Source of the DNA: Minisyncoccia bacterium
GTDB lineage: Bacteria > Patescibacteriota > Minisyncoccia > UBA6257 > JAAZHW01
Reading direction: 5' to 3'
DNA: 64,000 nucleotides
Assembly: GCA_049720475.1 (NCBI GenBank)
Contig: JBNASH010000036.1
Span: forward strand, 1,339 to 65,338
Positions 1 through 64,000 of the stretch are shown in pieces. The translations under genes and the position numbers were made by a program. The stretch's first letter is position 1. The number at the start of each line of letters is the position of its first letter. Below the pieces are notes generated by a model, which was not told where the DNA came from, made no database searches, and worked only from the letters and a program-made list of their open reading frames with translations.

Positions 1-557
1 AAAAACTAAAAAAGGAATTGGCGGTTTTGAGGAAAATAGCGATTAAAGATCCTTTAACGGGCTTGTATAACAGAAGGGGATTATTGGAAGAAGGGGAAAA
101 ATTTTTAAAAGTAATGGAACGGTTAAAAAGCGATAGATTTTCTGGCGGTAATACTTCTTTTAATCTAGGTGTTATTTTAATTGATTTGGATGATTTTAAA
201 AGGATTAATGACTTCTATGGCCATAAAACCGGTGATGAAGTTTTAAAGAAAATTGCAATTTTATTAGAAGAATCCCTGCGAAAATCAGATATTATTAGCC
301 GTTGGGGGGGTGATGAGTTTGCAATATTGATTTTTGATATTAATAAAAATGTTTTGATGGGAATTGCCCAGCGTCTTCAGGAAAAAATTTGTAATTATAA
401 TTTTCGGGTTAAAAATCGGAAAATTGTCCTAACTATTAGTTTAGGCGCCACTCTTTTTTCAAGTGTTAATTTAGATTTAGAAAGAGAAATAGAAAAAGCT
501 GATAAAGCGATGTATCGAGCTAAAAAAAGAGGAAAGAATAAATTTGTTATTGTTTAA
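1..557 (+). CDS. GGDEF-domain diguanylate cyclase, 5' end truncated by window edge (ORF track 18..557; frame is open back to position 1)
   Basis: Translation has DPLTGLYNRRG and RWGGDEFAILIF (GGDEF active-site motif); reading frame open to position 1. Confidence 0.8.
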   Translation, partial: KLKKELAVLRKIAIKDPLTGLYNRRGLLEEGEKFLKVMERLKSDRFSGGNTSFNLGVILIDLDDFKRINDFYGHKTGDEVLKKIAILLEESLRKSDIISRWGGDEFAILIFDINKNVLMGIAQRLQEKICNYNFRVKNRKIVLTISLGATLFSSVNLDLEREIEKADKAMYRAKKRGKNKFVIV

Positions 558-574
558 AAAATTAAAGATTCTTT

Positions 575-2023
575 ATGCAAAAAAAATTTAAACGTTTATT
601 ATTTTTCATTGTTTCTTTTTTGTTTTTAATTATTGCGGGTTTTTTTGTTGCTTATTCCTTTGGTTACCGTTGGGATCATGGAGATTGGAAATTTGTAAAA
701 ACAGGGGGTTTATATTTAAGAGTTTATAATAGCAAGCCGGAAGTTTATTTGAATAATCAATACTTAAAAAAAGCCACGCCTGGATTATTAAGCAGTGGCA
801 TTTTTTTACCTAATTTAATTCCAGATAATTATTCTATTTCAATCAAAAAACCAAATTATTTTTCTTGGGAGAAAGAAACAAAAATCGAACCACAAATGGT
901 AACGACTTTTTCTTCGGTTGTTTTGTTGCCAAAAAATCCTCTGGTAGAGGATGTATATTCATTAGGTGCAACTTCAACTTTAGAAATAACAAAAATTTTA
1001 CCTTTAAAAAATTATAAAGAAATAATTATCCAAGGAATTGAAACGACAACCTCTACAAATGCCCTAGTTTTTATTTATAATTTTAACAACCAAAACCAAA
1101 CAGAAATTTATAGAAAGAAAATAAACAAAGGAGAGAGTTTTAATTTAATTCCTAATTTAATTATTGCTGATAATGATGCCAACGAAATAATTTTTTCTTT
1201 AACGGTTAATAAAACGACAAATTTTTATTTATGGCAAAGAATCAACCCAGAAAATTTAAAAAACATTTCCCAATTAATCATCTCCCAATTTAAATTAAAA
1301 AACCCCATTAAAAAAATAGATTTTTATCCTAACGCCGAAAACAAATTTATTGTTTTGACCGGAACTGATTTGGCTGTCGTTGATTTGAATAAAAATGAGA
1401 TTAAAAAAATATTTTTAGATGTGAAAGATTTTGTGAGAAAAGATTACAATCTTTTTATAATTAACAATCAAAACGCCGCTTTTAGTTATAATTTGATTTT
1501 AGACACTAGCTCGCCATTAGGAATTTTAGAATTAGATTCGAAAAATGGTATTGAAAAAATTGAAATATCGCCTAAAAATACCTACTATGCTATTTGGTTG
1601 AGAAATAAAGATTTATATCTTATGAAAAGTGGAGAAGAAATGTTAAAAATTACCGATGTCGATTTGTTCGCTTTTTCGAATGATGATAAAAAATTAGCTT
1701 ATATCACCAATGGTGAATTACGAGTTAGATATTTGGTCGATTATAATGGTGATGTTTTATATAAAAAAGGGGACGATGTTTTGATAAAAAAATTAGAGGA
1801 TGGCGCGGATAATTTAATTTGGCACGCCGATTTAAACCACTTAATTTATCAAAAAAATAATAAAATTTATTTTGCGGAAATTGATGTGCGGGATAAAGTA
1901 AATGTTTTTGATTTAGAATTTGATTTTAAAAACTTTTATTTAGAGGGAGATAAAAATGGAACAGTTTTTACTTGGAATGATAAATTAATTAAAAGAATAA
2001 ATCTTCTTTTTGAACAATTTTAA
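575..2023 (+). CDS. hypothetical membrane-anchored protein, possible beta-propeller-like repeats
   Basis: N-terminal hydrophobic helix (LLFFIVSFLFLIIAGFFVAY) followed by long soluble repetitive region; no recognisable catalytic motif. Confidence 0.4.
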   Translation: MQKKFKRLLFFIVSFLFLIIAGFFVAYSFGYRWDHGDWKFVKTGGLYLRVYNSKPEVYLNNQYLKKATPGLLSSGIFLPNLIPDNYSISIKKPNYFSWEKETKIEPQMVTTFSSVVLLPKNPLVEDVYSLGATSTLEITKILPLKNYKEIIIQGIETTTSTNALVFIYNFNNQNQTEIYRKKINKGESFNLIPNLIIADNDANEIIFSLTVNKTTNFYLWQRINPENLKNISQLIISQFKLKNPIKKIDFYPNAENKFIVLTGTDLAVVDLNKNEIKKIFLDVKDFVRKDYNLFIINNQNAAFSYNLILDTSSPLGILELDSKNGIEKIEISPKNTYYAIWLRNKDLYLMKSGEEMLKITDVDLFAFSNDDKKLAYITNGELRVRYLVDYNGDVLYKKGDDVLIKKLEDGADNLIWHADLNHLIYQKNNKIYFAEIDVRDKVNVFDLEFDFKNFYLEGDKNGTVFTWNDKLIKRINLLFEQF

Positions 2024-2063
2024 TTGATTTTTAAGAATAAATCTGCTACATTAAAAAGAGATT

Positions 2064-3743
2064 ATGGAACAAAATGATAAAAATGCACAATTGGCGGAAA
2101 TGATTAAAAAAGCGCAATTAGCCGCTGAAGAAAGAGAGGCGGAGCGATTAGCTAAATCTCTTGGTTTTAAATATGGCGATTTGACCAAAATTGCTTCTCA
2201 AACAGATGCGTTGGAGTTAATTAGCGAGGAAGAGGCAAAAACTGCTCTCTGTGCGCCTTTTATGTTAAAACAAAAAACGGTTTTGTTGGCTTGTAAAAAT
2301 CCGGCTTTGGAAGAAACAAAGAAAGTGATTGAAAAATTAAAAAATGATGGCTATGAATTAGAAATTTATGTTGTTTCGATGAAGTCTTTGGAAAACCTTT
2401 GGCAGGGATATCGTTTTATTGTTAGTAGAAAAAAGGAAATTACCGGCGGCATTGAGGTGGATAAAGATAATTTGATAAGAATAATGGAAGAAGTTAAAAC
2501 CGTTCAACTTTTGCAAGAAAAAATAAAAAGCTTTAATAGTCCTTATATTTCTCAAATTTTTGAAATTATTATTGCTGGAGCGATTGTAATGGAGGCGTCG
2601 GATATTCATATTGAACCAGAAGAAAGCGGCGTTCGATTAAGATATCGTTTAGACGGTGTTTTACATGATGTTTCGGATTTAAGCCAGCACCATTATCGTT
2701 CCATCCTTTCTCGTATTAAATTGTTGGGCGGAATGAAAATTAATGTTCATACCGCGCCACAAGATGGAAGATTTACTATTAAGACTTATGATGTTGATAT
2801 AGAGGTGCGTGTTTCAATTATTCCCAGCGCTTATGGAGAAACAGTTGTGATGCGATTGCTTAATCCTAAAAACATTCGCTTAGATTTGAAAGATTTAGGT
2901 TTTCGCGAGGATGATTTAGCAATTATAGAGGAGCAAATTGAAAAACCGAACGGTATTATTTTAAATACTGGTCCAACGGGCTCTGGTAAAACAACGACTT
3001 TATACGCCTTTTTGCGTCGTATTTATAATCCCGAGATAAAAATTATTACTGTTGAAGACCCAATTGAATATCATTTGGAAGGCATTACACAAACACAAGT
3101 TAATCCAGCGCGTAATTATACTTTTGCTTCTGGTTTGCGTTCGATTTTGCGTCAAGATCCTGATGTTATTTTGGTAGGTGAGATTCGTGATAATGAAACA
3201 GCTGAAATTGCCATGCACGCTGCTTTAACTGGGCATTTAGTTTTTTCCACCCTACATACTAATGATGCTTGCGGCACCATTCCTCGGTTGTTAGATATGA
3301 ATATTCAGCCTGCTATTTTAGCTCCAGCTTTAAATTTGGCTATTGCCCAACGTTTAGTAAGAAAATTATGCCAGTATTGTAAAGAACCAGTGGAATTAAC
3401 GGCGGAACAAGCGGAGAAAATTCGAAAAATGGTTGAAAAAATGCCTGCTCGAGTTAAAAAACCGGAATTAGGAGAGAAAATTGTAATTTATAAATCCAAG
3501 GGCTGCGATCATTGTAATGGAACAGGTTATAAAGGAAGAGTGGCGGTAGCAGAATTATTAGTGGTTGATAGAGATATTCAAAATTTAATTACTCGTTCAG
3601 ACAAAATGCCGACAGCAGCCGAAATTAAAGATTTGGCAATTCAAAAAGGAATGACAACAATGGAAGATGATGCCATTTTGAAAATTTTGGCAGGCATTAC
3701 AAGTTTGTCAGAAGCCGAGAATGTTTTGGGTAAGATTTTGTAA
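2064..3743 (+). CDS. pilB: type IV pilus / type II secretion assembly ATPase (PilB/GspE family), copy 1
   Basis: Walker A GPTGSGKTTTLYA, GspE N-terminal domain, tetra-Cys CQYC...CDHC zinc motif, strong identity to second copy at 27435. Confidence 0.85.
   Translation: MEQNDKNAQLAEMIKKAQLAAEEREAERLAKSLGFKYGDLTKIASQTDALELISEEEAKTALCAPFMLKQKTVLLACKNPALEETKKVIEKLKNDGYELEIYVVSMKSLENLWQGYRFIVSRKKEITGGIEVDKDNLIRIMEEVKTVQLLQEKIKSFNSPYISQIFEIIIAGAIVMEASDIHIEPEESGVRLRYRLDGVLHDVSDLSQHHYRSILSRIKLLGGMKINVHTAPQDGRFTIKTYDVDIEVRVSIIPSAYGETVVMRLLNPKNIRLDLKDLGFREDDLAIIEEQIEKPNGIILNTGPTGSGKTTTLYAFLRRIYNPEIKIITVEDPIEYHLEGITQTQVNPARNYTFASGLRSILRQDPDVILVGEIRDNETAEIAMHAALTGHLVFSTLHTNDACGTIPRLLDMNIQPAILAPALNLAIAQRLVRKLCQYCKEPVELTAEQAEKIRKMVEKMPARVKKPELGEKIVIYKSKGCDHCNGTGYKGRVAVAELLVVDRDIQNLITRSDKMPTAAEIKDLAIQKGMTTMEDDAILKILAGITSLSEAENVLGKIL
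3120..3270 (+). repeat. nucleotide-level conserved paralogous segment shared by pilB-1 and pilB-2 (second copy about 28570-28720)
   Basis: e.g. ggtaggtgagattcgtgataatgaaac-gctga...gcacgctgctttaac present in both copies with only a few substitutions. Confidence 0.6.
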
Positions 3744-3766
3744 TCTTTGCGCTTATTTTTAAATTC

Positions 3767-3793
3767 AAAACCGCCCTTATAGGGGGCGGTTTT
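3767..3793 (+). terminator. intrinsic terminator hairpin after pilB-1 (palindromic, possibly bidirectional)
   Basis: aaaaccgccc-ttatagg-gggcggtttt: 10-bp GC-rich stem, A-run upstream and T-run downstream. Confidence 0.5.
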
Positions 3794-3804
3794 GAATTTG
3801 AGAA

Positions 3805-4000
3805 TAAAACAGCCTTTTTAACCCGGAGGCAATTTAATCTCGCAAAACAGGGCTGCGAGCTCAAGAATTTTTTAAGGCAATCCGCACAGGGCGGACGAAT
3901 AACCCAGCCGGAGCCAGGTTACCCTTAAAAAAATTCCCTATAGGCTATAAATTGGGTTAAAATTATAACGCCAATTGCCCCCAGGTTAAAAAGGCCGTTT
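3805..4000. ncRNA. candidate structured small RNA (6S-like closing stem?), identity unknown
   Basis: About 190 nt with GC well above local background, no ORF; long-range inverted repeat cagcctttttaacccggaggcaatt ... aattgcccccaggttaaaaaggccg closes the region; internal hairpins ctcgca/tgcgag and ccgc/gcgg; T-run after closing stem on + strand. Confidence 0.3.
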
Positions 4001-4196
4001 TTATATCTGTTCCATTATTTAATTAAAGAGCGTTCTAATTATAGCAAAAAATTATTTTTTGTCAATAGTTGACTAAAAGGAGATAAAATAGCAAAATATT
4101 TTAAATTAAAATGGTAAAAATTATTGTAGCAAAAAAAAGAAGTCAAGTCAAGATAACTGTGGATAACTTAATAAACCTGAAAAGAGGATTATTACA

Positions 4197-4224
4197 TTGA
4201 AAAGAACGGGGGATGTGTTATAAT
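4197..4224 (+). promoter_or_regulatory. sigma70-like promoter for ruvB (TTGAAA -16 nt- TGtTATAAT)
   Basis: -35 ttgaaa 4197-4202, extended -10 tgttataat ending 4224, ATG at 4241, no SD. Confidence 0.5.
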
Positions 4225-4240
4225 TTTAAATTGAAAAGAT

Positions 4241-5254
4241 ATGTCAAAGAATATTTTTAAAACCGATCCAATTTTAGACAACGCTTTGCGTCCAAAAAAG
4301 TGGCATGATTTTGTTGGCCAAGAAAAAGTTAAAGAAAATTTGAAAATAATGATTGAAGCGGCGCGCAAAAGAGCAGAAGCAGTAGACCATTTATTGTTTT
4401 ATGGTTGTGCTGGTTTGGGAAAGACAACACTTGCTTATTTAATTGCCCAGGAATTAGAAGCAAATATAAAAATCACTTCTGGGCCGGCCATTGAAAAGGC
4501 AGCTGATCTTGCTTCGTTGTTGGCTAATTTAGAAGAAGGAGATATTTTGTTTATTGATGAAATTCATCGTTTAAATAAAATGATTGAGGAAGTTTTATAT
4601 TCGGCAATGGAATCGCGCGTTTTAAATTTGGTATTAGGAAAAAAAGCATCAACGCGCGCTGTTCAAATTGATCTGCCCCCATTTACTTTAATTGGCGCCA
4701 CTACCCGCATTGGATTATTGTCTAGTCCTTTGCGTTCTCGTTTCGGAGCAATTTTTAAACTGGATTTTTATGAGATTGAAGATATTAAAAAAATTTTAGC
4801 CAACAACGCGCGATTGCTCAATATTGAAATGACGGAGGGCGCTAAAGAAATTTTAGCTAAGGCGAGTCGAGCAACCCCGCGCGTAGCCAATCGTTTATTA
4901 AAGCGCAGTCGAGATTTTGCTACAGTAGAAGGAAAAAAAGTAATTGATGAAGAAATTGCCCAAAAAACCCTAAAATTATTTGATATTGATGAATGGGGAT
5001 TGGAAGCAACCGACCGTCGTATTTTAGAGGTAATTGTTGATCGTTTTAATGGCGGGCCGGTGGGTATTAAAGCCTTGGCGGCAGCAACTAATGAAGAAGA
5101 AGATACAATTGAGGAGATTTACGAACCTTATTTGATGAGATTGGGATTACTGGAAAGAACTATCCGTGGCCGCATTGTAAGCGAAGCCGGTTATAAACAT
5201 TTAAACCTTTATCATTTAGCTAACAAAACACAGCAGAAAAAACTCATTGATTAA
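4241..5254 (+). CDS. ruvB: Holliday junction branch migration helicase RuvB
   Basis: AAA+ motifs GCAGLGKTTLA, LFIDEIHRL, sensor and winged-helix C-terminus typical of RuvB. Confidence 0.9.
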   Translation: MSKNIFKTDPILDNALRPKKWHDFVGQEKVKENLKIMIEAARKRAEAVDHLLFYGCAGLGKTTLAYLIAQELEANIKITSGPAIEKAADLASLLANLEEGDILFIDEIHRLNKMIEEVLYSAMESRVLNLVLGKKASTRAVQIDLPPFTLIGATTRIGLLSSPLRSRFGAIFKLDFYEIEDIKKILANNARLLNIEMTEGAKEILAKASRATPRVANRLLKRSRDFATVEGKKVIDEEIAQKTLKLFDIDEWGLEATDRRILEVIVDRFNGGPVGIKALAAATNEEEDTIEEIYEPYLMRLGLLERTIRGRIVSEAGYKHLNLYHLANKTQQKKLID

Positions 5255-6563
5255 AGGGAATTTTAGTATGAAAAATTTAGATTTTTTTACTAAGATTTTC
5301 TTTTTAATAGTCATTTTTCTTTTCTTTTGTTTTTTTAAGTCCCAAGCAGCCGGATCAATAATCATTAATGAAATTATGTATGATTTGGAGGGGGCGGATA
5401 ATGATATGGAATGGATTGAGTTAAAAAATATTTCTAGTGAGCCAGTTGATCTGAGTGGTTGGAAATTTAATGATGGCAGTAATCATTTGTTGAATCCTCC
5501 TCCAAAAAACGGAGGACAAGGCTCGATGATTGTTCCGCCAGAAGGCTTTGCAATTTTGGCTGATAAGGCAGATTTATTTTTGCAAACCCATCCAAATTTT
5601 TCAGGCATCGTAATTGATACGGTTATGAGTTTGAATAATACGGCGGCCACGTTGAAGTTAATTGATAAAAATGGTAATGTAGTTGAGGAAGTTTCTTATA
5701 ATAAAAATCAAGGCGGCAATGGTAATGGTTTTTCTTTGGAGCGAATATCTGATTCTGTTCCTGATTTTTGTGAGTCAAATGTTTTGGGAGGTACACCTGG
5801 CGAACAAAATAATTTTAATTGTCAAAAAGTAAATTCAAGTATTTCACCCAGCCAGCAACCAACTCCGGTAAATACTCCTTTGTCAACGCCAGTTGCTCAA
5901 ATTGAAGAAAATGAAAAAGAAGAAAATCTTACTCCTCCGCCAACGAGCAACAATATTATTAAAGTAAGAATTATCATCAATGAATTTTTGCCTAATCCGG
6001 TTGGCAATGATGAGGAGGGTGAATGGATTGAATTGTACAATGATAGTGAAACAGATGTACCATTGAAAGGGTGGCGGCTAGAAGATGTTAGTGGTCAAAA
6101 ATATTCTTTTAAGGATGAGGTTATCAAAGCAAAAGATTTTCTTGTTTTGCCTTATAAAACAACAAAAATTACTTTGAATAATAGTAATGAAACATTGACT
6201 TTGTTTTCTCCAAACAATGAAATGGCTTTTAAAATTAGTTATATAGGAAAAGCAGAAGAAGGATTTTCTTATGCGCGGATAGGTCCTAATAATTGGCAAT
6301 GGACTTCAATTTTGACGCCAGGCAAACCAAATCAATTTGAAAACACCCAAGCGAATAATCAGAAAAATTTTGAGGTTGATTCTATTGTTGAAGGAAATTT
6401 AACCAAAAATCAATCAAGCGTCGATCTTCCAACTTCTCAAGCCAACAATTATTCGCAAAAACAAACCAATAATTTTTCTGATAAAATTATCATAATGATT
6501 TTTGGAATTGGATTAGTTTTTAGTGTGGCAACGGCAATTTTTATCAAGAAAATTCTGCCTTAA
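5247..6563 (+). CDS. secreted/surface protein with two lamin-tail domains (LTD) and C-terminal membrane anchor; more likely start at 5268 (MKNLDFF)
   Basis: Two copies of the LTD signature INEIMYD...EWIELKN...L.GW and INEFLPNPVG...EWIELYN...LKGW; N-terminal signal/TM; C-terminal hydrophobic helix IIIMIFGIGLVFSVATAIFI. Confidence 0.6.
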   Translation: MIKGNFSMKNLDFFTKIFFLIVIFLFFCFFKSQAAGSIIINEIMYDLEGADNDMEWIELKNISSEPVDLSGWKFNDGSNHLLNPPPKNGGQGSMIVPPEGFAILADKADLFLQTHPNFSGIVIDTVMSLNNTAATLKLIDKNGNVVEEVSYNKNQGGNGNGFSLERISDSVPDFCESNVLGGTPGEQNNFNCQKVNSSISPSQQPTPVNTPLSTPVAQIEENEKEENLTPPPTSNNIIKVRIIINEFLPNPVGNDEEGEWIELYNDSETDVPLKGWRLEDVSGQKYSFKDEVIKAKDFLVLPYKTTKITLNNSNETLTLFSPNNEMAFKISYIGKAEEGFSYARIGPNNWQWTSILTPGKPNQFENTQANNQKNFEVDSIVEGNLTKNQSSVDLPTSQANNYSQKQTNNFSDKIIIMIFGIGLVFSVATAIFIKKILP

Positions 6564-6564
6564 T

Positions 6565-9147
6565 TTATTTCAGATCGGCCAATGTTTTGCCAATTGATGA
6601 TTGGACTTTAAGAGGGACGGAAAGCCACTCATTTTTTTCCATTATTTTTTGAATTTCATTTTTGGCCCAATCTATCCGATCTTCTTTAACTTCAAAAATT
6701 AATTCGTCATGGATTTGAAGGAGAGGTCGCACTTGATTTTTGAGATTATTTTTTAATATCCATTGATAAATGTTAATCATCGCTTTTTTTATAATATCAG
6801 CAGCCAGGCCTTGAATAGGGAAATTAATAGCGGCTCGTTCAGCTAAGCTCCGATATTTTTGATTGCCAGAGATTAAATCGTAAACCCATCGAATTCGGCC
6901 GGTTAAAGTTTTGACATAGCCTGTTTGTTGGGCTTCGGCCAAGGTATTAATCTGCCATTGGCGAACATTAGCAAAATCATGATAGTACTCATCAATAAAT
7001 TTTTTCGCTTCTTCCTTAGAAATATTAGCTGTTTCGCTAAAAGCTTTGGCACCCATTCCATAAAGCACGCCGAAATTTAATGTTTTTGCTTGTCGTCTCA
7101 TTTCAGGAGTAATCTTATCTGGCGAAGTATTATTAATTTCAGCGGCGGTGATGGTGTGAATATCGCCATCTTCTAGAAATACTTTTTTCATTTTGGGATC
7201 ATTGGAAAGCGAGGCAGCAATACGTAATTCAATTTGGGAATAATCAAATCCAAGAAAAAGATAACCATCGTCTGCCTTAAAACCTTTTCGAATTTTTTTT
7301 GCCCATTCGCTTTCGATGGGGATATTTTGAAGATTGGGGTTTTCAGAAGAAAGACGACCAGTGGCAGTGCCGGTTTGGTTGTAATTAGTGTGTAAACGCG
7401 AATTTTTATCTACCATTGATGGCAATGGGTCTAAATAAGTTGTTTTTAATTTCATTAATTCGCGATATTGAAGAATGAGAGGAATGATCGGATGAACATC
7501 TTTGAGTTTTATTAATTCTTCCTCTCGTGTGGAAAGAAGTCCGGTTGATGTTTTGGCTAATTTTTTATCAGTAATTTTTAATTGATTAAAAAGAATATCA
7601 GAAAGTTGTTTTGGTGAATTGAGATTAAATTCTTTTTTGGTGATATCGAAGATTTGCCGGGTGATTTGTTGAATTTCGTTATCAATCTCGGCGGTTAATT
7701 TTTTGAAATAATCAACATCGATTTTAATGCCCCACGTTTCCATTTGGGCCAAAACAGGAATTAAGGGCATTTCAATTTCAGAGCAAACCTTTTCAAGTCC
7801 CAATTCTTTTAATTTTTCTTTTTGGGCCTCATATATTTTTTGGATAATTTCCAGATTGTTAATCAAAGGCAGTGGTTTTTTAAAAAGATTGTGCCAGATT
7901 TTTTGCAGAGAATAGTTTTTATTTTCAGAATTAATCAGCCATTGGGCAATCCCAATATCATAAAAATTTTGATGCTCAAAAAGACCCAGTGTTTTAATAA
8001 TATTTTTTATGTCATAACCGATAATTTTTTTGTTTTGTAAATGAAGATAAAAATCAGCCGGCAATGAATCAATAGATCCTTTAAAAAATTTGTTATTGGT
8101 AAAAATTTGCAGTTCATTATTTTCAAAAAAGATAATGATTTCTTCAGAAAGATTTTTTAAGGGCATTTTTTCAAGGCTGAGCCATTCTGTCGTTGTGTTA
8201 AAAGAAGAATGGCTTAATTGTTGAGGATTATCATTTTGATTTGAGCTTTCTTTTAATTGAGCGATTAAACTTTCAAATTTCCATTGCTGAAAAAGTGGTA
8301 AAATGTCTTCAATTTTAATGTTGTTGAATTTTATCTCTTCAAGACTTTTTATTTCGAGGGGTACATTACAATTTAAAGTGGCAAGATACTTGCTAAAAAA
8401 AGCATCCTCTTTTTGTTCTAAAAGAAGATTTAAAATTTTGGGTTTAATCAAACGAGCTTTTTCTGATTGTAAAAAATTTTTGTCTTCTATTGTTTGATAA
8501 AGGTTTTCTAGTGAAGAAAAGTTTTTGATTAATTCGATAGCAGTTTTTTCGCCAATACCTTTAACGCCTAAAATATTATCCGAAGGGTCGCCTTTGAGAG
8601 CTTTGAAATCAACCAATTGGGTGGGCGATAGGCCTTCATACCTTTCTTTTACCAAATTTTCATTATAGATAATCGTATCTTGAAGACCTTTTTTCATTGT
8701 ATAAACTACTACTTTATCATCTTGAACTAATTGCAAAGTGTCTAAATCACCGGTTAAAATAATAATTTTTAAATCTTTTTCTGAGGAAAATTTTTTGACT
8801 AAGGTGCCAATAAGATCATCGGCTTCATAACCTGCTAATTCAAAATACTTAATTTTGGCTTTTTCAAAAAATTCTTTAACTTTGGCAAATTGAGAGATGA
8901 GCGCTTCGTCTGTTTTGGGGCGTGTTGCTTTATAATCTTTGTATTCTTTATGGCGAAAGGTTGGTTCAGCTAAATCAAAACAAGCAGCTAAATAGTCCGG
9001 TTTTAGTTCTTTTATTATTTTAAAAAGAAGGCGAATAGTGCCATAAACAGCGCCAATTGGTTCGTTGTTTGGCGTAGTTAAATTAGGCAAAGCGTGGTAA
9101 CAACGATGAATTAAAGCGTGTGAATCGATTAAAACCAGGGTTTTCAT
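6565..9147 (-). CDS. polA: DNA polymerase I
   Basis: N-terminal 5'-3' exonuclease (FEN-like) region, C-terminal family A polymerase motifs (RRQAKTLNFGVLYGMGA, QIHDELIFE). Confidence 0.9.
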   Translation of the reverse strand: MKTLVLIDSHALIHRCYHALPNLTTPNNEPIGAVYGTIRLLFKIIKELKPDYLAACFDLAEPTFRHKEYKDYKATRPKTDEALISQFAKVKEFFEKAKIKYFELAGYEADDLIGTLVKKFSSEKDLKIIILTGDLDTLQLVQDDKVVVYTMKKGLQDTIIYNENLVKERYEGLSPTQLVDFKALKGDPSDNILGVKGIGEKTAIELIKNFSSLENLYQTIEDKNFLQSEKARLIKPKILNLLLEQKEDAFFSKYLATLNCNVPLEIKSLEEIKFNNIKIEDILPLFQQWKFESLIAQLKESSNQNDNPQQLSHSSFNTTTEWLSLEKMPLKNLSEEIIIFFENNELQIFTNNKFFKGSIDSLPADFYLHLQNKKIIGYDIKNIIKTLGLFEHQNFYDIGIAQWLINSENKNYSLQKIWHNLFKKPLPLINNLEIIQKIYEAQKEKLKELGLEKVCSEIEMPLIPVLAQMETWGIKIDVDYFKKLTAEIDNEIQQITRQIFDITKKEFNLNSPKQLSDILFNQLKITDKKLAKTSTGLLSTREEELIKLKDVHPIIPLILQYRELMKLKTTYLDPLPSMVDKNSRLHTNYNQTGTATGRLSSENPNLQNIPIESEWAKKIRKGFKADDGYLFLGFDYSQIELRIAASLSNDPKMKKVFLEDGDIHTITAAEINNTSPDKITPEMRRQAKTLNFGVLYGMGAKAFSETANISKEEAKKFIDEYYHDFANVRQWQINTLAEAQQTGYVKTLTGRIRWVYDLISGNQKYRSLAERAAINFPIQGLAADIIKKAMINIYQWILKNNLKNQVRPLLQIHDELIFEVKEDRIDWAKNEIQKIMEKNEWLSVPLKVQSSIGKTLADLK

Positions 9148-9626
9148 AATTGAGTATTAAAACTTATTTCGCGAGTTTTTTCATCTACAATTTTAAATTT
9201 TATCCAAACGGCGTTTTTAGGAATTAATTTTTTGATTTTTTCCGGCCATTCAATAAAAACGAGATTTTTTGGTTCAGAAACAATTTCTTTAAACCCTAAA
9301 TTTTTAATTTCCGAAGGTTTTTCTAAACGATAGCAGTCGATATGATAAAAATTTTTAAAAAAATTTTTATGGTTGATTTTAAAATCTTTGATAATAACGA
9401 AGGTGGGGCTTAAAATTTTCTGTTTGATTTTTAAGGCGTGGGCAGCGCCTTGAACAAAATGTGTTTTACCAGCGCCCAAGTTTCCAGAAAGGGCAAAGAT
9501 GTGCGGTGGTAATAATCTTTTTTCTTTAAGAAGCGTTTTTACTAAAGTAACAGCAATTTTTTGTGTTTGTTTAGGGGAACAACTTTTTATAACGATTTTT
9601 TTCATAATATTCTTATTATAGCACAA
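9144..9626 (-). CDS. tsaE: tRNA threonylcarbamoyladenosine biosynthesis ATPase TsaE (YjeE family)
   Basis: P-loop SGNLGAGKTHFVQG and length about 160 aa typical of TsaE. Confidence 0.75.
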   Translation of the reverse strand: MCYNKNIMKKIVIKSCSPKQTQKIAVTLVKTLLKEKRLLPPHIFALSGNLGAGKTHFVQGAAHALKIKQKILSPTFVIIKDFKINHKNFFKNFYHIDCYRLEKPSEIKNLGFKEIVSEPKNLVFIEWPEKIKKLIPKNAVWIKFKIVDEKTREISFNTQL

Positions 9627-9673
9627 AAATTTTTAACTTGTATTTTCGGAATTTTTTTGTTTAAATATAAACG

Positions 9674-10954
9674 ATGAATGAATTCTTTGAAATTGAAGGT
9701 GGTCAAAAGTTAAAAGGCGAATTAGCGGTGGCGGGCAGCAAAAACGCCGCCTTAGCTATTTTACCCGCTTGTCTTTTAACGGATGAAGTATGCATTATAA
9801 AAAATATTCCGCTTTTAACTGATGTTTTGGTAATGATTGATCTGATGAAAAATTTGGGAGCGGAGATAGAATGGTTAGATGAAAAAGTTTTGAAAATTCA
9901 GGCTAAAAATTTAAATTCTAATGCGGATACAGTTTTAGTTAGAAAAATTCGCGCTTCAATTTTAATTGCTGGTCCAATTTTGGCTCGATTGGGTGAATTA
10001 AAAATTGCCAAGCCGGGCGGATGCCATATTGGGGTGCGTGGTTTGGATGCTCATTTTGAGGGATTCAAAGATCTAGGAATTGAATTGGTTGAAGAAAAAG
10101 TTGATAAAGAGAAATATTATTTAAAGAGGCCAGAAAAATTGCAGCCAACCAATATTTATTTGAATGAATTTAGTGTAACAGCGACGGAAAATTTAATGAT
10201 GCTTTTGGCTTCTATTGATGGAAAAAGTGAAATACATTTGGCAGCAGCTGAGCCGCATGTTCAAGAATTGGGAGAGGTGTTAATAAAAATGGGTGCTGAG
10301 ATTGAAGGTTTGGGTACTCATACGATCAAAATCAGAGGAGCCAAAAAATTAAGAGGAATAGAACACAGTATTGGTCCTGATTATATTGAGGCGGGAACTT
10401 TTTTCAGTTTAGCAGCAGCCACCAAAAGCAATTTGAAAATTTTAAATGTTCCGGTAGAGCATTTAGAAATGGTTTTTAGAAATTTGAAAAAAATAGGCGT
10501 TTCATATAAAATAGAAGACAAATCAGTATTTATCAATAGTGAAGATAGTTCCTTGAAAGCAGCCAAAATCCAAACCTTACCATACCCCGGATTTCCAACT
10601 GATTTACAGGCGCCATTTGCCGCGATGATGACTCAAGCAGCAGGAGAAAGTTTAATTTTTGATACTTTATTTGAGGGCCGATTTAAATATGTGGAAGAAC
10701 TAATACAAATGGGCGCTAAAATTTTTGTTTGCGATCCGCATCGTATTGTTGTCGTCGGACCAACGCCTTTGTACGGAACAAAAATAAAAAGTTTTGATTT
10801 AAGAGCCGGAGCAACTTTAATCATTGCTGCGTTAGCAGCGAAGGGGAAAAGTGAGGTTTATGGTATTGAGCAAGTTGATCGCGGTTATGAAAAAATCGAA
10901 GAAAGATTACAAAATATCGGCGCTTATATTAAAAGAGTCGTTCAGGAAAAATAA
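9674..10954 (+). CDS. murA: UDP-N-acetylglucosamine 1-carboxyvinyltransferase MurA
   Basis: EPSP-synthase fold length, active-site Cys context KPGGCHIGVRGLD. Confidence 0.9.
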   Translation: MNEFFEIEGGQKLKGELAVAGSKNAALAILPACLLTDEVCIIKNIPLLTDVLVMIDLMKNLGAEIEWLDEKVLKIQAKNLNSNADTVLVRKIRASILIAGPILARLGELKIAKPGGCHIGVRGLDAHFEGFKDLGIELVEEKVDKEKYYLKRPEKLQPTNIYLNEFSVTATENLMMLLASIDGKSEIHLAAAEPHVQELGEVLIKMGAEIEGLGTHTIKIRGAKKLRGIEHSIGPDYIEAGTFFSLAAATKSNLKILNVPVEHLEMVFRNLKKIGVSYKIEDKSVFINSEDSSLKAAKIQTLPYPGFPTDLQAPFAAMMTQAAGESLIFDTLFEGRFKYVEELIQMGAKIFVCDPHRIVVVGPTPLYGTKIKSFDLRAGATLIIAALAAKGKSEVYGIEQVDRGYEKIEERLQNIGAYIKRVVQEK

Positions 10955-10965
10955 AATTTTATTTT

Positions 10966-11973
10966 ATGTTTATTAAAAAAATTGGCATCGATTTAGGAAC
11001 AACAAATACTTTGGTTTTTGTACCCAAAAAAGGTATTGTGATTTTTGAGCCAACTATTGTCGCTTATGATTTGCATGATAATAAGATTTTAGCCGTTGGG
11101 AAGGAAGCAAAAGAGATGTTAGGTCGCACGCCCGAAGATATTGGTGCTTATCGTCCTTTAAAAGATGGCGTTATTGCTGATTACAAAACAACAAAGGCGA
11201 TGTTAAAATATTTTGTTTCTAAAGCGTTGGGAGGTTTTAATTTTTTTAAACCAACTTTAATTGTTTCTGGTCCTGCTGGCATTACCTCTACTGAAAGAAG
11301 AGCGGTAATAAATGCAGCTTTAGAAGCGGGCGCCAGAGAGGTTTATGTGGTAAGAGAGCCGATTTTAGCGGCATTAGGTGCTGGTATTCCTATTAATTCT
11401 GCTTCTGGTCATATGATTGTTAATATTGGTGGAGGCACAACAGAAGTTGCTGTTATTTCTTTGGGTGGAATTGTTTCCTGGGCTTCTTTAAGAGTGGCTG
11501 GTAATAGGTTTGATGAAGCGATTGTTAATTATGTAAGAAAAAAATATAATTTAGCGATTGGCGAACAAACAGCTGAAAAAATTAAAATTGAAGCAGGCGC
11601 AGCAATACCCTTAAAAAATAAAATTGAAACTGAGGCGAAAGGTAGAGATTTAACCAGCGGTTTGCCTCGTTCAATTGTTATCAATTCTAATGAAATTGCC
11701 GAGGCAATTACTCCTTATTTAGAGGAGATCGGCGAGGCAATTCGCAATGTTTTTCTAAATACCCCACCTGAATTAGCGGCTGATATTATTGAAAAAGGAA
11801 TTGTTATTTCTGGAGGAAGCGGTTTGTTGCGAAATCTCGATGAGTTTATTTCAAAAATTACCGGTGTTAATGCTTATATTGCTGATGAAGCGCTTTATTG
11901 TGTGGCAAAAGGAACAGGAATTATTTTGGAACATCTTGATATTTATAAACGCGCTTTATTAAGCAAAAAATAA
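10966..11973 (+). CDS. mreB: rod-shape determining actin homolog MreB (paralog 1)
   Basis: IGIDLGTTNTLVFV phosphate-1 motif, NIGGGTTEVAVIS, GGSGLLRNLDEFI. Confidence 0.85.
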   Translation: MFIKKIGIDLGTTNTLVFVPKKGIVIFEPTIVAYDLHDNKILAVGKEAKEMLGRTPEDIGAYRPLKDGVIADYKTTKAMLKYFVSKALGGFNFFKPTLIVSGPAGITSTERRAVINAALEAGAREVYVVREPILAALGAGIPINSASGHMIVNIGGGTTEVAVISLGGIVSWASLRVAGNRFDEAIVNYVRKKYNLAIGEQTAEKIKIEAGAAIPLKNKIETEAKGRDLTSGLPRSIVINSNEIAEAITPYLEEIGEAIRNVFLNTPPELAADIIEKGIVISGGSGLLRNLDEFISKITGVNAYIADEALYCVAKGTGIILEHLDIYKRALLSKK

Positions 11974-11974
11974 A

Positions 11975-12730
11975 ATGAATTTGGAAAAATATTTTAATCA
12001 AATAATCGAAAATAATAAAATCGAAGGCGGCTGGTTGTTTTTGAGTCTTGATGCTGAGAAAAGTTTTCAAAAAACACTGGAATTAGCTCAGAGAATTACC
12101 AACTCCTATTTAATTTATCTAATCGCTGACGAAGGATCATTAGACGAAAAAATAAAGGAAAAATTTCAAATATTTGCACCTGCGATTAAAAGCATTATAG
12201 AAATTCAAAAGCTTTTATATTTAGCCACCGAAGAAAAGAAAGTTTTGATTATCAAAACAGCCGAAGATTTATCGATTGAAGCCCAAAACTCACTTTTAAA
12301 ACTTACCGAAGAGCCACCACTTAAAACGACTATCTTTTTAATTAGTAAAGATGAAAATAATGTTTTGCCAACTCTTTTATCGCGCTTGAGAATAATTAAA
12401 ATTCCGCTTTTACCCAAAGATAAATTTTATCAAAAAAGAATCAACGAAAGTTTAAAAAAAGGATTGGAGCAAAAAAAATTAATGGAGGTTTATTTGGAAG
12501 AATTTTTAAATGAAAATGCAGTTGATTTTATCGAGAATCTAATTGTTTTGTTGCGCGACCAAATGCTTAATAAATTTGATATTAAAGATTATAAACATAC
12601 TGATGTTAAAGGTGAGATTGATGGTAAAATAATAAGAAATTTTGTTAAAGCACTTGAAGGTGTTAAATATGCCAATTTAAATCCTCGTTTACAAATAGAA
12701 AATATATTAATTAGCTTATCCAAAAAATAA
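11975..12730 (+). CDS. holB: DNA polymerase III delta-prime-like clamp-loader subunit
   Basis: LLKLTEEPP...TIFLIS...LPTLLSRLR resembles the delta-prime/gamma SRC-box region; AAA+-like but degenerate. Confidence 0.55.
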   Translation: MNLEKYFNQIIENNKIEGGWLFLSLDAEKSFQKTLELAQRITNSYLIYLIADEGSLDEKIKEKFQIFAPAIKSIIEIQKLLYLATEEKKVLIIKTAEDLSIEAQNSLLKLTEEPPLKTTIFLISKDENNVLPTLLSRLRIIKIPLLPKDKFYQKRINESLKKGLEQKKLMEVYLEEFLNENAVDFIENLIVLLRDQMLNKFDIKDYKHTDVKGEIDGKIIRNFVKALEGVKYANLNPRLQIENILISLSKK

Positions 12731-12779
12731 AAATAAATTATAATTAAAAAACCGCGGTCGAATATAATTTTTTTAAAAA

Positions 12780-13343
12780 ATGATAATCAATCAATTAATA
12801 GAAAAATTTAAAAAAGAAGGCCAAGAGATTATAAATAATTTTAAAGCAGAAATTGCCGGGATTCGATCTAATAGACCTCAGCCAGCTTTGATAGAAAATT
12901 TAAAAGTAGAATGTCCTTCTTATGGTTCTGTTTTGCCTTTAAAGCACATTGCTTCTATTCAAGTAAGTTTGCCAAACAGTTTAATTGTTCAAGTTTGGGA
13001 TAAAAGTAATGTTAATGCCTGCGAAAAAGCTATTCAAGCGGCTAATTTGGGTGTGACAACCGCTATCGAGGGATTTCAAATTAGAGTTATTTTGCCGCCT
13101 TTATCCCAAGAACGTCGCGAACAAATTTTTCAATTGGTAAAAAAGAAAGGAGAAGAAACCAAAATTCATTTAAGAGGAGCGCGAGAGGAAATATTAAAAG
13201 AAATAAAGAATCTTTTTGAGGAGAAAAAAATTACTGAAGATGATAAATATCGCGGGAAGGATGAATTGCAGAAGGTTATAGATGGTTTTAATGAAGAAAT
13301 AGAAAAAATTATCGAAAATAAAAGAAAAGAGTTATACGAATAG
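12780..13343 (+). CDS. frr: ribosome recycling factor
   Basis: Typical RRF length and sequence, IRSNRPQPALIENLKVE...FQIRVILPPLSQERREQ. Confidence 0.9.
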   Translation: MIINQLIEKFKKEGQEIINNFKAEIAGIRSNRPQPALIENLKVECPSYGSVLPLKHIASIQVSLPNSLIVQVWDKSNVNACEKAIQAANLGVTTAIEGFQIRVILPPLSQERREQIFQLVKKKGEETKIHLRGAREEILKEIKNLFEEKKITEDDKYRGKDELQKVIDGFNEEIEKIIENKRKELYE

Positions 13344-13357
13344 TTATCAATTGATCT

Positions 13358-14437
13358 ATGATGCTAATTATCATTTTTATTATCGCTTTAAATATTTTGG
13401 TTTTTGTTCACGAGTTGGGCCATTTTTTGGTTGCCAAGAAAAATGGTTTAAAAGTAGAAGAGTTTGGTTTGGGAATACCGCCAAGGATTTTTGGTATTAA
13501 AAAAGGAGAAACGGTTTATTCCATTAATGCTTTGCCGATTGGTGGTTTTGTTAAAATTTATGGTGAAGATGGTGACCATCCCGAAGAAAAAGAAAGTTTT
13601 GCTAATCGGCCGCCATTTACGCGCATTAAAATTTTAGCGGCTGGTGTGATTATGAATTTAATTTTTGGAATTATTCTTTTTTCTATTGGCTTTAATATCG
13701 GAATTCCGGCCGTAGCTGAAAAAGAAAATTTGGCATTCATGAAAGATATAAAACTTTCTATTTTAGAAATACAAAAGAATTCGCCAGCCGAGGCAGCGGG
13801 TTTAAAAATGGGCGATAGGATTTTAAGCCTTCAGAAAGGAGAAGATTTAATTGAAAACCCAACCGTTGAAGAGATGCAGCAATTTACTAAAAAATATGCG
13901 GGTCAAACGATTATTTTAAATGTTGAAAGAGGAAAAGAAAAGTTAACAATCGAGATTGTGCCTCGCGAAAAAGTTAGTGAAAATGAAGGTCCTTTGGGGG
14001 TGGTTATTAGCGAGACCGGTTTTATTCAGTATCCATTTTTTAGAAGCATTTGGGAAGGGATAAAGGCAGGTCTTTCTTTGTTTGTAAATGTTTTTGTGAT
14101 GCTTTTTATTTTTTTGAAGTCATTAATTTTTCAAGGGCGAATGATTGGAGAAGTAGCCGGGCCAGTAGGAATTACAGTATTGGGAACGCAGGTTTTAAAA
14201 CTAGGAACCGCTTATTTTATTCAATTTTTGGCGACTTTATCCGTTTATTTGGCGGCTATTAATTTAGTGCCATTTCCAGCATTGGATGGCAGTCGAATTC
14301 TTTTTATTTTAATAGAAAAAATTCGAGGAAAGGCTGTATCTAATAAAGTAGAAAATTTAATTCATACTGTTGGCTTCGCAATTTTATTATTGATTTTTGT
14401 TGTTATTACTTATCGTGATATTGTTAAATTATTTTAA
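13358..14437 (+). CDS. rseP: RIP site-2 metalloprotease RseP family
   Basis: HELGHF zinc motif in first TM, PDZ domain, C-terminal LDGS motif region. Confidence 0.8.
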   Translation: MMLIIIFIIALNILVFVHELGHFLVAKKNGLKVEEFGLGIPPRIFGIKKGETVYSINALPIGGFVKIYGEDGDHPEEKESFANRPPFTRIKILAAGVIMNLIFGIILFSIGFNIGIPAVAEKENLAFMKDIKLSILEIQKNSPAEAAGLKMGDRILSLQKGEDLIENPTVEEMQQFTKKYAGQTIILNVERGKEKLTIEIVPREKVSENEGPLGVVISETGFIQYPFFRSIWEGIKAGLSLFVNVFVMLFIFLKSLIFQGRMIGEVAGPVGITVLGTQVLKLGTAYFIQFLATLSVYLAAINLVPFPALDGSRILFILIEKIRGKAVSNKVENLIHTVGFAILLLIFVVITYRDIVKLF

Positions 14438-14482
14438 GGTCAAATTGAAAAAAATATAAAAAGTTTTAAAATAAAAAGAAAT

Positions 14483-15754
14483 ATGCTGCAATCACAATTA
14501 TTTTCTAAAGTTAGTAGGGATTTTCCCAAAGACGAAGTAGCGATTAATGCGAAATTATTAATTCGAGCAGGCTTTATTGATAAAGTAATGTCTGGTGTTT
14601 TTGTTTATTTACCTTTAGGTTGGCGAGTTTATAAAAAAATAGAACAAATTATCAGAGAAGAAATGGTAGCGATTGGAGGGCAAGAAGTTTTTCTTTCTGT
14701 TTTGATGCCTAAAGAACTATGGCAAAAAACGGGAAGATGGGATTCATTTGGTGATGCTCTGATGAAAGTTAAGGATCGTTCCGATAAAGAATATGTATTA
14801 GGTCCAACGCATGAAGAAATGATTGCCGAATTAGTAAGAAAAAACATTCATACTTATAGGGATTTGCCCAAAGCCATTTTCCAGATTCAAGATAAGTTTC
14901 GTGATGAACCGAGGGCAAAATCTGGATTATTGCGTGGCAAAGAATTTATGATGAAAGATTTATATAGTTTTCATGCCAGCCAACAAGATCTCGATAATTA
15001 TTATGAGGAAGCAAAAAAAGCTTATTTTAAAGTTTTTTCCCGTTGCGGCTTAAAATCATTTGCGGTGGAAGCTTCTGGTGCTGGATTTACCAAAGAAAGG
15101 GTTCATGAGTTTATGGTTAAAACGCCGGCTGGTGAAGATGTTACTGTTTTGTGTGAATTATGTGGCTTCGCTCAAAATAAGCAATTAGGAGAATATAAAG
15201 CTAAAAAAACTTGTCCTCAGTGCGGAGGTATTCTTAAGGAAGAAAAAACGGTGGAGGTGGGAAATATTTTTAAATTGGGAACCAAATTTAGTGAGGATAT
15301 TGGTGCTTATTTTATTGATCGCGATGGTCAAAAGAAGCCAGTTATTATGGGATGTTATGGTATAGGAGTGGGGCGTTTGATGGGAACAGTAGTTGAGGTT
15401 TCTCATGATGATAAAGGAATTATTTGGCCGCTAAGCGTTGCACCCTTTGCTGTTCATTTATTGAAAATTAATCATCCTGATGAAAAGATAGATAATAAAA
15501 TAAGAAAAGCAGCGGAGAAACTTTATAATGATTTATTGAAAAACAATATTGAAGTATTGTATGATGATCGTTTGGATTTTTCAGCTGGTGAAAAATTAGT
15601 TGAAGCTGATTTAATTGGTATTCCTTATCGAGTGGTGATTAGTGAAAAAACTTTACAAAAACAATCAGTTGAGGTTAAAAGTCGAAATAGTGATAAGATT
15701 GAATTTATTAAGCTATCGCAAGTGAAAAACTACTTTAAAAAAATTTTAAAATAA
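14483..15754 (+). CDS. proS: prolyl-tRNA synthetase, compact form lacking INS editing domain, with internal Cys4 cluster
   Basis: Class II motifs (FRDEPRAKSGLLRGKEFMMKDLYSF; GCYGIGVGRLMG), C-terminal anticodon-binding domain; CELCG...CPQCGG inserted between motifs 2 and 3. Confidence 0.85.
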   Translation: MLQSQLFSKVSRDFPKDEVAINAKLLIRAGFIDKVMSGVFVYLPLGWRVYKKIEQIIREEMVAIGGQEVFLSVLMPKELWQKTGRWDSFGDALMKVKDRSDKEYVLGPTHEEMIAELVRKNIHTYRDLPKAIFQIQDKFRDEPRAKSGLLRGKEFMMKDLYSFHASQQDLDNYYEEAKKAYFKVFSRCGLKSFAVEASGAGFTKERVHEFMVKTPAGEDVTVLCELCGFAQNKQLGEYKAKKTCPQCGGILKEEKTVEVGNIFKLGTKFSEDIGAYFIDRDGQKKPVIMGCYGIGVGRLMGTVVEVSHDDKGIIWPLSVAPFAVHLLKINHPDEKIDNKIRKAAEKLYNDLLKNNIEVLYDDRLDFSAGEKLVEADLIGIPYRVVISEKTLQKQSVEVKSRNSDKIEFIKLSQVKNYFKKILK

Positions 15755-15755
15755 T

Positions 15756-16808
15756 ATGTTTAAAAAATTATTATCCAAATTATCGCCGGGGTTAGGAATT
15801 GATTTGGGAACTGCAAATTCCCTTGTTTATTTAGAAAAAGAAGGGATTGTAATTAATGAACCGTCGGTTGTTGCTTATAACCAAAAAACTGGAGAAATTT
15901 TAGCAATTGGAAAAGAAGCTCAAGCAATGATAGGAAGAACGCCGCCGCATATTGCCGCTGTTCAACCCTTAACGAATGGTGTTATCTCTGATTTTGAATT
16001 AACCGAAGAGATGCTTAAATATTTTTATAAAAAATTCCGCAAATCTAAGATGGGAATTTTACCTTATCGTCCGAAAGTAATTATTGGGGTTCCTTGCGGC
16101 ATTACCGAAGTTGAAAGAAAAGCTGTGGCTGATGCTGCTTTAAATGCTGGAGCAGGAGAGGTTTATTTAATTGAAGAAGCTTTAGCAGCGGCCATCGGCA
16201 GTCATATTCCTATTTTTGAGCCTTCGGGCAATATTTTGGTTGATATTGGAGGTGGAACGACAGATATTGTTGTTATTTCTTTGGGTGGTATTGTTCGATA
16301 TAAGAGTTTAAAAATTGCTGGTCAAAAATTTAATGAAGATATTATTAGGTATGTTAAGGATGAGTATCGTTTATTAATTGGAGAAATGACGGCTGAGCAA
16401 ATAAAATTAGAAATAGGAGCAGCAAAAGTTAATGGTATGGAGAAAAAAGAGGCGATTGCTCGGGGCCGAGATTTAGCCACTGGATTACCAAAGGAGATTG
16501 TTTTAACAACAGATGAAATTGCTAAAGCGCTGGATAAATCATTAAAAGTTTTGATTGAAGCCATTCGTTCAACCATTGAAGAAACACCTCCAGAATTAGT
16601 AGCTGATATTTCAACAAAAAGCATTTGGTTGTCTGGCGGTGGCAGTTTATTGCGCAATCTAGATCGTTTAATTGAAAATTATTGTGCGATGCCTGTTAAA
16701 TTAGTCGATGATCCGTTAACGGCGACAGTGAGAGGGTTGGGAATGATTATTGAAGATTTGGAAAAATACAAGAATATTGTGAGTTATGAATCACAAACAA
16801 AAGAATAG
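15756..16808 (+). CDS. mreB: MreB paralog 2 (actin-like)
   Basis: LGIDLGTANSLVYL, DIGGGTTDIVVIS, LSGGGSLLRNLD; immediately upstream of mreC/mreD. Confidence 0.8.
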   Translation: MFKKLLSKLSPGLGIDLGTANSLVYLEKEGIVINEPSVVAYNQKTGEILAIGKEAQAMIGRTPPHIAAVQPLTNGVISDFELTEEMLKYFYKKFRKSKMGILPYRPKVIIGVPCGITEVERKAVADAALNAGAGEVYLIEEALAAAIGSHIPIFEPSGNILVDIGGGTTDIVVISLGGIVRYKSLKIAGQKFNEDIIRYVKDEYRLLIGEMTAEQIKLEIGAAKVNGMEKKEAIARGRDLATGLPKEIVLTTDEIAKALDKSLKVLIEAIRSTIEETPPELVADISTKSIWLSGGGSLLRNLDRLIENYCAMPVKLVDDPLTATVRGLGMIIEDLEKYKNIVSYESQTKE

Positions 16809-17562
16809 TTTAATAATTATTATTCTTGTTTTAATTTTGTTCCAATTTCAATTTGTTTCAGCAGCAACCGAATCAAAGAGCTTTTTTGAGGGCTTGAGGT
16901 TGTTTTTTCTCAAAATCATTAAGGGGGTAGATTATTGGGTTAACGGCCTTATTAAATACAAAGATCTCCAAGAAGAGAACAATCTTTTAATTTTTCAAAA
17001 CCGAGCCTTAAAATCGCTTTTAATTGAATATCAAGATTTGAAATCAGAAAATGAACTTTTAAAAGAAGCCCTGCAATTAAAAAAATCAAAAAATTTTAAT
17101 TTTGTTTTAGCAAATGTTGTTGGCCGTTCGCCATTAAATTTTTCTCAAACATTTATTATTGATAAAGGAGAGGAGGATGGGATTAAAGTTGGTCAAATAG
17201 TTGTGTGGGGAGGAAAAACATTAGTGGGTGAAATCATAAATGTTTCTAAGAGTTTCAGTACCGTTAGAGCCATTACTGATTCGGATTTTAAAGCAGCAGT
17301 TTTTGTTGGCGAAAATAAAGAGGAAGGACTTTTTAATGGTAATGATTTTTTGCCGCCTCGTGTTGATTTGATTCCTCTTAAAGCGCAAATTAATGAAGGT
17401 GATATTGTTTATACTTCCGGATTGGATAATAAGTTCATTAAGAATTTATATGTTGGAGAGGTAAAAGAAATAATTAAATCACCTGGAAAAATTTTTCAAG
17501 AGATAAAAGTAGAGCCAGCTATTGATTGGACAAAGTTGTATCAAGTTTTAGTTATTATCTAA
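16786..17562 (+). CDS. mreC: rod-shape determining protein MreC
   Basis: N-terminal TM, coiled-coil, then beta-rich domain VVGRSPLNFSQTFIIDKGEEDGIKVGQIV; synteny mreB-mreC-mreD-PBP2. Confidence 0.7.
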   Translation: MNHKQKNSLIIIILVLILFQFQFVSAATESKSFFEGLRLFFLKIIKGVDYWVNGLIKYKDLQEENNLLIFQNRALKSLLIEYQDLKSENELLKEALQLKKSKNFNFVLANVVGRSPLNFSQTFIIDKGEEDGIKVGQIVVWGGKTLVGEIINVSKSFSTVRAITDSDFKAAVFVGENKEEGLFNGNDFLPPRVDLIPLKAQINEGDIVYTSGLDNKFIKNLYVGEVKEIIKSPGKIFQEIKVEPAIDWTKLYQVLVII

Positions 17563-17563
17563 A

Positions 17564-18085
17564 ATGAAAAAGAATATCAATAATTTTTTAAAAATAATTC
17601 TTTTTGGATTTTTTATTGGCATTCTCGCTTTATTACAGATAACCTTTATTAATTGGTTTGATATTTTTGGAGTAAAAATAAATCTTGTTTTAATTGGTAT
17701 TTTAGCTAATATTTTTAATCCGAGTTGGCCTTTGATTTTGGTTGGGACTTTTATTGGTGGTTTGGTATATGATTTTACAAGTTTATTTAACTTTACTTAT
17801 ACAATTAGTTTTTTAATTTTGGTATTATTGTTTCGATTCTTGGGAAGAAAATATTTAGTAGAAAAACATCTTTTTTTAAATTTTTTCTTTGGTTTTTTGG
17901 GCACTATTATTTTCAATTTTCTTTATGTCTCCATTAATTATTTCTTTTTCCGAAATAACTTCTTTGGTTATTTTTTGAGTTGGAATCATCTTTTGGAAAT
18001 TGGAATTAATGCTTTTCTTGTTTTTCTTTTAGGTTTGATTGGAGAAGCTTTTAAAATAACATTAAAAATAATTAGAAAACAATGA
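17564..18085 (+). CDS. mreD: MreD-like polytopic membrane protein
   Basis: About 170 aa, 4-5 hydrophobic helices, position between mreC and PBP2. Confidence 0.45.
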   Translation: MKKNINNFLKIILFGFFIGILALLQITFINWFDIFGVKINLVLIGILANIFNPSWPLILVGTFIGGLVYDFTSLFNFTYTISFLILVLLFRFLGRKYLVEKHLFLNFFFGFLGTIIFNFLYVSINYFFFRNNFFGYFLSWNHLLEIGINAFLVFLLGLIGEAFKITLKIIRKQ

Positions 18086-20010
18086 GGCTAAATTTCAAAA
18101 AAAATAAAAAAATAAAAAGAAAAAGCGATTTTTTGGAAGCGGAAGAAATTTTGTTTAATAAAGAGGCGCTGTCTAAATTAAGTGATTTAGAAGAGGTGCA
18201 AAGGCTGGAATTAGATATTGGCCGCTGGGGTTTGGATTTATTATTGATTTTTTTTGTTTTGTTTTTGGTTTTTGCTCTTAGTTGGGTTTTTGTTTTGAAT
18301 ATTTCCAAGGGGAAAGAATTAAAATTAGCCGCCCAACAAAATGCGATGACTTCTATTCCTATTATTGCTAATAGAGGTTTAATTTTTGATAAATTTAATA
18401 AGGAATTGGTTTATAATCAAGAAGTTTTTGATTTGGTTCTTTTCCCTGTTTATTTGCCGGTTGATAAAACAGAAAGGACAGAAATTTTAGAGAAAATCAG
18501 ACAAGATAAAGATATTGCTGCTTCATTAGCGGAAGAAAAATTAGAAGAAAATAAAAATTTAGAACCAATTGTTTTAAAAGCTGATTTAACACGAGAAGAG
18601 GCAATAAAATATGAGAGTTATTTTGCCAATATTCCAGCTATTCAAGTAATGAAACAAAACTTAAGGCAATATACAAATAGTTTTGCTTTTAGCCATGTTT
18701 TAGGCTATACCGGCCGTTTATCAAAGGAAGATATACAGCAAAAAATTTACTATCCCTCATTTATGAAAATTGGTAAGAGCGGTTTGGAAGCATTTTATGA
18801 AGATTATTTAAAGGGAGAAAATGGTGAAATAAGAATTTTAAGAAATGCTGTAATGGAAATTCTTAATCAAGGAGTAGTTAAAGAGCCGGTCGATGGTAAT
18901 AATTTATATTTAACAATCGACGCTGATCTTCAAGAATATAGTTATAATCGTTTAGCAAAACAAATAAAAAGCTTGGGCACAAAACCCAGAGGAGGCGTGG
19001 TGATTGTAACTAATCCCAATTCCGGTGAAATCCTCTCTTTAGTTAGTTATCCTGGCTATGATACTAATCTTTTTTCAAAAGGTATTAGTATTGAAGAATT
19101 TCAGAAATTAGTTAATGATAGCAGCAAACCATTATTTAATCGAGCGATTTTGGGAATGTACAATCCAGGTTCAACTATTAAGCCTATTATGGCCACGGCG
19201 GCTTTGGCAGAGAAGATCATAGATCCTTATCAAAAGATTGAAACGCATGGTTATATTACTATCCCGAATCCTTATTTTCCTGATAAACCTTCTATTTTTG
19301 TTGATTGGCGCAATAATGGTTATGTGAATATGATTGATGCAATTGCACGTTCAAGTAATGTTTATTTTTATATCATTGGTGGCGGCTATCAACAATATCA
19401 AGGGTTGGGAATTGAAAAAATAAAAAAATATTTAGAAGAATTTCAATTTAATTCCATTACAGGAATTGATTTGCCATCCGAAAAAATCGGCTATATTCCC
19501 GACGAAAAAAGCAAAAATCCTTGGCGAATAGGTGATACTTATAATGTTTCAATCGGACAGGGTGATCTAACAGTAACCCCTATCCGTCTTATTACCAGTT
19601 TAAACTCTTTGATTAACGGGGGTCGTTTATTAAGGCCTTATCTTGTTGATCACATTAGCGCCAATAATAATCAAATCGTTTTACAAAACAATCCCCAAGT
19701 TATTAAAGATAACTTTCTTAACCCCGATGATTTAAAGATTGTAAAAGAGGGGATGGGCCAAACAGTCAAAAGTGTTATGGGAACAGCGCATTTGTTAGCT
19801 GATTTGCCGTTTAGCGTTGGCGGTAAAAGTGGTAGTGCTCAAACTACTGGTAACACAAAAATAAATGCTTTATTTTATGGCTTTGCGCCATTTGAAAATC
19901 CAAAAATTTCAATTTTAGTTTTGATTGAGGATGTTCCAGAGGGTTCGTTGAATGCTATTCCAGTAGTAAAAGATATTTTATTGTGGTATTATAAAAATAG
20001 AGGATTTTAG
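18082..20010 (+). CDS. mrdA: penicillin-binding protein 2 (elongasome transpeptidase)
   Basis: Transpeptidase motifs STIKP (SxxK), SSN, KSGS(A) (KTG-like); N-terminal TM and dimerisation domain. Confidence 0.8.
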   Translation: MRLNFKKNKKIKRKSDFLEAEEILFNKEALSKLSDLEEVQRLELDIGRWGLDLLLIFFVLFLVFALSWVFVLNISKGKELKLAAQQNAMTSIPIIANRGLIFDKFNKELVYNQEVFDLVLFPVYLPVDKTERTEILEKIRQDKDIAASLAEEKLEENKNLEPIVLKADLTREEAIKYESYFANIPAIQVMKQNLRQYTNSFAFSHVLGYTGRLSKEDIQQKIYYPSFMKIGKSGLEAFYEDYLKGENGEIRILRNAVMEILNQGVVKEPVDGNNLYLTIDADLQEYSYNRLAKQIKSLGTKPRGGVVIVTNPNSGEILSLVSYPGYDTNLFSKGISIEEFQKLVNDSSKPLFNRAILGMYNPGSTIKPIMATAALAEKIIDPYQKIETHGYITIPNPYFPDKPSIFVDWRNNGYVNMIDAIARSSNVYFYIIGGGYQQYQGLGIEKIKKYLEEFQFNSITGIDLPSEKIGYIPDEKSKNPWRIGDTYNVSIGQGDLTVTPIRLITSLNSLINGGRLLRPYLVDHISANNNQIVLQNNPQVIKDNFLNPDDLKIVKEGMGQTVKSVMGTAHLLADLPFSVGGKSGSAQTTGNTKINALFYGFAPFENPKISILVLIEDVPEGSLNAIPVVKDILLWYYKNRGF

Positions 20011-20054
20011 TCGGAATCGAAGGTCTTTAGAAAGATCATATTTTTTATTTTATT

Positions 20055-20522
20055 ATGAGCGACCAAATTTATTTATCCAAAGAAAAATACGAAGAATTAA
20101 AACAAGAATTAGAAGAAAGAAAAACAAAAATTCGTAATAAAATTGCGAATGATTTGAAACATGCCAAAGAATTAGGGGATTTGTCGGAAAATGCGGCCTA
20201 TGCTGAAGCCAAAGAGGCGAAGCAAAAAAATGATCAGCGTATTGCTGAGCTCGAAAGCATCTTGCATAATTGTATTATTGTTGAAAAACAAGAAAAAAAT
20301 GATAAAGTAAATATAGGATCAACGGTGAAATTAGAAGATGAAAATGGTAATATTTCAGAATACACTATTGTCGGTTCTTTAGAAAGTGATCCAGGCAAAA
20401 AATGCATTTCTTTTAAGTCGCCATTGGGTGAATCTTTATTAAATAGAAAAGTTGGGGATGAGGTAACATTTTGCGGACCCAATAATAATTGTAAAAAGTA
20501 TAAAATTTTAGAAATTAAATAA
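20055..20522 (+). CDS. greA: transcription elongation factor GreA
   Basis: N-terminal coiled-coil with acidic tip, C-terminal FKBP-like domain, 155 aa. Confidence 0.85.
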   Translation: MSDQIYLSKEKYEELKQELEERKTKIRNKIANDLKHAKELGDLSENAAYAEAKEAKQKNDQRIAELESILHNCIIVEKQEKNDKVNIGSTVKLEDENGNISEYTIVGSLESDPGKKCISFKSPLGESLLNRKVGDEVTFCGPNNNCKKYKILEIK

Positions 20523-20523
20523 T

Positions 20524-22002
20524 ATGTCAACAGCTGATCAAATAAAAAAAATAAGATTGAAAAAGGTGGCGGAATTGATAAAAAAAGGAGAGGATGTTTA
20601 TCCTAGTCAATCACAGAAAAATACTTCTATTGAAGAGGTTTTATTGAATTTTGAGACGTGGAGCAAGCGAAAGAAAAAAGTTTGGTTAGCTGGTAGAATT
20701 ATGAGCTTGCGTTTTCATGGCAAAATTATTTTTGTTGATTTAAGAGATGGAACTGGTGATTTGCAATTGGTTTTTAGGGTAGGGGAGACAAAAAATTTTG
20801 AGAATGTTGAGAAATTTTTAGATGCAAGTGATTTTATTGAAGTAAACGGCTATCCTTTTCAAACCCAACGCGGAGAAAAAAGTTTATTAATTTTAAATTG
20901 GCGATTATTGGCTAAAAGTTTAAAGCCATTACCTTCAGAATGGTATGGTTTAAAAGATGTTGAGGAGAGATTTCGCAAACGCTACATCGACTTAGCTCTC
21001 AATAAAGACGTTAAGGAAAGATTTTATTTACGAGCAAAAATTATTCGCGCCTTGCGAGATTTTTTGGAAAAAGAGGGATTTATAGAAGTGGAAACACCAA
21101 TACTTCAAACTCTCCATGGCGGAGCTTTAGCACGCCCTTTCAAAACCAAACTCAACGCTTTGAATATGCCGCTTTATTTAAGGATCGCGCCAGAGCTTTA
21201 TTTAAAAAAATTAATTGTTGGTGGTTTTGAAAAAATTTATGAAATTGGCAAATGTTTTCGCAATGAAGGTATTGATAAAACGCATAATCCCGAATTTACA
21301 ATGATGGAACTATACTGGGCTTATCAAAATTATGAAGGATTGATGAATTTTGTTGAGGAATTAATCACAACCATCCTTAAGAAAATTTTTGCCAACAGCA
21401 AAAACCCTCTGCTTTTAACTTATGATAACAAAACAATAAATTTTGAAAGACCATGGCCAAGAATTGGTTTTTTGGAATTAATTAAACAAAAAACTAATCT
21501 TGATCCTCAATTACATAGTGAAAAAGAAATCTTGGCCTTTTTGCAGAGTAGAGGGGTAGAAATAAAAGATGAGATGAAGAATCAAAATAGATGGGAACTT
21601 CTTGATGAGGTTTATAAGAAAGTTTGCTTGGAAGAAATTGTTCAACCTACTTTTATTATTCATCATCCCGTTGCTCTTTCTCCTTTGGCAAAAATCAGAA
21701 AAGAAAATAAAGAAGAGACAGAGCGATTCCAATTGGTAGTAGCGGGCGTCGAATTTGTTAATGGTTATTCTGAGTTAAATGATCCAGTTGATCAAGCAGA
21801 ACGATTCAAGAATCAGGAACAGAGAAGAAAGGCAGGTAATGAGGAGGCCAGTCCTTTTGATAAAGATTTTGTTGAAGCGTTAGAATATGGCATGCCCCCA
21901 ACTGCTGGGGTAGGCATTGGCATTGACCGTTTGGTAATGCTTTTAACTAACGCTCCATCTATTAAAGAGGTCATTTTCTTTCCATTTATGCGAAATAAAT
22001 AA
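20524..22002 (+). CDS. lysS: lysyl-tRNA synthetase class II
   Basis: OB anticodon-binding N-domain, motif 2 FRNEGIDKTHNPEFTMMELYWAY, motif 3 GIGIDRLVMLL. Confidence 0.9.
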   Translation: MSTADQIKKIRLKKVAELIKKGEDVYPSQSQKNTSIEEVLLNFETWSKRKKKVWLAGRIMSLRFHGKIIFVDLRDGTGDLQLVFRVGETKNFENVEKFLDASDFIEVNGYPFQTQRGEKSLLILNWRLLAKSLKPLPSEWYGLKDVEERFRKRYIDLALNKDVKERFYLRAKIIRALRDFLEKEGFIEVETPILQTLHGGALARPFKTKLNALNMPLYLRIAPELYLKKLIVGGFEKIYEIGKCFRNEGIDKTHNPEFTMMELYWAYQNYEGLMNFVEELITTILKKIFANSKNPLLLTYDNKTINFERPWPRIGFLELIKQKTNLDPQLHSEKEILAFLQSRGVEIKDEMKNQNRWELLDEVYKKVCLEEIVQPTFIIHHPVALSPLAKIRKENKEETERFQLVVAGVEFVNGYSELNDPVDQAERFKNQEQRRKAGNEEASPFDKDFVEALEYGMPPTAGVGIGIDRLVMLLTNAPSIKEVIFFPFMRNK

Positions 22003-22003
22003 T

Positions 22004-23242
22004 ATGCTTACTTATCTTTTAAGACAAATTAGAGAAAAACCAACCTATTTTGAGGAGGGTTTAAAGAAAAAAAATAAAGACCCGAACCTTGTTAAAAAAA
22101 TTGTTGAGTTGGACAAGGAATATCGGGGTGTTTTGTCGGAAATAGAATTTTTAAGATCTGAATTAAATATTTTATCAAAAGAAGCTGCCAAAAATTTCAG
22201 TCAGGATCATTTAGAAAAAGCAAAAGGGACTAAGCAGCGAATCAAAGAATTAGAAAAACAATTGGAGCCATTAGAAAAATCATTGGACGAATTGCTTTAC
22301 CGCATACCCAACATTCCATTACCTGATGTGCCAGTGGGAAAGGATGAAACAGAGAATGTTGTTTTGCGAGAAGTAGGAGAGAAACCAAATTTTAAATTTG
22401 AGCCTAAAGATTATTTGTCTTTGGTTGAAGATAATTGGATTGATGTCAAAAGAGCGGCAAAAGTATCAGGAACGCGTTTTGGTTATTTAAAAAATGAAGC
22501 AGTACTTTTGGAATATGCGATAGTCCGATGGGTGATGAATGTTTTAAAAGGAAAAGGATTTATTCCTGTGGTTCCGCCGGCTTTGATTTCGAGCAAAGCA
22601 ATGAAGGCAATGGGTTATATTGATGAAGAAAAAGATTTGGCCGAGCGTTATTATTTTCCGCAGGATGAATTGTTTTTAATTGGGACGGCCGAACAGGCCA
22701 TTGGGCCGATGCATATGGATGAAATTTTGGAAGAAAAACAATTGCCGCTTCGTTATATTGCTTTTTCTCCTTGTTTTAGGCGAGAGGCAGGTTCTTATGG
22801 TAGAGATACAAAGGGAATATGGCGTGTTCATTATTTTGAAAAATTAGAAATGTTTATTTTTTGTACCCCAGAACAATCTGAAAGTGAACATCAGTTAATT
22901 TTGTCCATTGAAGAAGAATTGATGCAGGCTCTAAAAATTCCTTATCGCGTTGTTCAATTATGTACTGGTGATTTAGCTAATCCTTCGGCAAAGAGTTTTG
23001 ATATTGAAGCATGGTTGCCATCGCAAAATCGTTATGCTGAAACCCATTCTTGTAGTAATTGTACGGATTTTCAGTCTCAGCGTTTAAATATTCGTTACAA
23101 AAGCAAAGGAGGTTTGCAATATGTTCATACTTTAAATGGAACTGCTTTTGCAATTGGCAGAATTTTGGTGGCTATCATAGAGAATTATCAGAGAAAAGAT
23201 GGCACAATTGAGATACCGGAGGTGCTCAAAAAATATTTATAA
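22004..23242 (+). CDS. serS: seryl-tRNA synthetase
   Basis: N-terminal coiled-coil arm, motif 2 FRREAGSYGRDTKGIWRVHYFEKLEMF, motif 3 GTAFAIGRIL. Confidence 0.9.
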   Translation: MLTYLLRQIREKPTYFEEGLKKKNKDPNLVKKIVELDKEYRGVLSEIEFLRSELNILSKEAAKNFSQDHLEKAKGTKQRIKELEKQLEPLEKSLDELLYRIPNIPLPDVPVGKDETENVVLREVGEKPNFKFEPKDYLSLVEDNWIDVKRAAKVSGTRFGYLKNEAVLLEYAIVRWVMNVLKGKGFIPVVPPALISSKAMKAMGYIDEEKDLAERYYFPQDELFLIGTAEQAIGPMHMDEILEEKQLPLRYIAFSPCFRREAGSYGRDTKGIWRVHYFEKLEMFIFCTPEQSESEHQLILSIEEELMQALKIPYRVVQLCTGDLANPSAKSFDIEAWLPSQNRYAETHSCSNCTDFQSQRLNIRYKSKGGLQYVHTLNGTAFAIGRILVAIIENYQRKDGTIEIPEVLKKYL

Positions 23243-23254
23243 TTTATAATATAT

Positions 23255-24040
23255 TTGATGTTTGCTACCAATCTTAATACCTACCGCTTAAGACAAATTC
23301 AAAAAAGGCGTCAGAAAAAAAAGCGTTTATTAGTAATGTCTTTCATTTTTTTATTTTTAATAGCCGCGTGGGCCTTTATTTTCTATTCTAAAATTTTCTT
23401 TTTTGAAAAATTAATAATTACCAACAATAATTTAGCTTCAATTGGGGATATTTATAAAAAATTTCAGGAAATTAATCATAATCGAAGATTATTCCAAGTT
23501 TTTAGTTTGGCTAACAATCTTCTTTTTTGGAACAATGATTCGTGTGATAAAATTGGGGAAGCCTCACTGGCGATAGAAAGCATAAATTGCCAAAAGAATT
23601 TTTTAAATAAAACGATAAAAATTTTAGTGAAAGAAAGAGAGCCGCTGTTTTTGTTTTATGATGAGGGATCGAAACAATATTTTTATTTAGATAAAGAGGG
23701 AGTGCTTTTTTATTCAATAAATGAAAACAATGCAAAAAACCTAATTTTAATTTATAACAAAAGCAGCAATATTTATCATTTAGGCGATAAATTAACGATT
23801 GATCTCGAAAAGGTTAAGGATTTAGCGACAGTTATTCAAAAAAATTTTAACTTTAGATATTTTGAATTAGAAAATCAGGATATTGTTGCGGTGTGTGATA
23901 AAGGATTTAGAATTTTAATTAGCCTTAATAAATTATTGGAAACAACGAAATTCATTCCTAAATTATTCGAAAGTAATTTTGAGCTAAATAATTTAGAGTA
24001 TTTAGATTTGAGGTTTTTGCCAAAAATTTATTACAAATAG
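23255..24040 (+). CDS. hypothetical bitopic membrane protein (FtsQ/DivIB-like topology, unconfirmed)
   Basis: Basic cytoplasmic N-terminus RLRQIQKRRQKKKR, single TM, extracytoplasmic domain; no confident motif. Confidence 0.3.
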   Translation: MMFATNLNTYRLRQIQKRRQKKKRLLVMSFIFLFLIAAWAFIFYSKIFFFEKLIITNNNLASIGDIYKKFQEINHNRRLFQVFSLANNLLFWNNDSCDKIGEASLAIESINCQKNFLNKTIKILVKEREPLFLFYDEGSKQYFYLDKEGVLFYSINENNAKNLILIYNKSSNIYHLGDKLTIDLEKVKDLATVIQKNFNFRYFELENQDIVAVCDKGFRILISLNKLLETTKFIPKLFESNFELNNLEYLDLRFLPKIYYK

Positions 24041-24043
24041 TTT

Positions 24044-24769
24044 TTAGCGCGCCACTGTCAGGCCGATGATTTTTGCAGCGCCGTTATTTTTTAAAACTTT
24101 CGCCGCTTCTTGAAGGGTGGCGCCAGAGGTGAAAACATCATCAACAAGAATTACTTTTTGTTTATAGATTAAATCTGGATTTGTTATAGAAAATATATTC
24201 TCGATGTTTTTATAACGTTGTTCATAACTTTCGATTTGGGCTTGAGGCGGATTGTTTACTTTACGAACTAAAACATTGTTAAAAATTTTAAGATTAAATT
24301 GAGTGGCAAAGACTTTAGCTATTTCTTCACTTTGATTAAAACCGCGTTCACAAAATTTATTCTTATGAAGGGGAACAGGAATGATGATGTAATCTTTCCA
24401 ATTTTCATTAATTGTTTTTGTTGTTTTTTCCCAAAAAATAATCAAAAATTCTCCTAAAGTTAAAGCAATTTCTTTAATATAATTATATTTAAATTGATGA
24501 ATGAGGGCTTTAACAGCCACATCTTCATAATTAGTAGCTGATCCCAAAAAATCGAGATAAGATTTTTTATTGGAATGGTGGCATTTTTTGAACTCGCTTA
24601 GTCGTTTATGACAAATAGGGCAAACGAATCCGGAAGAAATAAAGATTTTATTAAAACAATTGTCACATAAGTAACGTTTCCTTTTAGACGGAACAAAAGA
24701 TTGACAATTGACACAATAAACAGGGAAAAGACAATCAAAAATAAAATTTTTGATATCTGTGATTTTCAT
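24044..24769 (-). CDS. comFC: competence protein ComFC (phosphoribosyltransferase family)
   Basis: N-terminal double CxxC zinc finger, C-terminal PRTase motif VILVDDVFTSGATL. Confidence 0.8.
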   Translation of the reverse strand: MKITDIKNFIFDCLFPVYCVNCQSFVPSKRKRYLCDNCFNKIFISSGFVCPICHKRLSEFKKCHHSNKKSYLDFLGSATNYEDVAVKALIHQFKYNYIKEIALTLGEFLIIFWEKTTKTINENWKDYIIIPVPLHKNKFCERGFNQSEEIAKVFATQFNLKIFNNVLVRKVNNPPQAQIESYEQRYKNIENIFSITNPDLIYKQKVILVDDVFTSGATLQEAAKVLKNNGAAKIIGLTVAR

Positions 24770-24840
24770 TATTGTGGATAATTTTATTTAATATTTTATA
24801 ATTGTTTTTTATAATAGAAAAGAGATAAAGAATTCTAACT

Positions 24841-25881
24841 ATGCGTGTTTTGGGAATTGATATTGGAACAACTAATATTAAGGTGGTGGAACTATCTGAG
24901 GCAGGCGATCAGAGGGTTTTAGAGAATTATGGAATTTTAGAAACTTATGGTTATTTAGAACGTAATAACGCGACAATTCAAAGCAACTATTTTAAATTAG
25001 TTGAGGATATTACTGTTGATCTTATCAAAAAACTTTTTTTGGTTTTAAAACCAAAAACTAAAAGAGCAATTTTTTCTTTGCCGGTTTTTTCTAGTTTTAT
25101 CACCCAATTTGATTTGCCTTTTGTTGATAAAAAAGAAATTGCTAATGCCGTGATTTTTGAAGCAAAAAAATATATACCAGTTCCCTTGGATGATTTGGAG
25201 ATTAGTTGGATGTTGGTTGGTCAAATAAATGAAGGAACAAAACAGAAAAGCAGCATTGTTTTAATCGCCACCCCAAAAGAATTAATTGATAAATATAAAA
25301 GAATGGGGGAAATGTTGGGATTAAATGTGGTTGGTTGGGAGATTGAAGGAATTTCATTAGTTCGTTCATTAATAAAAGGCGATAAAAGAAATACTTTGAT
25401 TGTTGATATGGGAACGCAAATTACTAATTTTTTTATTGTTGAGAATGGTTTTTTAACAAATTACGAAACATTAAATATTGGTGGAGCCGAAATCACACAT
25501 GTTATTAGTCGTAGTATGGGCGTTACTAAAGAACGAGCCGAAGAATTTAAAAAGATAAAAGGATTTAAAGTTGATCCTCAGGAGATGGGAGTTGTTAATA
25601 TTTTAATGCCAATTGTGGATAACTTCGGCAACGAAATTTTAAGAATGATGGATATCTATCAACAGAAAACCAATAAAAAAATCGAACGAATTATTATTAC
25701 CGGCGGAGGGGCAAATATGCCAGGTTTAGTAGATTATTTCACACAATTTTTAAATATGCCGGTGGAAAAAGCGTGGCCATTTCAAGATATAAAATATGCT
25801 GATTTTCTAGAGCCTCTTTTGCGTGATGTAGCTCCATTTCTTTCTGTGGCTACCGGAGCAGCTTTAAGGGGCTTGGAATAG
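24841..25881 (+). CDS. pilM: type IV pilus assembly protein PilM (actin-like ATPase)
   Basis: VLGIDIGTTNIKVVEL, 346 aa, followed by PilN/PilO-like bitopic proteins and pilB/T/C/A/D. Confidence 0.7.
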   Translation: MRVLGIDIGTTNIKVVELSEAGDQRVLENYGILETYGYLERNNATIQSNYFKLVEDITVDLIKKLFLVLKPKTKRAIFSLPVFSSFITQFDLPFVDKKEIANAVIFEAKKYIPVPLDDLEISWMLVGQINEGTKQKSSIVLIATPKELIDKYKRMGEMLGLNVVGWEIEGISLVRSLIKGDKRNTLIVDMGTQITNFFIVENGFLTNYETLNIGGAEITHVISRSMGVTKERAEEFKKIKGFKVDPQEMGVVNILMPIVDNFGNEILRMMDIYQQKTNKKIERIIITGGGANMPGLVDYFTQFLNMPVEKAWPFQDIKYADFLEPLLRDVAPFLSVATGAALRGLE

Positions 25882-25909
25882 CTTTTAAAAAATATTATAA
25901 TTAAAATAT

Positions 25910-26443
25910 ATGGCTGAATTTCAAAATATAGATTTATATGCTAAAAAGAAATCCAGTGGTTGGTTGGGGAAGTTATTAACCCTCTCGATTATTTTATTAA
26001 TTATTTCTTTGGGGTTATATTTTATAGCGACTTTCTATCAAAATTATTTAAATAAAAATATCAGTGATATTAATAATAAAATTAAATCTTTGAGCAATGA
26101 GATTGCTGAGGGTGATAGAAAAGAAGTGTTGAGCTTTTACTCGCAATTAATAAATTTGAAAGCATTACTAAGCAATCACATTTATACCTCAAAAATTTTT
26201 GAACGATTAGAATTAATAACTCATCCAAAAGTGGCTTTTTCTGCATTTTCTTACGATTATAAAAACAAGTCATTAAAATTAGATGGTTATTCAGATAATT
26301 TAGAATTCATCGCTCAGCAAATTTTAGCTTTTCAGAAAGTTTCAGAATTTAGCAAAATTAATTTAACAAATTTAAGAACAAGCGACAATAAAATTTCTTT
26401 CAGTCTCGAAATAACTTTTAATCCCAATTTTATTTTAAAATAA
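25910..26443 (+). CDS. pilN: PilN-like bitopic inner-membrane pilus assembly protein
   Basis: Short cytoplasmic N-terminus, single TM, coiled-coil; operon position. Confidence 0.5.
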   Translation: MAEFQNIDLYAKKKSSGWLGKLLTLSIILLIISLGLYFIATFYQNYLNKNISDINNKIKSLSNEIAEGDRKEVLSFYSQLINLKALLSNHIYTSKIFERLELITHPKVAFSAFSYDYKNKSLKLDGYSDNLEFIAQQILAFQKVSEFSKINLTNLRTSDNKISFSLEITFNPNFILK

Positions 26444-26450
26444 TTAACCT

Positions 26451-27062
26451 ATGCAAGAAACAACCAAAAGAACTTTTAGTTTAATATTGATAATCGTCTT
26501 TTTCCTAGTATCACTAATAGTGTTTTTTAACTATACATGGCCGGCTTTATTAAAAGTTTTGGATTTAAATGATGCTTTAAAAATTGTGAAAGAAGAATAC
26601 GCAAAACAGAGTAAGTCTTTACAACTCGCTAAAGAAATTATTAATCAATACAAAAATTCATCAAATATTAATCAAATGGTTTCTTTAACGCTCCCTAAAA
26701 CCGATGAATTGTTTAATGTTTTAGCACAACTGGATAAAATTTCTAATGAAAGCGGAATATTAATCCAAAGTATTACAGTAAAAACTCCTTCCTCGAGTTC
26801 AACATCTAGTTCACCTTCTTCATCAAATGTTAGTTCAGCAAGTCAGAAAGCCTCTTTGATTAATCCAGTTCAATCTATCAGTATGGAGTTGTCGATGGTT
26901 GGAACTTATGAATCTTTTAAAACGTGGTTAAATGCAATCGAAACCAACATAAGATTAATGGATATTACTTCAATTAATATTGCTGGAGTGGCTACTTCGG
27001 AGAAAACATCATCTAATTTCTTTAATCTTCGAGTCACTTTAAACGTTTATTATCAACCATAA
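26451..27062 (+). CDS. pilO: PilO-like pilus assembly protein with Ser-rich low-complexity segment
   Basis: N-terminal TM, coiled coil, SSSTSSSPSSSNVSSAS tract; operon position. Confidence 0.45.
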   Translation: MQETTKRTFSLILIIVFFLVSLIVFFNYTWPALLKVLDLNDALKIVKEEYAKQSKSLQLAKEIINQYKNSSNINQMVSLTLPKTDELFNVLAQLDKISNESGILIQSITVKTPSSSSTSSSPSSSNVSSASQKASLINPVQSISMELSMVGTYESFKTWLNAIETNIRLMDITSINIAGVATSEKTSSNFFNLRVTLNVYYQP

Positions 27063-27063
27063 T

Positions 27064-27423
27064 ATGGAAACAGTAGAACAAAAACCAAAAACTAATATTT
27101 TTATTTATATTATAGTTATTTTAATAGCTGCTATTGCTATTGTTTATTTTGTTTTCTTTGCGCCCGAAAAAATTGCTAAAAAACAAACAACTGTTACAAC
27201 TGTTAATGTGGCAACAGAAGAAACAGGAGGGGTCGCATCTTCAAAAGGCGTCGTGTCAAAACCTAGTACCACTTCAACTTCAGATGTTACGGGAGGTTTA
27301 AGTGGTTTAAAATTAACGCCTGAAGAAATTATAAATAATCCAATTTTTCAGTCCTTGCATTCTTATACAGAATCGGTAGAATTGCCCAATTTGGGTCGTC
27401 CTAACCCATTTATTCCTTATTAA
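27064..27423 (+). CDS. small bitopic membrane protein of unknown function inside the pil operon (PilP-like position)
   Basis: 119 aa, N-terminal TM, Thr/Ser/Val-rich linker, C-terminal NPFIPY. Confidence 0.3.
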   Translation: METVEQKPKTNIFIYIIVILIAAIAIVYFVFFAPEKIAKKQTTVTTVNVATEETGGVASSKGVVSKPSTTSTSDVTGGLSGLKLTPEEIINNPIFQSLHSYTESVELPNLGRPNPFIPY

Positions 27424-27434
27424 TTTTAATTACA

Positions 27435-29195
27435 ATGATTCCAAACAAAAACTTTCTTGATTTATTGGTTAAGAATAACAAGATCAACCAAGAACTGGCT
27501 GATCGTTTATTAAAAGAAAGTCAAAATTTGAATCGTAATGTTGAGGATTTAATTTATGAACGGAATCTCGTTTCTGATCTAGAAATAGCCAAAATTAAAA
27601 GTGAATATTATAAAATCCCATTAAAGACTTTTACTAAAGATGAAGTAATTCCTAACGAGGTTTTAAATATTATTCCGGAAGAAGTTTCTCGTACTCATAA
27701 AATTATTGCCTTTAAAAAGGAAAAGGATACTTTATATGTCGGCATGCTTTACCCAGATGATTTAAAGGCGCAAGATATTTTAAAGTTTATTGCCAAACAG
27801 AAAAAATTAAATATCGCCATCTATCTTATTACTAAAAGCGATTTAGAGAATTTGTGGAAACATTATCGTTCGTTTGCTATCCGCTTAAAAGAAATTCAAG
27901 ATAGCGTAGAAATATTTAAGAGACAAGCGAAAACCACTCACCAATTATATCAACAAAAAATTATTAGAATTGATGAGGCGAGTGGTGTTATTGCCGAAGA
28001 AGCGCCGGTAATCAAAATTGTTTCAACTATCTTAGAGGAAGGCGTTAATTCCAATGCTTCTGATATTCATATTGAACCAATGAGAAATCGATTGAGAGTT
28101 CGTTTTAGATTGGATGGCGATTTAAAAGAAATTATGAGTTTGCCTTTGGAATTGCAACCACCTATCATTGCCCGTATTAAAATTTTATCTGATTTAAAAA
28201 TCGATGAGACGCGAATACCACAGGATGGACGCTTTCGTACTTTAATAGATAATAAAGAAGTAGATTTTCGTGTTTCAACTTTGCCGACGGCATTGGGCGA
28301 AAAAGTAGCCATTCGTATTTTGAACCCATATGTTGGATTAAAAACAATTGAAGGATTGGGCGTTAAGGATTATCACCAAAAATTAATTTTGGAAGGAATT
28401 GAAAAACCATTTGGTATGATTCTTGTCACTGGTCCAACGGGTTCTGGTAAAACCACAACTCTTTATGCCGTTCTTCAGAAATTAAACCAAGAAGATATTA
28501 ACATTGTTAGTTTGGAAGATCCGGTAGAGTATTTTATTGAAGGATTAAATCAATCGCAGGTGAAACCAGAAATTGGTTATACTTTTGCTTCGGGATTAAG
28601 ACAAATTGTTCGTCAAGACCCCGATGTTATTATGGTAGGTGAGATTCGTGATAATGAAACCGCTGAGTTAGCAGTGCACGCTGCTTTAACCGGTCATCTA
28701 GTACTTTCAACTTTACATACTAATAATGCTATAGGTGTTATTCCACGTTTAATTGATATGAAAATTGAACCTTATTTATTGCCAGCCTCATTAATTTTAA
28801 TGGTGGCCCAACGTTTAGTGGGAAAATTATGTGATAATTGTAAGCAGAAAGTTGAAGCAACCGGCCTTCTTAAAGAAGAAATTGAAAAGACAGTTGCTTC
28901 ATTGCCAGCAGACTTACAGAAGAAATATAAAAAAGATAAATACGAAATTTATCTACCCCAAGGTTGTAAAGAATGCAATTTTAAAGGTGTTAAAGGCAGA
29001 ATACCTATTTTTGAAATTTTAAAGATGACCCCATCATTAGAGCAGGTTATTTTAACCAACCCCTCAGAGGCTAACCTTAAAGCAGAAGCGGAAAAACAAG
29101 GAATGGTTAGTTTACGGCAAGACGGAATCATTAAAGCTTTAGAGGGCGTTGTTTCGATAGACGAAGTTCTTAAAGAAACAGTGAAATTGGAATAA
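27435..29195 (+). CDS. pilB: type IV pilus extension ATPase PilB (copy 2)
   Basis: Walker A GPTGSGKTTTLYA, Asp/His boxes, CDNC...CKEC zinc motif; N-terminal region FLDLLVKNNKINQELADRLLKESQ loosely resembles the start of an MshEN-type motif. Confidence 0.85.
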   Translation: MIPNKNFLDLLVKNNKINQELADRLLKESQNLNRNVEDLIYERNLVSDLEIAKIKSEYYKIPLKTFTKDEVIPNEVLNIIPEEVSRTHKIIAFKKEKDTLYVGMLYPDDLKAQDILKFIAKQKKLNIAIYLITKSDLENLWKHYRSFAIRLKEIQDSVEIFKRQAKTTHQLYQQKIIRIDEASGVIAEEAPVIKIVSTILEEGVNSNASDIHIEPMRNRLRVRFRLDGDLKEIMSLPLELQPPIIARIKILSDLKIDETRIPQDGRFRTLIDNKEVDFRVSTLPTALGEKVAIRILNPYVGLKTIEGLGVKDYHQKLILEGIEKPFGMILVTGPTGSGKTTTLYAVLQKLNQEDINIVSLEDPVEYFIEGLNQSQVKPEIGYTFASGLRQIVRQDPDVIMVGEIRDNETAELAVHAALTGHLVLSTLHTNNAIGVIPRLIDMKIEPYLLPASLILMVAQRLVGKLCDNCKQKVEATGLLKEEIEKTVASLPADLQKKYKKDKYEIYLPQGCKECNFKGVKGRIPIFEILKMTPSLEQVILTNPSEANLKAEAEKQGMVSLRQDGIIKALEGVVSIDEVLKETVKLE

Positions 29196-29225
29196 AATCT
29201 AAATTGGTTTATAATTAATAAAAAT

Positions 29226-30299
29226 ATGGATCTATTTTATAAAGACAAATTAGAACAACTTTTAACTCTTACCGCGCAAGAGAATGCTTCTGATTTGCAT
29301 TTTTCAGTTGGTCGAAAGCCGACCCTAAGAATTGATGGTCGTCTCGTGCCTATTGTTAAAGAAGAAGTATATACAAAAGATATTGTTGCTGGATTAATCG
29401 ATGCTTTGCTTCCAGCAGAAAAAAAAGAAGAATTTCTTAAAAACCGGGAAATTGATTTTTCTTATACTTTATCTGATAAAGCTCGTTTTCGGGTTAATGT
29501 TTATTTCCAGAGAGGCAATATGGCTGCTTCTCTAAGATTTATTCCTTATAAAATTAGAACTATTGAAGAATTAAATTTGCCACCGGTACTGCATGATTTT
29601 ACAAAATATACCCAAGGATTTGTTTTGGTGGTTGGTCCAGCAGGTCATGGTAAATCAACAACACTTGCTGCTTTAATTGATGAAATTAATCATAAAAGAA
29701 CCTCCCATATTATTACAATTGAAGATCCAATCGAGTATGTTTTTATTCAAGATCGCTCGATTATTGATCAAAGAGAGGTTTATAGCGATACTTTAAGTTT
29801 TCATCGCGCTTTGCGATCAGTTTTGAGACAAGACCCCGATGTAATTATGGTTGGAGAGATGCGCGACCCCGAAACTATTCAAACAGCTATTACTGCTGCT
29901 GAAACGGGGCATTTAGTTTTTTCTACTCTTCATACCAATTCTGCCTCTCAAACAATAGATCGTATTATTGATAGTTTTCCGGCTTCGCAGCAAGCCCAAA
30001 TCAGAACTCAATTAGCTTCAACTTTGGTAGGTATTGTTTCTCAAAGATTGGTACCCCGATTAAATGGCGGTCGCATTCCCGCTTGTGAAGTAATGATTAC
30101 CAATTCAGCCATTCGTAATTTAATCAGAGATGATAAGGTTTATCAGATTGATTTAGTAATTGAAACAAGTATCCAAGAAAAGATGATTTCTTTAAATCGT
30201 TCATTGGCCACCCTTGTTAAACAAAGCGAAATTTCTTTAGAGACGGCCCAAGCATATTCATTAAATCCGGCCGAGTTAGCTAATCTTTTAGCTCGATAA
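29226..30299 (+). CDS. pilT: twitching motility retraction ATPase PilT
   Basis: About 357 aa, Walker A GPAGHGKSTTLAALI, no GspE N-domain, AIRNLIRD C-terminal motif. Confidence 0.85.
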   Translation: MDLFYKDKLEQLLTLTAQENASDLHFSVGRKPTLRIDGRLVPIVKEEVYTKDIVAGLIDALLPAEKKEEFLKNREIDFSYTLSDKARFRVNVYFQRGNMAASLRFIPYKIRTIEELNLPPVLHDFTKYTQGFVLVVGPAGHGKSTTLAALIDEINHKRTSHIITIEDPIEYVFIQDRSIIDQREVYSDTLSFHRALRSVLRQDPDVIMVGEMRDPETIQTAITAAETGHLVFSTLHTNSASQTIDRIIDSFPASQQAQIRTQLASTLVGIVSQRLVPRLNGGRIPACEVMITNSAIRNLIRDDKVYQIDLVIETSIQEKMISLNRSLATLVKQSEISLETAQAYSLNPAELANLLAR

Positions 30300-30303
30300 A
30301 ACT

Positions 30304-31515
30304 ATGGCTAAATTTAGATATACAGGAAGAAATGAATTGGGAGAAATTCAAAGCGGTGTGGTTGAGGCTGGCAATCGCGATTTAGCCGTTAGAGTTTTGC
30401 AGGATAATAAAATTTATGTTCTTTCGATTGAATCTTTGGAAAAGAAAGGATTTTTTGAAGATTTACTAAGAAGTTTTCGGAAAGTCAAAATTAAAAATTT
30501 AATGATTTTTACAAGACAGTTAAGCACTTTGCTTTCCGCCAAAGTTCAATTGATAGACGCTCTTAAAACTTTATATAACCAAATTAACGATCCAATTTTA
30601 AAAGATGCTATTTTTGATGTTTTTACTGATGTAGAAGGCGGACTATATCTTTCTCAGGCCCTTTCAAAACACCCAAAAGTTTTCTCCGATTTTTATATTA
30701 ACATGATTAAGTCGGCAGAATTGTCAGGTCGATTGGAAGAAACACTAAATTATTTAGCTGATTATTTAGAAAAGGAAAATAAATTAAGCAGCAAATTTAG
30801 AAATGCTTTAATATATCCTATATTTATTTTAGTTGTTTTCTTGGCTGTTTTAATTTTAGTGGTAACGGTAGTTATTCCTCAATTAAAAGGCGTTTTTGTT
30901 GAGGCGAATGTAAAACTCCCATTTCTTACTCGGTTTTTATTAAATATTGGCGATTTTATTTTGAATTGGGGTGTGGGGTTAATTCTTTTTTTTGGCGTAG
31001 CAATTTTCTTATTTATTAGATATTTAAGAACAGAAGAGGGCAAAAGATTTTGGCAGCAAACTACTCTTTCTATTCCTATTTTGGGAGGGATTATTAAAAA
31101 AGTTGCTTTGAGTCGTTTTGCGTCCTCTTGTAGCGCTTTGATTAAAGGAGGATTGCCAATTGCTAATTCTTTAGAGATTTCAGGAAAAATTACCACTAAT
31201 ATTGTTTATGAAAAAATTCTTATGAATACAGCCGAAGCTGTTAGAACAGGCTCAACCATTTCTCAGTATCTTGCTCAATATCCTGATTATTTTCCGCCGA
31301 TGGTTATTCAGATGATTTCGGTTGGTGAAGCTTCTGGAAGGGTAGAGGATTTATTAACAAGAGTGGCGGATTTTTACAGCAATGAAGTAGATCAAACAGT
31401 AGGTAATATTGCCGAAATTATCCAACCAATATTGATTATTGCTCTGGGCATTTTTATGGGTTTGTTTATTGCTGCCGTTCTTTTGCCGATTTATAATTTA
31501 GCCCAGGTCTTTTAA
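30304..31515 (+). CDS. pilC: type IV pilus platform protein PilC (GspF family)
   Basis: Two GspF repeats with 3 TM helices, about 400 aa. Confidence 0.8.
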   Translation: MAKFRYTGRNELGEIQSGVVEAGNRDLAVRVLQDNKIYVLSIESLEKKGFFEDLLRSFRKVKIKNLMIFTRQLSTLLSAKVQLIDALKTLYNQINDPILKDAIFDVFTDVEGGLYLSQALSKHPKVFSDFYINMIKSAELSGRLEETLNYLADYLEKENKLSSKFRNALIYPIFILVVFLAVLILVVTVVIPQLKGVFVEANVKLPFLTRFLLNIGDFILNWGVGLILFFGVAIFLFIRYLRTEEGKRFWQQTTLSIPILGGIIKKVALSRFASSCSALIKGGLPIANSLEISGKITTNIVYEKILMNTAEAVRTGSTISQYLAQYPDYFPPMVIQMISVGEASGRVEDLLTRVADFYSNEVDQTVGNIAEIIQPILIIALGIFMGLFIAAVLLPIYNLAQVF

Positions 31516-31578
31516 ATCGAATTTTAATATTATAAAATAAATAAATAAAAGGTCGATTTATTAATAAAAAACAATTCA

Positions 31579-32028
31579 ATGCGTAATAAAAACAAAGGTT
31601 TTACTTTAATCGAAATGCTCGTCGTTATAGCTGTCATTGGTTTGTTGGCTGCTTTGATTTTGGTTGGTTTATCAAGTTTTAGAACTCGAGGTCGTGATAC
31701 AAGAAGAATTGCTGATTTAAAAGAAGTGCAGAATGGTTTAGAGGTGTACTATATGAAAAATGGTACTTACCCCACTGGTATAAATACGTGGACTGATTTG
31801 GAAAACGCTTTAACTAGTGCCGGCATTGGAATTACAAGCATTCCTAAAGATCCAACCAATGGTAGTCCCTATCAATATGTTTATGGAGTTGATGGAACGG
31901 GTCAGCATTATGTTATTGGCGCAACCATTGAGGATCCAGATGCCAATACTTCATTATTGCAAAATGATTTAGATGGAACTGTTTATAATGTTTCTTGCGA
32001 TGACCCTGTTTATTGTATAGGAATGTAA
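31579..32028 (+). CDS. pilA: type IV major pilin
   Basis: Class III signal KGFTLIEMLVVIAVIGLLAA (G-F-T-L-I-E prepilin cleavage/methylation site), C-terminal Cys pair. Confidence 0.8.
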   Translation: MRNKNKGFTLIEMLVVIAVIGLLAALILVGLSSFRTRGRDTRRIADLKEVQNGLEVYYMKNGTYPTGINTWTDLENALTSAGIGITSIPKDPTNGSPYQYVYGVDGTGQHYVIGATIEDPDANTSLLQNDLDGTVYNVSCDDPVYCIGM

Positions 32029-32047
32029 AAGGAAAATTAGGGATGTT

Positions 32048-32962
32048 ATGGTAGAAATCATTTTGTCAGTGATTCTATTTTTAATCGGGTTGGGAGTGGG
32101 GAGTTTTATTAATGTCATAACAACTCGCTTCCAGCCCGATTCTCATATTAAATTTTCTCAATTAGTCAGCGGTCGCTCCCGCTGTCCTTTTTGCTTCCAT
32201 CAATTAAAATGGTATGATTTGATACCTATTTTTAGTTTTGTTTTTCTTCGAGGAAAATGTCGTTATTGTAAAAATAAAATTTCTTACCAATATCCAATCG
32301 TTGAATTTTTAACGGCAGTAATTTTTCTAGGTTTATTTTTAAAAATTTATAATTTAACGCCGGTACGATTAGCTTTGGCGCAACAAATATATTCTTGGCC
32401 GGTAATTTTATTATTAAGTTTTGCTATTTATTTATCAATTTTAATAATTTTATCCATTATTGATCTTAAATATTATCTTTTGCCCGATAACTATATTTTG
32501 TTTGGTGTTGTTTTGGCTTTTTTATTTAACGCATTTTTTTATTGGATTAATCAAAATCCCCATAACAATTTTTTTACTTGCGGGATTAATTTCTTAGGTT
32601 CCTATATTGATTATTTTAATTGCCAAATTCCTTTTTGGTTATCACCAATTTTAGGAGCGATTTTTACCAGCGGCTTTTTATTTTTAATTTATCTTTTTAG
32701 TCGAGGCAAAGGAATGGGTTTTGGCGATGTAAAATTGGGTATTTTTATTGGATTAATTTTGGGTTTGACGAATAGTATTTTGGCTTTAGTCATTGCCTTT
32801 ATTTTTGGTTCAATTGCTGGTATAATACTTTTAGTAGCCAAAAAAAGAACTTTAAAATCAATGGTTCCTTTTGGCCCTTTTTTGGCTTTAGGTGTTTTAA
32901 TAACAATTTTTTTCGGTTCGAATTTAATAGACTTATATTTAGCTCTTTTTAATATTTTTTAA
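32048..32962 (+). CDS. pilD: prepilin peptidase PilD (A24 family) with N-terminal zinc-binding domain
   Basis: CPFC...CRYC tetra-Cys motif, polytopic membrane, GFGDVKL active-site Asp region. Confidence 0.75.
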   Translation: MVEIILSVILFLIGLGVGSFINVITTRFQPDSHIKFSQLVSGRSRCPFCFHQLKWYDLIPIFSFVFLRGKCRYCKNKISYQYPIVEFLTAVIFLGLFLKIYNLTPVRLALAQQIYSWPVILLLSFAIYLSILIILSIIDLKYYLLPDNYILFGVVLAFLFNAFFYWINQNPHNNFFTCGINFLGSYIDYFNCQIPFWLSPILGAIFTSGFLFLIYLFSRGKGMGFGDVKLGIFIGLILGLTNSILALVIAFIFGSIAGIILLVAKKRTLKSMVPFGPFLALGVLITIFFGSNLIDLYLALFNIF

Positions 32963-32966
32963 AAAT

Positions 32967-33434
32967 ATGAGAGACGTAATGATTTCAAATTCGTTATATT
33001 GGGGCGCTATTTCTTTTATGGCAGTACTTTTTGTCGCAACGGTAATTTTAAATAGCTATCTTTTTATGTTGGACAATCAATTAACACAAGAAGTTTATTT
33101 ATCTCGAATTCAAGCTAATAAAGCTCGATTAATTATTCAGTATGATAGTAAGAATAAAAGAGTTTTTGAAGGAGATGTGATAGGAGGACAATTAAGTTTA
33201 TATGATATTCTTGTTTTATCTTCTCGAGCGGGCAATTTACAAGTCGAATTTTCTAAATCACCCGATGGCCGAGTGACTCTTTCTAAAATCGAGAATTTTG
33301 CTAATAATGAAAAGCATTACTGGGAAATGAGGTTGCCGAATTTAAACTGGTCTAAATCACTAAATGGTTCAGATGTTGATTTAACAAGAATTTTTGTTAA
33401 TGGCGGAACAACCGTCCATCTTATTTACAGATAA
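32967..33434 (+). CDS. hypothetical membrane-anchored protein downstream of pilD
   Basis: 155 aa, one N-terminal hydrophobic helix, no pilin cleavage motif. Confidence 0.3.
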   Translation: MRDVMISNSLYWGAISFMAVLFVATVILNSYLFMLDNQLTQEVYLSRIQANKARLIIQYDSKNKRVFEGDVIGGQLSLYDILVLSSRAGNLQVEFSKSPDGRVTLSKIENFANNEKHYWEMRLPNLNWSKSLNGSDVDLTRIFVNGGTTVHLIYR

Positions 33435-33443
33435 AAAATAAAG

Positions 33444-34274
33444 ATGGTTGAAATTATAAATGGTAAAAATTTAGCTCAGGAAATTCTGGATGAGTTAAAA
33501 AATTTTTTTCTGCGAAAGAAAGTAGCGCTGGCGGTTATTTCTATTGGAGATGAAAAAGAGAATTTAACTTTTATCAAACAAAAACAAAAAGCAGCCGCCT
33601 ATTTGGGAATAGAGTTTTTTCATTTCCATTTTGATAAAAAGCTTTCTAACAAAACTATTAGAAAGAAACTAAACGAAATTGTTCGAAAAGATTTTATAAA
33701 GGGTGTTGTTTTACAGTTACCGTTACCCCAAAATTTTAACACCAACGCTTTAGCCAATATCATTCCGATCAACAAAGACCCCGATGTTTTAAACGAACGT
33801 CATTTTGGTCAATTTTGTTTGGGTCGAAGTAAAATTTTACCACCGGCTGTTGCGAGCTTAAAATTTATTTTTGATAAATATCAAATTGATTTTCAAAATA
33901 AAAAAATTGGCGTGGTGGGTGCGGGGCGACTGATTGGTTTGCCAATTATTGTTTGGCTCCTAAAACAAAAATGCACTGTTTTTACCGTTGATATTCATAC
34001 TGAAAAACCCGCAGAAATTATCAAAAATTGCGATATTGTTATTAGTGGGGTAGGCAAGGCTAATTTAATTGATGATAAATGGATTAAAGAGGGGGCAGTA
34101 GTTATTGATTTCGGTTTTGAAAAACAAAATGACAAAATAAGCGGTGATTTAAATTTTGATTCTTTAAAAAACAAAGCTTTATTAATTACCCCAACGCCGG
34201 GCGGGATGGGACCGATTTTGGTAGCAATGATTTATAAAAATTTGCAAACGTTAATAATGAATGAAAAGAAATAA
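33444..34274 (+). CDS. folD: bifunctional methylene-THF dehydrogenase/methenyl-THF cyclohydrolase FolD
   Basis: GVVGAGRLIGLPI NAD(P) site, TPTPGGMGPILVAMI C-terminal motif. Confidence 0.8.
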   Translation: MVEIINGKNLAQEILDELKNFFLRKKVALAVISIGDEKENLTFIKQKQKAAAYLGIEFFHFHFDKKLSNKTIRKKLNEIVRKDFIKGVVLQLPLPQNFNTNALANIIPINKDPDVLNERHFGQFCLGRSKILPPAVASLKFIFDKYQIDFQNKKIGVVGAGRLIGLPIIVWLLKQKCTVFTVDIHTEKPAEIIKNCDIVISGVGKANLIDDKWIKEGAVVIDFGFEKQNDKISGDLNFDSLKNKALLITPTPGGMGPILVAMIYKNLQTLIMNEKK

Positions 34275-34319
34275 CTTGTCTTTTAAGCTAGAAGGAGTAA
34301 AATGAAAAGTTGATTAGCC

Positions 34320-35921
34320 ATGAATAAATTTGTAGAGAAAATTTTTAATTTTGAGTCAAAAACAATTAGTGGTGGGGCAGTAATAATTGCTTTTTTTTAT
34401 TTACTTAATGGTTTGATTGCTTTATTAAGAAATGGTATTTTGGCTTATCAGTTTGGTGCCAGTCGAATTTTGGATATTTATTGGGCATCATTTAGAGTGC
34501 CGGATTTAATTTATGTAATTTTTATTAGTGGCGCTTTGTCGGCTGGTTTTATTCCTTTTTTTGCCGAAAAATTAAATAAATCAAAAGAAGAAGCTTGGCA
34601 ATTAGCGAACAATATTTTAAGTACAATTATTCTCGTTTTGTTTATCGCGGCTCTCTTAATTTTAATTGTTGCGCCTTTGATAGTTAAATTAATTGTTCCT
34701 GGTTTTGATGTTTCTTCTCAAAAAGAAGTAGCAAAGTTTTTAAGAGTGATGATGTTTCAGCCGATTTTTTTGGGCGCCTCTGCAATTTTTGGAGGAATGC
34801 TTCAAACTTTTCGGCGTTTTTTTGTCACTTCGCTTTCACCCATTTTTTATAATCTAGGTATTATTATTGGCGCCATTTTTTTAACAAAAATTTTTGGGCC
34901 AATTGGTTTGGCGATTGGTGTTTTGTTAGGTGCCTTTCTTCATTTGGCGGTTTTATTTCCATCGCTCAAAAGTATTAATTTCCGCTTTAATTTTTTGCCT
35001 TCGTTTAAATCAGAAAACATCAAAAATTTAATTAGTATCGCCGGTCCAAGAACATTAAGTTTAATTTCAACCCAGATAAATTTTTTAGTTATCACAATTA
35101 TTGCCTCACATTTAGAAAAGGGAAGTTTGGCTATTTTTAATTTTGCGAATGATTTACATTCTTTACCACAAAATATTTTTGCCATTTCTTTTGCCATCTC
35201 CGCTTTTCCAATTTTAGCAACTCTTTCTTTTAACGCCGAAGAATTTTCCAGTTATTTTATCAAAACACTTAAAAATATTTTGTTTTTTCTTCTTCCGGCT
35301 GCCGCTTTTTATTTTATTTTTCGACAAGAAATTATTTTTCTCACTTTAAAATACGGACAATTTGATCTGACAGCCCAAAAAGAAACGAGTTTAATTTTGG
35401 GTATTTTTTCTTTTAATATTATTTTTGCAGGCCTTTTGCCATTATTAATTAGAGTATTTTTTGCCCAAAAAGACGCCTGGCGGCCATTCTTGGCTGGTTT
35501 AAGCGCCAATATTTTAAATGTTTTTTTGAGTTTGGTTTTGGCCGCGCGATTAGGTATTAAAGGTATTGCCATTTCATTTGTAATTAGCAATTTTATTAAT
35601 TTAGTGTTGTTAATTTGGTTTATAAAAAGAAAAAATTTGTTGATGGGCAAAGAAGGATTGTGGTTAAATTTCAAAAAATTTTTTCAAAAAATTATTTTGG
35701 CCACAATAGCTGATTTCATTTTTCTCTTTATTATTTTTTCTTTTCTTCCATTCCCCCAAGATAAAATAATTGCCATCATTTATTTAATTAGCGGTGGTGC
35801 TATTTTTGTTTTAATTTATTTAGCTATTAACTATTTTTTAATGAAAGAAGAACTGATAGAATTATTAAAGGATTATCCTTTGATAAAGAAATTTGTGGGT
35901 AAATATGAAAAAAATTCGTAA
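34320..35921 (+). CDS. murJ: lipid II flippase MurJ (MOP superfamily)
   Basis: About 530 aa, about 14 TM helices, N-terminal LAYQFGASRILDIYWASFRVPDLIY similar to MurJ TM1-2 region. Confidence 0.6.
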   Translation: MNKFVEKIFNFESKTISGGAVIIAFFYLLNGLIALLRNGILAYQFGASRILDIYWASFRVPDLIYVIFISGALSAGFIPFFAEKLNKSKEEAWQLANNILSTIILVLFIAALLILIVAPLIVKLIVPGFDVSSQKEVAKFLRVMMFQPIFLGASAIFGGMLQTFRRFFVTSLSPIFYNLGIIIGAIFLTKIFGPIGLAIGVLLGAFLHLAVLFPSLKSINFRFNFLPSFKSENIKNLISIAGPRTLSLISTQINFLVITIIASHLEKGSLAIFNFANDLHSLPQNIFAISFAISAFPILATLSFNAEEFSSYFIKTLKNILFFLLPAAAFYFIFRQEIIFLTLKYGQFDLTAQKETSLILGIFSFNIIFAGLLPLLIRVFFAQKDAWRPFLAGLSANILNVFLSLVLAARLGIKGIAISFVISNFINLVLLIWFIKRKNLLMGKEGLWLNFKKFFQKIILATIADFIFLFIIFSFLPFPQDKIIAIIYLISGGAIFVLIYLAINYFLMKEELIELLKDYPLIKKFVGKYEKNS

Positions 35922-37725
35922 TTTTGCTATTATTGCCCATATTGATCATGGAAAATCGACTTTGGCCGATCGTTTTTTAGAAATAACCCAAACAATAGAT
36001 AAAAGAAAAATGAAAGATCAGTTTTTGGATCAAATGGATTTGGAAAGGGAAAGGGGGATAACTATTAAAATGCAGCCAGTGCGAATGATTTACCATTATC
36101 AAAACGAAGATTATATTTTGAATTTAATTGATACGCCGGGCCACGTTGATTTTACCTATGAAGTTTCAAGAAGTTTAGCGGCTGTTGAAGGTGTTATTTT
36201 ATTGGTTGATGCTACTCAAGGTATTCAAGCGCAAACGATGGGTAATTATCAATTGGCCAAAAAACAAAATCTAGTGATTATTCCAGCAATTAATAAAATT
36301 GATCTGCCCAATGCCCAAATTGAAGAAGTTAAGAAAGAGTTAGTAGCTTTGATGGGCGTGCACGAAGAAGAAATTTTTTTGGTCTCGGCGAAAACCGGCG
36401 AGGGAGTTATTAAATTATTGAATGCTGTGATTGAAAAAATTCCTGCGCCAACCACTGATGCAAATTCCAAACTAAGAGCTTTAGTTTTTGATTCGATTTA
36501 TAACGATCATAAAGGCGTTATTTCTTATGTGCGGATTGTTGATGGCGAGATAAGAGCGGGCGAGTATGGATTTTTAATGGCTTCACAAACGCCTTTTAAA
36601 ATTAATGAAGTAGGAGTTTTTAAGCCAAATTTTGAAGAAACAGATAAATTAAGCGCTGGTGAAATAGGCTATATTGTTACGGGTTTGAAAGAACCGATGA
36701 AAGTAAGAGTGGGTGATACTATTACATTGCTACCATCTTTGAAAATTAAAACCAAAAACTTTGATTTTGTTTTTAAAGAAGTAAAGCCATTGACGGGTTA
36801 TCAAGAACCAGAACCAATGGTTTTTGCTAGTGTTTATCCGATTTCTAATGATGATTTTGGTTTGCTGAAAAATGCGATTTTAAAATTAAAACTTAATGAT
36901 CCGAGTTTAGTTTATAAAGCAGAATTTTTTTCTATTTTAGGACAGGGTTTTTGTTTAGGATTTTTGGGCTTGTTGCATTTGGAGATTATTAAAGAACGGT
37001 TGGAGCGTGAGTATAAAATAGAAGTTATTTTTACAACGCCATCGGTTAATTATAAAGTAATTCTTAAAGATAAAAGCGAGGTAAATGTTTATCGAGCGTC
37101 GGACATGCCCGATTTTGATAAGATTTTAAAAATTTTAGAACCATGGGTAAAATTGGAAATTGTTACGCCGCCTCGGTATGTGGGATCTATAATGGAATTA
37201 AAAGAGAGGCACCGATTGAATTACTTGACCACTAAATATTTGGGCAATTTAATCATTTTAGTTTTTGAGGCGCCACTAAGCGAAATAATCGTTAATTTCT
37301 ATGACAAGCTTAAAAGTAGCACTGAAGGATATGCATCGATGAATTATGAATTTTTGGAATACCGAGAAGGTGATTTGGTTAAGTTAGAAATTTTATTAGC
37401 AGGAGAGAAAGAGGAGAGTTTGGCGCGGATTGTTCATCGTCGTTTTGCGGAGGAGGAGGGAAGAAAGATGGTGGCAAAACTTAAAAATGTTTTACCAAGA
37501 CAAAATTTTGTGGTTGCCATTCAAGCTATGATTGAAAATAAAATTATTGCTAGAGAAAATCTGCCCGCCTTAAAAAAAGATGTTACAGGTTATTTATATG
37601 GTGGCGATCGGACTCGTAAAATGAAATTATGGAAAAAGCAAAAAGAAGGAAAAAAAAGATTAAAAGAAAGAGGCCGAGTTCGTCTTTCAACCAAAGCTTA
37701 TCTTGATCTTTTAAAATTAGATTAA
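35893..37725 (+). CDS. lepA: elongation factor 4 (LepA)
   Basis: IRNFAIIAHIDHGKSTLADR G1 motif, DTPGHVDF, LepA-specific C-terminal domain. Confidence 0.9.
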   Translation: MWVNMKKIRNFAIIAHIDHGKSTLADRFLEITQTIDKRKMKDQFLDQMDLERERGITIKMQPVRMIYHYQNEDYILNLIDTPGHVDFTYEVSRSLAAVEGVILLVDATQGIQAQTMGNYQLAKKQNLVIIPAINKIDLPNAQIEEVKKELVALMGVHEEEIFLVSAKTGEGVIKLLNAVIEKIPAPTTDANSKLRALVFDSIYNDHKGVISYVRIVDGEIRAGEYGFLMASQTPFKINEVGVFKPNFEETDKLSAGEIGYIVTGLKEPMKVRVGDTITLLPSLKIKTKNFDFVFKEVKPLTGYQEPEPMVFASVYPISNDDFGLLKNAILKLKLNDPSLVYKAEFFSILGQGFCLGFLGLLHLEIIKERLEREYKIEVIFTTPSVNYKVILKDKSEVNVYRASDMPDFDKILKILEPWVKLEIVTPPRYVGSIMELKERHRLNYLTTKYLGNLIILVFEAPLSEIIVNFYDKLKSSTEGYASMNYEFLEYREGDLVKLEILLAGEKEESLARIVHRRFAEEEGRKMVAKLKNVLPRQNFVVAIQAMIENKIIARENLPALKKDVTGYLYGGDRTRKMKLWKKQKEGKKRLKERGRVRLSTKAYLDLLKLD

Positions 37726-37764
37726 ACTTGAGATTTTGCGATTTTATAGTTAAAATAATAAATA

Positions 37765-38145
37765 ATGCCAAAGATTTTAAATTCGAAAATTTTGTTAATT
37801 TTTCTTTTAATTTTGGCCATTATAGTGATTGTTTATTTTTACCGCCAAATTCTTAACGAACGTAAGTTAAAAATGGAATATGAGGCAATTATGAAAAAAA
37901 TAGAAATGCTTAAACAAGAAAATGAAGCATTGACAGATGAAATAGAACGATTAAAAAATGAACAAGAATTAGAGCGGTTGGCGAGGGAACTCTATGTTTT
38001 AAAGAAGGAAGGAGAAAAAGCGATGGTTGTGCCGCAAGAAATAATGGAACAATTAACAGTAAAAACGACTTCTGTACCGACTTCGCATTCATTTATTAAT
38101 GAAATGTGGCAAAAAATTAAAGGTTTTTTTAATGATTTATTTTGA
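37765..38145 (+). CDS. ftsB: septum formation initiator FtsB/DivIC family
   Basis: TM + coiled coil + LERLARELYVLKKEGE resembling the FtsB YIEELAR.KLG..K.GE motif. Confidence 0.55.
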   Translation: MPKILNSKILLIFLLILAIIVIVYFYRQILNERKLKMEYEAIMKKIEMLKQENEALTDEIERLKNEQELERLARELYVLKKEGEKAMVVPQEIMEQLTVKTTSVPTSHSFINEMWQKIKGFFNDLF

Positions 38146-38146
38146 T

Positions 38147-38218
38147 GCGGGTGTGGTGTAGTGGCAACACGTCTGCTTCCCAAGCAGAAGATCGGCGGTT
38201 CAAATCCGCTCACCCGCT
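38147..38218 (+). tRNA. tRNA-Trp (anticodon CCA)
   Basis: Cloverleaf: acceptor gcgggtg/cacccgc, anticodon stem ctgct/agcag with loop tcCCAag, T-loop ggttcaaatcc. Confidence 0.85.
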
Positions 38219-38240
38219 CAGAAAGTTCTTTAAAGTTTTT

Positions 38241-38312
38241 GCCGAGGTAGCTCAATGGCAGAGCAATCGCTTCGTAAGCGATGGGTTGGAGGTTCGAATC
38301 CTCTCCTCGGCT
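38241..38312 (+). tRNA. tRNA-Thr (anticodon CGU)
   Basis: Acceptor gccgagg/cctcggc, anticodon stem atcgc/gcgat with loop ttCGTaa, T-arm ggagg-ttcgaat-cctct. Confidence 0.85.
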
Positions 38313-38348
38313 CATTTACTGCGAGATTAATAATTTTTAAAAAATTCA

Positions 38349-39464
38349 ATGAAACAAATTCAGATCCAAATTGATAATTTAAAAGATAAAATTAAAAAAA
38401 TAGAAGAGAAAATTAATCTTTCAGAAAAAATCAACAAATTGAAAGAGCTGGAAGAAATAAGTCGGCGTTCTGATTTTTGGGGTTTTCCCGATCAGGCGGC
38501 TCAGACAATGAAAGAGATAGATGCGTTAAGCAATGAAATTAATTTTTGGTTAAACATTGATAAAGAAATGGAGAATTTAAAAGAACTTGTTGAGGGGACT
38601 GATGATGAAGAAATGCTTAAAGAAATTCAGAAACAACTGAATAGTTTAGAAGAAAAAGTAAAAGAGAAAGAAATGATTATTTTTTTATCAGGCCCGTATG
38701 ATAAAAATGAAGCGATAATGAATATTACTGCCGGTCAGGGAGGAAGGGATGCCGAGGATTTTTGTCGGATGCTTTTTAAAATGTATTGCCGCTATTTTGA
38801 AAAAAAGAACTGGCCTTATAAGGTTATTCATCAGCATTTTTCAGAGGAGGCTGGTGGTTCGAAAGAGGCTGGCGGCGAAATTGGTTTAAAAAATGTTTCT
38901 ATTGAAATTAACGAGCCTTACGCCTACGGTTTTTTAAAAAACGAAAGCGGGGTTCATCGTTTGGTTAGGATTTCACCTTTTGATGCTAAGAAATTAAGAC
39001 ACACCTCTTTTGTTTTGGTTGAAGTTTTGCCTCAAATAGGAGAGATAGATTTAAAAGAAATAGAACTCAATGAAGCAGATTTAAAATTTGATTTTTTCCG
39101 CTCGTCTGGACCTGGTGGGCAAAACGTCAACAAAAGAGAAACAGCGGTGAGAGTCGTTCATTTGCCAACAGGTCTTTCAGCTACTTGTCAAACTGAACGC
39201 TTTCAAGCTCAAAATAGAGAAAAAGCCCTTCATCTTTTAAAAATTAAATTATTCAATCTTTTGCAACAGCAAAAAAATAAAGAAAAAAGTATTTTAAGAA
39301 AAAAAGTGGAACCATCCTGGGGAAATCAGATCAGAAATTATGTTCTCCATCCTTATAGATTAGTTAAAGATTTGCGGACAAATGTTGAAACTAGCGAAAT
39401 TTACGAAGTTTTAGATGGAGAGCTGGATAGTTTTATTCAAGCAGAAATTTTACTTAATAAATAG
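38349..39464 (+). CDS. prfB: peptide chain release factor 2, single uninterrupted ORF (no programmed frameshift)
   Basis: SPF tripeptide (RISPFDAKK) and GGQ (SGPGGQNVNK) motifs. Confidence 0.85.
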   Translation: MKQIQIQIDNLKDKIKKIEEKINLSEKINKLKELEEISRRSDFWGFPDQAAQTMKEIDALSNEINFWLNIDKEMENLKELVEGTDDEEMLKEIQKQLNSLEEKVKEKEMIIFLSGPYDKNEAIMNITAGQGGRDAEDFCRMLFKMYCRYFEKKNWPYKVIHQHFSEEAGGSKEAGGEIGLKNVSIEINEPYAYGFLKNESGVHRLVRISPFDAKKLRHTSFVLVEVLPQIGEIDLKEIELNEADLKFDFFRSSGPGGQNVNKRETAVRVVHLPTGLSATCQTERFQAQNREKALHLLKIKLFNLLQQQKNKEKSILRKKVEPSWGNQIRNYVLHPYRLVKDLRTNVETSEIYEVLDGELDSFIQAEILLNK

Positions 39465-39504
39465 TTGTTTGCAAAAATAAATTATTGATGCTAAAATAAT
39501 TGAT

Positions 39505-40197
39505 ATGAACGAGGAGCTTGTGTATTTTCAAAACGTTTCCAAAGTCTACAATAGTCATACAACAGCATTGGATAATATTAATTTAAAGATAATGCGAGGT
39601 GAATTTGTGGCCATTGTTGGTAAGTCAGGCGCAGGCAAATCAACCCTCCTTAAATTATTAATCGGCGAAGAAAAACCAACGAAGGGAAGAATATTTTTTG
39701 AGAAAGTTGATATTACTAAATTAAAATATAAAGAACTCCCAAAAATTAGAAGACAGATCGGCATGATTTTCCAAGATTTTAAATTATTGCCTGATAAAAC
39801 TGCTTTCGAAAATGTTGCTTTTGCTTTGGAGGCGGCTGGATTTTCTCCGCAGGACATCAAAAAAACTGTTCCACAAATGTTAGAATTAGTTGGGTTAAAA
39901 GATAAGGTTTTTAATTTTCCTCATGAATTATCAGGAGGTGAAAAACAAAGAGTTGCCATTGCTCGGGCAATGATTAATAAGCCGGATTTATTAATTGCTG
40001 ATGAACCGACTGGTAATTTAGATCCGATTAATACCGCGGAAATTATAAAATTACTATTGCGAATTAATGAATTGGGAACAACTGTGATGTTGGCCACTCA
40101 TAACAAAAATGTAGTGGATATGTTAAATACTCGCGTTGTTTCATTGGATAGCGGGCGAATCATTCGCGATGAAGAAGAAGGTCAATTTATAATATAA
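39505..40197 (+). CDS. ftsE: cell-division ABC ATPase FtsE
   Basis: Walker A GKSGAGKSTLLKLL, signature LSGGEKQRVAIARA, Walker B LLIADEPTGNLD; followed by FtsX. Confidence 0.85.
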   Translation: MNEELVYFQNVSKVYNSHTTALDNINLKIMRGEFVAIVGKSGAGKSTLLKLLIGEEKPTKGRIFFEKVDITKLKYKELPKIRRQIGMIFQDFKLLPDKTAFENVAFALEAAGFSPQDIKKTVPQMLELVGLKDKVFNFPHELSGGEKQRVAIARAMINKPDLLIADEPTGNLDPINTAEIIKLLLRINELGTTVMLATHNKNVVDMLNTRVVSLDSGRIIRDEEEGQFII

Positions 40198-40201
40198 AAA
40201 T

Positions 40202-41110
40202 ATGTTTATTTTTGTTGCAAGAATTATTAAATACGGTTTTCAAAATTTTACACGCAATGGATTGCTTTCGAGTGCAACTATTGCGGTGATGACATTAACA
40301 CTTCTTCTTTGTGCCGGATTAATTATTTTTGGTAATGCCGGCAAAACAGTTCTAAATAATTTACAAAGTAAAATTGATATTAGTATTTACTTTAAAACAA
40401 ACGTCAATGAGAATCAGATTCTAGCGATTAAAAAAAATTTGGAAACATTAGATGAAGTGGCTTCAGTCGATTATATCTCTCAGGATGACGCTCTCAATGC
40501 TTTTAAAGAAAGACATAAAAACGATCCAGTTATTTTGCAATCATTGGAGGAGCTGGGATATAATCCACTTTCTGCTTCATTGAATATTAAAGCCAAGAAT
40601 CCAAGAAATTATGCTGGCATTGCTAATTATTTAGAGAAAGAAATTCCTTCGGAATTTATCGATAAAATTAATTATAGTCAAAATCAAGTTATTATTGATC
40701 GTTTAACAAAAATAATTGATACTCTAAGAAATGCTGGTATTATTTTGGCAATTGTTTTGGGTTTTGTGGCAGCTTTGGTTACATTTAATACTATCCGTTT
40801 AGCCATCTATTCTAATCGTGAATCAATTGGAATTATGCGTTTGGTTGGTGCGGCCAGTTCCTTAATTAGGGGTCCGTATATTTTTCAAGGTTTTATTATT
40901 AGTTTGGCTTCCACGCTTTTGTCAATGATTATTTTAATTCCGGTTTGTTATATTTTGGCACCATATCTTCAAAATTTTATTCCTGAGTTTAACATTATAC
41001 ATTTTTATTGGAGCAATTGGTTTAACCTTTTCGGTGTTTTATTTTTGATTGGTTTGGTTTTGGGTATTCTTTCAAGTGTCATTGCTATTCGCAAATACCT
41101 GAGAATTTAA
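40202..41110 (+). CDS. ftsX: cell-division permease FtsX
   Basis: 4-TM topology with large first periplasmic loop, about 300 aa, downstream of ftsE. Confidence 0.75.
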   Translation: MFIFVARIIKYGFQNFTRNGLLSSATIAVMTLTLLLCAGLIIFGNAGKTVLNNLQSKIDISIYFKTNVNENQILAIKKNLETLDEVASVDYISQDDALNAFKERHKNDPVILQSLEELGYNPLSASLNIKAKNPRNYAGIANYLEKEIPSEFIDKINYSQNQVIIDRLTKIIDTLRNAGIILAIVLGFVAALVTFNTIRLAIYSNRESIGIMRLVGAASSLIRGPYIFQGFIISLASTLLSMIILIPVCYILAPYLQNFIPEFNIIHFYWSNWFNLFGVLFLIGLVLGILSSVIAIRKYLRI

Positions 41111-41147
41111 TTGAATTTAGATATAAATTGATTAAAATATAAACGAC

Positions 41148-41220
41148 TTGCGGGGTCGTCTAATGGTAGGACGCCTGGCTCTGGACCAGGTAATCTTGGT
41201 TCGAATCCAAGCCCCGCAGC
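41148..41220 (+). tRNA. tRNA-Gln (anticodon CUG), exact ends uncertain by 1-2 nt
   Basis: D-stem cgtc/gacg, anticodon stem cctgg/ccagg with loop ctCTGga, T-arm cttgg-ttcgaat-ccaag, acceptor gcgggg/ccccgc. Confidence 0.6.
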
Positions 41221-41271
41221 AAAATTGTTCGCTTCAAACTCTAAATTTTTAGAAAAAATTATATTTCCTCA

Positions 41272-41303
41272 TCGGCGCTTCGCGCCGAAGCCCAGCCTGT
41301 TTT
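41272..41303 (+). terminator. GC hairpin (tcggcgc-ttc-gcgccga) followed by T-run, possible tRNA-Gln terminator
   Basis: 7-bp perfect GC stem, ttttt about 10 nt downstream. Confidence 0.3.
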
Positions 41304-41564
41304 TAACCCGTGGATTAAATTTTGGTAAGATGATAAAGAAAATTGGCGATAGGGTAATTTCTACAACCAGATTAGAAAATTTCAGTTTTCTCCCTTGCTC
41401 GAACAGAATAGAAAGGAAAAAGTTTCAGTAAAAGTAATTCTTGCCCCGTTCTCGCTTTTTTCATCTGTTTCAGGGGTCCGCCCCGCCGATTGTATTCTTT
41501 GCTTTCTCAAAAATTTTTGTTATCATTATAAGAGATTAAGAAAGTTTTGTATCTATTACTTTGA

Positions 41565-41583
41565 TTGTAGTAATATACTACAA
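41565..41583 (+). promoter_or_regulatory. perfect 19-bp palindrome TTGTAGTAATATACTACAA overlapping the XRE start codon (candidate autoregulatory operator)
   Basis: Perfect dyad symmetry; overlaps putative -10 (taatat) and ATG at 41583. Confidence 0.45.
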
Positions 41584-41795
41584 TGAAGTTTAACAATAAA
41601 TCAACAATCGCCGAAAACATAAAGAAATATCGCCAGAAAATGGGTATTTCTCAAGATAGGCTTTCAAAATTAGCCGATGTCACCTATAACACGATTATTA
41701 AAATCGAATCGGGAGCAAACAAAAACCCGACTATTGAAACATTGGCAAAAATCGCCAAAGCGTTAGGCGTTGGAGTAGATGATTTAATAAAATAA
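41583..41795 (+). CDS. XRE-family (Cro/C1-type) helix-turn-helix transcriptional regulator
   Basis: 70 aa; MGISQDRLSKLADVTYNTIIKIESG...PTIETLAKIAKALGV typical HTH_3. Confidence 0.8.
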   Translation: MKFNNKSTIAENIKKYRQKMGISQDRLSKLADVTYNTIIKIESGANKNPTIETLAKIAKALGVGVDDLIK

Positions 41796-41817
41796 TAATT
41801 TTAGTTAATAATTTTTT

Positions 41818-42306
41818 ATGAAATTACCAACAAAAATAATTTTAACAAGCGGTATCGGAATGGGGTCAACGAAATTAAATGCATTCGATAATGCTTTATT
41901 AAATGCAGGAATAGGTAACTTTAATTTATTACAGACATCAAGTATTATACCTCCAAAAGCAAAAATTATTTATCTCACAAAAAGCAAGCAGGGGAAATTA
42001 TTACCTTCAATTGGGTCGGTGGTGCCAACAGTTTATTGTTATATCTTTGGAGAAAAAGTCGGAATAAGAATTACAGCTATTTTAGGATTGGGCATTCCTA
42101 AAAACTACAAAGAGCATAACGGGGTTATATTTGAATTTGCCGGAACTAATATTACAAAAGATAAGGCTAAAAAAACTTGTGGAAGAATGATTGAAGAGGC
42201 ATTTAATTCTAGAAACTTAGAAATAGAAAAAATTCAATTTATAGAGGCAGATTGTTTAGTAAAAAAGAAATATACTTGTGTAATCGTTGCTGCGCTATTA
42301 ATATAA
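41818..42306 (+). CDS. pdaD: pyruvoyl-dependent arginine decarboxylase proenzyme homolog (PvlArgDC/PdaD family)
   Basis: [27 protein letters not shown] closely resembles the Methanocaldococcus PdaD self-cleavage region ([27 protein letters not shown]) including the Ser-Ser processing site; 162 aa. Confidence 0.75.
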   Translation: [162 protein letters not shown]

Positions 42307-42319
42307 TTTAAACCAAATT

Positions 42320-43603
42320 ATGATTCTTTTAGTTAGTAAAAAAGATTATAAAAATCTAAATCCCAAGCAAGGGAAACTAATAATAAGTTATATAAAATTT
42401 GCTGTAGAGGAGACGCTTTTTTATTCAAAATTTAAAAATAAATTAGAAAATATCAATTACAGAAATTTTTTTGAATTTCCAATTACTTATGAATACGATT
42501 TGATAAACAATCCTTTCGCTTTTGTTGGTAAAAATAGCCAATTAGTTCAACTTGCATCTTCGGGAGGAACTTATGGAAAAAGAAAATTAATTTTTAGAAC
42601 AAACGAGGATATACAAAAAAGTGTAGAAACAGCGACTGCGATGTTTCTATGTGGAAAGATTAAATCAAAAGACAGAATTGCAATTTTACAACCCTTTGAT
42701 TTATGGAATATAGGACATATAGCTTTGTTAACCTTTAGAAGAATAGGTGCTTTAAGTGTACCCATAGGGCTTTCTATGGACAATGCGAGTATTTTAAATA
42801 TTTTGGCAACAACTAAATGCAATGTTATTTATGGTACGCCCTCCAAAGTAACGACAATAGCAGAGTTAAGTAAGAAAATAGGTCTAACATTAAAGATAGA
42901 TAAGGTATTTTGTGCTGGCGAACCAATTTTACAGAGTCATCGAGAATCTATTAAGAAAATATGGAATGCTGAAATTTATGGTATTTATGGCTCTGAAGAA
43001 ACTGATGGAATAGGAGCGGAATGCGATTCTCATTGTGGTTATCATATATTTGACAAAACCTTATTGATAGAAGTTTTAAATCCCGAAACATTATTACCCG
43101 CGGAAGAGAACAAAGGTGTATTAGTAGTTACAAAATTAGGATATTCTGGCACAATTTTAGTTCGCTATTTATTAGGAGATTTAGTGGAAATAACAAAAAA
43201 TCCTTGTGAGTGTGGGCGTAAAGAAATAAGAATTTTTCCTAGGGGAAGAATAAAAGAGGTTATTTGGCTTTATGATGGTAGAAAAATTTCTTTGCAATCA
43301 ATAGAAAATGCTTTGAATATGATTTTTTGTGAAGTTCCTCAATATCAGATTCTGGTTAAGAATACACTAAAAGGAAGTATTTTAAGATTTAAAATTTTAA
43401 TCAAAAATAATAATCTTTTAAAAAAGAAAAATGATTTTAAAAAGATAATAGCGAAATCTTCTCAAGACATAGAAGAAGGAATAAATAAGCGAGAAGTTAA
43501 ATTATCCATTGAATTATTTAAAGACCCTTCTCAGTTTATTTATACGGAGAGAGGTAAAATTCCAAAAATAATTTATGAAAAACATGAAGAACATAAAAGT
43601 TGA
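42320..43603 (+). CDS. PaaK / coenzyme F390 synthetase-like adenylate-forming ligase
   Basis: About 430 aa; SSGGTYGKRK at the position of the PaaK SSGTTGKP AMP-binding motif; YGSEET core motif region. Confidence 0.5.
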   Translation: MILLVSKKDYKNLNPKQGKLIISYIKFAVEETLFYSKFKNKLENINYRNFFEFPITYEYDLINNPFAFVGKNSQLVQLASSGGTYGKRKLIFRTNEDIQKSVETATAMFLCGKIKSKDRIAILQPFDLWNIGHIALLTFRRIGALSVPIGLSMDNASILNILATTKCNVIYGTPSKVTTIAELSKKIGLTLKIDKVFCAGEPILQSHRESIKKIWNAEIYGIYGSEETDGIGAECDSHCGYHIFDKTLLIEVLNPETLLPAEENKGVLVVTKLGYSGTILVRYLLGDLVEITKNPCECGRKEIRIFPRGRIKEVIWLYDGRKISLQSIENALNMIFCEVPQYQILVKNTLKGSILRFKILIKNNNLLKKKNDFKKIIAKSSQDIEEGINKREVKLSIELFKDPSQFIYTERGKIPKIIYEKHEEHKS

Positions 43604-44912
43604 TAGGGAGTATATAGAGATATACCCTATAAATTGGCGGAATGTAAGTCAGAAAATGGTAGACAAAATATTTTCCAGCCGCTCTTTTGATTTTATTAAA
43701 GAAATCAGCATCTATGTGCATATTCCTTTTTGCCCCACTATTTGTCCCTTTTGTAAATTTAATATTTCAAAATACGAACCTTTAATTTATCAAAAATATC
43801 TCGGTGTATTAAAAAAAGAAATATCCCTATTTAAAAATCATCCAGATTTACGAAACCGAATTGTTACTGCTATCTATTTTGGGGGTGGTACCGGATCTAT
43901 GTTAACTCCCACTGACATTGATGCGATTTTAAATCTAATAAGTAAAATTTTCAAATTAAGTGATAAAACAGAAATTACCGTAGAATGCCATCCAAGCACA
44001 GTTAATGCTAATAAATTAAAAGAATATAAAAAAGCAGGTGTTAATCGTGTGAGTTTGGGGATCCAATCTTTTCAAGATCAAAATTTAAGAAATATTGGGA
44101 GAAACCATTCAGCTGAACAAAATGAGAAACTTTTAAAAGATGCTCTAAAAATAGGATTTAATTGTGTAGCGATGGATTTAATGTATAGACTTCCAAATCA
44201 AGATTTTAAAAATTTAAAATTTGATCTTAATAAAATTAAAAAACTTTCTCCAGATGGAGTTAGTGTTTATAGCTTGGAACCGGAAGCAACTCCTTTAGAG
44301 AGAAAAACTTCAGAGATGCCACCTGAAGAGATTGATAGGGAGATGTTTTATTTTATTGGAGATTTTCTTGAAAATATTGGTTATCGCCGCTTTATGCAAC
44401 CTGATTTTTCAAAACCTGGCAAAGAATGTAAATATGTACTAAATGCTTGGAAAGCGCCACAACAATTAATGATTGGTTTTGGTGCTGGTGCTCATACGCA
44501 TTATTTTGGAAATCATGTATGGGCAAATGTTTATCCTATAAAAAGTTATATTGAGGCTCTAGAGAATGGATATTTTCCAGGAGTTATGGGTATTGAGGTT
44601 CCTCTAAAAGAATTGAAAGCGAAATATATGGTTTTAGGCGTTCGACATCTTTCAGTAGAAAAAGCAAGTTTTGAAAGAATGTTCAAAGAAAAAATTAATG
44701 ATATATATAGTGCAAAAATTAAAGAATTGAAAAAATTAGGATGGATAGTCGAAGAAAATGGTTGTTATAAAATAACCAGAGAGGGATTCTATTATATTGA
44801 TAACATATCAAAGACATTTTATACCAAGGCAAATAAAGGGGAAGGTCAACCTTGGCTTAAAGGTCTTTATAATTATATTCCTAAGAAATTTTACAAACCA
44901 TCAAAATTTTGA
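43575..44912 (+). CDS. HemN/HemW-family radical SAM enzyme (coproporphyrinogen oxidase-like; class C rSAM)
   Basis: YVHIPFCPTICPFCKF (CxxxCxxC in HemN context), GGGTGS, 445 aa with HemN C-terminal domain. Confidence 0.8.
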   Translation: MKNMKNIKVDREYIEIYPINWRNVSQKMVDKIFSSRSFDFIKEISIYVHIPFCPTICPFCKFNISKYEPLIYQKYLGVLKKEISLFKNHPDLRNRIVTAIYFGGGTGSMLTPTDIDAILNLISKIFKLSDKTEITVECHPSTVNANKLKEYKKAGVNRVSLGIQSFQDQNLRNIGRNHSAEQNEKLLKDALKIGFNCVAMDLMYRLPNQDFKNLKFDLNKIKKLSPDGVSVYSLEPEATPLERKTSEMPPEEIDREMFYFIGDFLENIGYRRFMQPDFSKPGKECKYVLNAWKAPQQLMIGFGAGAHTHYFGNHVWANVYPIKSYIEALENGYFPGVMGIEVPLKELKAKYMVLGVRHLSVEKASFERMFKEKINDIYSAKIKELKKLGWIVEENGCYKITREGFYYIDNISKTFYTKANKGEGQPWLKGLYNYIPKKFYKPSKF

Positions 44913-44984
44913 CAAAATTCATAAAATTTGTTAAGATTGTTAAAGAGTGAAAAACTTTTTAACAACTTAAATGGAGGTGAAATC

Positions 44985-45512
44985 ATGGAAAAAGAACAAA
45001 AAATCACAAAAGAAAAAGAGGTAATACTTGAAACTTTTTTAAAAGGGTGGAAAGAAACAAGGCAGCTCACACTGGATTGGATAGATGCGCTTTCATTAGA
45101 GCAATTGAATCAAGAATTGCCACGGCCAGGCCTTAATTCTTTCACAAAGCATATTTACGAAATGGGAGAAATTCAGAAAATATATGCAGCTGTACTTAAA
45201 GGAGAAGAACCAAAGATGGAAAAGGTGACAACCTTGACTTTTGAATCAGAAAAAGTTGTTGCCAAAACAAAAGAAGAATTAAAACAATTTCTTGGCGAAT
45301 GTGATGAAAACTTCTATGAGGCAGTAGGAAAGGTAAAAAATTGGGAAGAAAAAGTTTCGATTTTTGGAGTGGAAGTACCAAAATTTGGTGTTGTGGAACT
45401 GTTGATAAGACACGAAACCCTGCATCATGGACAATTTATCGCCTTCGGTTACATTTTAGGTATTCAATTCCCTCAAAGCTGGATAGATGCATGGGCCCTA
45501 CCCACTAAGTAA
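44985..45512 (+). CDS. DinB/YfiT-like four-helix-bundle protein (DinB_2 superfamily), start moved to ATG 44985 with strong RBS
   Basis: C-terminal HETLHHGQ matches DinB-family H-H-R/G-Q motif; RBS GGAGGTG 6 nt upstream of ATG 44985. Confidence 0.5.
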   Translation: MEKEQKITKEKEVILETFLKGWKETRQLTLDWIDALSLEQLNQELPRPGLNSFTKHIYEMGEIQKIYAAVLKGEEPKMEKVTTLTFESEKVVAKTKEELKQFLGECDENFYEAVGKVKNWEEKVSIFGVEVPKFGVVELLIRHETLHHGQFIAFGYILGIQFPQSWIDAWALPTK

Positions 45513-45574
45513 TTCAACCCAGACCTGGCTATGTCGCTAAACTACCTTTTTTCATAAGAAGGAGGTGAGGTAAG

Positions 45575-46333
45575 ATGGATAAGAAAACGATGTATTGGAA
45601 ACTTGCATGGGATACTTTTCATTTGCAAGTTTTCGACTATAAAGGTGATGTGAACAGAATAAATAACTGGGTTAAAAAAAGAGGTTACAACGTAACGAAC
45701 ATATTGGAAATAGGATGCGGAGCTGGTCGTTATCTCAAATTCTTGAAAAAGTTAGGTTATAAATGTGCGGGAGTAGACAAAGATGCTGATATTTTAGAAT
45801 ATGCAAGGCAAATAGTTTTACAGGAAGATAAGGATATCGAATTAGCAAAAAGAGATATTCTAAAAAGGATCCCATCAGTATTTAAAGGACGATTTGACTT
45901 GGTTCTTGGCAAACATCTTTCGTTGCCATTGGTTGATTTGGAGAAGGTCTTAGATTATGCAAAGAGAGCTTTAAATCCAAAAGGACCTAAACTCTTAGTA
46001 TTTGATTTTATGGTAGCTAATAAAAGTAACCTCGACAAAGAAATTCTCAGTATTGATAGTGCTGTAAAAGACCATCTCTTTTTAGTAAGACTAAATCAAA
46101 TGGAGCTAAGAAAAGAATTAAATGAATACAGATGGGAAGAATTTTACTTCATAGAGGATGCTCGAGAAGGAATTATTTTTACTAAGATCAACACGCGACA
46201 CTTATGGTTTCTTTCTCGTGATGAATTAAACAAATTGTTAGGGGATAAAGGTATAGAAATTGAAAACGAGTTGAGAGAAGATACAGGAATTAATAACTTA
46301 GAGGGGGTGACAATCTATGGGAAATTTAAATAA
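45575..46333 (+). CDS. class I SAM-dependent methyltransferase
   Basis: Motif I ILEIGCGAGRYL, motif post-I GVDKD; strong RBS AAGGAGGTGAGG. Confidence 0.7.
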   Translation: MDKKTMYWKLAWDTFHLQVFDYKGDVNRINNWVKKRGYNVTNILEIGCGAGRYLKFLKKLGYKCAGVDKDADILEYARQIVLQEDKDIELAKRDILKRIPSVFKGRFDLVLGKHLSLPLVDLEKVLDYAKRALNPKGPKLLVFDFMVANKSNLDKEILSIDSAVKDHLFLVRLNQMELRKELNEYRWEEFYFIEDAREGIIFTKINTRHLWFLSRDELNKLLGDKGIEIENELREDTGINNLEGVTIYGKFK

Positions 46334-46919
46334 CAAAATTTCTATTCTTATTGATAAAGAGCTGAAAACACTAGGCGACAAAGAATTTGCAAGGCGTAGA
46401 GATAGATTGATTGGTGAAGGAGTGAGGTCTTATGGAGTGGAAACCCAAGAGATTAGAAAAATTGCCAAGAAATACTTCAAGCAATTTCAAGAAAGAGAAA
46501 CCATAAGAGATTGGTTAGGAACCATCAAAGACTTGCTATCAACAAAAGTATTTGAGAATCAAATGGCTGGGATATTTCTTTTAGGTGCTTTTCTTAAAAG
46601 TGGTGGAAAGGTAAGTATTCCTGAGCTTGAAAGATTGATTATAAAATATCTTGATAATTGGGCAACCTGCGATACGATAAGTAGTGAAGTCGTGGCAAAA
46701 ATTTTAAGTGGATCCCCAAAAGAAATTAAAACTTTGTATGTTTGGGCAAGATCTAGAAATATTTGGTTAAAAAGAATTGCTTTGGTAACTATAGTGAAAC
46801 TCAAAAGTGAGATTGAAAATTGGCAAGAAATTGCTTCCAGGATATTTTCCTTTTCTAAAAAAGCAAAAGAGCCAATCATTAAAAAGGCAGTTCGTTGGTT
46901 AGAAAAAGAACTTTCTTAA
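46317..46919 (+). CDS. AlkD-like HEAT-repeat DNA alkylation repair glycosylase (DNA_alkylation family)
   Basis: About 200 aa helical repeats; NWATCD (Trp-x3-Asp catalytic spacing as in AlkD), later WARSRNIWLKR with conserved Arg/Trp; RBS GAGGGGGTG. Confidence 0.5.
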   Translation: MGNLNNKISILIDKELKTLGDKEFARRRDRLIGEGVRSYGVETQEIRKIAKKYFKQFQERETIRDWLGTIKDLLSTKVFENQMAGIFLLGAFLKSGGKVSIPELERLIIKYLDNWATCDTISSEVVAKILSGSPKEIKTLYVWARSRNIWLKRIALVTIVKLKSEIENWQEIASRIFSFSKKAKEPIIKKAVRWLEKELS

Positions 46920-46922
46920 TCA

Positions 46923-46955
46923 CGGGACGGAAGAACATTCTGTCCCGTTTTTTTT
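46923..46955 (+). terminator. rho-independent terminator
   Basis: cgggacgg-aagaacatt-ctgtcccg stem followed by 8 T. Confidence 0.7.
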
Positions 46956-46959
46956 ATTT

Positions 46960-47200
46960 TTGGATAATAAGTTTAGAATTTCTAAAATCGGCGGCGCGCC
47001 CGCGAAGTGGGCGAGAAGAAAAGCGAGGGTGAGGCGGAAATTTCTTTTTCCCGAACCCCTTTTCCTTCCCGCCCCGCCCGAGCGAATTTTTCAGAAATTA
47101 GCATCGGGATTTTCGCGGAAGAAAGTTCGGATTTTGTTCAAAAGAGACAGCCAACAAAAATCCACCAGAAGGCGGGTTTTTTAAATTCTATTGACAAATT
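46960..47200. other. GC-rich noncoding segment (local GC far above flanks) between terminator and promoter; candidate structured RNA or foreign remnant
   Basis: Runs such as ggcggcgcgcccgcgaagtgggcgag, ccttcccgccccgcccgagcg; hairpin cgccc-gcgaagt-gggcg; only Arg/Lys-rich spurious ORFs; TTGACA -35-like box at about 47190. Confidence 0.3.
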
Positions 47201-47264
47201 TTTTAAAAAATGAATATGTAATTAGATTTAAGATTTAAAAATCAAAAAAAAAGGAGGTGGGCGA

Positions 47265-47519
47265 ATGAGAAAAATTTTTAAAAAAGCGCAACATTTTCTT
47301 CAACTTCTGATCTTATTATTTTGGCCAGCAATTTTGGTGGGATTCCCCCTTCGAATTTTAATGATAAAAAAAGTAATTAATATTTCTGTTCTCGGAGCAG
47401 CAATAATTATTTTTCTGATACAGCTGGCCTGGCTTTTCTTTTACGCCGCCTGCAAGGCAGCGGGCGATGCTGATGAAAAATTAGAAGAAATTTTTTATAA
47501 AAAATTAAATAATTTTTAA
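47265..47519 (+). CDS. small membrane protein (84 aa), unknown function
   Basis: Two hydrophobic helices; strong RBS AAGGAGGTGGGCG 5 nt before ATG. Confidence 0.4.
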   Translation: MRKIFKKAQHFLQLLILLFWPAILVGFPLRILMIKKVINISVLGAAIIIFLIQLAWLFFYAACKAAGDADEKLEEIFYKKLNNF

Positions 47520-47547
47520 ATTGGGCTAGATGTCTAGCCCAATTTTT
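47520..47547 (+). terminator. rho-independent terminator
   Basis: ttgggctag-atgt-ctagcccaa perfect stem followed by ttttttat. Confidence 0.7.
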
Positions 47548-47693
47548 TATAAAATGAGAATAAAGATTTACTGTAAATAAGCCACCCAGCGAGCTATTCA
47601 ACAAAATTTTATACTAATTATTAGTATCGCTATTTTTAGAATAAAAAATTAAAATTAAATCGGCAATCCACTTTCCATTTATATTTTATTATA

Positions 47694-47702
47694 TGCTATA
47701 AT
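47694..47702 (+). promoter_or_regulatory. extended -10 promoter element TGcTATAAT about 10 nt upstream of ATG (leaderless or near-leaderless transcript)
   Basis: tgctataat at 47694-47702, ATG at 47712, no SD. Confidence 0.4.
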
Positions 47703-47711
47703 ATATCCTAT

Positions 47712-48266
47712 ATGTTTATAACATTTTTAATTTTGTTTGTTTTGGCGGTTTTTTTAGGAGAAGAGTTGATGCTTTTTGTTGGCGCTATGATTCATATTGA
47801 GTTTCTGCCGTTGTGGCGAACTTTTTTCATAATGCTATCGGCAGTCTATTTTGGCGACTTCCTATTTTTTTATTTAGGTTATCATTATGGCGACCAACTT
47901 ATTGAAAAATTAATTAATAAAAAACTAATTAAACGAACAAAAGTGGAAAAAATAAAAGGTATTTTTGAGCGAGGCGGCACGTGGATTTTATTTGTTTCGA
48001 AATTTGCCTATGGACTTAATCACCTAACTCAGTTAGTGGCTGGTGTAATGAAGTTTGATGTTAAAAAATATATAAAAAACCAACTTGTTGTTTCTTTGGC
48101 CTGGGTGGTTTTTTATTTATTCATTGGTTATACTTTTTCTGCTGTTTTGTCTGAAATCTTTTTTGATATTAGAGCATTAAGCGCGGCTTTGTTATTGGTT
48201 TTTGCCGCTATTTTTGCTTTGGGCTGGGTGATCGATAGAATTATTAGTAAAATTTTTCCCAAATAA
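47712..48266 (+). CDS. DedA/TVP38-family-like membrane protein
   Basis: 184 aa polytopic; FERGGTWILFVSKFAYGLNHLTQLVAGVMKF resembles DedA RF.PG.R...SL.AG motif region. Confidence 0.4.
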   Translation: MFITFLILFVLAVFLGEELMLFVGAMIHIEFLPLWRTFFIMLSAVYFGDFLFFYLGYHYGDQLIEKLINKKLIKRTKVEKIKGIFERGGTWILFVSKFAYGLNHLTQLVAGVMKFDVKKYIKNQLVVSLAWVVFYLFIGYTFSAVLSEIFFDIRALSAALLLVFAAIFALGWVIDRIISKIFPK

Positions 48267-48332
48267 AAACAGCAATTGTCTAGATTTATTTTTTAATTTA
48301 TACTAATAAATAGTCGGCTAAAGCTAAATTCT

Positions 48333-49094
48333 ATGAAAAATTATCTTCAAAAAATAACAACAAACGGCAAGGCTATTTATTTGGCTTATGATCATGGTTT
48401 TGAGCATGGGCCGGAGGATTTGCCTGGTTCATCATTAGATCCGCAATACATTTTAGATATTGCCGTAGAGGGTGGCTATAATGCGGTCATTTTTCAAAAA
48501 GGCCTGGCGGAAAAATATTATACCGGAACCATTTACGAAAAAAAGATTCCTTTGATTTTGAAAATTAATGGGAAGGCGAATATTTGGAAAGGAGGCGATA
48601 TTTATTCTTATCAAAATTGTTCAGTGAAATACGCGAAAGAATTAGGAGCCAGTGCTGTCGGTTATACAATTTATTTAGGTTCAGAACATGACGGAAAAAT
48701 GTTTGCTGATTTTGGAAGAATTGTGGAAGAGGCGCATCAATTAAAAATGGCGGCGATTGCTTGGGTGTATCCACGAGGAGAATTTGTTAAAGATGAAACT
48801 TCCAAAGAAATTACTGCTTACGCTGCGCGGATTGGACTGGAATTGGGAGCGGATATGGTAAAAATTAAATATTCCGGCTCAAAAGAAAATTTTGAATGGG
48901 CGGTTAAGGCAGCAGGTAAAACCAAAGTTGTGTTGTCTGGCGGTCCAAAGGTAGCAGAGGAGGAATTTTTGAAAATCCTAAAAGAAGTAATGATGGCTGG
49001 TGCGGCTGGGGTAGCTGTTGGCAGAAATGTTTGGCTATCAGAAAAGCCGCTTGTTATAACCGAGAAGATCAAACAAATAGTTTTTAATAGCTAA
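48333..49094 (+). CDS. class I fructose-bisphosphate aldolase, archaeal/DhnA type (DeoC/FbaB family)
   Basis: About 250 aa TIM-barrel; AIYLAYDHGFEHGP...KINGKANIW...VKIKYSG pattern typical of DhnA-type aldolases. Confidence 0.6.
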   Translation: MKNYLQKITTNGKAIYLAYDHGFEHGPEDLPGSSLDPQYILDIAVEGGYNAVIFQKGLAEKYYTGTIYEKKIPLILKINGKANIWKGGDIYSYQNCSVKYAKELGASAVGYTIYLGSEHDGKMFADFGRIVEEAHQLKMAAIAWVYPRGEFVKDETSKEITAYAARIGLELGADMVKIKYSGSKENFEWAVKAAGKTKVVLSGGPKVAEEEFLKILKEVMMAGAAGVAVGRNVWLSEKPLVITEKIKQIVFNS

Positions 49095-49112
49095 TTATTC
49101 ACATTTTAAAAC

Positions 49113-49140
49113 TTGACTTTATTTAAAATTAGAATAAAAT
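49113..49140 (+). promoter_or_regulatory. sigma70-like promoter upstream of tuf (TTGACT -16- TAAAAT)
   Basis: ttgact 49113-49118, taaaat 49135-49140. Confidence 0.35.
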
Positions 49141-49197
49141 TTTTATAAATCTTTAAAGGGTCATTTTATTAATCGTCGATTAAATTTAATTAAAAAA

Positions 49198-50397
49198 ATG
49201 GCAGAAAAAAAGAAATTTGAACGTAAAAAACCACACGTTAATGTGGGAACAATTGGTCATATTGATCACGGTAAAACCACTTTAACTGCTGCAATAATGC
49301 ACGTTTTAAATTTTAAGGGTTTAGTAGAAAAAGTGGAAGGTGTTGATCAAATTGATAATGCACCCGAAGAAAGAGCGAGGGGCATTACTATTGCGTTGCA
49401 TCATTCCGAATATGAGTCGGAAAAAAGACATTATGCTCATATTGATGCACCAGGTCATGCCGACTACATTAAAAACATGATTACTGGCGCCGCTCAAATG
49501 GATGGTGCCATCCTTGTTGTCTCAGCGGCTGATGGTCCAATGCCTCAAACTCGGGAGCATATTCTTTTGGCGCGCCAAGTAGGCGTTCCGGCAATTATTG
49601 TTTTCTTAAATAAAGTTGATCAAGTTAGTGATCCAGAATTAATTGATTTGGTTGAAAATGAAGTTCGCGAATTATTAACCAAATATCAATTCCCAGGTAA
49701 TGAAGTTCCGGTGATCCGTGGTTCCGCATTAGCAGCTTTAAATGCTAAATCAATTGATGATCCAGCTTGCAAACCAATTTTGGATTTGGTTGAAGCAATG
49801 GATAATTATATTCCTGATCCCGTCCGTGAAGTTGATAAACCATTTTTGATGCCTATTGAAGATGTGTTTTCAATTGAAGGACGTGGAACTGTTGTTACTG
49901 GTCGTGTTGAGCGAGGAGTTTTGAAATTAAATGAAGAAGTAGAAATAGTTGGTTTGAGACCGACTCAAAAAACTGTTGTGACTGGTATAGAAATGTTTAA
50001 TAAAACATTGGATGAGGCGCAAGCTGGTGATAATGTTGGTATTTTATTGCGCGGTCTTAAGAAAGAAGATGTTGAAAGAGGTCAGGTTGTTGCCAAACCA
50101 GGCAGTGTAACTCCTCATACTGAATTCGAGGCCGAGGTTTATATTTTAACCAAAGAAGAAGGTGGAAGACACACCCCATTCTTTACTGGCTATAAACCGC
50201 AATTTTATATTCGTACTACCGATGTAACAGGTGAAGTTACTCTTCCTCAAGGAATTGAAATGGTAATGCCAGGTGATAATGTCAATCTCACTATTAAATT
50301 AATTGCGCCAGTCGCATTGGAAGAGAAACAAAGATTTGCTATTCGTGAAGGTGGTAAAACTGTCGGTGCTGGTGTGGTAACAAAAATTATTAAATAA
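49198..50397 (+). CDS. tuf: elongation factor Tu
   Basis: [26 protein letters not shown] motifs, 399 aa. Confidence 0.95.
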
Positions 50398-50426
50398 TAA
50401 AATATATTTAGCTCTTTCCAACAACA

Positions 50427-50750
50427 ATGACCAAAAAAGATGAATTGCAACAAAAAATAAGAATTAAATTGAAGGCTTATGACCATAAAGTATTAGATAA
50501 TTCTTGTAAGCAAATAGTTGAAACTGCAAGCCGTTATGTTAAAGATATTATTGGTCCAATACCATTACCAACCGAAATCCGACGATATACCATTAACCGT
50601 TCAACCTTTATTGATAAAAATTCGCGTGAACAATTTGAAATTCGCATTCATAAAAGAATCCTTGACATATTAAATCCGAACCAAAAATTGATTGACGCTC
50701 TGATGAATCTTAATTTACCGGCAGGAGTAGACATTGAGATAAAGATGTAG
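50427..50750 (+). CDS. rpsJ: 30S ribosomal protein S10
   Basis: [16 protein letters not shown]...; 107 aa; directly downstream of tuf. Confidence 0.9.
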
Positions 50751-50755
50751 GTTGT

Positions 50756-50826
50756 AAAAAATAAATGCCGGGCGTCTCTTCTCAAAACTATGTTTATCAG
50801 AGGAGAATACCCGGCATTTATTTATC
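50756..50826 (+). terminator. long stem-loop between rpsJ and rplC (14-bp perfect stem aaataaatgccggg/cccggcatttattt, 37-nt loop) flanked by A-run and T-run: attenuator/terminator-like
   Basis: Perfect inverted repeat 50759-50772 / 50810-50823. Confidence 0.5.
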
Positions 50827-50871
50827 ACAAATATTGATAAATTTATTAAAATATATAAAATAACGAAAAAT

Positions 50872-51480
50872 ATGAAGAAATTTATTCTTGCTCAAAAAAT
50901 AGGAATGACAGAAATTTTTCAGAATGACAAGATGATTCCAGTGACTGTTTTAGAAGCAGGTCCTGTTGTTGTTACTCAAATAAAAACTAAAGAGAAAGAT
51001 GGCTATTGTGCGGTTCAGGTTGGTTTTGGAAAAAAGAAAAAAATTTCGAAAGCATTAAAAGGACATTTGAAGGATTTGGGCAATTTTAAATGGTTGAAGG
51101 AATTTAGAGTAGATGAGTCAGAAATAAATAATTATAAAGTAGGCGATAAAATCGATCTTTCTATTTTTCAAGAAGGAGAGAAAATAAAAATTTCTGGAAC
51201 GAGTAAAAGCAAAGGATTTCAAGGTGTAGTAAAAAGACATGGTTTTCATGGCGGTCCTAAAACGCATGGTCAAAAAAATCGTTTGCGAGCACCCGGTTCA
51301 ATTGGTGCAACTCATCCCCAGCATGTTCCTAAAGGAAGAAAAATGGCCGGGCGAATGGGTGGTGAAAGGATAACTTTAAAAAATGTAAAAATTGCAAAAA
51401 TAATCAATGATAAAAATATAATTTGTGTAAAAGGGGCGGTTCCAGGGAAAAAAGGAGATCTAGTCGAAATATCAGCTTAA
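50872..51480 (+). CDS. rplC: 50S ribosomal protein L3
   Basis: KGFQGVVKRHGFHGGPKTHGQ signature. Confidence 0.9.
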   Translation: MKKFILAQKIGMTEIFQNDKMIPVTVLEAGPVVVTQIKTKEKDGYCAVQVGFGKKKKISKALKGHLKDLGNFKWLKEFRVDESEINNYKVGDKIDLSIFQEGEKIKISGTSKSKGFQGVVKRHGFHGGPKTHGQKNRLRAPGSIGATHPQHVPKGRKMAGRMGGERITLKNVKIAKIINDKNIICVKGAVPGKKGDLVEISA

Positions 51481-51485
51481 TTATT

Positions 51486-52124
51486 ATGAAAGTTGATTTA
51501 TACAATCAAAATGGAAAAGTGATTGATCAGATTGATTTGCCTGATAACATTTTTGGTTATAAATGGAATCCGATTTTGGTCCATCAAGTTTTTGTTGCTT
51601 TGCAAAGTAATCAACGAAAGCCGATTGCGCATGCTAAAGATAGAGGAGAGGTTTCTGGTGGTGGTAGAAAACCTTGGCGTCAGAAAGGAACTGGTCGTGC
51701 TCGACATGGCTCTATTCGTTCTCCTTTGTGGATCGGCGGTGGCGTTACTTTCGGACCAACTAAAGAAAAAAATTATTCAAAAAAGATAAATAAAAAAGCT
51801 AAATTAAATGCTCTGCTATCAGCTTTATCTAAAAAATTAGCTGATCAAGAAATCAAAGTCATTGATAAAATTGAAATTGAACAAGCAAAAACCAAGGAAA
51901 TGGCAAAAATTTTGAAAAACTTTTTAAATAATAAAAAGAAAAACCAAGGACTATTAATTTTGCCAACAAATGATAAAAATATTATTAAAGCAACTCGTAA
52001 TTTACCATTTGCTCAAGTTACAACAGTTAATAATCTTAATTTAATAGATGTTTTAACTTATAAAAACCTTCTTTTTATAAAAGATGCTGTCGAAAAATTA
52101 AAAGATAGAGTTTTAAATAAATAA
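51486..52124 (+). CDS. rplD: 50S ribosomal protein L4 (start moved to ATG 51486; the ORF track's upstream extension overlaps rplC)
   Basis: MKVDLYNQNGKVIDQIDLPD...; GGGRKPWRQKGTGRAR signature. Confidence 0.9.
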   Translation: MKVDLYNQNGKVIDQIDLPDNIFGYKWNPILVHQVFVALQSNQRKPIAHAKDRGEVSGGGRKPWRQKGTGRARHGSIRSPLWIGGGVTFGPTKEKNYSKKINKKAKLNALLSALSKKLADQEIKVIDKIEIEQAKTKEMAKILKNFLNNKKKNQGLLILPTNDKNIIKATRNLPFAQVTTVNNLNLIDVLTYKNLLFIKDAVEKLKDRVLNK

Positions 52125-52125
52125 T

Positions 52126-52521
52126 ATGGCGCTTTTTTCAAGAAAAAAAACAGATAAGAAAGAAGAGAAAGAAAAAGTAGAAAAAGAAGTAAAACAGGAA
52201 GTTAAGCAGAAAGAAGATAAAAAACTCAATCTGGTTAATGAGAATATTTTGTTAATAAAAAAGCCGCGAGTGACTGAAAAAAGCCAATTAGTAAAAAAAT
52301 ATAGACAATATGTTTTTGATGTAGATAAAAATGCAAATAAAACAGAAGTTAAAAAAGCTATAGAAACCATTTACAATGTTAAAGTCGAAAAGGTTAGAAT
52401 AGTAAATATTCCTTTCAAAAAAAGACGCTTAGGCGTGACTCAAGGAAAAAAGTCGGGATATAAAAAAGCCATTGTGACATTAAAAGAAGGGTACCAAATC
52501 GAAATAATTCCTCAGAAATAA
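52126..52521 (+). CDS. rplW: 50S ribosomal protein L23 with Lys/Glu-rich N-terminal extension
   Basis: Core LIKKPRVTEKS...YVFDVDKNANKTEVKKAIE; about 35-aa KE-rich N-extension. Confidence 0.85.
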   Translation: MALFSRKKTDKKEEKEKVEKEVKQEVKQKEDKKLNLVNENILLIKKPRVTEKSQLVKKYRQYVFDVDKNANKTEVKKAIETIYNVKVEKVRIVNIPFKKRRLGVTQGKKSGYKKAIVTLKEGYQIEIIPQK

Positions 52522-52524
52522 AAT

Positions 52525-53349
52525 ATGAAGAAATTAAAACCAACAACTCCATCACGACGGCAAATGACTCTTATTGAATATAAGAAGATTTTGACAACGG
52601 ATGAGCCTAAAAAGCAGTTAACAAAACCTCTTAAGAAAAAAGCAGGACGAAATTCTAGTGGCAGAATTACTGTTCGTCATCAAGGTGGAGGCAATAAAAA
52701 ATTATATCGTTTAGTTGACTTTAAACAGGATAAATTTAATATTATTGGTACTGTTAAGACAATAGAGTATGATCCCAATCGTAATACTTTTATTGGATTG
52801 GTTGCTTATGCGGATGGTGAATATCGATATGTTTTATTACCGGAAGGAGTAGAAGTTGGTCAACAAATTATTAGCGCTGAGGATGCACCGATTAAATTGG
52901 GTAATCGATTACCTTTAAAAAACATTCCAGTTGGTACGAGTGTTTTCAATATTGAATTAATGCCTGGCAGCGGTGGTAAATTAGCGCGGAGCGCTGGTTC
53001 AGCCGCTGAAGTGATGGGTCTTGAAGGTAAATATTGTATTTTAAAGATGCCATCTGGAGAAATAAGGAAAGTTTTGGCAAATTGTTATGCGACAATCGGC
53101 GTTCCTTCAAATATAGAATACCGAAATATAAATATCGGCAAGGCCGGAAGAAATCGATGGCTAGGTATTAGACCAACAGTGCGAGGTTCGGCTATGAATC
53201 CTTGCGATCATCCTTATGGTGGTGGTGAAGGTCGTCAACCTCGAGGTACACGCAGACCGAAAACTGCTTGGGGTAAAGTTACTGGTGGTCATAAGACTAG
53301 AAAGAAGAGAAAGTGGTCGAATTCGCTAATTATTAAACGTAGAAAATAA
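52525..53349 (+). CDS. rplB: 50S ribosomal protein L2
   Basis: [32 protein letters not shown]. Confidence 0.95.
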
Positions 53350-53351
53350 AT

Positions 53352-53654
53352 ATGAGCAGAAGTCTCAAAAAAGGTCCATATATTGATCCAAAGTTGCTAA
53401 AGAAAATTGCTAAAATTAAACCTGATTCTGGTCAGGTTATTAAGACATGGGCACGCGATTCAATGATTTCACCAGAGATGATAGGTTATACATTTGCAGT
53501 ACATAATGGGAAAGATTTTATTGAGGTTAAAGTTACTGAAGAAATGGTCGGCCATCGCCTCGGTGAATTTGCGCCCACGCGAAAATTCATTAAACATGGC
53601 GGTAAAATGCAGCGAGAGTTAGAGAAAAAAGCAGCCGCAAATGCTAATCAATAA
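53352..53654 (+). CDS. rpsS: 30S ribosomal protein S19
   Basis: [39 protein letters not shown]. Confidence 0.95.
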
Positions 53655-53668
53655 AAATAATAAAAAAT

Positions 53669-54184
53669 ATGGAAGAAAATAAGATAGCAACAGCAAAATT
53701 AAAATATTTACACATGGCACCGCGAAAGGTGAAATTTGTTGCTGATTTAATTAAAGGCAAACATATTACTGAAGCCGAAGCGCAATTGTTATATTGTCGC
53801 CGCCGAGCAGCCAAACCAATTTTAAAACTTTTACACTCAGCAATTAACAATGCTTTAAATAAAAAATTAAACAAAGATCTTCTTTATATTGAATCTATTC
53901 GAGTGGATCAAGGTCCGATGCTTAAAAGATGGTTGCCTCGAGCAATGGGAAGAGCAACGCCTATTCAAAAGAAAATGTCACATGTTACATTATGTTTAGC
54001 CGAAGGAAAACAATTTAAACGCTATGCAGTGCCTAAGGCGAAAATTACTAAATCCGAAAAGACAATCAGTAAAGAAAAAACCGAGAAGAAACAAGAATAT
54101 AAGAAAAAAGAACAAAAGGTCGTTGAAACAAAACCTAAAGAAGGAGCAGTTAAAAAATTCTTTAGAAGAAAAGAAATAGCATAA
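53669..54184 (+). CDS. rplV: 50S ribosomal protein L22 with Lys/Glu-rich C-terminal extension
   Basis: L22 core through about residue 115, then about 55-aa KE-rich tail. Confidence 0.9.
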   Translation: MEENKIATAKLKYLHMAPRKVKFVADLIKGKHITEAEAQLLYCRRRAAKPILKLLHSAINNALNKKLNKDLLYIESIRVDQGPMLKRWLPRAMGRATPIQKKMSHVTLCLAEGKQFKRYAVPKAKITKSEKTISKEKTEKKQEYKKKEQKVVETKPKEGAVKKFFRRKEIA

Positions 54185-54185
54185 T

Positions 54186-54905
54186 ATGGGACATAAAATT
54201 CATCCAAAATCTTTTAGATTGGGAATCATTAAAGATTGGAGCGCGAAGTGGTTGGTTTCAAAAAAGGAACTTCCAATTATTTTAGAGGAAGATGTTAAAA
54301 TTAGAGAGTATTTAAATAAAAAGTTAAAAAATACTTATATTGCTGAAATTGTTATTGAAAGATTGGAGAACAATATTAATATCACAATAAAAACAGCGCG
54401 TCCAGGTTTGATAATCGGCCGCGGTGGTAAAGGAGTTGAGGATTTAAAGAAGGAATTAGAAAAAATTATTAACAAACATCGCAAAGAAAAGAAATATAAT
54501 CTAAACCACAATCTTTCTATCAATATAGAGGAAGTTAAGAATCCAACTGCGAATGCAGCAATTGTTGCTCAAGGTATTGCTAGTGCCATTGAAAAAAGAA
54601 TGCCTTATCGTCGGGTGATGAAAAAGGCGATTGAGGAGGCAAAGCAAAATAAAGAAGTAAAAGGAATTAAAATTAAAGTATCCGGTCGATTAAATGGAGC
54701 AGAAATTGCTCGAACAGAATGGTTGGATTGGGGATGTATGCCACTTCAAACACTTCGTGCCGATATTGATTATGGTGAAGCAACTGCATTTTGTACTTAT
54801 GGAACAATTGGTGTTAAAGTTTGGATATACAAAGGAGAAGTTTTTCTAAAAGAAAAAAAGAAAGAAAAAAGCAACGAAGTCGCAATTAAAACCGAAAACA
54901 AATAA
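54186..54905 (+). CDS. rpsC: 30S ribosomal protein S3
   Basis: KH domain [40 protein letters not shown]. Confidence 0.95.
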
Positions 54906-54910
54906 AGCAT

Positions 54911-55324
54911 ATGTTGATGCCCAAAAAAATGAAACATCGAAAAGCACAGAAAGGCAGATCTCGAAATAGAAATCTTGATACGCGAGGCACTTTTTTAGTT
55001 TTTGGTTCTTATGGGCTTCAAGCATTAGAAAGCGCCTGGTTAACATCGAGACAGATTGAAGCGGGAAGAAAAGCAATTTCTGGATATTTAAAGAAAGGCG
55101 GTAAAATCTGGTTAAGAGTTTTTCCAGATAAACCGATTACTAAACGACCACCTGAAGTAACAATGGGTGGCGGAAAAGGAGATTTAGATCATTTTGCTTT
55201 TCCATTAAAACCTGGTCGAATTATTTATGAAATTGATGGCGTTAGTGAAGAGATTGCCACTGAAGCTTTAAGAAGAGCTGCTTCGAAAATGCCGGTTAAA
55301 ACAAAAATAGTTAAGAAAATTTAG
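54911..55324 (+). CDS. rplP: 50S ribosomal protein L16
   Basis: [16 protein letters not shown], 137 aa. Confidence 0.95.
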
Positions 55325-55330
55325 TAAAAT

Positions 55331-55543
55331 ATGAAATTCGAAGAGTTAAAAAAATTACCAAAGTCAGAGTTGCATAAACTTTTGGCAGAGAGTCGAAATA
55401 AATTAAAAGACTTGCGTTTTAATTTGTCTTTCGGTAAAGTAAAAGATATTAGTGAGATTAAAAAAACAAAAAAATTAATTGCTCAAATTTTAACGGTTTT
55501 AAATTTATCTAATAATTATGACAGAGAAAAAACAAACAATTAA
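55331..55543 (+). CDS. rpmC: 50S ribosomal protein L29
   Basis: 70 aa helical, [20 protein letters not shown]. Confidence 0.8.
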
Positions 55544-55853
55544 AAGAAGATTGGAAGGAATAGTAGTTTCTGATAAGATGAGTAAAACGGTTGTTGTAGA
55601 AGTAGAACGATTTAAACGACATCCGCTTTATCATAAAATCATGAGAATTTCTAAGCGTTTTAAAGCTCATGATGAAAAGAATGAATGTAAAGTAGGTGAC
55701 CGAGTTTTAATTGAACAAACCCGACCTTTATCTAAAGAGAAGAGGTGGAAAGTTATTAAAATTATTCATCGCAAAGAAGAAAATAATGGAATTGAAAATG
55801 AGAATCTTGATCAAGAGAAAGATGAGTCGATTTTAAATAATTCAGAGCAATAA
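55518..55853 (+). CDS. rpsQ: 30S ribosomal protein S17
   Basis: [18 protein letters not shown]...[27 protein letters not shown]. Confidence 0.9.
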
Positions 55854-55854
55854 T

Positions 55855-56223
55855 ATGATTCAACCCAGAACAATGTTAAAAGTAGCAGATAATAGTGGCG
55901 CCAAAATAGTTCAGTGTTTTAAAGTTTTGGGGGGATCAAGAAGAAGATATGCAGAAATCGGTGATATTATCATTGCTTCTGTTAAGGTAGCCCAACCAAG
56001 AAAAAGTGTTGCCAAAAAGGATGTGGTTCGCTGTTTGATTATCAGACAACGAAAGCCTTATCGTCGAGAAGATGGTTCTTATATTCGTTTTGATGACAAT
56101 GCGGTTGTTTTGCTGGATAATAAGAATCAACCAAGAGGAACTAGAATTTTCGGTCCTATTCCAAGAGAAATAAAACAAAAAGGATTTGAAGAAGTCGCTT
56201 CTTTAGCTATTGAAATTTTATAA
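55855..56223 (+). CDS. rplN: 50S ribosomal protein L14
   Basis: [17 protein letters not shown], 122 aa. Confidence 0.95.
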
Positions 56224-56557
56224 TATGGAAGAGAAGAAAGTGAAAAAAAGTTTAAAATTTAAAAAAGGAGACGAAGTAATTATGTTAACTGGAAAAGATA
56301 GAGGGAAGAGAGGAAAAATAATTAAGGTTTTACCTGATAAGAATAAAGTGGTGGTTGAGGGTTTAAATTTAATTAAAAAACATCTTCGTCCAAAAAGACA
56401 GGGTGAGAAGGGTGAAATTATTAATTTGCCACGCCCAGTTGATGCTTCCAATGTCGCTTTGTGGTGTTCAACTTGCGGAAAGGGCGTGAGAGCAGGCTAT
56501 CGTTTTGAGGGCGATAAAAAAATAAGAATTTGTAAAAAATGTCAGCAATTAATCTAA
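56210..56557 (+). CDS. rplX: 50S ribosomal protein L24 with C-terminal CxxC...CxxC zinc-ribbon extension
   Basis: KOW motif [20 protein letters not shown]; tail [28 protein letters not shown]. Confidence 0.85.
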
Positions 56558-57102
56558 AAGAAAAATACAAAAAAGAAATTGCACCGAAACTTCAAAAAGA
56601 ATTTGAGTTGAAGAATATTTTTATGGTGCCTTCGATTAAAAAGGTAGTAGTTAATGCCGGAATTGGAAGATTAATTACCAATGCCGGTGGAATTAAAAAC
56701 GCAGAGGAACTTATTAAAAATATTAAACAAGATATTAGTTTAATAACTGGTCAATGGCCAACTGAAACAAAAGCAAAGAAATCTATTTCTTCTTTTAAAA
56801 TTCGAGAAGGACAAACCGTTGGTTTAAAGGTAACATTAAGAGGCCAAAAGATGTATGATTTTATAGCAAGATTAGTTAATATAGCCTTGCCGCGCATAAG
56901 AGATTTTAAAGGTATTCCAGAGAAAAATTTAGATCAATATGGTAATTTAAATATTGGAATTCCAGAAGCAACCATTTTTCCAGAGGTTACTAATAGTGTT
57001 TTAAAACATCCTTTTGGTTTAGAAATTACCGTTGTTACTAATGATAAACATCGCGAAAGAGTCGTTCAATTATTAAAATATTTAGGTTTTCCTTTAAAAT
57101 AG
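56539..57102 (+). CDS. rplE: 50S ribosomal protein L5
   Basis: [17 protein letters not shown]...VVVNAGIG; 187 aa. Confidence 0.9.
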
Positions 57103-57103
57103 T

Positions 57104-57289
57104 ATGGCAAAAACTTCTGTAATTGCTCGCGCAAAAAAAACACCAAAATTTTCTACAAGAATTGTAAGACGTTGTTTTCGTTGTGGTCGTAAAAGAGGTT
57201 ATATGAGAGATTTTGGTTTGTGCCGAATTTGTTTTAGAGAGTTAGTGCGAAAGGGCGAGATACCTGGTATTCGGAAAGCGTCGTGGTAA
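57104..57289 (+). CDS. rpsZ: 30S ribosomal protein S14 type Z (zinc-binding)
   Basis: 61 aa with [10 protein letters not shown]...CRICFRE. Confidence 0.9.
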
Positions 57290-57301
57290 ATAACAAATTT
57301 T

Positions 57302-57691
57302 ATGGATACAATAGCTGATTTTCTTACTCAAATTAAAAATGCAATCGCGGTTAAAAAACCGTCTGTTACAGCACGTTTTTCTAAAATGAATTATGAAATT
57401 GCCCAGATTTTATTGAAAGAGGGATGGATTAATGATGTAAAAATAGTTGGTAAATCCCCCAAAAAGAATATTAGGATTGATTTAAAATATGATGAGAATG
57501 GAGTGTCGGCCATTCAAGAAATAAAAAGAATTAGCAAACCAGGTTGTCGTCGTTATATAAAAGCAAACCAATTAAAACCTGTTAAATCCGGTTATGGTCG
57601 CTATATTATTTCAACCCCTCGTGGTTTAATGACAAACGTTGAAGCAAAAAAGCACAATTTAGGAGGGGAAATAATTTGTGAGATATTCTAA
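57302..57691 (+). CDS. rpsH: 30S ribosomal protein S8
   Basis: DTIADFLTQIKNA..., 129 aa. Confidence 0.9.
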   Translation: MDTIADFLTQIKNAIAVKKPSVTARFSKMNYEIAQILLKEGWINDVKIVGKSPKKNIRIDLKYDENGVSAIQEIKRISKPGCRRYIKANQLKPVKSGYGRYIISTPRGLMTNVEAKKHNLGGEIICEIF

Positions 57692-57698
57692 TCAAAAT

Positions 57699-58247
57699 AT
57701 GTCTAAAATAGGAAAAAAACCAATTGAAATACCCGATAATGTCCAGATTGATATAAAAGATCAAGCAGTTGTTGTTAAAGGTCCAAAAGGAGAATTACAA
57801 GTGCCTATTTTTCAGGGATTTGAAATTAAATTAGAAGAGAAGAATTTGTATGTTATTCCTCCTGAAGACAATAAAAAACGTACGCCAGCTTTTTGGGGAA
57901 CGCTGAGAGCTTTAATAGCTAATGCTGTAAAGGGTGTAATTGAAGGATATGAAAAGAAATTAGAAATTGAAGGAATAGGCTATCGTGCTAATGTTGAGGG
58001 AAGGGTTTTGGTTTTAAATCTTGGTTTTTCTCATCCAATTCGTTATGAAATTCCCGAAGGCATTCAAATTACCACGGATAAAAATATTATTACAGTTTCC
58101 GGTATTGATAAACAATTAGTGGGTCAAGTTGCTGCTAAAATTAGATCATTTAGAAAACCCGAGCCTTATAAAGGCAAGGGAATTCATTATGTTGGTGAAT
58201 ATATTCGTCGAAAAGCCGGTAAGAAAGCTACCGGAGCGGCAGCTTAA
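57699..58247 (+). CDS. rplF: 50S ribosomal protein L6 (start moved to ATG 57699; track start 57678 is GTG)
   Basis: MSKIGKKPIEIPDNVQIDIKDQ... Confidence 0.9.
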   Translation: MSKIGKKPIEIPDNVQIDIKDQAVVVKGPKGELQVPIFQGFEIKLEEKNLYVIPPEDNKKRTPAFWGTLRALIANAVKGVIEGYEKKLEIEGIGYRANVEGRVLVLNLGFSHPIRYEIPEGIQITTDKNIITVSGIDKQLVGQVAAKIRSFRKPEPYKGKGIHYVGEYIRRKAGKKATGAAA

Positions 58248-58256
58248 TAAATAACT

Positions 58257-58616
58257 ATGAAAAGAAAAATTAGTAAAAAAGACAAAAGAATAAGAAGACA
58301 TAAAAAAATTCGAGCAAAAATTTTCGGCGTTGCTAATAAACCACGCGTCTCTGTTTTTATTTCTAACAAACATTTATATGCCCAGGTTATTGATGACAAC
58401 AAAGGAAAAACATTAATTAGTGTTTCTGATTTTGAATTGAAAACAGATAAAAAAGAGACTAAAATGACAATAGCTAAAAAAATTGGTTTACTTTTGGCAG
58501 AAAAGTTGAAAAAGTTAAAAATTTATAAAATTGTTTTTGATCGAGGAGGATTTAAATATCATGGTCGAGTAAAAAACATTGCCGAAGGTTTAAGAGAAGG
58601 AGGAATTAAATTCTAA
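58257..58616 (+). CDS. rplR: 50S ribosomal protein L18
   Basis: NKPRVSVFISNKHLYAQVIDDNKGKTLISVS...FDRGGFKYHGRVKNIAEGLREGG. Confidence 0.85.
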   Translation: MKRKISKKDKRIRRHKKIRAKIFGVANKPRVSVFISNKHLYAQVIDDNKGKTLISVSDFELKTDKKETKMTIAKKIGLLLAEKLKKLKIYKIVFDRGGFKYHGRVKNIAEGLREGGIKF

Positions 58617-58623
58617 ATAAAAT

Positions 58624-59181
58624 ATGATAAAAGAAAAGAAATCATTGAATAATAAAAAAGAAATAAAGTTAGAACAACCAGAAAAACAATACGAGGAAAA
58701 ACTTATTGATTTGCGAAGAGTAACTCGTGTTGTTGCGGGTGGAAAGAGATTTAGTTTCAGAGCCACCTTGGTTGTTGGCGATCGAGCAGGTAAAGTAGGT
58801 ATTGGTATTGCTAAAGGTAAAGATGTTAGTGAGGCCATTGCCAAGGCAAAAAATCAAGCCATTAAAAAAATGATCCGAGTGCCAATTATTAATGATACTA
58901 TTCCTCATGAGGTAAAAGCGAAATATTGTGCTGCTCAAGTTATTTTAAAACCCGCTCAACGAGGACATGGTATTGTGGCTGGTGGTGCGGTACGGGCGGT
59001 ATGTGAATTGGCTGGTATTAAAGATTTAAGTGCTAAAATTTTAAGTCGAACGCCGAATAAATTAAGCAATGCAATGGCTACGGTGGCTGCTTTGAAAAAA
59101 ATCAAACCAGAAATTTTAAAAGCTGTAATGGCCAAAAAAGAAAATACTCAGTCGCCATCAATAGATGAGAATAATAAATAA
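58624..59181 (+). CDS. rpsE: 30S ribosomal protein S5
   Basis: LIDLRRVTRVVAGGKRFSFRATLVVGDRAGKVGIGIAKGKDVSEAIAKA. Confidence 0.9.
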   Translation: MIKEKKSLNNKKEIKLEQPEKQYEEKLIDLRRVTRVVAGGKRFSFRATLVVGDRAGKVGIGIAKGKDVSEAIAKAKNQAIKKMIRVPIINDTIPHEVKAKYCAAQVILKPAQRGHGIVAGGAVRAVCELAGIKDLSAKILSRTPNKLSNAMATVAALKKIKPEILKAVMAKKENTQSPSIDENNK

Positions 59182-59184
59182 AAT

Positions 59185-59604
59185 ATGCAAATTCACGAGT
59201 TGAAAAAAGAATATAAAACAAAAAAAGAAAAAAGAGTTGGTCGAGGAGGAAAAAGAGGGACTTATTCTGGCAGAGGTTTAAAGGGTCAAAAAGCTCGAGC
59301 TGGTGCTAAAATTCGACCAGCCATTTATGATTTAATTATCAAAATTCCCAAAAAGAGAGGTCTTAAACATAAACCAATTAGTCAAAAACCATTAGCAATA
59401 AATTTTGAGATTTTAAATAAATATTTTAAGGATGGAGAAATTGTTTCCCCCCAGACATTATTTGAAAAAGGCTTAATTAGCAAGACAAAAGGCAAACTGC
59501 CAAAGGTTAAAATTTTAGGCCGTGGCGAATTAAAAAAGAAATTAATTTTTAAAAAATGCCATTTTTCTCAAAAGGCATTGAAAAAAATTCAAATTAAGAA
59601 ATAA
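59185..59604 (+). CDS. rplO: 50S ribosomal protein L15 (follows S5 directly; no L30 gene between)
   Basis: GRGGKRGTYSGRGLKGQKARAG. Confidence 0.85.
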   Translation: MQIHELKKEYKTKKEKRVGRGGKRGTYSGRGLKGQKARAGAKIRPAIYDLIIKIPKKRGLKHKPISQKPLAINFEILNKYFKDGEIVSPQTLFEKGLISKTKGKLPKVKILGRGELKKKLIFKKCHFSQKALKKIQIKK

Positions 59605-59606
59605 AT

Positions 59607-60890
59607 ATGGGATTCCTTAGCAAAACAATTCAATTATTCAAAATAAAAGACTTAAGAAAAAAAATTTTAATGGTGGTTTTGATTTTGGTAATTTTTCGGT
59701 TATTTGCGAGCTTGCCCATTCCGGGGATTAATTTAGAAAGATTAAGAGCGATTTTTGCTTCTAATCAATTGCTGGGTATTTTAAATATTTTTTCCGGTGG
59801 AACTTTGAGTAGATTATCAATTATGATGTTGGGTGTGGGTCCTTATATTACGGCTACGATTATAATGCAGCTTTTAACAATGATCATTCCTCGCTTGAAA
59901 GAAATTTACTATGAAGAAGGCGAGGCGGGAAGAAGAAAGTTTAATCAATGGTCTCGCTATCTTACAATACCTTTGTGCATGCTTCAATCATACGCATTTT
60001 TGAACTTATTAATATCGCAAAATGTTATTTTGCCACTTTCGCCATTGGAAATGATTAGAAACATTTTGGTTATTACAGGTGGATCTGTTTTTTTAATGTG
60101 GTTGGGTGAATTGATTACTGAATATAAAATTGGCAATGGCATTTCATTAATTATTTTTGCTGGTATTATTAGTAGCTGGCCAGCTAATTTTCGTTCAGCC
60201 ATTTTATCATATACGCCGTCAGCCCTTCCAACTTATTTAATGTTTATCGCGGTGGCTGTAATTGTTATTGCCGGGGTTGTTTATATTAATGAAGCCGAGC
60301 GAAAAGTACCAGTGGCTTATGCGAAAAGAGTGAGAGGAAATAAAATGTATGGCGGAGTGACAAGTTATTTGCCATTAAAGGTTAATCAGGCTGGTGTTAT
60401 TCCGATTATTTTTGCCATTTCTATTTTACTTTTTCCGCAATTTTTAGGACAAATTATCACCACCCTTAAAACACCGTGGGCATTAACCGTAGGCAAATTT
60501 TTAATGGGATTGTTAAATAACCATTTAATTTATTCAGCTTTATATTTTGTCTTGGTAGTGCTATTTACTTATTTTTATACGATGGTTACTTTCGATCCAA
60601 AAGAAATTTCTACCAATTTACAGAGAAATGGCGGTTTTATTCCTGGAATTAGACCCGGACAATCAACGGCGGAATATATAAATTTTGTTTTAAATCGAAT
60701 CACTTTTGTTGGTGCTTTGTTTTTAGGTTTAATTGCCATTTTACCCAATATTTTACAAAGCGTTACCGGAACTCAATTTTTGACCATCGGTGGCACCTCG
60801 ATTTTAATTGTTGTTTCAGTGGCTATTGAAACCATTAAACAAATTGAAGCTCAATTAATAATGCGCGAATACGAAGGCTTTTTAAGTTAA
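59607..60890 (+). CDS. secY: preprotein translocase SecY
   Basis: 10-TM protein; GVGPYITATIIMQLL..., GGTSILIVVSVAIETIKQIEAQL. Confidence 0.9.
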   Translation: MGFLSKTIQLFKIKDLRKKILMVVLILVIFRLFASLPIPGINLERLRAIFASNQLLGILNIFSGGTLSRLSIMMLGVGPYITATIIMQLLTMIIPRLKEIYYEEGEAGRRKFNQWSRYLTIPLCMLQSYAFLNLLISQNVILPLSPLEMIRNILVITGGSVFLMWLGELITEYKIGNGISLIIFAGIISSWPANFRSAILSYTPSALPTYLMFIAVAVIVIAGVVYINEAERKVPVAYAKRVRGNKMYGGVTSYLPLKVNQAGVIPIIFAISILLFPQFLGQIITTLKTPWALTVGKFLMGLLNNHLIYSALYFVLVVLFTYFYTMVTFDPKEISTNLQRNGGFIPGIRPGQSTAEYINFVLNRITFVGALFLGLIAILPNILQSVTGTQFLTIGGTSILIVVSVAIETIKQIEAQLIMREYEGFLS

Positions 60891-60891
60891 T

Positions 60892-61590
60892 ATGGAAAAG
60901 CCAAAAATTTTAATTTTTTATGGTCCACCGGGCGCTGGTAAAGATACCCAGGCAAAAAGAGTTGCCTTTAAAACCGGTGCTTATATTGTCAGTTCTTCTA
61001 AATTAATTGAGGAAAAAATTTTCAACCCAGATTTACAAAATGATCCAATAATTCAAAGAGAAAGAAAAAATTATGAAAGCGGGGCATTGTGTACGCCTGA
61101 ATGGGTGACTGAAATTATTAACAATAAAGTCAAAGAATTACACCAAGAAAAAAAGTCATTAATTTTTACTGGTTCACCCCGAACTTTATATGAAGCAGAG
61201 AACGAAATTCCATTTTGGGAAAGTATTTATGGAAAAGAAAATATTTTTATCATTGAAATTAAATTAAAAGAAGAAACTTCGATTTTTAGAAACAGTCATC
61301 GCCGAGTTTGTGAAAATTGTGGCTATCCAGTGGTTTATTCTTTTGAAACAGAGATGTGGCGATTTTGCCCGATGTGCGGCGGGAAAATTGTTGATCGTGG
61401 CGCGCTGGATAAACCAGAAACAATTAAGGTTCGATTAGTAGAATATCGCGAGAGAACAAAACCCGTAATAGATTATTTTATCAATCGCGGTTATTCTATT
61501 ATTGAAATTGATGGTGAGCCGCTGCCCGATATTGTTACTCAAAATATTTTTGAACAATTAAATAGAATCAATTTTTTTAATAATGATTAA
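60892..61590 (+). CDS. adk: adenylate kinase with zinc-binding lid
   Basis: GPPGAGKDTQAKR P-loop; lid CENCG...CPMCGG. Confidence 0.85.
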   Translation: MEKPKILIFYGPPGAGKDTQAKRVAFKTGAYIVSSSKLIEEKIFNPDLQNDPIIQRERKNYESGALCTPEWVTEIINNKVKELHQEKKSLIFTGSPRTLYEAENEIPFWESIYGKENIFIIEIKLKEETSIFRNSHRRVCENCGYPVVYSFETEMWRFCPMCGGKIVDRGALDKPETIKVRLVEYRERTKPVIDYFINRGYSIIEIDGEPLPDIVTQNIFEQLNRINFFNND

Positions 61591-62341
61591 ATTAAAATCC
61601 AAAGAAGAAATTAAAATTTTAAAGGAGGGAGGGCATATTTTGGCTAAAATTCTTTTGGAGGTAGCAAAAAAAGTAAAACCAGGTGTTACAACCAGAGAAT
61701 TGGATTGGGTGGCGGAAAATTATATTTTAAAATTTGGCGGCGAACCGGCTTTTAAAAATTATCAGCCGAGTTTTAGTTTAGCACCATTTCCTGCTTCGCT
61801 TTGTGTTTCAGTTAATAATGTTATTGTTCATGGCATCCCTGGCGATTATGTTTTAGCGGGCGGAGATGTAGTAAAATTAGATTTAGGTATGAAATATAAG
61901 GGTTTGTATACTGATATGGCCATTACGGTGGGAGTGGGTAATATATCACCTTTGGCAAAAAAATTGATTCAAACAACAAAAAAAGCGTTGGAATTGGCAA
62001 TTAAAAAAGCTCAGCCTAATGCTACATTGGGTGATGTAGGCTTTGCCATTCAGAGTTATGTTCGTTCGCGGGGTTTTTATGAAATCCAAACTTTAACAGG
62101 ACATGGTGTTGGTTATTCCCAACACGAGGATCCGGATGTTTTTAATTATGGTACACCCGGCAAAGGAATAAAATTAAAAGAAGGAATGGTAATTGCCATT
62201 GAACCAATGGTGGCTGTTGATTCTCCTGATGTTGTTGAATTGCATGATGGCAGTTTTGCAACTAAAACGGGATGTTTGTCAGCGCACTTTGAACATACTA
62301 TCGCCATTACTGATCGCGGTCCAATAGTATTAACAAAATAA
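61583..62341 (+). CDS. map: methionine aminopeptidase type I
   Basis: Pita-bread fold metal ligands context (DLGMKYKGLYTDMA, GHGVG, IEPMV). Confidence 0.9.
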   Translation: MIKLKSKEEIKILKEGGHILAKILLEVAKKVKPGVTTRELDWVAENYILKFGGEPAFKNYQPSFSLAPFPASLCVSVNNVIVHGIPGDYVLAGGDVVKLDLGMKYKGLYTDMAITVGVGNISPLAKKLIQTTKKALELAIKKAQPNATLGDVGFAIQSYVRSRGFYEIQTLTGHGVGYSQHEDPDVFNYGTPGKGIKLKEGMVIAIEPMVAVDSPDVVELHDGSFATKTGCLSAHFEHTIAITDRGPIVLTK

Positions 62342-62344
62342 ACT

Positions 62345-62782
62345 ATGGCGAGTATTTTAGCAGTGGATTATGGGACTAAACGGCTAGGATTAGCCATCGC
62401 AGATGAGCATTTAAAATTGCCGTTGCTTTTAAAGCCGATTGAATATTCGCAGAATAATATTGATGCTGTTTTTGAAAAAATTAAAAAAATTTGCGAAGAA
62501 AATAATGTTTCTTTAATTATTTTAGGACTACCCTTATCATTTAATTTTCAAGAAACCCCCATTTGTCAAAAAATCAAAAAATTTGGGGAGTTGTTGGAAA
62601 AAAATACTCAAAGAAAGGTAATATACCAAAATGAAGTATTAACAACTGATGAGGCGATAAAAATTCAGGAAAATATTACTGGTCAAAGAAAAAGAAAATA
62701 TCACAGCGGTTCTAATTTAGATAGTCAATCAGCGGCATTGATTTTGGAAAGCTATTTTATTTCTAAAAAAGCGATCAACTAA
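62345..62782 (+). CDS. ruvX: Holliday-junction resolvase-like YqgF/RuvX
   Basis: ILAVDYGTKRLGLAIAD N-terminal motif, about 145 aa. Confidence 0.8.
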   Translation: MASILAVDYGTKRLGLAIADEHLKLPLLLKPIEYSQNNIDAVFEKIKKICEENNVSLIILGLPLSFNFQETPICQKIKKFGELLEKNTQRKVIYQNEVLTTDEAIKIQENITGQRKRKYHSGSNLDSQSAALILESYFISKKAIN

Positions 62783-62812
62783 AAAAGAGATCAACTAACC
62801 CTCTTGACGATC

Positions 62813-62841
62813 TTGCATTTTTTATTTTTTTATGATATAAT
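62813..62841 (+). promoter_or_regulatory. sigma70-like promoter TTGCAT -17- TGaTATAAT, ending 8 nt before ATG 62850 (near-leaderless)
   Basis: ttgcat 62813-62818; tgatataat 62833-62841. Confidence 0.4.
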
Positions 62842-62849
62842 TTAATTAT

Positions 62850-63302
62850 ATGAGAAAAACAACGATATTTTTAATCATTTGCATTATTATTTTAGTGGCC
62901 CTTTTGGCTTTAATTTTATATACTTATTATTCTGATTATAAAAGAGCCAAGGAGAGTATGGCTGACAAAATATTAACAGTCCATCTTGAAAAATTTGCAC
63001 CAGGTACTAACATTGAACGCAACATGAGAGGAGAAGAGGCTTCGGTTTTTAAAAAAGGAGAGTGGTTGGGTGTTTTTGGAACAATCCAAGCCAACAAAGA
63101 TTCAGAATTAACCTTTAAAATTTTTGATTTAAATGAAAATCTTATTGCTTCAAACAATCAATGGAAAACAGAAATTAAAAAGGGGCAGGGTGAGTTTGGG
63201 ATGTGTTGTGTAGAAGTTCCAGACGAAGTAGGGCAATATCAAATTAATCTCTATTTGAACGATAATTTAATGGGGGTTCTAAATTTTTCTGTTACGGAGT
63301 AA
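62850..63302 (+). CDS. hypothetical membrane-anchored protein
   Basis: N-terminal TM IFLIICIIILVALLALILY, 150 aa, no motif recognised. Confidence 0.4.
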   Translation: MRKTTIFLIICIIILVALLALILYTYYSDYKRAKESMADKILTVHLEKFAPGTNIERNMRGEEASVFKKGEWLGVFGTIQANKDSELTFKIFDLNENLIASNNQWKTEIKKGQGEFGMCCVEVPDEVGQYQINLYLNDNLMGVLNFSVTE

Positions 63303-63332
63303 TTTTTTATTGCTAAAATTTTTTGTTGTTAA

Positions 63333-63363
63333 AAAACCGCCTAGTAAACTATGCGGTTTTTTT
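63333..63363 (+). terminator. rho-independent terminator
   Basis: aaaaccgc-ctagtaaactat-gcggttttttt. Confidence 0.6.
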
Positions 63364-63413
63364 AATTTTTATGTTATAATAAAACAAATGGTCTATTTAA
63401 TAAAATTTAGATT

Positions 63414-64000
63414 ATGGCCAAACCTTTTCTTTCAGTAATTATACCCGCTTATAACGAAGCGGAAAGAATACCAAAAACGCTTTTGGATATAGACAAATAT
63501 TTATCGCAGGCGGGTTTTTCCTATGAAATTATTGTAGTAAATGATGGTTCAAAAGATAAAACTGCTGAAGTGGTAGAAAAAATGAAAAGTTTGGTAAAAA
63601 ATTTAAAATTAATTGATAATAAAGTTAATCAAGGAAAAGGAGGGGTTGTTGCGCAGGGCATGCTTGATGCTAAGGGAATGATTCGTTTGTTTGCTGATGC
63701 TGATAATTCAACGCCGATTGAACAAATTGAAAAATTTTTCCCTTATTTTAAAGAGGGTTATGATGTTGTTATTGGTTCACGAGCAATGAAAGATTCTCAA
63801 TTAGCCGTGAAACAACCTTTTTATCGTCAGATTTTAGGAAGAGTGGGTAACTTGATAATTCGTTTATTAGCAGTGCCGGGCATAAAAGATACTCAATGTG
63901 GTTTTAAAGCTTTTACTGAAAAAGCCGCTGAAAAAATTTTTCCACAATTAACAATAAAAAGATGGGGATTTGATGTTGAGGTTTTAGTTATTGCCAGATT
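63414..64000 (+). CDS. family 2 glycosyltransferase (dolichyl/polyprenyl-phosphate sugar transferase-like), 3' end beyond window
   Basis: LSVIIPAYNEAERIPKTL...VVNDGSKDKT...DADNS (DxD context), open to window end. Confidence 0.7.
   Translation, partial: MAKPFLSVIIPAYNEAERIPKTLLDIDKYLSQAGFSYEIIVVNDGSKDKTAEVVEKMKSLVKNLKLIDNKVNQGKGGVVAQGMLDAKGMIRLFADADNSTPIEQIEKFFPYFKEGYDVVIGSRAMKDSQLAVKQPFYRQILGRVGNLIIRLLAVPGIKDTQCGFKAFTEKAAEKIFPQLTIKRWGFDVEVLVIAR

Follow-up and report, generated by a model that had tools for sequence, protein, structure and literature searches.

The window, i.e. the whole 64,000-nucleotide stretch of DNA that was analysed, carries a seven-gene cassette (41583–46919) whose genes all read on the forward strand, as does the neighbouring tRNA-Gln(CTG) gene (41149–41220; ARAGORN and Rfam) that serves as its landmark. 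The first gene encodes an XRE-family HTH regulator (41583–41795; PF01381, 9e-17); it lacks a Shine–Dalgarno (SD) site (dG −0.1), as do the next two genes, which encode a pyruvoyl-dependent arginine decarboxylase of the PdaD type (41818–42306; PF01862, 5e-37; TIGR00286 at 123 bits, above the cutoff of 107) and a PaaK-like adenylate-forming ligase (42320–43603; PF00501). The ligase gene overlaps by 29 nt with that of a HemN-like radical SAM (rSAM) protein (43575–44912). There follow a DinB-family metalloenzyme (44985–45512; PF05163, 2e-10; RHETLHHGQ), a class I SAM-dependent methyltransferase (45575–46333; PF13649, 2e-12, with PF13847 and PF08241) and a 200-residue AlkD-family HEAT-like-repeat DNA glycosylase homologue (46317–46919; PF08713, 1.7e-30). 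An intrinsic terminator with an 11-bp stem and a T-run (46922–46958, forward strand) closes the operon. The last three genes form the promoter-distal transcription unit of this seven-gene cargo operon. The first-pass annotation had already named these three proteins and the HemN-like protein upstream, and the family matches uphold those calls. It had also drawn a four-gene block at 44928–47550, and these limits have to be redrawn: the DinB gene starts at the SD-led ATG at 44985 and not at the TTG at 44928, comparison with the loci of relatives gives a conserved unit of 41430–47151, and the proposed fourth gene falls outside it.

The copy of the element in the window occupies 41221–47151. It begins with a spacer (41221–41429) that fills the place of a large serine recombinase gene in relatives; blastn homology to the relative locus L002 ends at 41228 and picks up again at 41430. 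The left inverted-repeat arm (41305–41514) is degenerate and AT-enriched: in a local alignment it matches reverse-complemented 46956–47178 only weakly and with gaps, and its collinear homology to the left arm of L002 begins at 41430. The right arm (46984–47151) is intact, has 52% GC, matches both L002 arms at 89–91% and marks the right boundary of the element; the homology of L002 and L104 to the window stops there. The small membrane protein that had been counted as part of the unit (47265–47519, forward strand; two predicted TM segments by hydropathy) lies beyond this boundary. Its one homologue is from the same strain (98%) and it is absent from every other cassette locus; it is an unrelated strain-specific ORFan whose perfect SD would be coincidental.

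The AlkD-like protein matches the AlkD sequence in the PDB at 1e-8, and its AF2 model (mean pLDDT 78.5) is most similar to AlkD (PDB code 5uuf; TM 0.70). Residues Trp115, Asp119, Arg153 and Trp194 are invariant, so that the catalytic residues (Trp/Asp/Trp plus Arg) which the first-pass annotation wished to see checked are conserved. This annotation correctly cited the precedents for a comparison with the yatakemycin and CC-1065 clusters, in which a HemN-like enzyme paired with a methyltransferase (C10P/C10Q) and AlkD-type self-resistance (YtkR2 and C10R5) are documented (PMC6050322, PMC8626424). The cassette shares with these systems the PF08713 fold, the Trp-Asp-Trp catalytic residues and the Arg, and an operon in which a HemN-like rSAM and a class I methyltransferase, as in the C10P + C10Q cyclopropanase, accompany the glycosylase. 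It differs in having seven genes rather than about 30, with no benzodipyrrole-building enzymes, in the DinB gene that sits between the rSAM and methyltransferase genes, in an AlkD-like protein without the last ∼40 residues of AlkD and in its host, a CPR bacterium and not Streptomyces.

The rSAM protein scores 233.8 bits against the HemW model TIGR00539 (cutoff 205.4) and has the HemW-like CxxxCxxC-x-F and GGGT(G/P)S motifs, with CxxxCxxC intact. Unlike HemW, it has ∼38 additional residues at its N-terminus and ∼30 at its C-terminus and is encoded in a mobile operon, overlapping the ligase gene; L038 shows the housekeeping lepA–hemW arrangement. Alignment with Escherichia coli HemW shows that HNxxYW, the heme motif of HemW (PMC10114718), is replaced by YVLNAW in all of the cassette copies. 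Among solved structures its best match is NocN (1e-31), followed by HemN (1e-29). This likens the protein to the indolic-acid branch of nosiheptide and nocathiacin (NosL, NosI and NosN/NocN), as do Firmicute relatives in which a HemN-like protein is joined with a PaaK-like ligase and a NosL-like rSAM. We take NosL to be an MIA synthase, NosI an adenylating enzyme and NosN/NocN a class C rSAM methylase. What the CPR cassette lacks by comparison is a NosL-like gene, thiopeptide genes, a carrier protein and a precursor peptide. The top NCBIfam match of the ligase is the DVU_1553-family ligase, under the cutoff, and its PDB matches are PaaK and AjiA1 (1e-22 to 1e-18). In the DinB protein, Glu59, His143, Glu144 and His147 are invariant, Firmicute homologues included.

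The order ligase, rSAM, DinB, methyltransferase, AlkD is held down to 39–68% identity, and a variant without the methyltransferase exists. Homologues of the ligase, HemN-like protein, DinB and methyltransferase also cluster in Enterococcus ikei, Lachnospiraceae and Dehalobacter (methyltransferase homologues are present in the L114, L115 and L116 clusters), together with NosL-like (TIGR04158, 2e-42 and 6e-59, both under the cutoff) and SPASM rSAM proteins. The Enterococcus cluster additionally has a MATE exporter and an AlkD-like gene, making it the one cluster of the three with an AlkD-like gene within 10 kb (22% identity), and in Ktedonosporobacter the rSAM homologue adjoins NRPS genes. The CPR cassette has no counterpart of the NosL-like, SPASM and exporter genes seen in these Firmicutes, and it may encode only part of such a pathway or one that serves another purpose. 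Gene order, Firmicute co-occurrence and conserved residues lend real support to the proposed link between the HemN-like protein, methyltransferase and AlkD-like protein; they do not demonstrate membership in a pathway of the yatakemycin/CC-1065 type.

Overall, the probable task of the cassette is to produce or process a small molecule that damages DNA and to mend the lesions it causes. Judged by family membership alone, the ligase would activate a carboxylic acid, to which agmatine made by PdaD might be coupled; the HemN-like protein, as a class-C-type rSAM, and the methyltransferase would transfer C1 units onto the activated acid, and DinB would carry out a metal-dependent step. The electrophilic product or substrate would damage DNA, and the AlkD-like protein would shield the carrier by excising the resulting purine adducts, whether cationic or bulky, with no base flipping. 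The HTH protein would regulate the cassette. We lean towards a mobile cassette with SD-led distal genes that combines DNA-damage chemistry with repair as the best overall explanation; the narrower proposal of a biosynthetic role with AlkD-type self-protection is advanced tentatively, as slightly short of an even chance.

The same three distal genes could instead be a defence island, with DinB (as a thiol- or metal-dependent transferase), a TehB-like detoxifying methyltransferase and the AlkD-like protein (as an alkylpurine glycosylase) acting against external electrophiles or alkylating agents, and the upstream genes being ordinary metabolism that travels with them (agmatine/polyamine synthesis, a CoA ligase and a HemW-type chaperone). 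The trio is framed by a conserved promoter and a terminator of its own, in L092 nothing but the AlkD-like gene and part of the methyltransferase gene remains, the AlkD-like gene of an Oscillospiraceae locus (L048) lies beside a MerR-GyrI-like regulator and a MATE pump, and the rSAM score exceeds the HemW cutoff. Moreover, the trio is intact in relatives with upstream frameshifts (in the ligase and rSAM genes of L002, in Pvl of L007 and in the rSAM gene of L094), which suggests that it may be useful alone. However, DinB and the methyltransferase accompany HemN-like and ligase proteins in three biosynthetic-looking Firmicute clusters, all three with NosL-like and SPASM rSAM proteins and one with a MATE exporter; the ligase and rSAM genes overlap and adjoin DinB in every copy; and the rSAM lacks the HemW heme motif, heme not being expected to matter in CPR bacteria. 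A purely defensive role is rather unlikely.

Improbable, too, is a role in nucleic-acid modification, in which the cassette would make a modified base or nucleotide (e.g. with an agmatine- or C1-derived group) that the AlkD-like protein reads, inserts or removes on DNA. The elements are mobile, AlkD binds DNA without base flipping (PMC8626424) and the Firmicute clusters contain nucleoside 2-deoxyribosyltransferase-like, MazG-like, dihydroorotate/dihydropyrimidine-dehydrogenase-like and creatininase/ArfB-like proteins, but the CPR cassette has no nucleotide-handling enzyme, PADLOC defence models gave no match beyond a generic one for the HTH and a weak one for the methyltransferase, and IMG/VR viral contigs yielded no relatives.

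The SD-led part of the preferred reading, the mobile damage-and-repair cassette, rests on pairing energies obtained by folding the 20 nt 5′ of each start against CACCUCCUUUC as the anti-SD, which may not be that of the host. The genes at 44985, 45575, 46317 and 47265 score −13.6, −16.9, −15.5 and −16.7 kcal/mol, respectively, compared with a mean of −0.29 kcal/mol (s.d. 2.16) for the remaining 68 genes of the window, bearing out the canonical sites reported for the four genes. GGAGGTG is found at 44973, 45561 and 47253 and GGGGGTG at 46303, all 5–7 nt 5′ of an ATG. The DinB site (44973–44979) lies 5 nt before its ATG and is conserved among the aligned copies; that of the methyltransferase (AGGAGGTGA, 45560–45568) is conserved also in L109, where the methyltransferase is only 49% identical; and the SD-like GGGGGTGA of the AlkD-like gene (46303–46310) lies within the methyltransferase coding sequence. 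None of the 68 native genes has an SD site, in agreement with the earlier remark that they almost never do. The window has one further low value (−10.7 kcal/mol, before the GTG at 57678), where the motif GGAGGGGAA lies within the preceding r-protein gene; from sequence reading and r-protein operon order we take it to encode the C-terminal Gly-Gly-Glu of ribosomal protein S8. By arithmetic, four SD-led genes of 72 would be consecutive by chance with a probability of 69/C(72,4), or ∼7e-5. Across nine cassette copies the HTH, Pvl, ligase and rSAM genes score +2.9 to −0.8 kcal/mol and the DinB, methyltransferase and AlkD genes −9 to −18 kcal/mol, with three weaker exceptions; the genes flanking these loci average −1.9 kcal/mol, with 3/73 at ≤ −10 kcal/mol, all three in L092. 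We infer that the strong sites of the three distal genes are held by selection across the cassette family, and it is highly probable that they are a selected feature of the cassette. With no SD before the native genes and no SD avoidance within native coding regions, host ribosomes may make no use of SD sites, and their conservation in the cassette would then lack an explanation.

Translation in Bacteroidetes is SD-independent, and a few genes, such as rpsU, retain a strong SD for regulation. The anti-SD motif has been lost in about half of Parcubacteria (PMC9297842). The window resembles these groups in that its native genes have no SD and a few specific genes have a strong, conserved one. 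It differs in that the SD-led genes of the cassette are accessory mobile cargo rather than a ribosomal protein gene and in that internal SD motifs are not avoided: SD avoidance within native coding regions was looked for in the window and none was seen.

Other elements precede the distal genes. A σ70-like promoter (TTGACA-N17-TAAGAT with a TG extension; 44909–44937, forward strand, by consensus scan) has a −35 element that overlaps the rSAM stop codon, and its TTGACA and the T-A...T of the −10 element are invariant across the nine copies. Between the −10 element and the SD lies an inverted repeat with 12-bp arms (44936–44966, forward strand), a putative operator or 5′-UTR hairpin, for which 95% of cells are paired across the nine copies, with compensatory changes at two pairs; its RNA fold has −10.6 kcal/mol (z = −3.05) and the paired site occurs once in the window. 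The promoter and this palindrome or hairpin would thus both be placed ahead of DinB. The intercistronic block GACCTGGNTATGTC..AAACTNCC and the U-run after it (45522–45553, forward strand) form a small hairpin whose columns are invariant in nine copies, with GGGTA/TACCC becoming GGGCA/TGCCC in three lineages; it is possibly an attenuator or processing site. At the head of the operon a −10-like hexamer ends 3 nt 5′ of the HTH ATG and the upstream ...TACTACA-ATG is conserved, and the HTH mRNA is possibly leaderless.

The first-pass annotation explained the block as a horizontal acquisition of four genes (DinB, methyltransferase, AlkD-like protein and small membrane protein). Spelled out, this reading has a recent import from a donor outside the CPR that uses SD sites, for instance a Firmicute, with the SD sites as unameliorated relics. 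In the window SD sites are found only at this block, its GC3 is mildly raised (0.26–0.30 versus 0.245 ± 0.035) with a reproducible step at the rSAM/DinB junction, related clusters occur in Firmicutes, and among species-representative genomes the distant PF08713 relatives belong mainly to Clostridia and Bacteroidales. The supposedly higher GC did not survive analysis: the block GC of 0.348 is at the 89th percentile of equal-size windows (0.340 without the GC-rich repeat at 46984–47151), its genes (0.318–0.366) are inside the native range of 0.326 ± 0.033, and the visible step arises mostly because the upstream sub-block is AT-rich (0.300; 3rd percentile). Of three observations named beforehand as counting against acquisition (common SD motifs, ordinary composition and syntenic relatives), only ordinary composition was found. 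Nor were Firmicute or other non-CPR best matches seen: the closest AlkD-like relatives are all CPR (Minisyncoccia, Paceibacterota and Jorgensenbacteria; 52–100% identity) and the next match is at 30%, so a recent Firmicute donor is not supported. The trio is always joined to the SD-less upstream genes in unchanged order, the fourth gene is an ORFan beyond the repeat boundary, and SD sites that persist in copies at 49–63% protein identity are too old for unameliorated relics. Such an import is very unlikely.

Horizontal acquisition as such is upheld, although the unit is the seven-gene cassette, with a recombinase in relatives, and not the four-gene form. The element has travelled among Minisyncoccia/Paceibacteria that are only distantly related; that it exists as such and that CPR lineages have passed it among themselves is very probable. 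The same gene order is found at different genomic sites in L002, L004, L007, L091, L094, L104, L105 and L109, with at least six distinct flanking contexts among the loci. Nucleotide identity to the window is confined to the cassette (L002, 95%; L004, 84%; L007, 82%); L002 is 99–100% identical over 3 kb, while its tRNA-Gln gene is 88% identical and its flanks differ. Cassette proteins are 68–82% (L007) and 69–89% (L104) identical to those of the window and 63–100% identical between hosts overall, far above the backbone proteins (MurJ 37%, LepA 51%, RF2 49–50%, FtsE 55–59% and FtsX 37%; 49–59% for LepA, RF2 and FtsE together), which argues for transfer among CPR bacteria and not recently from Firmicutes. 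That this is a native vertical operon with SD sites for a special regulatory need, its mobility being an artefact of fragmentary metagenome assemblies, is scarcely credible and largely refuted: every carrier is CPR and the left flank of L104 is syntenic with the window (prfB, ftsE, ftsX and tRNA-Gln), but against this stand the varied contexts, the discordant identities, the near-identical 3 kb between differing flanks, and long inverted repeats with a recombinase in four lineages.

The inverted repeats that bracket the cassette operon are ∼170 nt long: 177 nt at 98% in L002, 168 nt at 97% in L104, about 250 nt at 91% in L004, at least 147 nt at 97% in L094 and at least 84 nt at 100% in L109. 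In L002 and L104 a recombinase gene separates the cassette from a tRNA-Gln gene, and L004 and L091 have one likewise between a tRNA-Ser gene and the cassette; the tRNA-Gln junction of the window is shared with L002 and L104. A tblastn search of the window with the L002 and L104 recombinases found no remnant, and with its recombinase lost and left arm decayed this copy is probably immobile. The elements resemble large-serine-recombinase islands at tRNA genes in having, in four lineages, a recombinase (Resolvase, Recombinase and Zn_ribbon) beside the tRNA 3′ end with cargo, a variable chromosomal context and discordant cargo and backbone identities. They differ from such islands in the absence of a recombinase from the window copy, in the long (150–250 nt) and almost identical inverted repeats on either side of the cargo and in a separate inverted-repeat pair that belongs to the recombinase gene; these paired repeats resemble invertible segments more than simple attL/attR sites.

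The genes at 41583-46919 form a seven-gene cassette, in the order XRE-type HTH protein, pyruvoyl arginine decarboxylase (PdaD), PaaK-like ligase, HemN-like radical SAM enzyme, DinB-family protein, methyltransferase and AlkD-like protein. On the homologue contigs all seven genes recur in this order, in a neighbourhood that varies by contig, and the stretch from the ligase to the AlkD-like gene keeps its order at identities as low as 39-68%. Close homologues of the AlkD-like protein number 62 (52-100% identity; the next match is at 30%), and those that are named all come from CPR bacteria, namely Minisyncoccia (the source itself), Paceibacterota and Jorgensenbacteria. When its alignment was searched against species-representative genomes, the matches listed were all at 25-37% identity, mostly from Lachnospiraceae and Bacteroidales, and there were no CPR loci among them. 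Inside the repeats that bound the cassette there are no pathway genes beyond these seven. PADLOC found no defence-system match other than a generic HTH and a weak methyltransferase match, and Rfam searches of the window and of the GC-rich repeat gave nothing but tRNAs and noise from miRNA-like hairpins below threshold. No account of this combination of genes was found in the literature searched; the cassette is an undescribed operon family with a logic related to that of AlkD-protected genotoxin clusters. Several copies have independent frameshifts: the ligase and radical SAM genes are split in L002 (6003-8595), a CPR contig with the cassette, and likewise in a separate assembly (L003), the decarboxylase gene is frameshifted in L007 (5493-5982), L008 and L009, and the radical SAM gene is frameshifted in L094 (2248-3577) and L095. 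The DinB, methyltransferase and AlkD-like genes are intact in every copy with frameshifted upstream genes.

Long inverted repeats enclose the cassette, with arms that are near-identical within each copy: 177 nt in L002 (arms 98%), 168 nt in L104 (97%), at least 147 nt in L094 (97%), at least 84 nt in L109 (100%) and ~250 nt in L004 (91%), all of these being CPR contigs. Of the two arms in the window, only the right one (46984-47151) is intact; the left one has degenerated and is enriched in AT. In four lineages a gene for a large serine recombinase (512 aa) separates the cassette from a tRNA gene, which is tRNA-Gln in L002 and L104 and tRNA-Ser in L004 and L091; the four recombinases share 50-87% mutual identity. 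The cassette of the window also lies next to tRNA-Gln, and other tRNA genes are found within ~2 kb in the CPR contigs L007, L105 and L109. The attachment-site evidence consists of the long inverted repeats only. The recombinase gene has a GC-rich inverted-repeat pair of its own (85-97 nt, 93-100%; 3332-3428/4927-5023 in L002 and 7293-7377/8861-8945 in L104), the outer arm of which overlaps the 3' end of tRNA-Gln, and each of these two elements thus consists of two adjacent repeat-flanked segments. The window shares its tRNA-Gln junction with L002 and L104, and with L104 it has the left flank (prfB, ftsE and ftsX) in common as well. The recombinase is absent from the window, where 209 unrelated bases occupy its place; the window copy is a derivative without it. 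About 50 nt past tRNA-Gln, in AT-rich surroundings, the window has a perfect GC hairpin at 41264-41290 (cggcgcttcgcgccg), which resembles the GC-rich repeat arms in general character and may be left over from the repeat on the recombinase side. The L091 contig (1-12057) is a perfect hairpin, with 3256-nt arms that are 100% complementary around a 5.5-kb cassette and a fold-back at the repeats; this reflects either a fold-back by the assembler at the inverted repeats or a population in which the cassette occurs in both orientations.

The nucleotide identity to the window by blastn is 95% for L002 (over 41430-47151), 84% for L004 and 82% for L007, and outside the cassette limits only tRNA-Gln matches in these comparisons. 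The cassette proteins of L007 and L104 are 68-82% and 69-89% identical to those of the window, respectively, and the backbone proteins on these contigs lie far below this (MurJ 37%, LepA 51%, RF2 49-50%, FtsE 55-59% and FtsX 37%). The window and L002 have 99-100% nucleotide identity over ~41730-44730, 88% identity between their tRNA-Gln genes and unrelated flanks. The excess of cassette over backbone identity, and the near-identity of the window and L002 despite their unrelated flanks, indicate recent transfer of the cassette among CPR lineages together with recombination between cassette variants. A scan of IMG/VR with the radical SAM alignment gave only HemW-like matches (23-32%) and no sign of phage carriage. 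The element is a serine-recombinase genomic island at tRNA genes that carries the undescribed operon family, and we consider the element and its transfer among CPR lineages to be highly probable. CPR bacteria have tiny genomes and, to our knowledge, few mobile elements or small-molecule pathways have been described for them; this element is clearly delimited, has moved recently between distant CPR lineages and combines a recombinase and tRNA targets with inverted repeats of unusual length.

The window has a GC content of 32.7% and ~72 genes, nearly all on the + strand. We scored the Shine-Dalgarno (SD) site of every gene by folding the 20 nt that precede its start codon against the tail of a generic 16S rRNA (CACCUCCUUUC). 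The first-pass annotation had reported strong SD sites on four consecutive genes, and the pairing energies bear this out, with -13.6 kcal/mol at 44985 (DinB), -16.9 at 45575 (methyltransferase), -15.5 at 46317 (AlkD-like) and -16.7 at 47265, against a mean of -0.29 kcal/mol (sd 2.16) for the remaining 68 genes, the leaders of which are plain AT-rich sequence. By our own arithmetic, the chance that four SD-led genes among 72 would stand consecutively is ~7e-5. The lone other low score (-10.7 kcal/mol) precedes a GTG at 57678, probably the start of rplF, and its motif, GGAGGGGAA, lies within the preceding gene, where from the sequence and the operon order it probably represents the conserved Gly-Gly-Glu codons at the C-terminus of S8; the site is thus probably no true exception. 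This sole native SD-like site lies within 57662-57680, with AGGAGGGG 11 nt upstream of the GTG. In 54 kb of native coding sequence, which gives little power, internal SD-like motifs are no scarcer than in synonymous-codon shuffles (GGAGG 48 seen versus 45.5 shuffled, observed/expected 1.05; AGGAGG 21 versus 15.5, 1.36), a result compatible with ribosomes that make no use of SD sequences. The anti-SD motif has been reported to be missing in about half of Parcubacteria (PMC9297842). There is no 16S rRNA gene in the window or the fetched loci (nine loci searched); the only rRNA genes there are 23S and 5S, in L094 and L095. The 23S gene of L095 (9162-14057) spans 3.5 kb (the model has 2925) and is followed by two LAGLIDADG homing-endonuclease ORFs and then by 5S; such insertions are typical for the rRNA genes of CPR bacteria.

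Two other claims about the four genes did not hold. The GC content of the block, described as visibly higher than that of its flanks, is only at the 89th percentile among windows of the same size, and part of it is contributed by the 52%-GC repeat at 46984-47151. The step arises mostly from the genes just upstream, which are unusually AT-rich (3rd percentile), and the GC3 of the first three genes is raised only mildly. The gene at 47265 does not belong with the other three: it encodes an 84-residue protein with two predicted TM helices, is missing from all other cassette copies and has homologues among 5.8 billion proteins in the same strain only. It is a strain-specific ORFan beyond the limits of the element. 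With a TTGACA at 47191, a perfect SD (AAAGGAGGTG) at 47252, the ORF at 47265-47519 and a terminator hairpin (attgggctagatgtctagcccaatttttt) at ~47518-47547, the stretch at 47152-47560 looks like a complete stand-alone expression unit just beyond the right repeat.

For the three genes inside the element, the SD pattern extends to other copies of the cassette. In nine distinct copies the first four cassette genes have no SD (+2.9 to -0.8 kcal/mol) and the DinB, methyltransferase and AlkD-like genes are strongly SD-led (-9 to -18 kcal/mol), with three weaker exceptions (the methyltransferase, -7.3, and AlkD-like, -8.9, genes of L007 and the AlkD-like gene of L109, -5.9). L109 keeps the pattern despite identities to the window of 49% for the methyltransferase and 63% for DinB, and among the orthologues of the trio a purine-rich complement to the anti-SD is conserved 5-9 nt before the start codon. 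Of the flanking genes in the cassette loci, 3/73 reach -10 kcal/mol, all of them in L092, the one locus that has just the AlkD-like gene and a partial methyltransferase gene left. The strong SDs there (starts 698, 3324 and 6937; -10.8 to -14.6) belong to a 248-residue protein, a methyltransferase-like protein and a radical SAM/SPASM pair; either this host uses SD sites more or these genes are another SD-led accessory island. In L112, a divergent variant without the methyltransferase, neither DinB nor AlkD has an SD.

Several further features meet at the point where the SD sites begin. An invariant promoter (TTGACA-N17-TAnnnT) has its -35 box overlapping the stop codon of the radical SAM gene, and it is accompanied by a conserved palindrome or hairpin with 12-bp arms and two compensatory pairs (44936-44966), in which one-sided changes, compared for an operator versus an RNA hairpin, are about evenly G·U and A·C. 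GC3 steps from 0.17-0.25 to 0.22-0.34 in the copies examined, except for the methyltransferase and AlkD-like genes of L109, and the boundary coincides with a recombination breakpoint between the window and L002. A second conserved element, a small hairpin with a U-run, lies between the DinB and methyltransferase genes, and a strong terminator follows the AlkD-like gene. The SD boundary, the promoter, the hairpins and the terminator point to the trio being a separately promoted, SD-dependent sub-operon within the cassette, and the SD sites are very probably a selected feature of the cassette. SD sites selected on a few cargo genes, with none on native genes, amount to a natural experiment on translation initiation, in which the question whether ribosomes of this kind remain capable of SD pairing becomes open to direct test. 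At the other end of the cassette, a conserved ...TA(T/A)ACTACA abuts the ATG of the HTH gene (41583 in the window; also in L002, L004, L091, L094 and L104), which points to a -10 box placed 3 nt ahead of the ATG and hence to a leaderless mRNA, as is also the case for some phage repressors.

The domain assignments of the first-pass annotation all hold, namely DinB, a class I methyltransferase, an AlkD-type protein (PF08713) and, upstream, a HemN-like radical SAM enzyme. The AlkD-like protein matches PF08713 at 1.7e-30 (106.8 bits) and solved AlkD chains at 1.1e-8. The catalytic residues of AlkD are Trp109, Asp113 and Trp187 (PMC8626424). Residues W115, D119, W194 and R153 of the cassette protein align with the WWDSVD, GW and LQR motifs of AlkD and are invariant in 28 cassette orthologues; equivalents of Trp109, Asp113, Trp187 and Arg148 are thus present. 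The AlkD residue numbers, including Arg148, were mapped by motif. The AF2 model (pLDDT 78.5, with low confidence for the N-terminal 40 residues) has as its top PDB match AlkD bound to a yatakemycin adduct (5uuf; TMq 0.70, probability 1.00, E 1.4e-3). The protein ends directly past the Trp187 equivalent, with ~40 C-terminal residues of AlkD missing.

The radical SAM protein scores 233.8 bits against the 205.4 cutoff of TIGR00539, the NCBI HemW model, and its cluster cysteines (C53, C57 and C60) are invariant. HNxxYW is a conserved HemW motif that has been proposed to bind heme (PMC10114718); it is missing in 7/7 cassette sequences, the HNLNYW of Escherichia coli HemW being replaced by YVLNAW (YVLNSW in L109). 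The protein also carries extra termini relative to HemW, and its best solved-structure match is the class C methylase NocN (1e-31), with HemN nearly equal (1e-29). The 'HemW' label is probably wrong for this protein, which is a caution for annotation. DinB matches PF05163 (2.1e-10) and PF12867 (2.9e-7), and its residues E59, H143, E144 and H147, which we infer to be metal-binding, are invariant across the CPR and Firmicute homologues.

A search with the radical SAM alignment led to related clusters outside the CPR. Candidatus Enterococcus ikei (L114, 600-16700) has in one tight cluster a ligase (29% identity, 4e-49), a HemN-like enzyme (39%), DinB (29%, 2e-16), a methyltransferase (25%) and an AlkD-like protein (22%), together with a NosL/MIA-synthase-like radical SAM enzyme, a SPASM radical SAM enzyme, a MATE exporter and a ClpA/B-like ATPase. 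The clusters in Lachnospiraceae (L115, 9200-20600) and Dehalobacter (L116, 9200-18900) have in common DinB, HemN-like, methyltransferase, ligase, NosL-like and SPASM radical SAM genes. Some Firmicute copies add DHO-dehydrogenase-like, creatininase-like, MATE, ClpA/B-like, MazG-like and AlkD-like genes, and the methyltransferase there is TehB-like. The Dehalobacter cluster adjoins two large serine recombinases and a transposase, and in Ktedonosporobacter (L113) the radical SAM homologue lies beside NRPS, P450 and MFS genes. The CPR cassette is without the NosL-like, SPASM and exporter genes of this apparently undescribed Firmicute family. The conserved CPR operon links a HemN-like radical SAM enzyme, a methyltransferase, DinB and an AlkD-type glycosylase, and three Firmicute clusters again combine the first three of these with the ligase, so that HemN-like enzyme, methyltransferase, DinB and ligase form a cross-phylum functional module of biosynthetic appearance. 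A further co-occurrence of ligase, HemN-like and AlkD genes, in L038, was rejected as coincidence, as Pfam places these genes in ordinary lepA-hemW and IOR-PaaK-ACT operons.

The cassette could well have a biosynthetic role with AlkD-type self-protection, a reading that we hold tentatively and in which the chemistry is drawn from family membership only; it would make or transform an electrophilic, DNA-reactive small molecule, from which the AlkD-like glycosylase would protect the carrier. A plausible alternative is that the trio is a module for defence only, given that it has its own promoter and is intact where the ligase and radical SAM (L002), decarboxylase (L007) or radical SAM (L094) genes are frameshifted. 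The explanation that we favour, by a little, combines the mobile element, the selected SD sites and biosynthesis with AlkD protection. A HemN-like enzyme and a methyltransferase build the cyclopropane warhead of CC-1065, and the AlkD homologues YtkR2 and C10R5 confer self-resistance (PMC6050322, PMC8626424), in agreement with the literature claims of the first-pass annotation. The parallel that it drew with the yatakemycin and CC-1065 clusters stands in part: as in those clusters, HemN-like, methyltransferase and AlkD-type genes are held together in one operon, here co-conserved in at least nine copies and found again in L114; unlike them, the cassette lacks benzodipyrrole assembly, amide-forming enzymes and GyrI-like/TatD-like resistance genes. 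With the rest of that pathway missing, the cassette falls outside the yatakemycin/CC-1065 cluster family.

A fuller version of the biosynthetic reading, which we think unlikely as a whole, is that CPR bacteria have in the cassette a minimal genotoxin kit that mobilises itself. In it, PdaD would supply agmatine, which the PaaK-like ligase would couple to an activated acid, giving a cationic compound that homes in on the minor groove of DNA; the HemN-like enzyme and the methyltransferase would add a reactive warhead derived from C1 units, in the manner of C10P/C10Q; DinB would finish or quench the product; and the AlkD-like glycosylase would be the immunity of the producer. The conserved SD sites would have the immunity-side genes translated preferentially by a pool of ribosomes with a free anti-SD, in hosts that otherwise ignore SD sites, and the kit would be part of a cross-phylum family of clusters, so far undescribed, with a larger, NosL-like-bearing form in Enterococcus, Lachnospiraceae and Dehalobacter. 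If a DNA-reactive compound is made, the cassette would be a compact, experimentally tractable relative of the logic seen in duocarmycin-type systems, and it might act as a weapon or a shield between episymbiont and host. Separately, an Oscillospiraceae MAG (L048, 7659-11817) groups a MATE pump gene on the - strand with the gene of a MerR regulator that has a GyrI-like domain and with AlkD-like and HemW-like genes (stop/start overlap), a set that looks like a drug-responsive resistance unit and like a pairing of AlkD and HemN-like genes independent of the CPR cassette.
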